The translations under genes and the position numbers were made by a program. Shown here in pieces: positions 1 through 64,000 of a stretch of DNA of 64,000 bases; within the stretch, counting starts at the first letter, position 1, and every line of letters begins with the position of its first letter. The stretch comes from Cystobasidiomycetes sp. EMM_F5 (lineage: Eukaryota), in the NCBI GenBank assembly GCA_051047955.1, contig JBPGPT010000048.1, forward strand, positions 1 to 64,000, read 5' to 3'. Below the pieces are notes generated by a model. It ran no database searches and was not told the origin of the DNA. It saw nothing but the letters and a program-made list of their open reading frames with translations.

Positions 1-825
1 TGCAAAATGTCCCGTATCGAGCATGACAATCTCTGCGTCTGGAAGATGTTCTCTGAACGCCTGTGCGCCAGGAGGTATGAATGCCGGATCTCCCTTTCCC
101 CATACTGCCAACAGCGGCACCTGGGACTTTTTCAGGTATTCATGTACTTTGGGGTACAGCTCCTTCGGATTTGTTCGATAGTCGTAGAATAAATCTAGTT
201 GGCGTTCTTGATTGTCTCTGCCTGCAATGTTGGCATTGTAGTCGGAGTAATAGGTCAATGCGGGATCGATGAGGGGAATGTCAGAAGGAGGTACACCCGC
301 TTCGTATTGGTACCGCGTAGTATTGAGCGTCAGGACATTATCCCGCACAGTGTCCCTCTCTTTTTGCGCATTCCCACTCTCCCAGAGGTCAAAGATGAGT
401 TTCCAAAAATCTTTGCCAAACCCCGCTTCGTATGCATTTCCATTCTGCGAGATGATGGCTTTGACTGCTTGCGGGCGCTGAAGAGCCACGCGCAAGCCAG
501 TGGGTGCGCCATAGTCGAAGATGTACATGGAAAAGGAAGAGATGCGGAGAGCATCGAGGTATGCCGATATGGCCGCTGCGAGGTTATCGAACGTGAATGC
601 CATGTCGGTTGGATAGGTCGTCAGTCCGAAACCTGGGAGGTCTGGAGCGAGTATGTGGTATGCATCGCTGAGGAGAGGGATGAGGTTGCGAAACTGGGTG
701 GATGAGGAGGGAAAGCCGTGGAGGAGGAGGAGGGTGGGTTTGGAGGTGTCTCCTGCTTCGACGTAGTGGATGTTGAAGGAGCCGATGTTGGTGTTTAGAG
801 CGACGTCTTTGTATGTGGCAGTCAT
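1..825 (-). CDS. Alpha/beta hydrolase (epoxide hydrolase/haloalkane dehalogenase-like), 3' end outside window
   Basis: Manual translation from ATG 825: MTATYKDVALNTNIGSFNIHYVEAGDTSKPTLLLLHGFPSSSTQFRNLIPLL...APDLPGFG...MYIFDYGAPTGLR...ISQNGNAY. It has the HGFP oxyanion motif and the D-Y-G nucleophile elbow. Absent from the ORF track, apparently because it runs off the edge. Confidence 0.9.
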   Translation of the reverse strand, partial: MTATYKDVALNTNIGSFNIHYVEAGDTSKPTLLLLHGFPSSSTQFRNLIPLLSDAYHILAPDLPGFGLTTYPTDMAFTFDNLAAAISAYLDALRISSFSMYIFDYGAPTGLRVALQRPQAVKAIISQNGNAYEAGFGKDFWKLIFDLWESGNAQKERDTVRDNVLTLNTTRYQYEAGVPPSDIPLIDPALTYYSDYNANIAGRDNQERQLDLFYDYRTNPKELYPKVHEYLKKSQVPLLAVWGKGDPAFIPPGAQAFREHLPDAEIVMLDTGHFA

Positions 826-1055
826 GGCGAGGAGTGCAGAGGAGAGAGAGAGCGAAGAGCAGCGAGGGGAGTATGAAGGACAGGCTGCCCCTCGCTTACT
901 AATGCTTGCTCAGCTTAGTCATCAGGCACGTGTTAGTCATCACGTGATATGGCGCATTGTCCAAATCTACTTCTTTGTCAGCCTGCCATCTTTGCATTCT
1001 TATAGACACCACTGCAGTGATTACTAATCCCCTCTCTCCTCTCTCACTCCTCACC

Positions 1056-2856
1056 ATGTCCTCCACCCCTGCCACTCTGCGCCGTCTGGCAGCATCTCTG
1101 GACTTGAAGAATGTCGGGATACTCTTGCAGAGACATGGTCGCACTTTGAGTAGACAATTCCGAGGATATGCCACTACCCAGCCATCCACTCAGTCCCCCT
1201 CCTCCGGCTCGAATCCAGCAATGAGCTTCCCATGTCTAGACGCAAACGAGCAGAGGGCGCAGAAGATTCAGAGAGACCGCAGTCTGGCATGGACGAGCAG
1301 CAAGGGGAAGCAGCCGGAGAGGATAGGCGACGACAACAACCTCCCCACTCCATCCACTCCATCCCCCATTCGAAAAGCAGCACTGGTCGCCGAAGTCGAC
1401 GACTCTGGCCCAGAACCCGCCTACAGCAAGATTGTATCTGGCTACAAGACATTCCACTACTCCTCCCCTCTCGAGCTAGACTACGGCGGGGTGCTGCCAG
1501 AGTTTGACATTGCATACGAGACGTGGGGAAAATTAAACGACACAAAGGACAACGTCATACTCCTGCACACCGGCCTGTCCGCCAGCTCGCACGCACACAG
1601 TACACTTGAAAATCCCACAGAAGGCTGGTGGGAGAAGATTATCGGGCCGGGAAGAGCAATAGACACGAATCGATTTCACGTCATTTGCACAAACGTACTC
1701 GGAGGGTGCTACGGCTCGACAGGGCCTTCCTCGCTCGATCCGGTAGATGGGAAACCCTATGCAACTCGCTTTCCAATCGTCTCCATGTTTGATATGGTCA
1801 GAGCGCAGTTTCTGCTTTTGGATCATCTGGGAATCGATAAACTGTATGCGAGCGTCGGAAGTAGCATGGGCGGGATGGCAAGTGTCGCTGCAGGACATCT
1901 CTTCACAGACAGAGTCGGCAAGGTGGTGAGCATCAGTGGAAGTGCGAGGAGCAGTCCGTCCAGTATCGCTTTACGCTATGCACAGAGATCAGGCAGGTCT
2001 CCCTCACATCTTGCAGAACTGAGTATCATCGACTAACTCGCATCCTTCAGTTTTGATGGCAGATGCAAATTGGAACCGCGGGTTCTACTATGACGGTCTG
2101 CCGCCACATACAGGCATGAAGCTGGCAAGGCGTGAGTTCGCGATATACCCTATCGGTAATACATCTCATCAAATTAATTTGTAACTCTCAGAAATTGCGA
2201 CAATTACCTACCGCTCCGGTCCAGAATGGGAACAGCGATTCGGCCGCCGACGACGTACACCTCTACCATCCTCGTCATTCGCCTCTCCGTCCAGCGATCA
2301 ATCTCCGTCAGAGATCAGCTACGTTCCACCTGTCCTGTGCCCAGATTTTCTCATCGAAACCTACCTCGACCACCAAGGCGAATCCTTCTGTCTGAAATAC
2401 GACGCAAACTCCCTCATCTACATTTCGAAAGCGATGGACTTGTTTGACATGTCGATTGAATCACTGGCGGAATTAGAACAAGCACGCAAGCTCAGATCAC
2501 AAGGTCGTCTACCTTCACAACAGGCCCTCTGCGAAGTCGGGACACAGGAGACTCAGAAACGCCTACCAGCTGCGAATGGAGCGAGACAACACATCTCTTC
2601 TCTCCCATCTTCACTAGGCGCGCATTTCGATTCGCTCGCAGAGGGACTGAAAAATCTGTCTACCCTCCCGACACTTGTCATTGGCGTGCAGAGCGATGCA
2701 CTCTTCCCCTTCGTCCAGCAGAGAGAACTCGCCGAGGCACTCCGCCAGAACGGAAACAAGCAGGTCGTCTACTATGAACTCGATAGTCCCATGGGTCACG
2801 ATACGTTCTTGCTCGACACTGCAAATATGACTGCAGCTTTGAAGGGCTTCTTGTGA
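1056..2856 (+). CDS. Homoserine O-acetyltransferase family, Cys2-type serine O-acyltransferase, probably mitochondrial
   Basis: Motifs [62 protein letters not shown]. Introns 1993-2050 (GC-AG) and 2132-2191. Arg-rich N-terminus resembles a presequence. [11 protein letters not shown] favours the Cys2 subfamily over Met2. Confidence 0.88.
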
Positions 2857-3103
2857 GCCGAGACATCGATGACGCATGTAGAAAACGAAAACAAAGCAAC
2901 TTGTAGCATTTACTCCCGCGGCCTACTTGTCGAAAAGTTTGGCACATATCATCATTGTCGAAGCAAGCAGGAAAGACGTATGCCAAAAACAGCTTGAATT
3001 GCAGATCGAATTACATTGAGGAAATAGAGTACACACAACAAGGTATTACTGACGAGATTGCCATAGACGAAGAATTGCATCAGCATCAAACGGGGTCACG
3101 TCT

Positions 3104-5899
3104 CTACTCCGCGCTGACGAAGCGCAATATCGTCTCGTTTGCCTCCCTCTGCCAGACATTGAGATCTTCGTATTCCTCGATGCACGCATAGAGTTGCTGT
3201 TCCGTAAAGCCTTTCGCAAATACGCGTTCCCTAATCTCTCGCATGCTCTGCTCGGCATTAAACTCTAGTTCGTCAGCAGAGTCCGATTCGAAATCCATAG
3301 TCGCGTCGTATTCCTCTTCGTCTCCCCTCGCGGGTCCCTTTCCAAATCTGCGTGCTTGTTCCCTTCTCTTCTGTTTCAGCCTCTTTGCGTTGGCTGCCGC
3401 CGACCGAATACCTGCACCAGAAGAAGCCATATCCTTGATGATTCTGTAAATCTTGGACGTTGTTGTACGATCCTGCTGATCCCCGCCGTTCCGCTCATCC
3501 TCGTCAAACAGTGACGCCTTGCTGACTTCTAGTAACCGCAAAGCCTCATCGACGTCTGCAATCTCCACTTGGTCTGCAAAGCGTAATCTCGCCAATGCCT
3601 GTGATAGACGAAGAACGCCCAGCAGCGTACGAGCAGATGTATATGTGAAGGATGATCCCCGCTCTTCTTCCTCCTGGGACGTCTTGCGAAGGCCAACGTA
3701 CGCAGAGACGACATAGTTGGACACTTCTTTCGGTACTACTGGCCGCTTCTTTCGTGCTTCGGCGATATAATGACGCATGAGCAGGGGGTCGATGGGATCA
3801 TGTTGAAGAGGGGGATGTTCGTTATTCATATGGACATATGTGACGTGCTGCGCAAGTCGCTCATCATCGTCTCTGTTTGGCGTATCAAGAATGAGAAAGA
3901 GCACGTCGAAACGAGACAAGAGCGCAGCTGGCAGGTTTATATTGTCGACTGGCGATATTTTGGGATTGTACCGGCCATACAGGGGATTTGCAGCGGCGAG
4001 AATGGAAGTGCGAGCATTCAACGTCGTGGTGATACCCGCTTTTGAAATGGAGATGGTCTGCTGTTCCATAACTTCGTGAATAGCAGTCCGGTCACTCTCG
4101 TCCATCTTGTCAAACTCATCAATGCACGCTATGCCATTATCAGCAAGAACCAGCGCTCCACCCTCTGCAGGCAAAACGACTTAGGATGCGAGACCCGCCA
4201 AGCAGACCATACGAGACGCACCGAGAACCATTTCATCAGTGACTGGATCCCGCATGACTGCGGCCGTCAGTCCAACACCTGAAGAGCCTCGACCAGTGGT
4301 ATATACGCCTCTTGGCGCGACTTTGGCGATGTACTTGAGGAGCTGAGATTTAGCTACACCTGGGTCGCCCATGAGGCAGATGTTTAGATCTCCTCTGATG
4401 GACATACCGTCTCCCATCTTTTTCGAGACACCTCCTACGAGAAGCAGAAGCAGCGCCTTTTTGACGTCTTCGTGTCCGAAGATCTCTGGAGCTATAGACG
4501 CTGCGAGCTGGTTGTACACGTCGCTTCCCTGACGAAGCTCATCAATCGCCCGCTCAATCTCCGGCGTCAGAGCCATGTTGGTGTATTGCTTCTTAAGCTG
4601 CGTGACGTGCTGCGCTTCGAGGTATGTGTCGGTCAAGAGTCCGGCCTTCATCGCCTTAAAAGCAGAGTAGGGAGTTGGGATGAAGATACCACCGATATGC
4701 ACGACGTCACCGGGCGACACACTGCGCGTCATACCGCCGTACAAATGGATGGTCATTGAGCGGGGAATATGCCCGACTGGAACTTGGTCGGTCTGTGATA
4801 CGTTGAGGGATTTAGCAAGACAGGGACAAGTGCACGACAGAGTCGCTCCACCTCACCATCTCCTGAATCTTGACTTCCTGAAATGGCGAAAATTTGCACG
4901 CTCTAGTCTGAAGGTGCAGTTTGCCCTTTGAATTGTTTGTCCTACAGTCCTCCGATATACACTCCGTCAGAGGCGTCGTCGTCTTTTTATTTTCGACCTC
5001 TTGAAAGACTTCGCAACCGCACGAGTCGCACGAAAAGGCCGATACGAGTAGGAGGGGCTTTACCTCGCTCACACGGGTGACGATACCCCGCACTGTGATC
5101 AGTTTACCGAGATGGGTTCCTTTGACATCTCGGACTGCCAAGGGCTTTGTTTTGCTCATGGGTCGAAAGTATAGATTGCTTGAAGGGGTATTGACGCGTG
5201 TCAGTAGGCTTTTCTGGGTAGCCAGTCACATCGACACCCACTATCTCCTCAGCAGGTCAGGCGGAAATGCAGCGACTCCATTCTCTTCGTTGAGCTGGTT
5301 CCGTTCTCTCCTGTGTGCCATGATGACATCGTGTACATCAGACTTGTATGAAATGTCCCTTGTTGGTTCTGGGAGGATCGCGTCTACTGCGCGTGAGAAT
5401 AGGTCGATATACCGGCGCGCGTTCTGTGAGTGCACGAGCATGTACGCATTAGTGCATTGCCGTGCATGACGCGCTCTGCACGCTCTGAACGCCATCTGTC
5501 GGCCTCACCTGCTCGATATTCTTGACGAGCTCCCTCCCGCCTTCAAACGCGGCCACGTCTTCGAGGTCGACGATGAGCTTGTCCTGGTCTCTGTTTGCGA
5601 TGCGTTGCTGTATGATACGTCAAGAGTGAGTTGCGCATCACCGTCTCCCTTCGTCGTTATCGACCCACCAGGGCATCCCGGTACTTCAACCCCGTCCTCC
5701 CTGCCGCTCTCCCGTTTCCCACCTCGAGCTCGTCCATGTACGCATCCAGCACCGCATCGTTGTCGTCGTCGTCGTCGTTGTTCTCCTCCCCAGCCTCAAT
5801 ACCCACTCCGACTCCCTTGCCGTTTGCGAGGAATCCCTTGATTCTATCGAGCTCCTCCTCGTAGTCGACGTCGATGGCTACGACGGGCAGCGATGCCAT
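3104..5899 (-). CDS. MCM7: DNA replication licensing factor MCM7
   Basis: Motifs [63 protein letters not shown], and zinc finger CDSC...C..C. Multi-exon. Confidence 0.95.
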
Positions 5900-5972
5900 G
5901 GTTTGTGTGTCGAGTGAGTTCAAGTAAAAGATGTGAGCACTTCAGAAATGACTATTTGATTGACTACACTGT

Positions 5973-5991
5973 ACGCGTCGTTGGGACGCGA
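5973..5991. promoter_or_regulatory. Putative MCB (MluI cell-cycle box) elements upstream of MCM7
   Basis: ACGCGT at 5973-5978 and ACGCGA at 5986-5991, about 75-90 bp upstream of the MCM7 ATG. Confidence 0.5.
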
Positions 5992-6080
5992 TCGAGATTT
6001 CACTGCAAACACCGAAGCATACCTCGGGGCTGCAAGGGCATTGGAGAGGGAAGTCGAGGATTAGCAGAGGAGATTATTAC

Positions 6081-6172
6081 AATCTAATCTGATTTGAAAG
6101 GAATCTAACATAATCTAATATAATCTAGTATAATCTAATCTCTAATCTTTTCATCCTCTAATCTTCTAATCT
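6081..6172. repeat. Degenerate (T)AATCT repeat array
   Basis: Ten AATCT copies start at 6081, 6086, 6102, 6112, 6122, 6132, 6137, 6144, 6160 and 6168. Confidence 0.8.
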
Positions 6173-6188
6173 CCTCCTTGACCTCCTA

Positions 6189-7156
6189 ATGACCATCGCC
6201 ATCGGTCGAACTGCACTGCTAATACCCTCACTGACCCGCAGGCTGAGACTAACGACATTCCACCATCACTCCCACACCATGTCCTCCGCACACCCATCCA
6301 CCGCAATCTCCAAACAATCACTCCTCGCACTCCGCCAGTACTGGTTTGAAGGGATGGAGGGTCCATCGCCCGATCAGAAGCAAGTCGAGGCGACCATGGA
6401 AAAGTGGTTTGGCGGGGCAAAAGCTGTAGACGAGTGGTGCAGGAACGAGTGTGGAGACATGCTCAAACAGGCGGATGGTGAGACGGTAGAGCAGCTTAAA
6501 GAGTATGCAGTTACCTCATCGTCTCCACGTCTCCACTCTTCGTCTAACTACCCGCCCTTCACAGACACGCGGGCAGCGACCCGCAAGACGCAGTGTCGCT
6601 CATCCTCCTCCTCGACCAGATGCCGAGGAATGTATTTCGGAGCGTAGACGAGCAGGGCAGAGTCTACACAGACTACGACTACAAGGCCTTGGCTCTGTGC
6701 AAGCACTTTATATCAGACTCTGAGGGGGTGGACGAGGCTCTAAAGAATGATATATGGTTCAAGCGGCTATTCTTGTACATGCCTCGTAGGTTTCTCATCG
6801 ACATACCACTGATTCCATTACAAACTGACAACGACATCCCAGTAATGCACAGTGAGAACTTGGAGGATCACAAGCTGCTGATTGCAAAAGCCACAAAGGC
6901 ATTGAACATGTCCACAGACGCAAAGGAGAAAAATTCCATCGAGCAGATGATCGACATGGGGGACAGACATCGTGAGCCAGCATGCAAAGTCAACGCCGAG
7001 GAAAAGCTTGTGTTTGTGCTAAAGGAGCCAATGTCATACCTCGCAGGCAAGGTCATTGAACGCTTCTCGCGGTACCCGAGTCGCAACGAATGCCTAGGCC
7101 GTAAAAACACAGCTGAAGAAAAGGCATTCCTGGAGGAAAGAGGAAAAGGCTGGTGA
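6189..7156 (+). CDS. DUF924 family protein
   Basis: Motifs YWF...KWF, LILLLDQMPRNVFR, RLFLYMP-LMHSE, VIERFSRYPSRNECLGR. Introns 6503-6564, 6786-6842, 6972-7046. Alternative start at 6279. Confidence 0.88.
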
Positions 7157-7419
7157 TCGGTGAAAGGAGCGTAAAGCGAGTCATACTCGAATGGGCAGCC
7201 TTAATAGCAGTAGTATAAGCTGAAGCCATCCGTAACAGTGGCAATGTCGCGATACAGTTTTTCAAATCAGCAAATCCCTCGACAGTACATGTTGAGGTAT
7301 ATGCAACGCTGGACTGTCAACTAAGCTTGCCTTGCTGATGGTACAGCCTTGAACGAAACTGATTTGCGTGCTCGATCTATGCCAGATGCGTGATTGTACA
7401 GATATTGCGCCACTTGTCC

Positions 7420-10400
7420 TCACACCACATCATCGTCATCCCGGTAACGTTGCTGAGTCGACGAGTGCAATTCCAGAGCAGGTGTAGACTGCCGCGGCCC
7501 CGCACTGCCCTGCCTCGGTATGCTACTATCGCCATCTTCGTCATCGTCGTGCAAAAAGTCAGACATGTAGCTGTCGTCTACTCTGTCCGCAGCGCCAGAC
7601 GGAGGTAGAAGTCTCGACGAGGCGCCTCCTGTTTCTGCCAGTCTATCTCGATCGGCCAAACCTCCAGTACCGTTATCCTCCTCCTCGTCGCTATCGCTCA
7701 AAGCAAATGCGTCATAGAGCGCTTTTGTGCCTCTTGGCTGCTGCGGTCGCAATCTCGCTGATGCGCTCCCAAGTCCAAAGAGCCTTCGACCACGTTCAAG
7801 AGCAGTCATAGGAACACTTTCATAGTCGCCGAGTGTAGCCTCCCCGTTTGCGCCCAGCAATTGAAAGCCTCTTCTTTGTCTCCGCCGATACCAAACATAT
7901 GCTCCACCACCCACCAGGAGGATAACCACCAAGCCCAAGCTGTAGTATACCCAGTCGTCATGATCAGCCAGGCGATAGAACGGGCCGAGGTAGGATGTGT
8001 CTGTATCCTCTTCAGAGGTGACGGCATCGATGGTGGATGTAGCTGCAGCTGACGAGCTGGTGGCCGTCGAAGTCCGAGAGATCGAGGATGTTGTGCCCTC
8101 CGTAGTACTAGTGCTCGTCGGCAAACCATCGAGGGGATGGTCACTTTCTCCCGTCGCTTGTCCATGATCGTCAGGCAAGTGTGCAGTCGGCTTCAGGTAG
8201 CTTTTCGTGCTCAAGTCGTGTGGGGCCGTGATGGTGGTAGTTGCGATCAGAGTCTCGCCATCGGATACGTACGTGATAGTAGAAGTCGTTAGGTTGAGGG
8301 GCACTTTGTGATGTGGAGGTTGAGGAAGGATGATCTGTGAGTCGTCTTGCATCTTGAAGGGCTTCGCGATTGCCGCATCGATACTTGATCCCCATAGCGT
8401 CATCTTCCAGTCAAGAAATGTGCCGTTGAAAGCATCGTTCTGCCTGTCCATCATGGTCAACTTCCAAGCGCCGAGCGGGCTTTCATCCCTGTCGATTTAG
8501 GGCATGACTGTGTCAGCAAAGTCCTCAAAACACACGCATATACAATCTCACCAATGTTTCACGCTCATAAATGTCCAGGCAGGAAAGCCGAGTTGATCAT
8601 CATCGAATCTTCGAGGTCTGGCGAGGATGCTCTTTACTCCGTTCGGAGATTCCAAGACCACCTCCATATCTCCTCGTTTGCCGTGTTCAGCGTTAACTGT
8701 AATTGTTACGTGCTCTAGCTTTTCGAAGTTTGCAGTGCGCAGATCGTGATTGGCGATGTTGATGGTAGAGGAGACACCTTCTTTGGTTATCGGCTCATTG
8801 ACGGTCGATACTGGCGAATTGTACCATGCTTGGGGCTTGACTTGCTTAAAAGTCCGTGCGAGTTCTACTATCCGATACGCGTCCAATTTGCCGTATCCAT
8901 ACTTGTGATTGTATGGTCGGCCAGCATGTGTTGTCTGCCAATCTGGATCGTTCGGATTGACTAAAGATCGTAAATATGGCAATGGCGAGGAGAATCTTGG
9001 ACATTAGAAAACGCCCGCCTCTGCATAGTGGGAAAAAACCTCACCTTGTATTGCAGTTTGCACCGTAATGTGCTGCAGATCGCGCCAAGTAAGTTCTGGA
9101 CGCGCTTGCAATGCTAGAGCATAGATTCCAGCTGCTATAGGTGCTGCGGCTGATGTGCCACCATGATGGGCGGTACATTTGCGTTCGCCTACGTCAGTCG
9201 TGTGCTGTGACGGTATGCTATGTCAGCTTTACTCGATGCCGTGTACGAAGCGAACTGACGATGTTGTCGCCGCTGCCTGACGAGTATGTCACGACCATAT
9301 TGGCTGAGCAACCCTCCGAATAGTAAGGATGCAGACCGAGCCTGTCTATCGCTGATATAGTAATACTGAATATGGAGTTGGTGTAGCCGTCAAAGTTGCA
9401 CTGGTCATCTACGGCTCCGCCGTTTCCGCTTGCAAAAACGAAAATGCTGCCTTTACCTCCCCTTCCATTCTGAACTCCGTTTAGCATGCTCTTGTAAATC
9501 AAAGGCGATGGAGCTTCCATGCTCCTTCCATCATCCGGAGGACCCCACGAACACGAATATATGTCGTTTGTCTGGTAGCCAAAGTTCAAAGCTGAAGCTT
9601 CGTCGGCGTCCGAGATGGATGCGCTCAGAATACGGATTCCGGAGATTTTGGCGCCGTACGCAACTCCCACACCGCACACATCGTTCTTCACTGCCGCAAT
9701 CTCGCCTGCGCATCGTGTGCCGTGCTGGTCGTCTGACAGCCGCGGTTCTGGCAGGTCGGTATGATCATTGTAGTCCCAGGACCCTTCTGCGTAGAAATTG
9801 TCCTTTAGGTCATCGCTGTGCATGTCGAGTCCATCGTCTACGATAGCGACTCTGATACCTTGTCCAGTAATGCCTTGGTCCCACACGCCCGTCACATTTA
9901 TGCTGTTTTCGTGAATGACATCGTTGAGCAGATGCCACTGCCCAGGGAATTCGGGATCAAACATGCCGAATCTTTCGACTACATTCTTGACATATTGAGA
10001 GACCTTTGACGTGTCGCTTTCCTGCTGCCTGGGTCGCAACAAGTGCTCAGGTTTCAGTTCGCGTTTCGTACGTTGTTTGATGATTTGACGCTCCAGAGAT
10101 AAAACGTTGGAAGACCTCTCGGATAATGACGGCGAGTGCTCGATGCTCGTTCGTTGCCGTAATCTCGACAGAAGAGCTGGGTGCCCTTGGCTGCGTGAAT
10201 CGACATAACCGAGACCGTACGGCCGATATAAATTATGGTACGCTTCCAGCACGGCGTCTCTTTCGACGAGACCTGTCGAAGCCGGCTCTCTCTTGGATAT
10301 GCGTCCCGAGAATGGCGCCCTCAGCAAGTAATGGTCTCGCAGTTCCCCGACCTGCTCGACGAGCTCTGCCCCAAGACGTGACGCGACAGCCAGTACTTCA

Positions 10401-10624
10401 GCGTGCGGCGTATTGCTGGCTACCTCGAGGACGTAGTAGGCGTGAGTGTCGTATGACCTCTTTGCAGGCCGCCGGGCTGACAGCTGATGGTGTTGCTGGC
10501 CAGCTTGGGGCGCAGCAGCTTCGACCTGCCCGACTGCGGCGAGCACAACGAGCGCCGACACGAGCACGGCCAGCGCGCTTCGGCGTCGCAGCGTCGTATT
10601 CCTCATTCCGCAGCGCTGGGTCAT
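7420..10624 (-). CDS. KEX2: Kexin (subtilisin-like proprotein convertase)
   Basis: Signal peptide, prodomain, catalytic VDDG and [21 protein letters not shown]-domain (LEHVT...FMSVKHW), S/T-rich linker, transmembrane helix and acidic tail. Confidence 0.95.
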
Positions 10625-10766
10625 GATGGTCGACACATTTAGTTTGGAGCAACGAAAGAGGCAAGATATCCAATTTGGTAATGGTTGGCCGTGTTGCTGC
10701 AATAACAGAATGGATGCGCTACACAATGGATACTCACAACCTTCCTCGCTTCCTGCTCGACGGCCA

Positions 10767-12623
10767 TCAATATTCGCCAAAGCTCGTGTGGCCCGTCTGC
10801 TTGGCATGAGCCTGCGCTTCCTTCTCCCCCCGTAACGCCTTCTTGCATATTTCACATCTCAGTGCAAAGCCCGCCGTATCGGTGTAGTAATGGTTCGCTT
10901 GCAGCTTCTGCCGCAACTCCAGAGCAGCAGCCAACGCAAAGCCGTCTGATGTTTTCGAGAATTGCGTTTGGTCGAAATCGAGGTCATAAGGGTAGGAAGC
11001 TCCACCGTCCGGCTCCATCGGCGTAAATGTGACTGCGTCGTAATGTATCCCGGAATATATGAGTATTATATTCTGCGAATAATTCTTCTCCTCGCCGAAT
11101 CCTGAAGGGCATGTTTCAGTCAAGCCGTGCTTTATATGTTGCATGATTTTTGGAACTCACGGTCAACACGACCCGTTTGCACGTCGATGCTGTCAATCTC
11201 GATGCCGTATAACTCTGACATGATTCGTAACTCAACGCCACCTACAGTGTACACAAGTCAGGAACGCTTTACCCGTTATACAAGGGAATTGCAGAGAAGT
11301 TACCTCCCCATGTCTTGTCGTCGACTATCTTTCGAGCATATGCAGATGGGGACATGCCGAGAACGGCTTCTGACCACTCGCTTGGATTGCTCTGTATGGC
11401 ATCTCTGACGGCTATTGCAACAGGTGGATTTCATCAAAGACGAGAATCAGCGGAGGTGTCTCACATACCTTGTCTCAATTTTCGCGGGGTACCAGGACGG
11501 TCATGCTCCAAAGCAATTGCTAGCGCTGTAAACATGCAGGAACTAAAGAGTACTACCTTTAGCATATGCATCAGGTAGTTGCCAAGGGTTTACACCGTAC
11601 TTGTCATCCGGTACTACTCTCAAAACGAGCCAGCCAGCTAATGATAAAACAAGACAAGAGAAAATTAGCAAAAACACCGAAATCCAGCAATACTGGAAGA
11701 GAGAGCGCACCGTCGACTTTTACGTAGGCGTTATCCAGACTCGTCAAGCCAGGTTTTGCGCCAGATAAACTCGTCACTGCGCGATCAGCCTTTGTTGCAG
11801 GTTCCTGTGGACGCTCATTCCGAGCTAAAGCTGGCTGAGCAGTCGCTCTCGGACCTTCACGATGTTGTTGTTTGTCAGCACCCTGTCCGAAAGCAACAGG
11901 CGGATTTCCAGCGTTCGGCTTTGGTCTCGCTCCTTCGGGGAGATTAGTGGGGTTCGCTGGCTGTGGCATAGCTTTGCTGGACTTCGCTGCCAGTGGCGTA
12001 GGTTGATGGATAGGATCAGATGAGGTAGAGCTTTTCTGGTGCGTTGTAGCTTGTTCCACTGTGTTATGGCTGATCCTATTTGGTCCGGATGCCGCATTCT
12101 GTGCTGTCGTAGCTGGGGTGTACATAGTTTGAGTGCTGGTTGGTATGCTTGTGTCTCCTTCTTGGACCACGATGACATCGCCGGAGCGTAGACCCAAATC
12201 AGCCAGACTTGCATCATCCCCGCCCGAGGTATTGAGAGGTCGTGGCGGGACTCCTGCTCGTACTGTAGCGGGGTAGAGAGAGCACAAGTTAAGATGCCAG
12301 TTGATTGGAATTCAGGCATTCATCAGCGAATAATCCCATCCTTCAGTCGCTTGGCGGAGAAGGGCCCAGATAAACGCGTACATTGCTGACGTTCCGGAGG
12401 GATTGACGTGACGGAGAATATGGCAGCGCGTAGTTCTACGAGCGCAGACGACGGCGAGAGCTGGATTGCTGGAAAGGAATATCAGGATATCTTGACGCTT
12501 CCTGGGTTGTTGTGATGACGCACTCGAGGATCCAGCTGGGCCTCTGCGAGTGTAGCTTTAGCAATATTCAGCTTGCCCGATGGTCAATACTGCGCACCTC
12601 AGCCGCAACGTACATAGCGACAT
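10767..12623 (-). CDS. OTU1: OTU1/YOD1 deubiquitinase (Ubl + OTU + C2H2 finger)
   Basis: Spliced N-terminus MSLCTLRLRGPAGSSTIQL...LRAGVPPRPL is ubiquitin-like. Also YSGIHYD and C-terminal YYTDTAGFALRCEICKKAL...AQAHAKQTGHTSFGEY. Confidence 0.9.
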
Positions 12624-12786
12624 TGAATCTTGCTGAAATTTGGAAAGATTGCAAAGTGTGCTCTTGAATGTCCAAATTGAAATCAGCTTAACGACAACTT
12701 TTGAATTTAAAATGCAAACAATGCAGCCATGAACGCAAAGACTGCCGTCGTATACTGACTAGCTGGCTGGCTGGTCTGCAGGCAGC

Positions 12787-15700
12787 ATGCCGCCAAAAAA
12801 GAGTGGTGCCCGCGCTGGACCTGGACCTGTTGCCCTAGCTCTCGAGGCAGCAAACGTCAAACAAAGCCAGGACATCCCAGACGAGCTGCTCTTACAGATA
12901 TACAGGCTGAAGGACGTGCGGGAAACGTCTCCGCAAATCATTGACGACGACGATATCCAAAACAGCAATGACGAGCGCCTTCAAGGCACGAGCAGACCAA
13001 AACATATACCCTTCAAGCCGATACACCACTTCAAGGCCTGCCCAAACGTGTGGGACAGCGACCAGCACATCCAGGAAGCACTTGCACGCAGTGCCGGAAA
13101 GAAGACAGCCAGCGTTGACTCTAGAAAGAGAAAGGGTACAGCCGACAGCGGATTCGATAAAGGAAAGTCGCCGCAGCCAAGTATCAACGCAAAGTGCAAT
13201 CCAAAGGACTGCCAGGACAATCCACGCTGTTTGAATTGGCTCGGTCAGGCCAGATGGGAAGATACCAGTACGTCTGGGTGGAGGCCAGAGCGCCAACTGA
13301 ATGCTAGGATAGCTAAATTGCAGACATCGTCCTAGACAAAGCGTTCAAGACGTTTGCAAAGCAATGGGGCCTTGGCGATGACCCCTCCGAAGAGGAACGA
13401 GAACCCGAATTGCCTGTGGGGCTGAAAGTAGGGTTAGCTGTACATGCGTCCTTTGCGAAAAGCTGACTTTCGGGCCATAGAATCTAGGCGCAACATGCTA
13501 CATCAACTCCTTCCTACAAGTATGGTATCGGGACCAAGTGTTCCGACGCGGCGTGTACGCTTGTCAGCCATCTCCTCGCAAACCCCCCATACAGCAGCCT
13601 TTGTACCAGCTACAGGTCCTCTTCGCGGCTCTGCAGGATGGACCTCTGCGGGCATACAACCCCACACAGCTTGTAAAGGCACTCAAACTCGATGACCAAG
13701 AACAGCAAGATGCGCAAGAGTTTGTTGAACCCATTGTCGCCAAGATTCCATACTGAAGCGGCCAATATTTTCAGATTTGCCAAACTGTTTCTGGAGCTTT
13801 TGGATCGGGAATTCAAGCAGCAATCAGATGCAGCCGTCCGCGAGCTGGTCACCTCGCAATTCGAAGGTCAAATGGCGTACGGCACCAAATGCAAGGGCTG
13901 TCGGTCCACTAGCGAGCAGATCACCTCGTATCGCGAGCTCGAGGTAACCATCAGACGCCCTGGCTTATTGGAAGATTTACTGCACACCATGCTACAAACA
14001 GAGACACTACAAGGACAGAATAAATACCTTTGCGCTCGCTGCAATAGCTTGCAGAACGCTGAGCGATACACAAAGATTGTCTCTCTACCTCCAACCCTTC
14101 ATTTCTCTCTGATGCGATTCTACTATGATCGTGACAAAGAGGAGCGGAGAAAGTCATCGGCCCCGGTGACTTTTCCGCGGAGTATCGACATGAGCGAATT
14201 TATCGAAGATCAACTCGAAGTTGAAGAAGAACCGATTGTATATGACCTCAAGGCGATCCTCTCGCACGAAGGTACTTCTGCCTATCACGGACATTACACT
14301 GCGCAAATCTACGACGCACAGTCAGTATCTACTACGGACATGCCTCACTGCCACATACTGATGATCCTTGCGCAGCAATAAGTCGTGGTACAAATTCGAT
14401 GACGAGTCAGTGTATCAGGAAGATTTGTCAGAAGTACAGAGCAAGACTTCCAACACAGACAAAGCTCGAATCAGAGAAAAGACGCCTACGCAATCCGAAA
14501 GGATGCGGGCGACATTTAGTAGCGACGAAGACGAGCCTGTCATAGTCAGATCAAGACCATCCGAACCCAATGGACGCGATCGCAAAAGCAAAGGGAATGA
14601 CATTGGAAGCAAGGACAATGCGCGAAACAATCGAAACGGTCATGTGCAGAATGATCCGATTGTAGTGGTTGATTCGGAGGAAGAGCCGGAGCATAAACGC
14701 CCACGCCGCGACGTATCATCAAGACAGGACAAGGCTGGCGAGGATAACTACAGCGATACCGCCAAATACTCAACTTCCCAAGATGCCGCTTCCAGTTCGA
14801 GAATTAAGTCGAAGGATGCTTACATGCTGGTCTACGTGCGACGTGATCCGGCTGAAAGCCATTCAGCGATGGAAGAGTCTAACGGCGGCGCTGTCATTAA
14901 CATCCCAGATGCTGCGAAGCAAGAGCTGTTGAGGTTACAAGACACTCAATTGACTGATATGCAGCGCTACAGCAAGGACGAGAAGCGATGTCGCGCAGAC
15001 TTTGATCGGATTTTGGCTGGAAAACGCTCAGTATACGGCAGCTGGCAAGAAGACGGCGAAGATGAACAGAGCTTGATCGTTGATGCCGAAAAGTTGGCTG
15101 CCTGGCTGACTGCAGAACTTGACGGTAGGCCGAAACCCAAGAAAACTAAAATCAAGGTCAATAATCATGCGGATGAAACTGACACGCCACGTGAATCAAA
15201 AGTATTCGCTGGGGAAGGCGCAGCAACGCAACATCATCAAGATGACATCGGATGTGATCGTCCCGCCCAGTCTGACATAGACGTAGTACATGACCCGCTG
15301 CCAGACGGATTCCCGATAGACGAAAATCCAGATTTTGGTGGGCAAAGTAATGCCGAAGTGGCTAGAGCACAAGGCCGTGGCCTCTTTCCAGAGAAGCTTA
15401 GAGCGGCTGCGACCGACAGAGAGATCTTTTCGTGCAAACAGATCGACAACCAACGTTTGCTTTGTGTACATGCCAAAGTCGATCCGAAATGTGCAGCTAC
15501 GATGAAGCGCATTAGCGAAGTAAGTACTCGCTGTCCGGCCAGACCGATACTGACGTTGCTGCATAGAGTGCCATGTATTCTCTGCAGGAGCTCGGTGTGG
15601 TCATTGAACCCCATCTGAAGACACATAATGCGCTTTGTCGTCAATGTGTATGGCGGCCACACGCCGGTAAGAGGTTGTCCATCCGCTCCAAAGCACACGC

Positions 15701-17472
15701 TAAGGGTGGACCGCAGTCGAATATGATTACAAGACGCACGCGGATCATCTTCGACAATGGAACAATCTAGGTAAAGGACACGATTCACCGGTCTGGGTCT
15801 CGAAGCGATGGCTGGAGGACTGGAGGAGCGACAAGCCAAAATCAATCTCCAGAAATGGAGAAGCAGCTGGTCCTGACGCTGACGAATATGAGTCGGACAT
15901 TCTGTGCGCACATGGCTCGCTTGGCCCTACTGTAGGCAAGACAGGCTGTCTTATTACCGGTAGAGTGAGTCTCCTGTTCAGACAATTGCGTCTTGCTCTC
16001 ACTGCTTATTCAGCAAGCGGGCTTTCTATCCAAGTTATTCAAGTCTTGGGCACCTGTTCCACAAGACGAGACCACCTGTGAAGAGTGTGCGGCAGACCAG
16101 CATATTCTGAACGAGCAGCGCCGTGAAGACATGCATGTAGCCAGGAACGAAAAGGTGTGCTGTTACACACAGCACTACGTGCGTGTCTGACATGACTTCG
16201 CACTAGACTGACTTTCAAAGATTGGCACAAATCGGATTGCACGCTATCGCCCACAACTCGGACTACGCACCAAGAAACTCGGCAGAGGTCTGCTATGCAA
16301 TGCCCTCAGGTGAGAGCGCATTCAATTCAGCCGAGACATACTCTGATGCTCGTTATACCATCAGTATGGCTGGAAGCATGGCGGGAATGGGTCAAAAAGC
16401 CATCGTCGACGTGCAGGCCAGGACGTATCGATCTGTCTCCGTATTTCTGCGAACACGGGCACCTCTTGGCAGACCTCGCATTTCCGCCTGATCGCAGACT
16501 TTTTGAGATGATCCCGCTCCATGAATGGGAGAAGCTTGTGCATTCGTAAGCAGCATTTTCGAATAGCGGCGTACAAGTACAGTACCACTAAGCATGGTCC
16601 ACCAGTCACCAGCGCACAGGCCCACACCAGATTCAAGTTAAGTATCGACAGCTAGCAGGTTGGAACAGTTTGTTGCCCGTGTGTGCAAATTGTCGCGATG
16701 CAAGGTAGAGCAGGACGTCCTCACTTCATGTTGGTAGGACGCTGAGAAAGACCAGCAGTCGCCGCAATTTCAGCCAGATTACTATCTATATCGACTTCCT
16801 GGCTACAGAAGCGTTCGACGTTGACGGACAGCCGCAGAGAGAGAGTAGGTAAATGTAATATTGTAGTTAAAGATGTGCTGATTGCCTCAAGTAGACATGG
16901 CAAAAACCGATGCGAGCACCTGCACATATGAATCATCGCCTCGCGATGCTAAACGCAGGTCGACACGGCTCCGTCAAGGGCCCCTATCGTTTGACAAAAA
17001 GGTGGACAGACCGGACTTACCGAAGGGCTTTAAATTAGAGGTGAAAAAGGATACCACACTCAAAGATATCCGCCTCGAGGTGTGCGAGATAACTCGAATA
17101 CCGGTCATTTATCAGAAGGTCTTCTATCGCGGTCGAGAGATCGAGGATGCAGCGGAAACCGTCGAATCAATTGGTATTACCGAGCATGAGACATTGTATG
17201 TGGTTAAATTCGAGGCGCACGACCAAGATATCGACATCAGTACACTGCGAGACGTGGATCCAGCAAAGTCACGCAAATCAGGAGATAAGTCCAGATCAAG
17301 AAGCAGATCGGAGGGTTTCGGAGGCACGGGACTGCTTGGGGCCGAAAGCAGCCTGGACGAGATAAATCGGCAGATCCAGTTGGCGGAAAGTAGGGAAGTA
17401 TCCTGCCAACATTGTACGCTGCGTAATCCAGCGGGTGCCGTTGTGTGCGATGCTTGTGGAGGAGTTCTGTAA
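12787..17472 (+). CDS. Ubiquitin-specific protease, USP48-like (USP + DUSP-like + Ubl + C-terminal NZF finger)
   Basis: N-terminal CQDNPRCLNWLG, Cys box GLK-NLGATCYINSFLQVW, QQDAQEF, His box HEGTSAYHGHY, WYKFDD, AYMLVY. Terminal CQHCTLRN...CDAC. Many introns. Confidence 0.9.
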
Positions 17473-17555
17473 GTAGTGCTGTTGGTATGCCATCACGAAT
17501 CATGCCGCGAACAGCTACTTGGAGCTCGAAGCTACTGCATCGATCATGGTATTTG

Positions 17556-19128
17556 TTACTTGAGGGTGCGACTTAACAATCGAGAGCTGCTCCTTCGACT
17601 ATTCATTGCTGGAGAGGTGTAGGTGCTTGCACCGCTTTCCGTGGGCGTTGCTGCGTCAAGTTGAATCGAAGAATTACAGCTGGCCGGAGTTTGGGGCGGT
17701 GATGGATACGCAGCTGCTGCTACAGCAAGCGCAGTCGCATTCAACGAGTCTGGCGAGATGTCGCGCTTCTTACGACTACTTGTGCGCGGAAGGCTGGGTC
17801 GTTTCCGCTTGGCGGGTGACGGGGTTTGCAAGTTATCTTGTTCAATCTTGATGTCCATTACCGACAGGCACTGTTCGGGTTTGATGCTAGACTCTTTCTG
17901 GACGACAACAGTACTTGTGACCAGCAGAGGATCATCGTACGTCGCGAACGATGCCAGATCGGCTGTGAATAAAATCTCGACGAGCAATACGCATCAGCCA
18001 AGGATGTCTGCAGATTGTGACATAGTCGGAGAGAGCTGATTGACCTACCTGATGAGCCCAACCAGCCTTTACTGCCCACGCACTTTGCAGTCTCTCTCGA
18101 ATTTTCTGATACATTGCCTTTGAAACGGTAGCGTCCCTGCTACCTTTCAAGCCGTAATCGCGCACCGCAATTTGATACACGTGAGTGTCCACTGGGACGA
18201 CATTTTCGAAACCAAGCCCAAACAAGAGTATGCAGTCGGCGACTTTCGGTCCCACTCCAGCAAATTGGAGCAATCGCGCCCTTGCATCGTCCTCCATCAA
18301 TAGTGAGGTTGTCTCCAGCCATTCCTCTGCATCAGAACGACCGGCTTCCTGAGCCATTGTACAAACCAAAGCAGCAGTCTTGGTAACGTATGCGTCGCGG
18401 TAGCCGAAACCAGCGGCTCTCAGCGCAGCTGTAACGCCATCTCCTAGCAAATCCTGGGGTTTCGGAAATGCGTAGACGTTGTCGTCCTCCTCATTTGGTT
18501 CGCTGAATGGACCCGAAAATGCGGACGATGCAGAAGGAAGCTGCTTGCCGTACAGTTTACAGAGTCGGCGAAGCATACCCTCTATTCGGGAAATGTGGTT
18601 ATTGCTTGAGCATATAAACTCGATGAGACACTCCCACGTTGGTTGGCGCAGTATGCGTATCCCTGCAAATCTTGAGCCATTGCTCGTCTTTTTTGCAAAG
18701 TTGGCATCTCTCGCCGACCAGAATTCGTACAGCGGCGGCAGAGACACGTCCAGTACGAAATATCGACGAAGAAAGCTCAGAGTCGTATCGCTCAGCACAT
18801 CTTCGGCGTGCGCGGAGCTGGCTGTTGGCGGGAACAGCGAACGATAGTGGATCCCATGAGCTAGGCAAATATTTCATTAGGACTGCTATCCAGTAATCAG
18901 CAACTCAGACCCACCGTCCTGCCGCAAGACGATAGTCCTGTCTATGTGTCCATACGACCACTCTTCCTGCAGAGATGAGCCGTTCTTGACGTCCACCGGG
19001 GACGATATCGTAGCCCGGGCTGCAGACTTGCGCCAGAGAAACGTTTGGCCGCAGCGCAATACTGTCGCCAGCGACAGCTGAGCTGGTTCAATGGGCAAGA
19101 ACCGCAACGGGGACAGCAATGCAGACAT
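17556..19128 (-). CDS. OGG1: 8-oxoguanine DNA glycosylase/AP lyase
   Basis: Motifs LSLATVLRCGQTFLW, GIRILRQPTWECLIEFICSSNNHISRI, GFGYR, HhH-GPD GVGPKVADC...VPVDTHV, and GWAHQ|ILFTADL after splicing. Confidence 0.95.
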
Positions 19129-19211
19129 GTTTCTTTGTAATACAGTGGGCGGCAGAGAAACGCGTAAAGCTCGAACACCTGCTCGACCTTGATGACAAGC
19201 TTACACCGCGT

Positions 19212-20806
19212 CTAAGACTTTCCTACAGTGAATATGCGGCTAGTACTGACGTTCATACGACTCCATCCTTTACCTTGCCAGAAAACTAGACGCGTCAATA
19301 GCCACAACCACGTAATGTGCTGTGCAGCGAATGGCATGGGATCCATAACATCCAGCATCGGGTCAATCTCGCTACCATTCCAGTAGCTCGCCAGTACTTC
19401 AGAGAAAGTCGATCCTGCTAACGGCGACGCCGTCACTGGCGGAATTGGGGGCCCGCTTACTCCAGGAGGCGGGGCGAGCAGAGGGTGCAATCTCTGCTGT
19501 ATCGGACGGGCCAGCACGCTCTGTGCGAGACTGAGGGGGATGGAGTGAAACATCCATGAGTAGGCCTGCTTGGCTTCTCCAGGCGGCATCAGCAGACCCT
19601 TCTTTTTCCGACCGAAATACGATTCCGCAAGGTCTTTGGAGGACACGCTGTTAAGCAAGACAGCGGCCGTATGGATACGTGGATTGCATTCGATAGGGTA
19701 CATCGTCCCGTCTTTGTCAATAATGAAATCAAAGCTGAAGTGCCCAGTCAGCCAAAAGTCGGCCCCTTCTGCTTGCAGGCGCTCTTTCCACTTGGCGAGA
19801 AAATCGCGTGTCCACTTTTCTGCTGCGTCCGCGATACGTGCAGAGTACTGGCTCTTGCAATCAACGTATCGCATCAGCATGTCCGAGCTTGGCGAGGCGA
19901 GGAACGACTGCATGACGCCGTCAACGGCGTGGCAGTGAGTACAATACTCGTAGCCATCAATGAATTGCTGCAGAACGTAAGGAGTCTTAGAAGTTATCTG
20001 CTGGGGCATTTTCTTGAGGTGAGCTACGGTAGCTTCGCGTGAGGCAAAAGGCAGTCTAGTAAGGTCGGAACGGCCTGAGGAATCGTATTAGACTGAATCA
20101 CGACGGCTATGGATTTTCAGCTTCACAAACCTTGATCATCCAGGGAGGTAGTCTTGATGATGAAATGTCGGCCTTTACGGTCATCGGAGTGAAGGAAGTC
20201 CACAGTCTCCTCAATGCTCTTGACGAGGACGCCTTCGGGTATCTGGAAACCCAGCTGTTGGCACAAATCCATAAAGAGATCCTTATTATGTAGCTGTTCC
20301 GCCTCTCGAGGGCTTTGAATGAATGCTTTAACCCCATCTTGCGTTCTCACGACCTGTGCGACCTGTGCATCATTCACTGTCGCTCCAGCTGACGATCCGC
20401 ACACCCAGAGTGCAACCTTTTCTTTCCGGATGATTGACCGTATGTCGCGCTCGTACGCGGCATGATCTTCTAACGGGTCCGCAAGATTGTAGTATCTCGA
20501 GACGCATCGCGAGAACCTGGCAGCAGCAAGCCAGCCCCAAGTCGCTTCATCGGCCATGACGACACGGTAGCCAGCTTTCCAAAACGTCCGGGCGAGAAAC
20601 AGGGATTTGGTGGTTCTAGCGCCAGTAACGAGGACTGTGACGCGGGTCGCATGCTTGTCGTGCAGAGCCTGCGCTTTTGGACCGCCCAGAAGACGAATGA
20701 GCAGGGCGACAGCAAAGGACACCGGAGCAGTCACAATCAGGACGCAGAGTAGGAGGATGGTGGACAGCAAGGATTGCAAATACGTGGGCTTGGCTGGCGC
20801 CGACAT
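19212..20806 (-). CDS. MysC-type ATP-grasp ligase (mycosporine synthase)
   Basis: Hydrophobic N-terminus, VLVTGARTTKSLFLARTFWKAGYRVV, ARFSRCVSRYY, LHNKDLF, YVLQQFIDGYEYCTH, TGHFSFDFI, PIECNPRIHTA. One intron near 20076-20131. Adjacent to DDGS. Confidence 0.88.
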
Positions 20807-21084
20807 GGTCTTGAGGGGCGTTGATGCAGACTTCTGATTAGGTGGGTACCGTTCTGGCGATGTAAAGAATCTGCGCAGAGAAACGAAACGCTCAGCACGT
20901 TCATTGTGGTAACGTAAATCGTGCTCTGATGCAATGTAGGACTGGCTAAACGGAACTCCGGAAACGCTTGCGATGACTCTGATGATTCTAATATACATGC
21001 TAACACAGCGGCGCTCTTGTGTGGCCGGTTTTTAAGTTCACTGCTGACCTATCGCTACAAGCTCGTGTTATGGAGGCGATCAAG

Positions 21085-22864
21085 CTAGCACCCGCAATCT
21101 CCAGTCAAATGTCCGTTGGACTTGACGGGGTTTCCGGTGCCATTCGTGGCGGCTTGCTTTGTGCTCTCCTTGCCAATGTGAGTGGCTTCTTTGGCCGATC
21201 GCTTCTCCTTCAGAAGCTGCTCTGGGTCTTGGCCCAAGTCACCAGCATCGACGTATGCCTCCAAACCGGCACCCTGTCGCGGGAACTTCTTCACAATCTC
21301 CTTGTGTGTTCTAAGAACCTTGTTCAACTCTTCATATGACGCATCATTGATGAAGTAGGGCGTTCCGATGGGCTTTGGTACGACGAATCTTTGCTGTCCG
21401 TCGCGAGTTTGGAGGATAGCCTCGGTACCTTCCTTCAGTAATTCCTCGTCGAAGAGTTCGTGATCGAGCGAGAGTCCAACGCGGCTCATTAAACCAAGTA
21501 GTTCATCTACAGAAGAAGACTGAGTAAGCCGATAATTGAAATGAAAACGGGAGGACAACTAACCTCGTTCTGCCTCATTGATGTATCCTCGTGTCCAAGC
21601 TAAGGTGCATGAGTATGCCATGTCGATGTTGATGGCGTGTCCGTGTCGTAGCGGAATCTCCGGCTTAAGCTCAAGCGTCGGTGACCAGGTGTGGCCGCTA
21701 AGAGGTACCAGAATCAACTAGGCACAATGCAGGAACACGTCGGGAGCGGCTCACAAGGCAATAACTCTGTCGAGACCGATCTCGTGCAAGTTTGGTGTTT
21801 CGAGCTGCAGATGAAGCGAGTTAGAAGCAAGTTTCAACCCACATCGTAAGAAAACATACATCCAACATAACCTTGATGCCGCGCTTGCAGATCTCATCAG
21901 CAATTCCGATGATTTCGCCCTTCGCTCCATCAGCTCGGCCGAAGCGGGTCTCGATCAGAGCCTCGCCGTTGGCCTCCAGCAACTGCCATGTTCGGAGGTC
22001 GGAGACTGACGAAATCTTGACAAGCTCTGCAAATCCATTACGGACTTGACCCTCTGGCAGACTTCGCAGGAACGTGAAATCTAAAAAGGTCATTGCGGGA
22101 GCGTGATATGCGCCTAGGCGATTCTTGAGTTTGCCATGGTTAACGGCGACCTTGATGCTGACGGCAGCTGATGGGATGAACACGAGTAAGTTGGTTGCGC
22201 ATGCCATGGCACTCAAATGGATATTGACGAACCGTCAATCAGTCCGATTACAGTTGTGGGGATTCTGATGAAGTTGCTGTTTCGGCGATAAGAGGCGCAC
22301 GCGAACTATTGGCACCCGTAAGCATGCTTCACGGATTGAAAGAGTATATGCCCGAAACTCACACCACAGACGTCTGTGACTAGACCACCACCAACAGTAA
22401 GGACGGGCTCCTTGCGAATCAAGCCGAACTTGGCAAAGGCATCGACAAGCGAAAGCATGGTATCCATTGTCTGCGAATTGCATCGACTCGTGTCAGAAAT
22501 CGATTGTAAGGCCTCATTGAGCAGAACGAACCTTGTGCAATTCTCCACCAGGCATGACGTGGATTGTAAGAGGAATCTGGTGATGGGAGAAGTAGGCTTC
22601 CATTTGCGTTCGGTAGAGATCGCTGATAATCTGGTCGGTAACTAGAAGGCATCGTCCCCACTTCTTGTAAATATCGGCAAGATGTGCGTGGTTCGGATCG
22701 AAGATGTTGTCGACGAACTTGAAGCCTACCAAGCGTGGCATTAGCATCAAGTGGATGCGATCTCGCATTGAAAGATTGTGCTAACCATATTTCAACTCCT
22801 CAAATCCATTGACGTTGAATCCATCTGGCTGAATGCCAACGGAGGCTTTCATATCAGAAGACAT
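21085..22864 (-). CDS. Demethyl-4-deoxygadusol synthase (sedoheptulose 7-phosphate cyclase, MysA homolog)
   Basis: Motifs [101 protein letters not shown]. These match the DDGS subfamily rather than DHQS. Confidence 0.93.
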
Positions 22865-23883
22865 ATTTGAGCTTTAGTACTTGGAGAAGGGAATGGCTTG
22901 AGTGGAAATGCAAACGGTTGAAGTTTGCAGAACGATGTATGTAGGTTGAAGCTCGGAGGTAGCGGATGTCAAGAGGTAGAAGAGGAAGGCGCTCGAAACA
23001 CGTTCTCCTTGCAGTCGGAAATGCGCCGTTAACGATCAAGCTGGATCGAAGCCACCTATGCTTCCTGGTCACCATTGCATCACAGAGCAGCCAGTCTTTC
23101 ACATCGTCAGCCACTTGGTGCTGTATATTTATGCATCAGAAATGCGGGCGCGGGTGCGGGCGCGTTTACTTTTCGAGCATCAAGCAGGCTGTCACCTACG
23201 GGGTTTCGGGCACATCGAGCGAGTCGTCTATACGAACGTGATTTTGCATTTTCAGCCTGCACCTCCAATGATGATATTAAAATCCAGCGCAAACGGCTCG
23301 CTTGCTTTTTGCTAATCCAGCCTATTCAGGAGGTTTTGGGCATACTTTCGCACCGAACTACATGTCTAAATCGCTGCATAGTGCCAGTTTGCGCATTTTT
23401 GACGTCTTCTTGCCACACTGCTAGCGGGGGAAGTCTCGCTGTGGCTGCAGATCAGTCGCAAGCTTCTGGGCATACGAAATGCGAGTATCTGGCAGAGGAA
23501 GCTCGCTGTTTAGGCAGGCGATGCTCAGTGCACCCGCCCAGAACTTCCGATGCCAACGCATCGATGCGCGATCTGGCATCAATCCTGCAGCTGTGCCTGG
23601 AGAGGGAAGGTCGTGACGCAAAAACAATGTTTACGAGCTGGGTCACTTGAAATGCAGAGAATGTATGCGTCCATCAGCCATATACGTAGCCAGACACAGT
23701 GCATCGAGCAGTGTAGAGTAACGCAGCTCGCCCGCTTTGTTCGTGTAGTGTCTGTTGCGGATATCTTGCAAATCAGTTCGCGTCTCTTGCTTTGATCTGA
23801 TAACCCGTCAAATCTGATAAATCATCAGAAGTCTTGAGAAAGACTTGCAGCTGGAAGAGGTCAGTCTGCAACTATACTGCAAC

Positions 23884-24958
23884 ATGGTGATAGTCGGGAC
23901 ATCTTCGCAGTCAGCCCTTGAGGCGCTGTAAGCCGCAGTGCTGCCAATTTACACCAGGATATGTGCTAATCTATCTTACGAAAGAACAGCACGGCGCACA
24001 CAATCATCGAGCGCATACAGGTGCTGCTAGCAAAAGTTCAGAAGGAGCAGACCCTCTCGGACGATGGGCGCTCGGCCCTTGATGAAGCGGAACGCGTCAC
24101 TAATGGTCTCGAAGATTATCTGGAACGCATGTCCACGCCGCAACCAGATATACTGGTGAGTCCTCAGGCGAGCATCAGACACGAAGACGCGCTGAATCAC
24201 TGTCCTGTGCCGGTGACAGACGGAGATGCTGCAAAAAACCAACGAGACCGACTGGAAACAGCTGTACAAGGATGGCACAATCAAAATCCCGCTCATCAAG
24301 GAAATGAGTGCCGGAGGCTATGAGGCTGTATTGCTCAGGGAGTTGGCTGTGATGAAGAAGGTAGGCTGTCATTTTGCGATGTCCACCTCGCGAGGATATA
24401 GTCTAACCGCGTTATCGATAGGCAAAGCGCATACTGGAGATTGGTGTTTTCACTTCCACTACAACGGTCGCTCTGGCGCTCGTACCGACAGTGGACAAGA
24501 TCGTAGCGCTCGAAATCGAGCCATACCTCGAGAAATTTGCAGCACCTTATTATAAGCAGGCTGGTGTGGAGAAGAAGATTGACTTTAGAGTAGGAAGCGC
24601 GTTGAAAACGCTTGATACTCTAGAGAAGGATGGGGAAAGTTTTGACATGGTCTTTATCGATGCCGACAAGGATGCCTACTACAAATACTACGACAAACTC
24701 ATGTCGAGTCCAACACTCTTGGCTGAAGGAGGTGTAATCTTGGCTGTGAGTCTTTCGCAATTGGCTATGTGACAGAAGCTCATTCCGTTTCCCTAGGACA
24801 ACACAATCTACAAGTCTTCGGTGTACGCACCGCATGTAGCATTCAAAGAAGGTGCGGATGCACTGGGTAAATTCAATCAAAAGGTCAGAGATGACCCACG
24901 AAGCGCTGTAGTATTGCTTCCTGTGCGGGATGGCATTAGTCTCATCAGAAAACTGTAG
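23884..24958 (+). CDS. O-methyltransferase (MysB homolog, CCoAOMT/COMT-like)
   Basis: Motifs EMSAGGYEA, LEIGVF, FDMVFIDADKDAY, LAEGGVILA|DN, VVLLPVRDGISLIRK. Divergent from DDGS. Confidence 0.9.
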
Positions 24959-25131
24959 CGTATCTTTCAATTGCTATCGTAGTTTACGGCCAGAACTTGA
25001 GAGTCAAAAAGCATTATTGCGATATTTGCCACCACGACGTCTTGCTTCTGCGGCGGACTGGCTTGCTTTTGCCTTCTACAACACGCTCGTGCGATTCTGA
25101 TATTTTTCCCATATTCTATAGGGCATTCAGC

Positions 25132-28100
25132 ATGGAAGACCTCACTTATCTTGTCATGACAGCAGCTGACTGCGCCGAATTCAACAAGACAAATCCACAT
25201 TCCATTGTTTCGCTCAATCAATTGCTTGATGAGCGGGCAACCTCGGTCGGAGATCAACTCTGCGTTGGCTTCTCTACTCGTCAAGAGGATGGAAGCTTCG
25301 CTTGCGAAACATTTAGTGCGTGCTCTGTGCGCACAGACCTCGTTTGTGTATTCCTGCGAGCTTGACACACTGACGACAGGGACCCCTTCTCAGCTTACTC
25401 GCAGCTACACAGATACGTCTCCAACACAGCGAATCGACTTCATGCTCACTCTTCGGTTCCCGTCCGGAGGTCCGTCAAAGAAGGTCCAATACGCATCGCC
25501 CTGTTGTCGCAGAGCAATGCCAGCTTTCTCATCCATCTTTGGGCATTGTTGAGACTCGGTCTCAGCGTGCTCCTCGTAGCGTGAGTCATCTGCTGCTTGC
25601 TAGCGCTATCACGGGTAACCGAAGACAATAGTCCTCAAAACACCGCCGAAGATATCGCTCATTTGTGCAGCAGCACTGGGGCCCGGCAACTTTTGTATCA
25701 TCCTCATATGGAGAAGCAGGCGGAGAGCGCAATCTTAGCAACTCCTGGCAATACTTTGCAGATTACGCCATTCTTTGAAGATTTCATGGCGGATTCTCCG
25801 TACCGTGAAGCAGCTTCAGTCCGATCCAGAGTCACCCCCGCTGAAGAAAGCGATTTGGAGTGCATCATCTTCCACTCGAGTGGATCATCTGGTCGTCCAA
25901 AGGTACGCGGTCTGTTTTAGCTGTTTCAAATGCGCTCATTCCGCCATTCCATAGCCGATCCCTCAAAAGCACAAGACGTGGACGAAGGCAGCATGCTGTC
26001 GGCCGCACAGCCCAGCCTATACGACAACACCTCTGTTTCATGGAGGAATTTCGGATTTTTTCCGAAGCATCATGAGCAAGAGCGTCCTCTACTTCTACCC
26101 ATCCGATCTACCCATCACCGCCGACAATCTTTTAAAGGCATTCGAAGTGTGTCCCTTGACACCGACGAGCTTTCTCTCTGTCCCATATATACTGGGTATG
26201 CTGGCGGAAAGAGAGGATGGTTTGGCGAAACTAGCAAGTTTTGAATTGGTCAGTACTGGCGGATCTCCTTTGGCATCTGATGTTGGCAACCGTCTATGTA
26301 AAGCGGGAGTCAAGCTTGTCAGTCGGTACGGGTCGAGTGAATGTGGATGTGCGTCGAGGGAATTGGCTGTCTTCACCGGAATGGGACTTAAGTGTTATTC
26401 TTGCAGTTCTCATGACGTCGTATCGAGATTTTGCTTCGGACGCACACTGGGATTATCTGCGTCCATCGGCTGGAAATGGGCGACTTATCTTCGAAGAACA
26501 GGAGCCCGATTTGTATGAGCTGGTGGTACCGGCTGACTGGCCAACGAAGGTAGCGGATCATTTTTCTTGCCGTGGGTTGACATGCTAACACGATTTGCAG
26601 TCCAAGTCAAACCGATTAGATGGATGCTTTGCAACAAGCGACATCTTTCGCAATCATCCCCATATAGCCAACGCTTGGCTCCTGATCGGTCGTAACGATG
26701 ATGTGCTATTGCTGGTCCGCCGTTTCTTATTTTGTACAGCCGCGTCTGTAGCTGATTACAGGGTTAAATGACAGGCAAATGGTGAAAAGGCTAGTCCAAG
26801 TGTGCTCGAGACCGCTCTGTGCAGTGCTCCCGCCATCAGTGATGCGCTGGTTTTCGGCAGCAACAGATCAGCTTTAGGGGTAGCTGTGATTCCGTCGTCA
26901 GCAGCTACTCGCATGCAGGATATTCTCGAAGAGGTTGCCCAAGCTAATACAACCGTACCATCCCACGCTCGTATATCGCCAGAGCTTGTGCTTCTGCTTC
27001 CACCGAACGCTACGTTCCCCAAGTCTAGCAAAGGGAGTCTGCAGCGAGGGCGCGCCTACCAGGCATATGCAAAACATATCGAAGAAATTTATGCGAGGTT
27101 CGAAGAAAGTGGCAATGCCGAGCCGGCACCAAACGGAGATAGAACACTACGTACGCGGGCAGAAATCACAGACTTTATAACAAAGACTGTACAGCGAATG
27201 CTTGGCAGTTCCTCCATCCTACCTGGATCCGATCTGTTCAACGAAGGCCTTAACTCCCTTCAAGCTGTCAGGCTTCGTAATATGCTGCAAAAGGTAGTGA
27301 TCAGTTGCGGAGATTACGTTCGCTGAGATCTTGCCGCAGAATGCACACTTTCCCGCAGGCGCTAAGTTGCCAGCCAACGTCGTTTACGAGTGTGGATCAG
27401 CAACGGGGTGAATAAAGGCGTTATTGCACACTCGTCTAGGCTGAGGGCTGCGTCCAGACTGGCGGCTTATATCTCATCTCTTAGCGAAGGGGATTTAAGG
27501 AGTCAGGACGACCGAGAATTGCGCCTCATGGCGCAACTTGCTGTGCGAGGTGACCTGCTGGAATTCCATCCCGTTCAGGCTGCTCGCGACATTAACGGAA
27601 GCTGTGACCATCAGCAAAACATCGTAAGCAGCATGCCAAGAAGTATAAAACACCACTGAAGTATCTGAATCTAGGTCATCACTGGAGCAACAGGCTCATT
27701 GGGCATTCACCTGCTCGAAACCTTTTTGTGGCGCTACCCGGAGTCCACAATAGTCTGCCTATGCAGAGGAGAAGACGACGCACAGGCTCTATCGAGGGTG
27801 CTGGACTGCGCGTACAGGCACAAAGTCCACTTATCATCAGATCAGTTGCAGAGGTTGACTTGTCATGTCGCGCATTTTGACAAAACTTTATTGGATTTGA
27901 ACGAATCCACTTATCTGGATCTCGCTCGCAAAGTGACTTTGATTGTACATGCTGCCTGGCCAGTACATTTCGGCGCTGGTCTTGCGTCCTTCGAGCCACA
28001 TCTCAAAGGTAAGCACATTTATCTTAGCTTATTTCTTTCATTGCTCAAAGCGGTCAAGCAGGCCTCACAAACCTGATCAGACTGGCAAACCACCCGCAAG

Positions 28101-28952
28101 GCCGTCAAGCTGCGTTCTACTTCTGTTCTTCGACGGCCGCCACATTGCGAAACAAAAGTCTGACGAAGCCGGAGGCGATCTCCACGGACGAACGCGATGC
28201 TGTGTCGATGGGGTATGGGCGATCTAAGCATGTCGCAGAAACATTGTGTCACACTGCGTGGCACTGCGGAATGCAAGGTCGTATTGGAATTTTACGTCTA
28301 GGGCAGTTGAGCGGCGATAGCAAGAATGGGGTGTGGAAGGCGGAAGAAGGTTGGCCCTTGTTAATTGCCAGCTCAGGTCTCGTAGGATGTTTGCCGGATC
28401 TAGCCGAAGTACGCGTCTGGCCGTGACTGATATCGCCGGCCAAGCTGACACGCTTGCGCACAGACCCTCTCTTGGCTGCCGATAGACCTAGCAGCAACAG
28501 CGATCGCCGATATCATACCGAGGAAGTCGTCAGACAACGAAATTCCTGTCTATCACGTCGTATCACGCGACGTTAGCAAATCGTGGCGAGACATCCTGCC
28601 AGTCATGCGCGAGTCTGGCCTCAGATTCGATACTGTCCCCACGCAAACGTGGTTGGCTAAACTTGTAGAAAAGCGGGAAAGTGGGGTGCGACATGATAGC
28701 TTGAAGATGCTGGATGTTTGGCTTGCCAATGTAAGTCTGGCTCTGGCGGATGCGGTCCCGTAATGCTGATCGGCGAAAATTCAGTATGGTACCGCCGCGA
28801 AGAGCGAGCATCCAATCGCGTTTGCGACCGAAAGGGCATCGTCGTGTACGTCAGCTCTTGACTTTCGAATAACAGAGCAATATATCAGCCAGATGATCAG
28901 TTACTGGGCGACAATAGGCTTGATATCTACCAGTCCTGCACGTATGAATTGA
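25132..28952 (+). CDS. NRPS-like carboxylic acid reductase (adenylation-thiolation-reductase)
   Basis: A domain: IFHSSGSSGRPK, SRYGSSECG, GRNDD, FPKSSKG. T domain: DLFNEGLNSLQA. R domain: ITGATGSLG, HAAWPVHF, GYGRSKHVAE, RLGQLSGD. More than 10 introns. Confidence 0.9.
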
Positions 28953-28963
28953 TCTATGTACGA

Positions 28964-30184
28964 CTATGGACAATTCAAGTTATAAGGGGCGCAGGCGCCC
29001 TTACCGCCTTCGTCAAGAGCGTCCAGCTCAGCCATGTCCTTATTATCGAGTTTGAAGCCATAAACATCGATGTTGCTTTTGATTCGCGATGGCGTGTCTG
29101 ACTTCGGCAACGGAATATATCTGAAACAGCCGGAGAAAGCGATGTGTCCGTCAGTCGCGAGTCTAGCAATAATTGCAAGTATCTAAGCACCCTTTCTGCA
29201 GAGACCAGCGGATTAGAATCTGAGTGGGCTCCTTGTTGTGCTTGGAAGCTAGCTTTTGCAAGACTGGATGGTCATTCTTAGAGGCTCTGACGATAGGACA
29301 GTAGGCTTGCAAAGGGATTCCAATCTCTTCGCAGTATTTGACATGCTCGCGAGACTGGCACCATGGGTGGAGCTGCGTGTGATCCTTCAGCCCAACGCAC
29401 TTTCTGTTGCTTGGTTGTTCGAATGTCTTACCTCGATCTGATTGACGGCAATTTTGGCTTTCGCATACGATTTCAGTTCTTCCAGGTGTTTTTGACCACT
29501 TGTTTCTCATATCAGCAAAGATTCAGTTGATTGCATACCAACATACTAATTGCTAACGCCAATGGCTCGCGTTTTCTTGTTGTCAAGAACTGGCGTATTG
29601 CAAAGCATGGTGTAGTACTCAGTTTGGCTGTGGTAAGAAGATTATGTATAGACCTCACGGCGTTCTAAGGCCTGCCACATCACTTTACGTCCTTCTGGGC
29701 CAGACGTCGGGGTATGAATCAAGAAGAGGTCAACATAGTCTGTTTATGAAGATAGCAGTACGGTCAGTATCGGGTTAGCAAAACATGCACTTCGACCAGG
29801 AATACAGAACAAGCCTTACCGATTCCAAACTTGTCTGTCGCTTTGAGCACGGCTTGGTATGTCTCTTCGGGGTCTTTGCCTTCCGGCGGTGCGATAATCT
29901 TTGTTGTTACAAAAAGGTCTTTGCGATCCACGCCAGACTTGCGGATCGCTTCCCCGACTTCACGTCTGTTCAGCCGTGTCAGCTTCCGGCACCAGTACTA
30001 TCACTTGATATGCGCACTCGTTTGCATAGTACATGGCGCTGTCAATGAGCGTGTAGCCGTCCTTGATGGCTTCCAGACATGACGCAACGCACGTCTCGGG
30101 CGGGGATTTGTAGACGCCAAAGCCAATGCGTGGCATATGCACGCCAGGCGCGACTTCTATGGTATCTTTGGCAGAGTCTGACAT
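28964..30184 (-). CDS. Aldo-keto reductase
   Basis: Motifs MPRIGFGVY, IDSAMYYANE, FVTTK, YVDLFLIHTP, NQIE|LHPWCQ, QILIRWSLQKG|YIPLPKS. Ends ...PYNLNCP*. Confidence 0.92.
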
Positions 30185-30390
30185 TATTTACAGATGGTAG
30201 GCAGTTGGTGGGCTACATGGCAAACTCGAAAAAGCCACCCGGGCACAGTCCGTCAGTGCAATCCAGGCACAACTTCTGGCAACCCTGTTGGCAGCAGGAC
30301 TACACCTGCATTTGTCATTGAGCTTTTGCACAGTCCCTCGCACTCCATGACTTATATACTCCAATGCGCACAATATTCCGTTTACCGTTC

Positions 30391-31529
30391 CTACAACTTG
30401 CTACTCCGGGCAACTGTGGCAGATGCCTTTGGTCTTCTAGCAGCCTCTGCGCCCACTCTGCAGGGGTAGGGAAGATGTTCAGAAGACTTCAGTGAGAATA
30501 GACTCTGTTACGATGGAATGGTCACCCACAAGAATCCGCTGGTCTCCATGCGGAAGACGCCCTTGTCATCAGGAATGAGCCAGGCTGTAAAGTTGGTCTT
30601 CTCGTCTGGATCAGAGACAGCGCCTATAAATGCGGCTACAACGTCTTCGATCTGCGCCCAACCTTGTTTCGGATTCGGGTGCACAAAGTCTTTTGTAATA
30701 ATTCCAGTTTCTGTGAATTTGGTCGAAATGAGCAGCTGGATACAGCAACAGCAGTTTTTCGCTGACGCACTAACAAAGTACGGACATATCGTCACGCATC
30801 TGACGTCTATGCTCCTGCATGTCTCGATTAGTCCCTTCATAATGCCAAGAATGCCTCTGTCGAAGACCTGTCATAAGCACGAGCTTCGCATGGTACGACT
30901 CGCTCACTCACGCTTTCGCGGCACCATACTCAACAGCAAAGTTTGCACCGTAGAAGGACGACATTGACCCAGTGAAAGCGATAGAGCGCAATCCAGGCTG
31001 TTCGCGCTTGTCGTTGTAAAAATACCACAGGGCGATGCGAGTCGTGTACAATACGCCAATGAGGTCAATGTTGAGAGTCCGCATGTCTGGCTTGGTCGGC
31101 CTGTCCTGCGGGGTACCCTCTTCCATCCGTTGATCAAAACGTCCAAGCTCGGTCACTCCGGCGTTGGGCAGTACGATATCAATAGAGCCAAACTTGTCAA
31201 TGCCCAGTTTGAACAGAGACAGCTGAGACTCCCAAGAGGTAACGTCGCATCTTCCAGTGACCGCTTGGCTGCAATCAAAAGTGGGTCAGCTGTCGCTCCA
31301 AGCAGCCCGGCTCGAGCTACCCGGCCCACCCTTTCTCTTTCTGCACCATCTTGACCGTTGTCTGCAGCCCTGCATCGTCGACATCGCCCAGCACCAGCTT
31401 TGCGCCGTGCTTCGCAAATTGAACAGCGCATGCTCGCCCAAAGCCTGATGATGCCCCGGTAATGAGGACGACACGACCCTTCAAACGGTCAGCATTGGCG
31501 TAGCATTGAGCGGTAGTTAGGGCGGGCAT
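30391..31529 (-). CDS. Short-chain dehydrogenase/reductase with C-terminal SKL (PTS1)
   Basis: Motifs ITGASSGFG, CDVT, NAG, YGAAK. Removing the last intron (30458-30529) adds VGAEAARRPKASATVARSSKL*. Confidence 0.88.
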
Positions 31530-31930
31530 GGTGATGGGAAGGAGGGTTTCAAGACTGCAGTCAGCGTGACCCAAGCAGCAATGGCTTGAAACAAAATATT
31601 GCAAAGTCCGGCAACGCAAGACCACCGGCTATTCGGCAAAGGCAATGAGCAGGTCAACGTATTGCGGAACACAAGCTGCTATTATCCAGTATACGACCAG
31701 CAAATACAACAATACTATCCTGTAGAGCTCCAAATCAGCCTAGCAGGCTTCTGAGTAAGTCATCAAGAACGCTAAAGAAGAAATCTGCGAAAGAAGGGAG
31801 GCAGCCCCGCAATCGATGGCGAGATACAAGTGACAGTCGTCTCCTAGTCAGGACACGTTGTATGTTATTTTGGTGCGCTTGCGCGCGCTTGGTGTAGGTT
31901 TGAGGAGAGCGAGATCTAGCATGTGTATGT

Positions 31931-33593
31931 CTAGATGTACTCTACCGTAGCAGACGCTGATCCGAGGCGCATACCAGTCGCCGAATGCACATACGCACTG
32001 GTGGGAGCCATCCGAGCATGCGGAGGGCGCATAGGCTGAAGTTCTGCAAGGCCGTGGGCAAACTGGCATCGCCAGCCATAGCGGCATGTGGCCGTCTCCG
32101 TCCAAGAGCGGCACAATTCAGTCTTGTACAAGTCACTTTTCTTGTTGTGTGGTGCTGGACCGGCCACAACTGCAGTGCCAGTGACCAATTCTCGGCGCAA
32201 GAGGTGACTGGGTATCTCCTCGATGAGGGTTCTCGAGTGCATGTCAGGCACTCCTACACGCGAGAGGCCATCAAGTGAATTGGACAAGTGATGGCTGCAT
32301 GTCGTGCCATGTATGTGTGCAAGGTCCGAAGGTCTCGAGTACATTTCACCATGAGATTGTGTGCGATGAAGCGTTCGATGCTGAGCGAAGCGGGGAGGTA
32401 AAGCTTGATTGCGAAAAGTCATGTTGACAGATTGGGAGATGGTTGAGGAGCACTGGCAGTGGCAATGATCTTGCATGGCAGCGGACTGATATCCACCTTC
32501 AAAGGTATAAGTTGGCGATGCTATCATAGAGCAGCTTTTGGAAATTTGGGATGGGGCGATTCGCTGCGGAACATACACAGGCGAGCAGCAAGAACATGCA
32601 GAACTCATTGCCGGTCGATTTTGTGCGAAGGGAGCTGATTGATGATGAAGCATTTGATGCGAAGATACTTGCGCTGTTGGAGTCCTGGTATTACTCGGGA
32701 AGGGGCCCTCGTAGAGCACTTGGGCGAGGTGCGTCTGACCAGACATTGTGATCTCGGCATCGCAAGGTCCACCGTCATTACCCTGATGCTTTGTTTGGAA
32801 GTTGCGGAACTGGATGGGACCTTCGATAGCAATGTTGTCTGCAGCTATGCAAGGATCATACTCGTCGATGAAAGACGCAGTGCTCGGTAGCGATGAGGGA
32901 AAGGAGCGCGTTGAGTAGAAGCCAGACTCGGCGGACACTTCCGAAGCCATCGAGTCCGTGCGTGGTCGGATGGACAACTCAGGCGTGCTCCCCGAATAAG
33001 ATGAACCTGAATCAGAAGTACACGTCCACAGTAAGCTCGAGAACAGTGATGTGTTCAATGGCTGTGAAGTACGTACCATTCCATACAACCTCGGCAGGAG
33101 TCTCGAATTGCTCGTTGATGCCCCATCGTTGGACTTTTGCTTGGAGTGATAACGCTTCGGCAGGTGGTACGAAGCGGGAAGGAGACGATGGATGCTGTTC
33201 CGGTGCTTGTTCGACAGGGTTTTTGGACGCTTGCCTGATACGAGCTAAACGAGAGCCGAGAACCACTCTTGACTTATCTGCACGAGGGATGAGAGCGTTT
33301 TCGGGGGACTGCGTAGCAGTATCCGAGGGAGAAGAAGGAATTGAATCGCCGCTGAAGCTGGACTCTGTCGAAGTCAACCAAGGCTGACTGTTTTGTCTAT
33401 CGAAAGATGCAGTGTAGGCAGGGAAATACGATATATCATCTTGCCGGCCTTGTTCAGATACATGCATGGGAGGTTCACGCCTCGGGTCACTTGAAGCTGG
33501 CATGCCGCTTTGATGCGGACCGTGCGTGACAGCGCCGGGTGCTGGAGATGCGTTGGCAAAGTACATCGCGTACGATGGAATGGGCTCAGACAT
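31931..33593 (-). CDS. CCCH zinc-finger RNA-binding protein (TIS11/Zfs1-like finger)
   Basis: LYKTELCRSWTETATCRYGWRCQFAHG after a long S/P-rich region. One coding intron near 33008-33075 and apparent 5'UTR introns with donors near 33686 and 33806. Start and 3' end are approximate. Confidence 0.75.
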
Positions 33594-35092
33594 GATGTTT
33601 GCCGGAGTGATATGGCTGTATGATAAAACCATCGTCGTCAATGTTCGGACATTTGCGTAGGTGATATTGCTGTAAGACTGCCTCACCTCGTTGTATGACT
33701 ATCTCGGTCAATGATTATCGCACTTTGACAGTGTGGACAACAAGGAGACTGCCTTGTGACGGTCAGACATTTCGAAAACAAACGGGCGGTAGGACAGCGG
33801 ACTCACCGTAATTGCCGGAAGTGGCAGAACAGACGACAGAAAGAATGCTGCTTCCGGCCAGATTGGATACACAAATCGAACTGATACGAAGGGTTACTGG
33901 CACTTCGACTGACGGATGTTGGACGAAGTTTTGTGGGATTTCTCGCCCAGAGTGGGGTAGCAGTGAAGACGTGTTCGTTGGAAGCCACGGGAAGGCAGAG
34001 ACACGGACGGAGGAGGAAAGTTTCACAGCACCGGTGCAGTGAGGATGGGGTTTCGTTCTCGAGACTTGCGGGATAACGACTGTCACGCTACAGAGGTGGT
34101 TAAACGGGGATAATTCAACAGTGGATGTTGGGATAATGTTATCGGCGTTGACGTTTGTGGTGACGTGCTATGGAACGGAGGGTAAACTTGGTGTACGGAG
34201 TTGACGACTGACGAGACGAGAGGAGAGAACGGAAGCGGAGCTGAATTGCGGACACTGAAGATTAATTTCTGTCGACACTCGTCAGGTCAACTGACTAACT
34301 GAGCCGTTGACGAAGAAGGCCTGTGTGATGCCATGCGTGTATCCTCCAAGACATTACTGTACCCACGCAGCCAATACCGTGACTTTGCCTGAAGCTTGCG
34401 CTCTTCGCCGCCATCGGTTGCCATGGCTGCTCACCATCGATGGTGAGCATTATGCATTTTACCTCTCAACGTACTCCGGATCTTCTAGCAACGACTCCGA
34501 AATGTGCGCATTCATCATCAGACTACCTGCCAAATGTGCCGCCGTTTGACTCTGATTCATTCCAGTCAATTTCCGAGAGCTTAGAGCTGGCTGGGGGTGG
34601 CAGCCGTAACTGCGCTAGACTCACGACACACCCGCAGGCCCTCGGGAGTTTCAGAAGTCTTACGTAAAATGTCGAATTTGCCAGACGATCAAGCCCCACT
34701 TTGGACACCAACGACCGTCAAGAACTCGCGCGGGAGAATTGTGCGTGGGCCTGCAGATTCAAAGAGACATAGAGATGCGTCCAACCAATTCCCATGCCGT
34801 TGCAAGCTGGCCAGAGAATTTCGGTGAATTTTGTCAGACTGACTTGCCAGTGGAGGTCTAAAAGTGACACGCTCCGATTCGGAGAGCGTGAGAAACGATA
34901 ATGAAGCTTGCAGGTCAGGTCCATCCAGTCGATGCACTATGTACTTGATACTGTACAATAGGTGCATTGCGCTTTTCTTGCACTTTGCTGCTGTTTTCCG
35001 CTGGCCATAGCTGCCACAGCATAGAGTGCACGATGGTGGCGGTGACCCACAGTATGGGCGGGCGTTCAACGTTGCCTTGTGCCTCCGGACCG

Positions 35093-36944
35093 TTAAGACA
35101 TGCTCGTGTCAGCAGCAGACATTGCTGACCAGGTCGAGTTTGGGTTGTAATGCCTTGGCTCGGCTGCAGGATTGCTCATCAACGTCTGCCAGTGCTTGAG
35201 AGCGGCCACCGCGTCAAGCCAGGACGCGTAGAGCGGAGAAGGCGACGAGGCAGTCGACACTTTGCCTTGATCATACGTAGAGAATGTGCATCCTAGACTC
35301 GCGCATTTGCTATCATTGCTCCTTCCGTCGTCAGTGCTAACGGGCACCCTGCTGCTGGACTCAGTCACGGATCTCGAGCCCTCCGTGCCCCACCAGCCGT
35401 TTCGGGATGGTGAGACGGGCTTGGTCCGGTGATGTGTGTGCTCGATCAGAGCATCCTCTGTCGGTTGTATGTAGAAGTGAGCGTGTCCGAACGCGTTTAT
35501 AACGTCGCGTAGTTGCTCGTAGACAAAATCGTCTGAAGGTCGGCATGCAGCTTCAGTCTGGCGAGATGAGCAGCGAGACAAATCAGCAGTGCTCTTCCGT
35601 CATCCGCGAAGAAAGTTCTGTACGACACTCTGTCTACGGCGTTGTCGGAAATAATGACGGAGAGGAATGACCTTACAGCTGGATGCTCTACATTGTAGGA
35701 AATCATCTGCCAAAAAGTGCGCCAGCTAGAGCATCATCATGATCAGCTTAATGGTCCGCATGTATCTGGCCACAACTCACTTCCATCCAGCGTTCTGTGC
35801 TACCACCGTTTGTACGGCGTTCTCCCATTCTCGCTGTTTTGCCTGCGCAGAAGTCAAATCCGCCCGTCGAGTATAGATGATTTCCTTTACATCCACCATG
35901 GCAGCCTCGGTACGTCCGACTTCTCTCGCCATCGATCTATACATTGACCTGATATTTACGCTGTTGCACCAGTTTCGGTTGATGGAAATAACATATGGCG
36001 AAATGTTTTCGACTTGATGATGCCAGTCTGAGGGACTGACCACGTAAAGGATGAACGAGGTCCATCAACACTTGTGTGGTCCATCTCGACTTTCGCAACT
36101 TCAACTTACACGAAAATTACGCTGCCTTCCTCCTGCTCGACTGTGACTACGCGCACGCGACTGGCAAAGTCAGGGAACCGAATGTGATTGACTTGTCGAG
36201 GCCGGATGTCTTTCACTAGTTCACATCCTTCGTCCTTGGGATCTGTCCGACACCATTTCACTTCGGACGGCCTGATAAAATGCCATCGTTTTCTCCCGAG
36301 TACGTTTGCAGACCACGAGTAGGAAGTGTCTGAAGAAGGGAATACCTGTCATTTGTCTACAGGTAGTCGAGGTCGTAACGGTTTGGCTTACACACATCGC
36401 GATGCAGCGGAGTTGATGTGCCAGCTGCTCCGAAATACACGAAGGAAAAGTCGTCGGCCATTTTGGCATGGTAATAGTTGTGCATCCAGTCGTCCTGAGC
36501 CCACACAGGTACATCGAAGAAGGCTCTTGGCTTATCGCCGCCGGTTCCGGTCGCGGAATTTTGGACTTCGCGAGGTAGGTGCCAATCCTTGATGTAGAGG
36601 TGCCGGCCCTCTCCAGATTTCCACAAGTCGACGACACTACTGAATGTCAGCTCAGTAGGCTCCTTCAGCGAGTCGCAGCTGTCATCGGTGGTAACGCAAC
36701 AGTCTTTCACGGTAACAAGCGAGTGACCGTAGTTTTCGACAAGAAAGTCCCACGCGGGCTCTGATTGCTGTTCAGATCCAGTCTTGGCCGTTCTCCTAAT
36801 CCATTCGTGGCTGGCTGGCCATTTCGCAGTCTCGCTTCGCACGATAAAGGGCAGGTTTGGCTTTAGGAACCGTTCGAGGACCTCGTTGTAGGTGATTCCC
36901 GCTTCGAGTATCGGGACGTCCGTAACCCGCGTGTCGTCGTGCAT
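35093..36944 (-). CDS. JmjC-domain 2OG/Fe(II) oxygenase, JMJD4-like
   Basis: Motifs FLKPNLP, YIKDWHL, DDWMHNYY, DDFSFVYFGAAGTSTPLHRDV, PSDWHHQVEN, ISINRNWCN. 3' end is less certain. Confidence 0.85.
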
Positions 36945-37332
36945 TGTCTGCGTAGTACCATTAGCTCGTTGTCGATCCAGACCTGTCAGCCCATTTGGAT
37001 CGCCAGACTGAATTGCCGTTGACCGTTTGCAATTCTGAGACCCAAACAACCGCCTTACGCGCAGTCTGAGTGAGGTTGCAAGTCGGAATGTTGCAGCAGT
37101 TTGGTGTTACACGGACAGCGAGTGCAGCACATTGCCAGCTTCTGACATTACTGACGCTCTGGACTGGTGTGGGTTCGCCTAATCCACAGCTGCAGCTCGA
37201 AACATCCTCGGCAAGAAAGAGCAGCAAGTCACGAACAACTACAGACCGCTTTCAAGCTGGCATTGAGTGAGTAATAATGAGACTGACTGCTAATTGTACA
37301 ACAGATTTATCGCTCTACAGCCAACTCGCAGA

Positions 37333-38411
37333 ATGCCCGGACATCCTACGCGTCTCTCGGCTGTAGCCCCGCTCAGACCCTCTGGCAAACGACCAAGAGC
37401 GTATTCTGAATCTGATAGCCAAACTCAAATCGTTCTGCATCCATCCACACGAGTGCACACTGATGTACAGACACGCGCTCACACAGCAAGAGATGCTCCG
37501 TATCGCACTTCACGACCGGCTTATGCATCCGTCAAACACAGTGTCCCAATGAGTGATCCCTCTGACATGGAGCTCGACGAAGGCTTCCCCGGTGCAATCA
37601 AGCAGCAAAAGAGTACAGACTCTGCCGATTCTGTCCCCGGCGGCATCGCTTTGAGCAAGTTGGCAGAATCCACCAAGCTTCAAATTGGGACTGCCAAGTG
37701 AGTAGATGATCCATTCCATACATCGATTCGTACTCACACAGAAGCAAATGATGAAACAGTGCCGAAACGCGATCGCCTCTCCTGTCTGACTTGGCCAAAC
37801 CTCTCGTTGACGAGCTAGAGTCCGTCTGTCTCGGCGACTGCAATGACGTTATCCAAGCCCATCAGAGCGACTTTGATTCGATGCTGAGGCAGCTCGGAGA
37901 TCTCGTTGAGAATCAATCAGTAACCCTGCTTGACGAAATCGAGTGAGTTTCTTATATCTCGCTTTTACGACACTGTGACTTGGCCTTGATGGACCGCTTT
38001 TGTGACAGACCGCACATCAAGTCTTTCCTTGGCTACAATGCGGCATGCGCTACTGCTGTCGTAGACGAGACCGATGCTGCCGTAGCTGTGATGGCAGAAC
38101 TCCTGGTAGGCTTTGGCACTATTAGTAGCTGCTTCGACTAATGCCAGTCTCGACAGCAAGAACAGAAGATCCTGCTGAAGCGTCTCGACGAAAACTACGC
38201 TCGAACAGCAAGCAGAAACGAAAAGCTTATTCCAACGATGGATGCTATCAGGGCAGTATCCAATGCCGCACTTGGAGGCTGCGACGAAGAGTACAACCAG
38301 GCTACAGTGGACATTGAACGCAAGGTGAAAGCACTCAAGCTGGACAAGGACATCCAGAGCGACTTCAACAAGTACATGATGCAGCATATGGGTGGAGGTG
38401 GCCGTCGTTGA
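37333..38411 (+). CDS. Hypothetical protein, disordered N-terminus and helical/coiled-coil C-terminus
   Basis: Exons can be joined across GT-AG introns: ...DFDSMLRQLGDLVENQSVTLLDEI...QEQKILLKRLDENYAR...DIERKVKALKLDKDIQSDFNKYMMQHMGGGGRR*. No family recognised. Confidence 0.55.
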
Positions 38412-38589
38412 CTGCCGAGAAGGTGCAAGTAGAAAAGGGCGCACGAAAGAAAAGAGGGAAGGCATGGTGGTGACTTAGGGAAAGCCATAGTGTAGCGACC
38501 GGTGCCGCCATGAGCGACGCACCCACTTCAGTAAATTAGATTCAAACAAAAAGGACATTGAAAGCCCGAGGCCTGGCAAAAAGAATTGA

Positions 38590-38672
38590 CAACCCCGTCC
38601 GGGATCGAACCGGAGATCTTCACCTGCTTCCCATCGCCGGAGAGTGACGCCGTACCGCTTGGCCACGAGGTT
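38590..38672 (-). tRNA. tRNA-Arg(CCG) with 11-nt intron
   Basis: Reverse strand folds as AACCTCG TG GCC-AAGCGGTAC-GGC G TCACT CT-CCG-G [CGATGGGAAGC] A GGTGA AGATC TCCGG-TTCGATC-CCGGA CGGGGTT G. Full cloverleaf, canonical 37/38 intron, T5 terminator downstream. Confidence 0.92.
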
Positions 38673-38832
38673 TCGAAAGTCATGTGATCAAGAAAGTGAC
38701 CTTTTTGCATATATGAACGTCATTCCTATTATCTTCAATTGAAAATACGCCTTACAACATTCACCGCGTCTGTTGCCTCCCCTGCGTCCCTAGCGCCACC
38801 CACTCACCTCGATAACTACCGCCATCCATCCA

Positions 38833-40124
38833 TCAGTATCGCTTTGGCCCTCCTCGACCGCGTGGCCGCCGCAATATACCCTGTCTCTGATTCTCCCACG
38901 AAGCCCTCCATGGATCTGCTTGCATTTCTGGCGGGTCCAGACGAGCAGCTCGACGATCCGGGTAAGCGTCATACTGAGCATGATCTTCGGCGTCATCGCC
39001 GACCCAATGGCTGGACGACTTTGGCTTGAGCGAGCTGTCCTGCTTTGGATTTTGAAATTGGCGGAATCGATCAGGTATACCATTGGGAAATGCGCGAGTC
39101 GCGCTATCAGTTGCATAGGGTCGCCTGACGTGCGAATCTCGTTCCCTGGACGCGATGGGTTTCCATGCTTTGACGTATTCTACAGGTTCTCGTGCCACAG
39201 CAGGCGAACTGAATATTGTACGCTCGGAATCTTTGACCTCTGTGTCTTCCAGTGACCAGCGATGTTGCTGTTCAGGTGACGTAGACGATGATTGTGACTT
39301 TTCCTCCTGTCCGGCGCGTTCATACGCTTCTTCCAGATTGAAGGTAGGCAGAGTCCAGCCTTTCGGAACGTATGGCAAGGGTTCGGTCCAACCATCGTCT
39401 TCCACCAGGATCGGAGCTGCTCTTGGCAGTCCTGCTTGCGGCTCCGTAGCATGAGAATGTGCCGACGTTGAAGGACCGAGAGATTTGACAGTCTTTGGGA
39501 TTTGATTGGCTTTCTGTCGTGCTGCTCTACCACTAATAGATATGGACTCAATACTTGGTGATGCTTGAATGACAGATCGCTGCGCCGCTGCACTCCTGCC
39601 AGCGATGCGCATCCCTGACTCTTTCGGAGAGGCGCTGGAGACGTTGCCGCTCGACGGTGGAGATGTTCGAGATGATGCTGGTGTCTGTGCAGAAGTGAGA
39701 GCAGGAGACGAGACATGCGACGAACTCTGTGTGACAATGTTCTTCTGACCATGTTGCTTGTTACTACTAGACTGTCCTCTGGGCTCCGCCAGCGGATTCG
39801 CCTTGGTCGCAGGCGATAAGCTGAGGAGTTCTGCAATCAGGTCAGGAATGGAGTCGATATTGCCTTGTGCTGTGCGAGGAGGAACGGTGTTTCCCGAAAG
39901 TTTTGGTACCATTGGCATCGATACAGAATCGGTTTTCACAGGGCACACTGGAATGACATCTTTGAAACGGCGTATACTTCAGTCTACCTGACGATATTTG
40001 TGGACAATGCCGGTGCCCTACCTATCGCGACAGCTGCAATTGCGGGTTTATTTGGTAGGGGTTCCGGAGTTCTCTGCCATCCCACGGGGAAAGCTTCGAG
40101 CAAGTCGTCAAAGACGTCCGCCAT
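38833..40124 (-). CDS. Hypothetical disordered protein with GW motifs and C-terminal RGRGG
   Basis: Exon 1 MADVFDDLLEAFPVGWQRTPEP..., intron 39960-40021, then the long S/P-rich ORF with DDGWTEP and PKGWTLP, ending RRPRGRGGPKRY*. Confidence 0.65.
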
Positions 40125-40784
40125 GCTTTTGTCGACAGATCAGCAAAGAAGTGACGACGCTGAGCTTGGACTAGAGGCTTCTGCGTGCTTTCTGGCAGGC
40201 TGTTTACCGGGACGCGCAGATTTACGCGCAGAGCCGACTTGCGATAAGTTATGCGACAGTCCTGGCCGCCGTGGATGGGGCTACAGTGAACGTTGCTGCA
40301 TGCAAGACGGGATTGTCGAACAGATTGTAATGTCGGATGCAGATGTTTGCATGAATGAAAGAAGTTACTTATGGACTGCTTCACGATCAACTCGATGATA
40401 GCAACATGATGGCTGTGTGAAGCAGTATGAGCTACTGAGAGCGTTAAAGGGAGACTACTCTGCTTTGCGTCTGGCAATTCAACACCTTGTTTGACAAAAA
40501 AGCAGACGTCAATAATGTCGGACAGGCTGGAAACGGCTTCGGGTGAGCCAGCCAACTATTAGAGCTCAGCACTCCGTCTGACACTGCCTGACAGGCTACG
40601 AGACTGCCGACGATATGCAAGACTCGCGCTTCAGTTTGATGGGAGACCCAGCACCTCCCAGCCACCTCCATTCTGATCCTCGGGAGACATCGTCGAGCGG
40701 CAGACCACAGCAAAGTCAGTTCTCTAGCTTCTAATCCTCACTAGAGTGTGCTATATTCGTCGGAGAAAGGCTGATTCGCCTCGA

Positions 40785-43645
40785 ATGCCAGATGGTTGGG
40801 GTGATGTTCCATCACGCGACATGCCAGACTCTTCCAGCAGAGAATACTACAATCACCCCACGTCTTCCAGTCAATCCATGGAACGTACAGCTTCGGATCG
40901 TACTGCAAATCCCGGAGGTGAAGGGCCATCTCGTACGTAATTTGCACGTTCACTAGAGACTGACTAAGTACTGACGTCTGATGGTGTATGCAGGTGAGTC
41001 GAATATGTGCTGTCCTTCTCTGCTACATGCTGAAGTCACCTCAGGCAGCAGGAGACCACTGTGTACCGCTTACCTGGCTGGGTCAGTCAATTTTGCAGTT
41101 GTTTAGCTACTTCCGCATTACTAACTAGCGCATTACTATACGCAGAGAATGCCGCGTATGTGGGTTTCATGGAATTGTGAGATTGATGACTGAGCCCGCC
41201 CGCAGAGCGGTCGCGATTGCCCTTACCGGCATGAACTGCCACAAGGAAACGAGATTTCGGACAGGTGCGAAGCTGCCATCGTTGTCAGATACACTCTTCA
41301 CGCTAATGGCGCATGCCCAGGCGTCGCTCAGACGATCGAAGCAATACAGACAGGGCGTTTAGACCAGATCAAGCAGATCGGAGGTACAGGTCAAACATAG
41401 ATCAACACAGGGCTTCAGGACCGTACACCGGCGATAGTCTTGAATCTCCGCCTTCGAGTGCGCGTGCGGTACCAGCAAGTCACGATACACCGAGGCAGAG
41501 CTCGGGAGGCTGGGAGGCTCCCCGTATGCAACCTTCAAACAGCAACCAATCTGCCAGAAATGGCACATTTGGGGGGTACAGTACTTCTCAACATTCTGCT
41601 CAGCCAAATGAAGGCTGGCCAGCATACAAGACCGAGATCAAGGGTTGGACAGGTCCGATAGATTATGTTGACCCAGTCTTGCCGAGAGTAGCATCTTCCG
41701 CGGCTGCAAAGGCGCCGTTCGTGTCCACCTGGAAGGTAATCAGTCCTATCGCGCCTGGCATGCAGAAGAGCGCATCTGAGATGGCAGCTGATCAACACGT
41801 CCGCATGATGATGGACGAGAAAGCCGAGCGTAGATCACGGACTGCATCCTCAAGGTCTCCTCGGCCGCCTTCAAGGCAGAACGTATCAGAGAGCAGGCCG
41901 CCCCAGGCTTTCATGGACCCGACGCGCTTCAGGTCCCCTCCACCGCAGCACCGTGATACAGTATCAAACGTCCGAGGGAATGCGTCCATAGAACGAATGC
42001 TTGACAGCCAGCAAAGACAACCCAGTGAAAGTCACTACATGCCGAGACCTTCTCCTGCGCAATCACCACCTTCACAGCCGCCAGTACCCCGAGCTGATTG
42101 GTCGCAACCTGCCTACCAACAAGACGATAGAGCGGATGGATGGCCTGCACCAAAGCGTGCCGTCCGTGGCTTTGAAACCGAAGTTCAAGATTTCTTGGCT
42201 GCAGATCTAGCCAATTTGAAATCGCGTACGAGCGCTTCGACTGTGACTCGGCTGACTTCAGGATGGCGGACATCCGGCAGTGTCCTTCCAGTCAAATCTG
42301 CACATCCTGGGCAAAATGAAAAGTCTCCTGTCACTTCAGGTTCTGTCTCTTCTCTGCCTCCACCGTTGCCGCGAGAATCAATCTCAGACCGGGGATCAGT
42401 CCCCAATCAAGCTGATTCCACGCGCATGCCAGCGTCGTCTGCTTCAGACGAACGTGACGCTGACAACCGACTGACATCGCGGCGAGAATCACAGTCTATC
42501 TCAAATGGACCAACCGATAGTGCCAACAACCGAGACGATGGAGACGATGTCATTACTTACCCACATCAAAATAATGGCATGACTTCCTCTCGCTCCGGAC
42601 GTTCCACTCGTATTGGTCTTAATGGTGAGCGATCAGAAGAGGCCGTGACTTTGCAGGAATATCTGGCAAGTACAGATGGAATGAGACCAGTCAGAGTAAA
42701 GTCGAGCAATGGCTGGAAGAACGCAAACAGCGACATCAACGATCTTGATCCGGACGACAGCATACGTCCCTCCGAGTCGGCATCAAACGTTGGAACCGGC
42801 TCGACTGCTCCGTCATCCCGCCAAGCTGTCTTCGGTCAATGGAAGCCTAGTACTGTGAGCGCTCCGCTGAAGTGGCGAGAAGGCAACTTCCCCGAAGATG
42901 AAGACGATCACTATGCCAATAACGCAGCTTCAACCCGGTTGCACCACAATACTCAGGCCAACTATCCGAAATCGAACGGTTTTGTCAAAGTCAACGGGAC
43001 AGGATGGAATGACGAAAGCGTTTTCAATGAACATGTCGCTGCGCCTGCGCCTCGTAGATGGGACTCCGTCGGACACGATGCTGTACATGGTCTAGAGCGA
43101 GCTGCCACGCCGAAAGCATCTTTCACGGCACAGTCTTACGATCAAAACCGGGCAGACAGATCAAATGGCCCAGCTCTGGGTATACGAGGCGCTTCGAAGT
43201 ATTTCGATGAAGTGCAGCATTTGCGGAACGAAGTCAGTTGTCACGCTACTCCCTCTGTACGAATTTGTGATTGACATTCCTGCTCTCCCAGTCTGTCGAA
43301 TTGAGAGCGCAGATCAAGGCTTTCGAAGCTCGCGAACACATTCCAGGCACTCTCGAAAGCCGGTTCAAGAGCGTAACTGCAGAATTGGCCAAGTGCAAAG
43401 AGCAGCTAGCAAAAGCCGAAAGCGAACGGGAATTGCTTCGCAAGACATTGTTACCAGCCTTGGAACTGCTTGGATTACAACCGAACGGACCACTAGGTGC
43501 TACCCTTAAGCAATCTGACATGCGTTCCGGTGCAATTGGCCACGTGCATCCGATAGGAGCGCTAGACGACGAGGAAGCTCAGTCGGCTGGCAACGCGGCC
43601 GTGACGGCCCCGCCTGTCGCTCCTGCTCCCGTGGGGTGGGACTAG
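40785..43645 (+). CDS. CCCH zinc finger + GW-repeat disordered region + C-terminal coiled-coil protein
   Basis: Splicing of exons 41045-41081, 41146-41155 and 41206-41264 gives CTAYLAGECRSGRDCPYRH (C-x7-C-x5-C-x3-H). This joins in frame to the 41313 ORF. The last exon is heptad-like and ends PVGWD*. Start codon uncertain. Confidence 0.75.
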
Positions 43646-43836
43646 CGTTTTAGACAGAATTCGGCAATTGAACGCTTCTTGTTGTTGACGGATGTTTTGC
43701 GGAGAAACTTGCTTGCTGCAGCGTACTTCCGGTTCATGATAAATGTACCTTCCGCATCCTACTCGACGACTTTAGGATACTTGATGAACGCCAGCGGGCC
43801 ATACTTTTCTTGCTCAACACTCTGCGCCGTGCGGTT

Positions 43837-45626
43837 ATGAGCGACGTCGCGCCCATTGCTTTAAGGACTCGCAAGTCCCATCGCGACGCAAGAGTGACCT
43901 TGGTAACGCTCTGCAACGAGTTGGAGCACTCTGGCACAAATCTTGCAACATCTCCACATCCTACTGAGCTCACCAAGCAGGAAAGCCCGCGACGGAGTGG
44001 ATCCTCTGACCCAGATGCCGTAGGGAAAGCAACGAGGACTACAACACCCAAAAAGAGACGGCGGTCTATTGATCCTGACTTAGACGATGTCAAGTCTATA
44101 GATGCCCTCGAGGGCAGTCCCTCCAAGTCATCGCGAAAATCGACTCCAACGAAGCTTCGGCCTAAATTGGTCGATGCCCATCCAGAGCCTGCGCGATGGC
44201 GTGAAACATATGACATTGTGCGCTGTCTTTTACTCGATACTGACAATGCAATGACTGATGACGTACAGACAGATCCGAAGACAAAGGGAAACCCTTGTCG
44301 CTGCCGTGGATTTGGTGGGAGATATGCCTGGCTATACAACGAAGCTAACGACATCTGCGCAGATGGGCTGCGACGCCATCGCTGGATCTAAGGACGAATA
44401 TGCGGATATACCAGACCGGGTAAGAGCGTAATGGTTCCCGTACACCGTTCGGCATCAGCCAACTTTGAGGCTCTGCGCAGGACCGCCGCTTGTCCAGCCT
44501 CATCTCACTGATGCTGTCGAGTCAGACGAAAGATCCAGGTAAGCGTGTCGTACACGCTTCGCGATGAGCAGGTCTGAAGGATTCTACAAGTCACGCATGA
44601 CGCGACTATGAATTTGAGGCGCAATCTCAGTGGAGGCCTATGTCTGGAAGGTATACTCGCGGCTTCAGATGCCGAAATACATGTTCGTGCCGTCGGTACA
44701 TTTATACGGTCAAAGTGCTAAACAGCAACACCAAGGCTTGTATCAACAAGGTCGGGTTCTGGAGGCGCAAGACAGACTATATCAGGCGAACCGCCGAGAT
44801 ATTGCGAGATAAGGTGCATGTTGACTGCTAGACGGTGGTTGAGGTTCGCTGATACGATGTGTGAACAGTTTGATGGCGACGTGCCTAAAACAATCGAGGA
44901 TCTCTTGATACTGCCAGGGGTAAGAGGCAGTCTCTTTGCAATAATGGAGCCGTGGGGTCCGAATGTATCGCTTAGGTCGGGCCAAAAATGGCATATTTGT
45001 GCCTACAATCTGCATGGGGCATTCATGAGGGGATCGGAGTCGACACACATGTGAGCCAGGATAGCCTTCTGGGCCACCACATGTCACGCTAAGACGCCGA
45101 CAGGTTCATCGTATTACCAATCGACTTGGGTGGCATCGCAAACCTACGACCGATCCGGAAGAGACACGGTACGTCATGGAAATGGAGAAGGTCTGTGCGC
45201 GGTGCTGAAATTATTGTGAACAGCGTCAACCTAGAAAGCTGGCTTCCAAAGGAACTCTTCAACCATATCAACATCATGCTGGTCGGGCTTGGCCAGACTG
45301 TCTGTCTGCCAATCAATCCCCGCTGTGATTTATGTCACCTAGGTCAAATGGAAGATAGCCCATGCCCATCGAAACGCAAGGTGTTGGTCAAGCAAGCCAA
45401 GGCAAAGCGTAAAACAGAAGAACTCCCGAGTGGGGAGGTAGGACTTATTGCTGATACGCTACAGGAGGTGAAGGCTACGAACGCCGTACAGGAAGACGCT
45501 GTGAAGCAAGAGATTGCGCAGGATTTTGAGCCGAGTTATGTCGAGCAGAACACGGATCTGTTGCCGCCTCGCGTTCAGTCGCGATACTTTGTGCCCAAGC
45601 AGGAACCCGATGCGCTGGCATGGTGA
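43837..45626 (+). CDS. NTH1: Endonuclease III homolog (DNA glycosylase/AP lyase, 4Fe-4S)
   Basis: Motifs [69 protein letters not shown]...CPS. Confidence 0.93.
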
Positions 45627-45752
45627 ATAGACATATACTTCAAATATCTCTGACAGCTCAATATGTTATGCTACAGAGCGCTAGTGATGCGCGCAGAGTC
45701 GGTACAATATGCACCATTTTAATTGCTCTAGGTCCTCGAACTAACATCCTTC

Positions 45753-48689
45753 TTAACGGCCAATCAACCTATTAAGTGCCCTCTGCCTTTCCTCATTTGA
45801 CGTAAGGTCGGGAAAAGCTGCATGGCCATACCTTCTTTCCGAGTCTTGGCTGTGCGAAATGCTGATGTTTGATGGGCGGAGAAAGGATCTGAATGATAAG
45901 GTTTCACCTTCATCGATATCAGATTCTGCTGGTTGAGGCCAATTTATCGTGCTATGCCCTTTCCCATTCGATGCCTGCGATGAAGCAGAGCTGAGGAGTG
46001 AAGCTTTCTTGTCCGAAACCATCGCACCAGTCGGAGGCGCCAGCCAGCTGGTCGGCACGCCGTATGGACGGAAGGCAGGGTGTACGTAAGAGGGTGGAGG
46101 AGTTTGATTTCCGACGAGTTCTATGTGGTTGTGCAAGGCTAACGTAGGCTCTTTCAGCTCCGCTTGTATCTTCTTGTTCTGTCGCAGGAAGCCAAACAAG
46201 CCACGCTTTTGTTGAAAGCCCTGCGTCTTCTTGAGACGCTTATTCACGGCGCGCATTCGCCACAGGAGGACTAGCAAGGCGACCAGGAGCAGGATACCAA
46301 TGACCAGGACAGCGTAAGCCCAGCCAGGTAGCTTCCTCGCTGACTGTTGAGCATTAAGGCTGGACTTGGTGTTCTCGCTAACCAACGACTTAAGGCAAAT
46401 ACCAAGGCCGTTTATGGTGTCGCACTGCGCAGTTACGCACTGCCCGGCCTTCAATAAGTAGGAAGCAGGACAGGACAAACACTGTCCACTTCCTGCTCCT
46501 ATACAGGTCGAGCAAGACGAATCGCATGGCCTGCATGTAGCGCTTTGCGTGTCGAGATATTGTGCAGCCGGACAGGTGGGCACACAAGTCTTTGCCGCAG
46601 TCAATGCTGGCCTGTCGGGCTTGCAAGACGAGCACTGATTGTATGCTCCGCTGCATGATGCACAGTCTGGATGGCACGCGGAGCATGACGAGGTAGAATT
46701 GGCTTGCCAGAAGCCGGAAGGACAGGTAGAACCAGCGAGGCAATTACCTGCAGCAAGTACTTGACCTGCGAAACAAGCTGTACAGAAATCGGCTGATCCA
46801 GAGCAGGCTGAACAAGATGCTGAGCACGCTGTATAATGAAGGTCCAGTCAGATTATTGAAGCTGGTGAATCGGTTGGCGGAAAGTACCTGAACAAACACC
46901 ATTGTTGGCAAAAGTACCTTTTGGGCACTCGGCAGCGCAGACTCCGTCAACTAGAACGAGCCCATTGAGGCATTTGCTACATCTGAGATCTGTTCGCCTT
47001 GAGCTGATCGAGAAGGAGGATATCGAGCCAGCTGTGCAGCCGAATGGCAGCACTGTTGATCGGAGACTCAGCATTGTATACGCATTTCGGACTAGGTAAT
47101 GCTCCCTTACCATCGCAAACTTGCTTTTCATTATCGTAAACAAAGGAAATGGGGCTCTCGCTTGTGACGCCAGACCCATCGCAGATACCCGTCGCGGCAT
47201 CGATACTAGCACAGCTTCCTTCGAGTAGCCCTCTGCCGGTGTTGCAAGAGAGACATTGCGTTGTGCTGGACCCATAGCACGTCTTGCATGGTGACGCGCA
47301 CGCAACGCATGAGGTGCCGTCACGATATGTGCCATCCGCACAGGTGGTGAAAGACGTTCCATTGTTCGGCAAGAAACGAGCGGCAACGCATGCTTGCGAA
47401 TTATCGTTTGATACTTGAAGGCCGCTTTCACAAGTCTGACAAGTGCCAGTATTTGTCGAACAGGAAACACACCCAGGTCCACATGCTGACAAGACAAGTT
47501 AGTTGCGATGTGGTGTACAGGTGCACAGCTTGGACACACCCAAGCAGTCATTGCCGCTCTTGTAAAAGCCTGGAGCACAAGTACTACATTTCGAGCCTCC
47601 AGGACTGTCCGCCCAACCGGGTGCACACAGGCACTGGCCGTTAGGACTAGCACAGACGCCGTTGGTGCAATTACAAGCTACAGGGATCACGCGTCAGTGC
47701 ATGATGATTACGACAATTGTGACCATTCCTGACTCACCTTGAGCAGCGGGCAGTGCGACGTTCGGTACGCATCTACCAGAGCCAGTGACTCCTTGTTCGC
47801 AGCTACCGTTTTGACAGACTGAGCACGCGCTGCAACTCGGCCCGTACCGTCCGGGTAGGCATTGGTCTGCGTTCAGCAGATCAGCTTGGCGGGCACTTGT
47901 GAATCAACCTGAAAGATACGCACCACATGTGGACCCCGCAAAGCCGTCCTTGCATTTGCACTGATTCTGCAGTCCGCACACTCCGCCAGTCGCACATGGC
48001 GGCGAGCACAATGAGCTCTGCAAATCAACGATCGACCATGGTCCATTGGCGAGCTGTATCGGCCACTCTGTCACGTCAGGGCTGCTAGCCCATAGAGCAA
48101 CCCGCTGCTTGCTTCCTCCCGCCACTGGAATCGATGCAACCGCGTAAAGGTTTGGCGAAAGCAGGATCGACAGCGGGGTAAAAGAGGAATCCGCTTTCGT
48201 CGCCGTAGAATCGTTGAAGGGCAGTAGCGATGAAGCGTCGGAGTAAAGACTCGATGCGTAGACGATTAGACCAGGCAGTTGTTGCACCGAAGCTGTGGTG
48301 GATGTGCTGGATAATGTAAAGCCTGTATAGCTGGTAGGAGTACTGCTTGCGTTTCCAAGAAGTGAGGCCAATTGCGTAGAGTTGGACAGGATGACCGATG
48401 AAGACGAGTAGGTGCCAGGGAGTAGGAGGGCGCTACGGGGTATGCTGCTGTTTGTCGATTGCGTGTTCGTGAGCGTTACCCCAGCTGTAATGACGGAAAC
48501 AGCGAACATGTAGTCAGTTATAGACACAATCCTGAGCCAAAGTGAACGCCGCATACCTTTGGAGGATGTCTTGCCAATAGCGCAGCCCAGCGTAGGGGCG
48601 CAGACCATATCTGCCGTCTGCGCGTGGATTGAGATCTGCTCCGTCAACATCATCGCCAGAACAGCTCGCCAGCGAGCACGACCCGACAT
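45753..48689 (-). CDS. Type I membrane protein with EGF-like and furin-like cysteine-rich repeats
   Basis: Signal-like N-terminus, CSPPCATGGVC...CKCKDGFAGSTC, many CxxC repeats (CDSSCSTC), transmembrane helix AYAVLVIGILLLVALLVLLW followed by a basic stretch. Confidence 0.85.
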
Positions 48690-49125
48690 GTTGAATGGAC
48701 GTGGTCTACTGAACGTCGTTAGATAGACGTGCACTCAGGCAGGAGTGGAGATTGTATCGAAAATATCAGCTGTTCAGCGATTCCGGCAGAGTATGCGATA
48801 CGGAGCAGGCCAATAATCAGCATCAGCATCAGCAGTATCGTCAGTCTTTAGCCTATTGACGCCGTCCGCTTTGGCCATGCGAGCAGCCTGATGCCTCGGA
48901 CATGGCTGCGCGCTTTTGAGCTCGGGGCTTTTGTCGTCGAGAACTCGGAGGGTCAAAGGCCGACAGCATGGAATGGTATAGCAGCAGCTGGCGAGACACA
49001 GCATATGGTTGTCATTTACTTTGCGCAACCCAAGCTATTCACAGTGAAAGTGTTGTAGTCTGCGTCTATGTCGCCGAGGGTGGACGTGCATGCGACTGCC
49101 GTGCGTATATACTCGACCTGCAATC

Positions 49126-50270
49126 TTATGACTGCGCTACCACTGGAACCACTACATTCTGCCACAGTTTGCGTTTGTTCGCGTCTTTGCTTTCCGTCCA
49201 CTCCTTCTCCACCTCGGCGTACTCGTCCCACCACAACTTGTGTGTAGATTCGATGACATCGTCGCCGTATGTCCTGCTCTTCCAAGGTTTGGCCAGGATG
49301 TAGTGCAGAATCTTGACGTCCTCATCTTTCCACAGCTGCGAATGACATGATCGCATTGGCTTCAAGGCGTTGTAGATGTATGGCAGCGGCTTCCACTTGT
49401 TGCGGTACACGATGGCGAGCAGATCTTGATCGAAGAAGAGCATCTTGGGCACGTCAGGATGCGTGTTCATGGCGTCAATCACCTCATCGTACTGCTTTTT
49501 GGACGGCTGGAGGATGACAGTGCCACTGTTGAGTAAGTGGTGATTCTTTGGGCTGTCTTCCGTAATCGGCGCAGGCTCGCCGGTGGACTGGTTGGCGGCA
49601 GTGAATCCACAATTTTCGGGAACCCTGGTTCGATGACTCCGTATCAGCTAGAAGCAGCCTTCCACCTGTCGAGACGGCTCACCAGTCTTTGCTGTAATGA
49701 GCCACTTTTTTCGGGTTGCATGTGCATGCATGAGCGGCGGCTATCCAGCCATCGGGAAGTTCCATAGTCATCATGTCATCGATGTTTCTCCGGATAATCT
49801 GGTCACTATCGAGCAGGACGACGCGCTGTCATACGAGAGATTGGCGGATAACAATAAGCTTTTATCGAAAAACATGAATTGTTCGCCATACCTCGTACTG
49901 CGTAAAGCCCCACGGCGCAAGCTTCTCCCAAGTGCCCTTGTTGACTTTCCCATCCCTCGGCGCAGGCTCTATCGGGTCGACTACGATAGTCGGAATTCCT
50001 GCAGCTTCAAAAGCTTGCATGTACTCCTTGTCGGCTTCAACATCCTGTGTGACCATGACTACGAGTTGGTATTTTGAGCCAGATTTGCGCAGTGTGTGAT
50101 CCAGGACGAGTAGCCCGCCACTGTTTCGCAATGAATCTTGGTCAGACCTATCATGCAGGGAACAAGGCTAATCGGACGCACAAGTATGCTCGATTTGTGA
50201 GCAGCGTTGTCCAGATTTTGGATGTATCGTAGCCATTGGAGCTCCCGTTGACTTTGTTTGCAGCCGCCAT
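49126..50270 (-). CDS. Glycosyltransferase family 8 (glycogenin-like fold)
   Basis: Motifs WTTLLTNRAY, WEKL, YERVVLLDSD, HACTCNP, LNSG, FFDQDLL, LPYIYNALK, HYILAKPW. Confidence 0.9.
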
Positions 50271-50604
50271 GCTGAAGGGGCTTCTCGTCGATGAAGCTCT
50301 ACGTGAAGGAAGGCGAAGACTACCTTCTTGAGCAAGTCTCAGTATCGAGCGGTGCGTAGCTGGTAGGGAACCCGCAGAGATTATTGCAAAGGGTTGCCTC
50401 AATGTCAAAGATTATTTACCTCCGAAAACTCAGGATATCGCAGTCATCGACAATCAATCAGTGCACGTGTGCAAAATATGCGGACATTTTATCAGATCAG
50501 CAAGCAGCGCCGAGCACTCGGATACAGTGACTATGTTTATACAACGGAGCTATGCATCCGGAGTTACGGCGTTGACAGGTTAAGTGCATAACTTTAAGTG
50601 CGCT

Positions 50605-51443
50605 TCAAACTGGCACTGCAAATGTGCCCTCGACCTCGATGATGTCGTCCTGAGGATAGCCCAATATCGTCAGCTCATACTTCCGAGTCTCACGACCGAG
50701 GATGCTCACGTCATTCAATCGCGACACCTCGATGATTGTCCTGACTGGATAGACTGAATTGTTTCCCCACAACTGCTGAGTCGCAAGGTTGGCAACCGGA
50801 CGGAAGCGGTACATGTCAGTCGTATAGACGACTACTCTCTGTGGATGCGCACACAACAAGTCAACCCGGGCGGTGAGTGTTACTGATTAAGATGACGTAC
50901 GACGCAATCCTGTGGACTTGCTCCGCCAGCAGCAGCCAGATCCAGCATATTCTGGTACGCTTTGAGGATGCGCGTATAGCCAGGGTAGGGGTTAGACGCG
51001 GAAGGAATTACATTCAAGGGTACAAGAGTATTGTTTTCTTGATAGACCCCTCGTTGTCCAGCAATGTATAGCGTATTGCCATACTTGGAGACATGTGACC
51101 ACGGACCTGTCACACATAACATCGCAGCTCAGCCAACAGTCGCCATAAGAAAATGCAAGGGCTACCCGTCGGCGGAAAGTGCCAAGCTGGATTATATGTC
51201 TGGACTCCGAGACGTGAAGTCAGGCTAACGCCATGAAGACCTGTCAGCAACTAGTCGTGCAGACGAATAACCACCGGTAACTTACTTGGGCTGCATAAGG
51301 ACATGTGAAGCGTTGAAGGGATTTGTGTAGTTGGCACTGGCTTGTCTCTTTAGAAGGCTTTGATCGATGCCAGCGGCAGTATTCGGAACGGCGGAAACGG
51401 CACTGCAGAGTAGAAGAGACAGTACTGCGAGTGTCTGCGGCAT
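50605..51443 (-). CDS. RidA/YjgF (Rid) family protein with predicted signal peptide
   Basis: Exon 1 MPQTLAVLSLLLCSAVSAVPNTAAGIDQSLLKRQ. Rid motifs GPWS, LYIAGQRG, YQNM, VVYTTDM, YPVRT, IEVEG. Confidence 0.8.
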
Positions 51444-51878
51444 GATCTGATTCGCCAGCATGATTAAACAGTGTCACACGCTAAAGCAGAGTTGTGAGAG
51501 AGATCCTTGCTTGAGATGTATGCTAGCTGGCTCGCAAGTCACAAAGTAGTAACCATATTATGGGTTGGGCTTGATCCGACTTGATATTTGCTTCCATTGC
51601 CCTCATGCAATCTGTAGACCGTTATCGCGAAAGGTGCAAACGGTGAACGGTCCATCCTGGGTTGCGTACCGTTATCAGCAGCCAATGACGCTGCTTCTCG
51701 GTCCTGGCTTGCGGGCCATCCGAGACGGTTCCATAACAGATCCGAACATATCAACATGCGTAGGAGCTGGTCGATCCTTCATCGGTCTTGGCTGCCGAAA
51801 CAGAAGTATAATTTTGCAGCGATAAGGATCCCGGCATCTCGGACAGCGTGGATGTGTAAGGTGCAAGAAGCAGCTAGA

Positions 51879-52432
51879 TTATGGCGCTTCAGAGAGGCCT
51901 GTTGCAGATGTGGGTATGCGAACCAGCACTGGCACTGTAGGAACTACTTGACCGTCTTTGGCAGCTTTGGCAGCCATGCTCGCTGTCAGTCAGATTGTAG
52001 GCATCAGCAACTCTCGAGGCCTGCTTGGAACGACAAAGAGACCCACCCATCGCAAGGTGAGTAGCACGGAATACATTCTTCCAGTTCTCCACTACAGTCG
52101 CGAATGCTGCGAGTATAGAAGTCAGACCCGTTTATTGTGTATTCACCACGCAATGAATTCCGCAACGCACTCTCTCCACCACCAGCTAGCGTGCCCATAT
52201 CTGCAGCTATACCATCCAGATGAGCCTGGAACTGCTCTACCTGCTTCTCGAGCTTTGTAAAGAGATCCAGCTCTGCCTGCCTTTCCTTTATTCGCTGCTG
52301 GGCTGGCGTGAGAATGACGGCACCGTCCGAATCGTACTGCGTCGACGCAGCTGATGCGCTGGACTGCGTCAAAGTCCCAAACACGCTCTGCCGTGAGTCT
52401 CCACGCCGCGGTGCGACCGAGTACCGCGACAT
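51879..52432 (-). CDS. DAD2: DASH/Dam1 complex subunit Dad2
   Basis: RIKERQAEL...LAGGGE|...VVENWKNVFRA...VLVRIP matches the Dad2 pattern. Confidence 0.85.
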
Positions 52433-52774
52433 TGCTGGAATTGGCTGTTTACGCGTGTTTGGATCCGTTCGAAAGCGATATTGGCACTGTTTGCAGGCTG
52501 CGAGTACTTGTCGAGCTGTGTGCTTGTCAGAATGCAGCTCGTATGCCTCTATTTCGTCGAGTTTGGGTTGTATTGCGTCCAAGCATTGCATCAAGGCAGT
52601 CACTGGGACACCGACTTCCCGCAGTCGCAAGGCCGTCTGGCGATTCGGACATTAGCGACGAGCAGGATATTGCGTACTGACTGGCTGGGCACAACTTGCG
52701 CAGCCCGACTTGCAGCTGGCCTGAACACTGACATACCCGGGTGACGGCGGCAGTCTGGCTCAAACACCCGAATC

Positions 52775-54571
52775 ATGTTTTATCTGGCGTGCAAGCTCAT
52801 AAGGTGGGCACGATATACGTGTCCGGATAGCCTGATAATGGGCGTATGGCTCAGTCTTCTCCCCGTCCCGCTAGCACAACTACCGGCTTCCTGTTTCCAG
52901 CATACTCGTCATACAAGGCAATCCGTACAAACGACGCCCAGGCTATCGAGACATGGCTCATGTACTGGGTAGTGATGGCCGGACTCCACGCCGTGGAGAA
53001 TACCGTCGAATGGACAGTAAACTGGTGCGTGTTTGGTTGCCGCATGTCACGCGCGCAGGCTTATCCGATAAACTGATGTCTTTGTTGCTCTCGACTGGAT
53101 CGTCAGGATCCCATTCTACTATGAGATAAAGTCTATCGTCATCGTCTGGCTCACTTTGCCCCAGATTCAGGTGCGATAGACAATCCCGCAACACACATCG
53201 CAAGGCTAACGTACTCAACAGGGCTCAACCTTTGTATACGTAACATACATACATCCATTCCTTCTCTCTCACGAAAGTGAAATAGATGCGACCGTCTCTC
53301 AAGCCAAGACGAAAGCGAGAGCAGCAGGTCTTGACTACATGCGGCGCGCTTGGTTGGCTGTCAGAGATGCCGTAGTGGGCGCCATTGTTGCCGTAAGCTC
53401 AGGACACCCCATATTACTCTGTATGCTAATGAGGTCCGATGCTTCATAGAACGGAGGTGACCCACAAGCAGCAGCAGCTCTGACAGGCGCACCAGCACAA
53501 ACCAATCCGCCTCCTGCAGCCGCAACACAGCCGTCTGGACCCGCCAATGCGCCTCCGTCACCTACTCCGAGTACGTGGGCCTTTGCGAACAATGCTCTGC
53601 GAACCTATGGTCCTGCAGCTCTGGCCGCAGGTCACGCCTTGTTTCGCCCGATGCAGGCTTCGGGACAGTCTGCCGATGCTCTGCACAAGAAGGACGATGA
53701 CTATCATCAAGATGGACGTAGTGCTAATGCTATTGGGAGAGGACCACCGCCTGCGAGTCGAGATTACGCTGATCAACCCAGTGCTGGCATGTTAGGAACA
53801 TCACTTGCTGATGCAGCCTATAGGACTGCAAGCTCTCTGGGTGCTACAGCTGCTCTTCGAAGTGCCCTGAATAGGGATCCCCAGCGACTGTACCAGCAAG
53901 AAGTCACTCGTCCTACTGCCGATCGGCGTGTCATGTCTGCTTCTGCTGCTGTCGGCGGAACCTCAGCGACGGCGAGTGCCTACTCTGGCTACTCGCGAGA
54001 ACAGCTCAGACAGAGGAGGTTGGAGTTGGAAGCCGAGTTGGCAGCACTGGAAGCACCCAACACCTCCTTTACCGGCCCATCTTCGCCTGGAGGTGACTCT
54101 CTGCATGCTCCTACCGGACCCACGCGCGCAAGTCGGACACCTTCGCCCATTGACTCACCGAATGATGACTCTCTACGCGCTTATCCACCATCGCCTGCTC
54201 GTGATAGGGGCAGGCATGTGTCCGGTCCCGTCTCATCTCGTGGAGGTCGTATCTCACCCTTAGCTATGTCTATGACTTCACCTCTTGATGCGTCTGCGTA
54301 CGAAACTATCCGTCGCGAAGAAGCAGAGAACATCGTTCTGCCACCCGACTGGGGTCGATCAGCAAGCCGAGATGGCTGGAAGGGGGCTCCGCCTCATCAA
54401 GGCCAGCCAGGGACTGCTGCGTCTGGTCTAAGCAAATCTATGGGTCCTTCGTCGACGACCAAGCCGTCTACTAGCGATCAGCAAATTGGTGCGGTAAAGC
54501 GGCAATCTTGGTTCTGGAACTCGCCTGCTCTGCCACCCGTACCTGCGGAGAAGGACAAGAAGCAGGCCTGA
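52775..54571 (+). CDS. TB2/DP1/HVA22 (REEP1-4-like) membrane protein with long disordered tail
   Basis: Motifs FLFPAYSSYKAI, WLMYWVV, IPFYYEIK, WLTLPQIQ|GSTFVY...HPFL..HESEID. Confidence 0.88.
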
Positions 54572-55103
54572 GTCAACCATCAGGCAACTTCAACCGTAAT
54601 CACTGTACCGATTCTACCGTCGTGACCTTCCGCCCACTCCTCATGACCACTTTTTACCTTGCTGTAGCATTGCTCAGCATGTTGTTCTGGATTCCCGATC
54701 CCTCAATCTGCCAGCTGCCTTGTAAATTTAAAAATTCTGTGACGACTCGTGATAGCATTCCTCACCGTACCCAGTCCATGTAGCTCTAATTCGTTCAATC
54801 CACTGCCTAGCAATGACAAGCCATCCCGTCAATTGTAACCATAGTCCACACTCACAAGGCCTATCTCCTACTCAAGCTTGATTTTATCCGAAAGGCACTG
54901 CTATCTCAGATTAGCTTGTGATTATTGACACTATTTCGATACTGAGATTGAAGGTGATAAGGCAGGGACTAAAGAATGTCGTGGAGTCGTGTAATGTGGG
55001 CAAAAAGCCTCGATTCGCTCATGAATCCGATATTAGGGGCGTCCAAACGTAGTAAAGATACTATCTACAACGCAATCTTGCGCTTCGCTTTTCAGGCTCG
55101 ACC

Positions 55104-57827
55104 TTACTTTTCCTTCTCCAATTTATCCGACATTCCGGCAGTTGCCTCCGGATGCAATAATGGTTGGAGACCCATCTGAGAAGTATCAAAGCCGTGCTCT
55201 TCCAGATATCCACGGAATATCTCATCCTCTCTCGTCATGAAATCGGCATTGATATTAGGAATCAAGAAAAAGGTAATGATCGCAGCGAAGAGCGACAGAG
55301 AAGAACCAATGTAGACAGGAATGGTGTCTCCTCTGGTAGTTCCAGCTCCACCGACCGAGTCCTGAATAGGCTATTGAAATGCCAAATATCAAGTCAAAAG
55401 ACGCCCATAAACGCAGTAATAGTGAACTTACTGTATATACTACGATGATTCGTACAAAACAAGCGTCAGCTGAGAATGGACTCTGACAAAGCGTGAGTGC
55501 GTACCGTATGTGGCAATCTGAACAGCATGCAGTCAGCCTGAGCAACAAGGAACAGCGTACAGGTAAAGAACGCTCACAAAAGCAAAGAGTTTGCCGACTG
55601 CAGCAGCAATGGCGTAAAAGATGCCTCTTACGGCTACAAGATACATGTGTCAGCACACCCGAAGCAGTCAAGACGCAGATACGGTGCGTCACCTGTTGGT
55701 CCCGTAGCCTTTGCTGCAAGGACACCCAAATTATTACCAGGTCCAAATTCTCCCTGTTTGCGATCCTCAATTCGAAATATATGCGAACATCCATTTCTTA
55801 AACTCACGAAACTGAGGTAGATACCGTAGATAACGGCAAATCCAGCAATATTTTGTTGTAATTTTTCGTATGCGCCGCTCATTGCGAATCCGACCACAGC
55901 TTGGCCTACGTCTGTTGTTCAGCTTACGACACCGTCGTGCTGGATTGAAAGTTTGGCTTACAGAGGAAGCCAACGATCCTGTTGGGGAAATGCAGAGTAA
56001 GCTTGTGAGTCGTCTGTATACAGGGCCTCGTCTTACATGCAGTACTTTGGTCCCAGATAATCAGCTGCAAACGCTCCAATACTGCAAAGATTTCATCGCG
56101 TCAATTTGAGAAGGTACAAGCTCGCCATATTTATCTGCCTACATTGTTCCGGGAATATAGAATGCCTGTGATGGTATTCACCAATTTAGCGCATGGCAGA
56201 GCGCGGTGTTTGTGGTTGCTCACATTGATGAGGGTATCGTAGCCAAGGACTTGTGACACAGTCCCGTTGGGGATAATGGCTGTCACGATCGTTGATGAGT
56301 AAATGCCAGCCGGGTATGCACTGTTTCACAAGGTTAGTAGTCAGTATGTGCCGAGCAAGGGATCTGGAGATCGCGCACATCCAGTCATAGACGGCCCAAG
56401 CCTATCAAAAGACCAGCACTTTAGCTTCAGGGAAAAGAAAGGATGTGCGAATACGAACCACGCAGACGCCCAGCAGGCGCGACCAGTACTTCTTGAAGAT
56501 GAGCCACCAAGGCAAACTACGGAAAGCGACTCTTCGCATCGAGCTCTGTTGATATGTCTTCGGTTCTTGCATCTGCATTCGGAAAAATAGGACAACCAAA
56601 GGAAGAATGGCACCAAATCCAAGCGTGATGCGCCAAACCCATTCGATGTGATCCTGGCCGAAGATTTGCCAGCAAATGTATGGCACGAGGCTGCACAACC
56701 ATTGCAGCAGTCAGGCATTTACAAAGCTGGATGTCGAGCGCACGTCTGGCTTACTAAGCAAGTACGAAGCCAAAGTCGATGGCTGTATTCGTGGCCAGAA
56801 TCAGATATTTCTGCTGGCTTTTCTTTGCTACACCAGGATCTTCTGTGTTTTCTGCGGCGGCAACGGAACCACTTGCTGCAAGGCGCAGACGCATCAGTCC
56901 AGCCGCAGCGGTGTAGCTTTGGCAGCCAGACATACGATATTCTGCACCGACACCAATGCCGATAAGGAAGCGATATGCCTGTATGGTGACAATGTTTAGT
57001 GGAGGACTACCAGTGAAGATCAAGAGCAACTGACAATCAAGCATTTCCATAGTACGTCGATGTTGTTGCCACCGTAAGCCAGTCCGGCAATGAGCGACCA
57101 GAAAGCCATCCAGATCTGCGTTAAATATCGAGCATGAGCAAACCGTAGGTGGCATTCGATGATCTGGGTTCTCACGCTCGCAAAGATCTGAAACATTGCG
57201 ACGGGGAAGACGAACATGATTAGCTACGCCTTTTCAGGCATGAAAGTGCAGAGATAAACAACTGACCATCCCTGGTTTGCGCCCTACACGATCAACCAGA
57301 TATCCAAAAGATAACTGTCCGACCACGATGCCGGCAAACACCAAGCTGAATGGGAAATCATTCATCAGGCCGTCATGACGCTTCCTGAAAGCGAAAGGAA
57401 ATCATACGATGCTAATCAACGCAACATCATCAGATCATATCCACTGAGACAGGCCAACATGGCTAGACCACTCACAGAAAAGCTGTCCATATTCGGGCTT
57501 GTATGTCTTGGGATAATTCAATTGAATAAGATAGCGGGAAGAGCCGCCTGAAGCATTGACATAACCGTCACTGAAGCTGTGTGATTGGCGGGGGAGGATG
57601 GAAAGTTGGCCCATTTCGCAAGGTCAGATGCCGAATCTATCGGCTAAGATGCCGTGGAGAATTGGGCATATCTACAAACCAATACGTACAGCGCGGCTCC
57701 GCAAGCAAAGATGGTACTGAGCACCGTCGCAGGGATATGTGTCAGCTACTGCGCGTCCGAAAGCTTCGCGGGAACCTCACGCTATCTTCCCCAGACCGCG
57801 CTTCCTCTCCATCGAATCACTAGACAT
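55104..57827 (-). CDS. MFS transporter, Git1/Pho84-like (glycerophosphodiester permease-like)
   Basis: Motifs [51 protein letters not shown]. Highly intron-fragmented. Confidence 0.85.
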
Positions 57828-58396
57828 GGTATAGCTTTTCGGACTTGGGATATCGCATTAGATGGTACAGCAGTCCACAAGATGCAGATGTGGTGATGCA
57901 ACTGGAAGCTCAAGTAGTCTCGAGATCCAGTAATGCTTCACCGACAATTGACCGGAGACCATTTACGGGTCACATGGGCGATCGAAGAAGCTGCTCTCGG
58001 ATTCAAAATTAGCCCAATCAGATAATTTCGCTCAATGTCATGTTTAGAATGAGCCAAACGTGCGGCAAGGTGATACGTCGAGAGACTTCGTTAGTCAACG
58101 TTCTATCTTGAAGAATATGAGATGCGCTACCGCGGCAACCAAGCGTCAGAATTCGTTCCTAATGTCATTTAAGCAGTCTATAAACAAAATAAGTATATAA
58201 CCAGTACAGGACGCCGTGCGAAAGCAGAAAAAGGATACAGGATCGGAAAGCAGACTGAGCAGTATCCAGGAATAGAGAGAGACTTGAAGTTTGCGCAGAA
58301 GCAGCTATTTTTGATGAATGAAAGGGAGCCTTGAACCAATAAAACACGGTACCGAAGAAGCAAGCCGGATTGACCAAATCACATGCATCGAACTGA

Positions 58397-61300
58397 TCAT
58401 TCTTGTCCACTGAGAGAAAGGGTCAGCTGGGCCGATTAAACTCAGAAATGATTCCACTCACAATCCGCTCGTGTTTTCGAGAGCAAAGGTCAATTTCTTC
58501 TCGAGCTCCTCCTGGCTTGGATACGGTGGGAGATCCAATCGGTTGAAACATGTATGAGCTTTTGGTAAGTGTGTGATTTCGCCTGCCTTCTCAATGGTGA
58601 ATCGACGAGGACCATCGGAGCCTTGAAGATCCTTGAAACCGTTTACTGGGACTTTCGAAGTACCGGTTGTAAATTGCAAGAGGCGCGACTTCTTTTCTGC
58701 GGGCCAGTTGCGAACAGTCTGCCAGAACCAGACTACAATCTGATCCGACGAGCTGCAATTGCGGTAGTCTGTATGTTTTGCCCAATCGTCGACGTCAATC
58801 TCCGACATGCCACCAATAAGCAGCTCAAGCTCTCGCTCATCAAACACATTGATGAGTTCTTGAGGAATGAGTTCGTTGAAGCCCGACATGAAGCTCTTAA
58901 ACTGCTCCTCGACGCGTCGTTGAATACGCCACACGGTGATGAGCTCTACATATTCCTTCTTGTTGGACTCGTTGACTTCAATCTCTTGACCACCCGGCTT
59001 GAGTTCCACGTCCACTACCTCGCCGAATCGATCATCCTCAACAGAGAAGGTATTCTCGATAACGTCAGTGACGTCATTCTCGAGCATCCAGGTCAAAGAC
59101 CGGAAAATTTCAGCATCAACGCTCTCCATGTCGACGAGGGCAATCTTCTTGTCGAGAATCATCTTGTAGAACGAAGTGATGAAATAGGCATCGAGGAAAC
59201 GACGGTGGAAAATGGCAAGACCTAGAACTCGGCCGATAAATTTGAAATAGTTGAGGTGCTCTGGGTTGATACCAGAGTGCGGGTTGATTTGCAACGTATA
59301 GTTGTCGTGTGCCGAGTACTCGAATAAGCAGTAAAAGGGATTGAACTGCAGTCATACACAGAACATCAGCACCCAATCGCAGATGCCCCGCACATTACCT
59401 AAACTGACCATTTCATGCGACAAGAGGAAGAAGAACTCTCGAGACAGACCACCGTAGTCGAGGCCGTCTTCACCATCAAACTTGATCATCAGTCTCTTCT
59501 TGAGGTCATTTGCATTCTGTCTCATAATCTCGGCATACGAATCTTCAAAGATGTGCGTTCTTCGAATCTTGACGTGGCACTGTCCAGGAATAGGGCGAAG
59601 AGCAGGTTGTGACCTGAAATAGATGAGTTTGCGCCTAAAGTCTCGCTTGTACTGCGGTACATTTAGCTCCAAGCTGGATGGGAGACGAGGATCATCCCAT
59701 GTCGTCGTCTTTGTATTGTGGTCGACAAAGTAGACGCGCGCTGTACTTGTCAGACGCATCTCCCAGCCGGAAGGCAGTGGTCCGAGCTGAGAGACAGTCT
59801 GTGGTTGCGTAGACATGTTGCTGCCATTTGGTCCGACTACGCGAACGAGCTGTTGCCTTCGCGGATCGACCCATGTCGTCGTACGAGTGTTATGGTCGAC
59901 AAAATACGGTCGTCCTTCTGGGGTAAAGCGTTGTTCCCATCCTGCGGGGAGCGGGCCAGTACCAGCTTGAGTCGAGCCAGACGCACTGGAAGCGCCTAGT
60001 GCACCACTTGCTGCACCGGCTGCGGAGGTAGACGAAGTAGTAGTAGGTGAAGCTGCTGCAGAAGCTGGTGCAGCTGGAGTTTCAGTATTTAGGAAATCAT
60101 CTGCAGTCAGACGTTGATTATTCTGTGCGCGTTCGCGGTTGGTCGTCTCTGCCTGTCGTACTGCATTCTGTACCTGGTCACGGTTAGGACGTGTCCAAGT
60201 AGTCGCACGGGAATTATGGTCGACATAGTACGTTCGGCCGAGATGATCTACCCTCCGCTCCCATCCGGTTGGCAACGGACCATACTGATCTTCGTGTGGA
60301 TTGAAATCACGCGAGGTGGACGAGTTGCCATTGTGTGCTGTCGCGCTCGAACCACCGTGCGTTACCTGAGGCGCTGTTGCTGCTGCGTGACTGGGTGGAG
60401 CACCAGAGTTTGCATTAGTCGTGGCAGGACTGGTCGCCGAAGCAGTAGAGGTGGCACTCGTAGGCGTGGTCGGGGTGACGGGTGTAGCTAGACTGCTGGG
60501 TGCAGTAGATATGGAGCTGGTCGATACACCCAAGGTCGACGCACCGCTGGATGCCGTTGCCGAAGTGGCCGAAGTGGAAGCGCCAGTCGAGGTGTTTGTC
60601 GTAGTTCGCAACGGAGTGTAGGTGTTTGTAGACAGCTGTATGATACATTTTCCATGCACTACGAGGTTATCGTTGGACTTTTTCAGCTCGCGAGTGAGTG
60701 TTTCTGGAGGTTTACCGAGATGAGCGAGTGCTTGAGGATCATAGCTCGGTCACGACCCACCTTCACCGCCGAGGTCGAGGTCAATGACCTGGGAGACCTT
60801 GATGTTTACCACGCCTAGAAATCCTTGATCCTTGCGCTTAAACTTCTTTTGATCAAATATCTGCACGGTGATGACGGACGAGTCTTTGACAGTCCTGGAA
60901 TGCCCAAATAGACGGGGACGATGCGGGTGAGACGAATCAACAGAGCAAGAGTAGTAGCACTCACACGTCAAAGGTCTCGTTCCAGTACGGGTTCAGCGTC
61001 TTCTTTACGGCTGCGGTTGTGTGCGTCTGCTGCCCATCGACCGTCACCACTGCGAATGGATGGGGCAGTGCGAACTGGAGTAACGAGATAGAAAAGAGTC
61101 AGCGGTGTCTCAGTAATCAGTATGTGCGAGTGTAGACCAGCTGGATGTGGACGAGCCAGTCTTGCTTCAACTGCGCGTATCCGACTTGGAAACGGCATCG
61201 TTTTGTCATCCATCGGGGGCATTTATACGACAGAGATCCAGAGCGGCCATCCCATCCAGCCCATCCCATCCAGCCATTCACTGCACCGTCTCCGCAATAT

Positions 61301-61476
61301 CGACTCACCACATCCCGCTTGACGAGCGAGTCTGCCGCTACGACAGTCAGGCGAATCGACCGAGTCCTGGGAGGGGAGGGGAGGGGAGGATTGGTCAGCA
61401 GTGCTAGAGCCATACTAGGACTCGCTGGCTAGCTGGCTCACCTGGACGCGCTGGGTGCTGCAGCTCCGCTCGACAT
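58397..61476 (-). CDS. RSP5: HECT E3 ubiquitin ligase (C2, three WW, HECT)
   Basis: C2 domain ([26 protein letters not shown]), three GPLPxGWE WW domains, HECT with [16 protein letters not shown]. Last exon gives FGQE*. Confidence 0.97.
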
Positions 61477-61694
61477 GGCTGGTGTTTGGTGTTGTCGGTG
61501 AGTCGCTGGAAAAGTAATGGATGCCGTGACTGCGATCAGCATCAGCCAAATTGCAGCCGGCAGTCTTTGTCTTTGTCTTTGAATTCCATCTGAAGCATGC
61601 TGTGCTTGTACATCATGACACGATAGTATTACATTCCCTCGCAGCCCTGCATTCTGATCCCCTACCCTTTTTCCCGCTTTGAAATATCAAAACT

Positions 61695-62367
61695 ATGGCA
61701 TTAGCAGCAGAGATCCATTCAGCACTCCGCGTATGCAGAAAACAAATATATAAGATACGGAGAAGAACGAGAGCTGATTGACTTTGCTTCGCTACTAATT
61801 GCGCGCTCTCTTCTCCGCTACCCGTTCCTACCATTCTCAGGCCCTCATTCGAGCACAGAGGATTACATTCAGTGGAGACGTGAAAGCCTTGCAGGGTCAG
61901 TCTACGCGGTCTAAAATGATGAGCATGCTCTCATGTTTGTATTGGCAGCATCCCGCGAACTCAACAGAGCCCTCCTTGCACCCGCGCTAGACCCTGCATC
62001 ATCCCAAGAGCAACGCACAGAAGCAATACAGGGTGCACATCAAGCTGCACTGTACTTTCGTCAGCATGTGCTGCAGGGAGTGGCAGAAAGTAGGGAATCA
62101 AATTATGGTATGTGGTTTGTATACATATTCTTCAAGAAGTAAGAAAGCTGAAACGAGCACTGTTCAATTGACACGCGTTATTACGCATACATACTCTCTT
62201 ACCCTGTCGTATCTTATTACATCATCTCTACAGCCCTCCGGATAACGCCAGAAACGAAACTGGGCGATAATGAATCCATAAAAAATGTTGCTCCCGCTCC
62301 GAGCTTGGACGAGATTGTAAAGAGCAAGGGAACGGCAGTCAAGAGACGGAGACGGCAAGCTGCATAG
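61695..62367 (+). CDS. MZM1: LYR-family complex III assembly factor Mzm1/LYRM7
   Basis: Spliced product: SALR|ALIRAQRITFSGD...AALYFRQHVLQGV...LRITPETKLGDNESIK. Confidence 0.8.
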
Positions 62368-62884
62368 CGGGGCGTGCGCGAGACATGCTTGAGGGCGATA
62401 CCTGCTCATTGATACCATCTCCAGAAATAGATGCGTATGACGGCACTGGACGAGGGTTCAATTATCGTCAATGTGTAGGCTGGAGCAACGACAGCAAGAC
62501 GATACACTATCCAGGAAGAATTCAGCCTCACATCTCGTCTTCTGCGTGATCTTCGCGAGTCTTTCTAGCATTTTTATACTGACGATCATGCATAAATTTC
62601 ATCATGCGCGTTTATCAGCGCAGGGAGTTGGGAGAAGTAGGACGCGGACACGGTGGACACGAGCAATGTGTGCCATAGTATATACCCTGCGCTGTCTCTG
62701 TTCACATACATCGCTCGTTGTTCAACTCAAAACACTGCCCAAACCTTGCCCATTTGCGCGTGGTTTGGTATCGCCGATAGGGAGCGTCAGTTCACTAATG
62801 CAGCGCCCAGCTGGCTTGCCTCTGGACTGACCGAGTTCACAGACACCACTGCTGAGACTAACTCCACAACCCACTGAGGCCGAT

Positions 62885-64000
62885 ATGGGCAACACTGCGT
62901 CCCGTCACGGTGGTAGCGCTGACCCGTCTGGCTCGGCAATCTCGACGACGACGGCAAACAGCCCAATCAGCCCATCGTCGCCCACCGTCGGAGGCAGTAG
63001 CGGTATCCTAGACCGTAGAAGGCAGTCTCACTCTGCTGGAGTTGGTGCTGGTGCAGACGGGTCGGGCAGTCATGGTCATCCTGGGGCTGCAGCGGGTGGT
63101 GCCGTCACTGCTTCCGGACCAGCTGCCAACCCCGATCCAGGCAACAGGCAAGCGGCAGCAGCTCTGTACCATCAGGAAGCACGCATAGACAATGGCCATC
63201 TCGTTCCGCTCAGCAACATTTACCCCAACGCTCCCCAGGACTGGCTCCACGATGTCGTACAGACGCTAATCGTACAGCGAAAGATTGCCCCATTCTACCG
63301 CGGACTGGATGATTGTGACGGCGCAGACGATAACGACGATGAGAATGATGAGAGTAGCTCGTTTGACGTAGAAGCCATCAATACAGCTCTCAATAACGTA
63401 GGAGACGAGCAGGCAAAGAAGTGGAGGAGGAAGCTCTACAAAGACGCAGATCGCAAAGCAGAAGCAAACATGTATAGAAAGGCAGCAGAATGCCCAATAT
63501 GCTTCCTGTGGGTCGTTGCGCGCTTATCTTGTCACATTTTTGTAGACTGACGTTATCGCCATCCTACCGACTTCATACCTCAGCTACTACCCTCCTCTCA
63601 TCAATACTTCCAGATGCTGTGACCAGCCTATCTGTACGGAATGCTTCGTGCAGATCAAGCGTACTGACCCAACTCCAACCAATATCACCGTGAGTCATCG
63701 CTCTGTAGAAACGGAACCGGCTCTCACTGATACACCTTTTCTCATAACACCGCTATGATTGACCTGTGTTTAGAGCGAACCCGCCGCCTGCCCATACTGC
63801 GTTGAACCGAATTTCGGAGTGACGTATATTCCACCGCCAGTGTCTCACCGGACGGGTCTGGGTGCCTTGAAAAAGGGAGGATCCGGGAAGCATGCAGTCA
63901 GCTCCAACATGGAGCGTACATTGTCGGGGCAATCAGCTGCATCGTCTTCCTCGAACGGCGCGGAAGCAGAAGAAGCGGGTCCGGCTACAGCAGCTCACAA
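62885..64000 (+). CDS. SIP5: Sip5 family protein (Snf1-interacting, RING-like), 3' end outside window
   Basis: MGN myristoylation start, [53 protein letters not shown]...FGVTY. Confidence 0.9.

What the first reader, a model, noticed from the sequence alone, without database searches (positions are those of the whole stretch)
19212..31529. Extended mycosporine cluster: core trio plus NRPS-like reductase and further reductases
Seen: six contiguous enzyme genes, ATP-grasp (-), DDGS (-), O-MT (+), A-T-R reductase (+), AKR (-) and SDR (-). Established: DDGS and O-MT make 4-deoxygadusol, and a MysC-type ATP-grasp ligase adds an amino acid. Fungi typically accumulate the reduced forms (mycosporine-glutaminol or -glutamicol, often glucosylated). 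Inference: the A-T-R enzyme reduces the amino-acid carboxyl to an aldehyde and the AKR completes reduction to the alcohol. That would supply the poorly characterised late steps of the fungal pathway. No MysD ligase or A-T-TE MysE is present, so oxo-mycosporines absorbing near 310 nm are predicted, not shinorine-type compounds.
Basis: partly seen in the sequence, partly recalled or inferred. Interest (0 to 1): 0.85.

Follow-up and report, generated by a model that had tools for sequence, protein, structure and literature searches.

The report
Fungal sunscreen cluster with candidate reductase
A basidiomycete fungus keeps the three known genes for its UV-sunscreen molecule (mycosporine) beside an acid-reducing enzyme that also sits beside those genes in distantly related fungi, which makes it the likely missing step that turns the amino-acid part of the sunscreen into the alcohol form fungi accumulate.

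Summary
All six genes are real. The ATP-grasp/DDGS/O-MT trio is a known fungal mycosporine cluster. The A-T-R belongs to one fungus-wide clade with near-invariant putative pocket residues. Clade members neighbour the trio in all three other fungi whose DNA I read, lie 2-3 accessions from DDGS in 3 of 5 named pairs, and share a gene model with the ATP-grasp in Whalleya. The Phaffia relative CDZ97946 is strongly White-Collar-2 dependent. An AKR is adjacent in 2 of those 3 fungi; the SDR has no linked relative. Best reading: the A-T-R reduces mycosporine-glutamine/glutamate to the aldehyde, and the AKR or a host reductase gives the alcohol. No step is shown biochemically. Against: the Phaffia trio alone in yeast reportedly gave mycosporine-glutaminol, though only by HPLC co-migration. 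Ten literature searches found no assignment of the reductive step; three key papers were not held.

The parts
19212..20806 (-). MysC-like ATP-grasp ligase, 2 exons
   Evidence: 23 homologues at E<=1e-3, close clade 54-65% identical
21085..22864 (-). Desmethyl-4-deoxygadusol synthase (DDGS/MysA)
   Evidence: carries the DDGS signature quoted in PMC10057719; intron joints in run X1
22865..23883 (.). Shared divergent promoter DDGS/O-MT; 9 GATGC-type pentamers (weak, post hoc)
   Evidence: 9 vs mean 3.9, 6 of 500 shuffles reach 9
23884..24958 (+). O-methyltransferase (MysB type)
   Evidence: PF01596, 98 bits; two intron joints in run X1
25132..28952 (+). A-T-R carboxylic acid reductase of a mycosporine-linked fungal clade; A-domain P-loop, carrier serine, NADPH motif and YxxxK all present
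28964..30184 (-). Aldo-keto reductase (YvgN/AKR5-like), catalytic D-Y-K-H present, stop codon 11 bp from the A-T-R stop; probable second reductase
30508..31529 (-). Short-chain dehydrogenase; membership of the cluster unsupported; 3' end uncertain

Best explanation
The locus is a fungal mycosporine pathway with its reductive step. DDGS and O-MT make 4-deoxygadusol from sedoheptulose-7-phosphate (established). The ATP-grasp enzyme joins an amino acid to it (established for the family; glutamine or glutamate here is inferred from known fungal products). The A-T-R then adenylates the carboxyl of the mycosporine-amino acid, loads it on its carrier serine and releases the aldehyde with NADPH (inferred). 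The adjacent AKR, or a host reductase where none is linked, reduces the aldehyde to mycosporine-glutaminol or -glutamicol (inferred). An unlinked glucosyltransferase can then glucosylate the new CH2OH. My odds: cluster makes an oxo-mycosporine 0.95; A-T-R acts in this pathway 0.85; it acts after ligation 0.65; AKR does the second reduction 0.5; SDR takes part 0.15-0.2.
For: Linkage in DNA: 3 of 80 metagenome DDGS loci were long fungal genomic contigs (L019 and L020, apparently one Pezizales-like fungus; L043, another ascomycete) and all 3 carry the A-T-R with ATP-grasp, O-MT and an AKR. An A-T-R scan of GTDB gave 1 clade member in 79 loci, on a fungal contig mis-binned as bacterial (L081), directly beside the trio. 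Accessions A-T-R vs DDGS: Phlebia g2610/g2612, Gloeophyllum EPQ56692/EPQ56694, Phanerochaete sordida GJE91273/GJE91276. Whalleya KAI1083049 holds ATP-grasp and A-T-R in one model. All these fall in one 71-row clade (FastTree 0.937) whose named members group by fungal lineage. Clade-invariant residues G 66/66, D 66/66 and R 69/69 are variable in the 35-row sister group. The acidic residue that binds a free alpha-amino group in amino-acid A domains is replaced by Gly (mapping by motif, numbering recalled), which fits an N-substituted substrate. Phaffia CDZ97946: log2FC -3.6/-3.9 in the wc2 disruptant, third in the sorted 70-gene list that also holds cryptochrome DASH. Glucose in MGG sits on the glutaminol chain, so reduction must come first; strain CBS 6938 keeps this A-T-R and makes MGG once the trio is returned.
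Against: Sepulveda 2023 report mycosporine-glutaminol from the trio alone in S. cerevisiae and propose that the ATP-grasp uses glutaminol; identity was by retention time and UV only. Linkage is not universal: Mixia genes are 25-29 accessions apart and Planoprotostelium genes lie on contigs of different length; the published Phaffia cluster has three genes. I did not test whether all clade carriers (for example Tilletia, Melanopsichium) have the trio. Accession pairs are few, and Gloeophyllum was picked after seeing a shared contig length. No 'aldo' or 'keto reductase' entry among the Phaffia WC2 genes, while several SDRs are listed. The WC2 contrast is disruptant vs overexpressor, and the authors call WC2 control of CrtI/CrtS light-independent. 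No enzyme assay exists for any clade member that I found.
Confidence: 0.7

Rival explanations
1. The A-T-R reduces the free amino acid first, and the ATP-grasp ligates the amino alcohol to 4-deoxygadusol.
For: Sepulveda 2023 draw the ATP-grasp using glutaminol. MysC is recalled to activate the cyclitol rather than the amino-acid carboxyl, so an amino alcohol is chemically usable. Linkage and co-regulation fit either order.
Against: The A domain lacks the acidic alpha-amino-binding residue in 66 of 66 clade rows (numbering recalled). Acid forms (mycosporine-glutamine, -glutamic acid, -serine) are known fungal products beside the alcohols. Free alpha-amino aldehydes tend to dimerise (own knowledge).
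Confidence: 0.12
2. The A-T-R does the whole four-electron reduction, or any host reductase finishes it. The AKR is a helper or bystander; alternatively the SDR plays the part of the second R domain of glycine betaine reductase.
For: No AKR within 10 kb in L081. The linked AKRs belong to two subfamilies. No AKR among Phaffia WC2 genes, but an SDR (CDZ96711) is second in the list; I could not test whether it is related to the window SDR.
Against: An AKR is the direct neighbour of the A-T-R in the window, L019/L020 and L043. At the AKR density of G001 (13 loci in about 7 Mb by my count; the script used 14) the chance for 2 of 3 within 5 kb is about 0.001, rough and post hoc. In G001 the best match to the linked AKR type lies 18.5 kb from the A-T-R. 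The closest solved R domain is that of NcCAR, recalled as aldehyde-releasing. No SDR relative near the other clusters.
Confidence: 0.3
3. The trio suffices for mycosporine-glutaminol; the A-T-R makes or modifies another co-regulated product and is clustered for shared regulation.
For: Published yeast result. CBS 6938 keeps an apparently intact, expressed A-T-R although it lacks the trio. Unidentified peaks 3 and 4 in the complemented strain.
Against: No MS in that paper. No source of glutaminol in S. cerevisiae is offered in the sections read. Linkage in both Basidiomycota and Ascomycota, in several gene orders, is hard to explain by regulation alone.
Confidence: 0.12

Closest known systems
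Phaffia rhodozyma MYC cluster (DDGS-OMT-ATPG; PMC10057719)
   Same: Same three enzymes, DDGS divergent from O-MT, no MysD or MysE
   Different: Here an A-T-R, AKR and SDR follow; ATP-grasp lies downstream of DDGS. The Phaffia A-T-R relative (CDZ97946) is outside the published 7.9 kb cluster and was not considered in the sections read
'myc' NRPS-like clusters of Hypoxylaceae (Kuhnert 2021, PMC8403587)
   Same: NRPS-like gene clustered with mycosporine genes; Hypoxylon and Whalleya proteins fall in the same clade
   Different: Products there are 'yet unidentified'; no reductive role assigned in the passages read
Neurospora crassa carboxylate reductase NcCAR (PDB 8AEP)
   Same: A-T-R architecture; best PDB sequence match to the R domain (E 4.6e-32; TM 0.84 by target)
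   Different: Only a distant match also for the Sordariales clade member P0135 (86.8 bits), so not an orthologue; recalled as a broad aryl-acid reductase
Cyanobacterial MysE (A-T-TE) and MysD
   Same: Fourth enzyme acting after the ATP-grasp step; MysE also has A and T domains
   Different: Thioester reductase instead of thioesterase; predicted to reduce the first amino acid, not add a second
Glycine betaine reductase ATRR (A-T-R-R) and Lys2
   Same: Adenylate-forming reductases; ATRR reduces an acid to an alcohol in two steps
   Different: Only one R domain; far below the Lys2 model cut-off; Phaffia has a separate Lys2

Membership tests
Mycosporine (mys/MYC) cluster | DDGS-type sedoheptulose-7-phosphate cyclase | tested here: met
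   62-87% to the 120 listed homologues over one exon; signature present
Mycosporine (mys/MYC) cluster | O-methyltransferase beside it | tested here: met
   35-45% to O-MTs of bacterial mys loci
Mycosporine (mys/MYC) cluster | MysC-like ATP-grasp ligase | tested here: met
   no Pfam hit over cut-off
Mycosporine (mys/MYC) cluster | Produces a 310 nm mycosporine | not testable with these tools
   no metabolite data
Imino-MAA (shinorine-type) cluster | MysD ligase or A-T-TE MysE | tested here: not met
   fourth gene ends in NAD_binding_4; none seen in the scanned window ORFs; whole genome not held
Fungal carboxylic acid reductase (A-T-R) | A, T and terminal R domains, no C domain | tested here: met
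Fungal carboxylic acid reductase (A-T-R) | Intact P-loop, A10 lysine, carrier serine, NADPH motif, YxxxK | tested here: met
   read by eye; A- and T-domain columns
Fungal carboxylic acid reductase (A-T-R) | ATP/NADPH-dependent acid-to-aldehyde activity | not testable with these tools
   needs assay
Lys2 alpha-aminoadipate reductase | TIGR03443 over cut-off; the organism's lysine-pathway copy | tested here: not met
   P0029 64.5 vs 1030 bits; Phaffia Lys2 is A0A0F7SEP1
Glycine betaine reductase ATRR | Second, SDR-type R domain in the same chain | tested here: not met
Amino-acid-activating A-T-R (piperazine type) | Acidic residue binding the alpha-amino group | tested here: not met
   Gly in 66 of 66 rows; position mapped by motif, numbering recalled, not confirmed by residue-level structural alignment
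Aldo-keto reductase | D-Y-K-H tetrad | tested here: met

The most novel reading that the evidence does not exclude
A fungus-wide, uncharacterised clade of A-T-R enzymes ('the fourth fungal mycosporine enzyme') reduces the ligated mycosporine-amino acid, with an AKR recruited more than once as partner. The published three-gene fungal pathway is incomplete: trio-only yeast makes mycosporine-glutamine, and Phaffia CDZ97946 is the missing reductase, possibly lying next to the subtelomeric MYC cluster.
Probability: 0.45. Interest if true: 0.82.

Novelty: new variant of a known kind. Interest (0 to 1): 0.7.

Why it matters
Fungal mycosporines have been known since the 1970s mostly as amino alcohols and their glucosides, and I found no enzyme assigned to that reduction. 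This locus names a candidate family, a likely partner and a knockout target in a genetically tractable producer. One LC-MS run on an existing yeast strain could overturn the current pathway. It would also give a route to engineered mycosporine-glutaminol and its glucoside for sunscreens, and an A domain with an unusual N-substituted substrate.

Tried and rejected
No whole genome for the window. Balskus & Walsh 2010, Miyamoto 2014 and Osborn 2017 not held. Word search with the A-T exon gave 1 hit; the HMMER search was needed. The DDGS metagenome scan returned mostly short intronless contigs and bacterial-type operons; 77 of 80 loci could not test fungal linkage, and I inspected only L074 of those in detail. 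Weak A-domain or R hits (42-135 bits) in 6 of them are not clade-level; L074's is a canonical NRPS module. One AKR exon query was out of frame; one search repeated the comparison with correct frames. Viral contigs: nothing. No RNA holder listed; run X1 covers DDGS and O-MT only, which says nothing about the other genes. Long clade members checked for fused pathway enzymes: only P0092. AlphaFold model of P0029 (pLDDT 86) and Foldseek confirmed the fold but gave no substrate clue. PDB profile alignments did not cover the pocket. NcCAR orthology rejected. Fusarium ppt1 paper only speculates on mycosporines. Kuhnert supplements gave no cluster map. Atlas search of the SDR exon gave generic adh_short clusters. 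Tree rows: proteins under 600 aa or with short A-T matches were left out; window and L019 rows are partial; midpoint root; no clade test.
Full report
Observation. The window is intron-rich fungal DNA at about 51% GC; the closest named DDGS is from Mixia osmundae, 78% over one exon, so a basidiomycete is likely. Between an OGG1 glycosylase and a CCCH zinc-finger gene lie six genes as described: ATP-grasp(-), DDGS(-), O-MT(+), A-T-R(+), AKR(-), SDR(-). The A-T-R and AKR stops are 11 bp apart. Contigs of run X1 join across DDGS and O-MT introns.

The trio. The DDGS carries the signature quoted for the Phaffia enzyme. The O-MT passes PF01596. The ATP-grasp has a close clade of unnamed relatives and ascomycete relatives near 30%. 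This part is a known kind of cluster.

The A-T-R. A search of 1.84 billion representatives with a close relative gave 2580 hits, 150 listed. A tree of 106 rows splits into a 71-row and a 35-row group; the window rows sit in the first (support 0.937) next to Phaffia CDZ97946, and named members group by lineage: Basidiomycota, then Pezizomycetes, Leotiomycetes, Lecanoromycetes, Sordariomycetes, plus the amoeba Planoprotostelium. In this clade the residues after the A4 histidine (G, G, then D) and the arginine before the A5 glycine are invariant (66/66, 66/66, 66/66, 69/69); the first G, the D and the R vary in the sister group. By motif these are substrate-pocket positions (recalled numbering). 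One conserved polar substrate without a free alpha-ammonium is my inference. The protein is not Lys2, ATRR or MysE, and NcCAR is only a distant relative.

Linkage. A DDGS scan of metagenomes confirmed 441 stretches and returned 80 loci; 3 were long fungal genomic contigs from apparently two ascomycetes, and all 3 hold the clade A-T-R within 8 kb of DDGS. L019/L020: A-T-R, AKR, CLN3-like, O-MT, DDGS, ATP-grasp. L043: A-T-R, AKR, ATP-grasp, O-MT, DDGS. The reverse test in GTDB found one clade member in 79 loci, on a mis-binned fungal contig: ATP-grasp, O-MT, DDGS, A-T-R. Of 5 named organisms with both identifiers, 3 have them 2-3 numbers apart (Phlebia, Gloeophyllum, Phanerochaete sordida), Mixia 25-29 apart on one scaffold, Planoprotostelium on contigs of different length. 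Whalleya has ATP-grasp and A-T-R in one model, a fusion or a merged neighbour. The sample is small, but it covers both Dikarya phyla and several gene orders.

AKR and SDR. The AKR has its tetrad and matches the L019 AKR at 37-73% per exon. L043 has a Kv-beta-like AKR at the same place, which suggests separate recruitment. In the L081 fungus no AKR lies within 10 kb, but the best match in about 7 Mb lies 18.5 kb from the A-T-R beyond unrelated genes. A rough chance figure for 2 of 3 within 5 kb is 0.001; G001 is a mixed bin and I did not check that all of it is fungal. The SDR has no relative near the other clusters.

Regulation. CDZ97946 is a gene of X. dendrorhous CBS 6938. It falls by log2 3.6-3.9 in the wc2 disruptant against a WC2 overexpressor and rises 2.0 in a ptr1 mutant (one control replicate is an outlier); it is third in a sorted 70-gene list that includes cryptochrome DASH. 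No AKR appears under 'aldo' or 'keto reductase' in the WC2 table. The gene lies about 10 kb from the end of a 1.05 Mb scaffold; the MYC cluster lies 14 kb from the end of a 1.14 Mb contig. Whether these are the same end is untested.

Mechanism. Established: DDGS and O-MT give 4-deoxygadusol, and the ATP-grasp is needed for the mycosporine (PMC10057719). Inferred: ligation of Gln or Glu, adenylation, thioester reduction to the aldehyde, AKR reduction to the alcohol. MGG carries its glucose on the glutaminol chain (PMC4665425), so a reductase must act in every MGG producer. The main counter-evidence is the report that the trio in S. cerevisiae gave mycosporine-glutaminol; compounds were identified by retention time and spectrum, and 'mass spectr' does not occur in the text. 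The acid and the alcohol both absorb at 310 nm per the review tables, so the peak may be mycosporine-glutamine; that is my inference.

What is in print. Sepulveda 2023 state that fungal clusters have the three core genes only. Kuhnert 2021 list mycosporine-like clusters among NRPS-like ones, product unidentified. A 2023 review notes SDRs of unknown role in MAA clusters. Ten full-text searches showed no paper assigning an A-T-R or AKR to the reduction; (mycosporine with aldo-keto reductase, fungi, gene cluster) returned 0. Most subscription journals are not searched; I put about one in three on an earlier report there. Seen: PMC10057719 abstract, sections 2.1 and 2.3, passages, supplement term search; PMC8403587, PMC5103461 and PMC9518987 passages and supplement term searches; PMC9409151 supplement rows; PMC13123865 supplement rows and part 1 of 2 of file 12 (files 13-16 not searched); passages only of PMC10666671, PMC12904256, PMC11195213, PMC3083659, PMC10384724, PMC3360786, PMC11580375, PMC4665425 and bioRxiv 2025.07.21.665953. 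Balskus & Walsh 2010, Miyamoto 2014 and Osborn 2017 were not held; figures were not visible. An earlier unchecked note of this scan (e1-7523365) mentions a mycosporine-linked reductase in another genome; I had reached the linkage before reading it.

Verdict. Real cluster, new variant of a known kind. The A-T-R is probably a true pathway enzyme, the AKR a plausible partner, the SDR probably a neighbour. Interest 0.7 because an old gap becomes testable with one knockout and one LC-MS run.

Noticed in passing
window 17932-19128 (-): OGG1 8-oxoguanine glycosylase starts about 80 bp past the ATP-grasp stop; not seen near the other fungal clusters, probably chance.
   Followed up: partly
window about 49129-50400 (-): GT8 glycosyltransferase 18 kb from the cluster. 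Two GT8 genes are WC2-dependent in Phaffia, and MGG is reported as an alpha-glucoside; GT8s are recalled as retaining enzymes. A speculative lead for the unknown glucosyltransferase; no match in the other loci.
   Followed up: partly
window 22865-23883: Nine GATGC-type pentamers, the highest of 124 window bins; resembles the recalled White Collar element, but other pentamers are more enriched.
   Followed up: partly
L081 / G001 contig C4: A 1.18 Mb fungal contig (introns, eIF3b, mycosporine cluster) inside a GTDB 'Alphaproteobacteria' MAG: contamination of the reference set.
   Followed up: partly
P0036 and P0294: The amoeba Planoprotostelium fungivorum has both a DDGS and a clade A-T-R; its DDGS was the best match to a cyanobacterial locus. 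Origin untested.
   Followed up: no
L019, L043, L081 O-MT genes: The ascomycete O-MTs look COMT-like and match the window O-MT only weakly (29%, E 0.001), suggesting O-MT replacement between lineages.
   Followed up: no
L019:4950-6542; L081:14091-15341: A CLN3/Btn1-like gene inside one cluster and an amino-acid permease beside another: possible transporters.
   Followed up: no
L074:12060-14580: Cyanobacterial DDGS-O-MT followed by transposase-like ORFs instead of an ATP-grasp gene.
   Followed up: no
P0077, P0086, P0117: Sister-group A-T-R proteins with a C-terminal P-loop kinase domain.
   Followed up: no
window 21008-22724, run X1: The DDGS contig is near-identical in its 5' exons but has about 6% differences in its 3' exons, suggesting mixed strains or a chimeric contig.
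   Followed up: no
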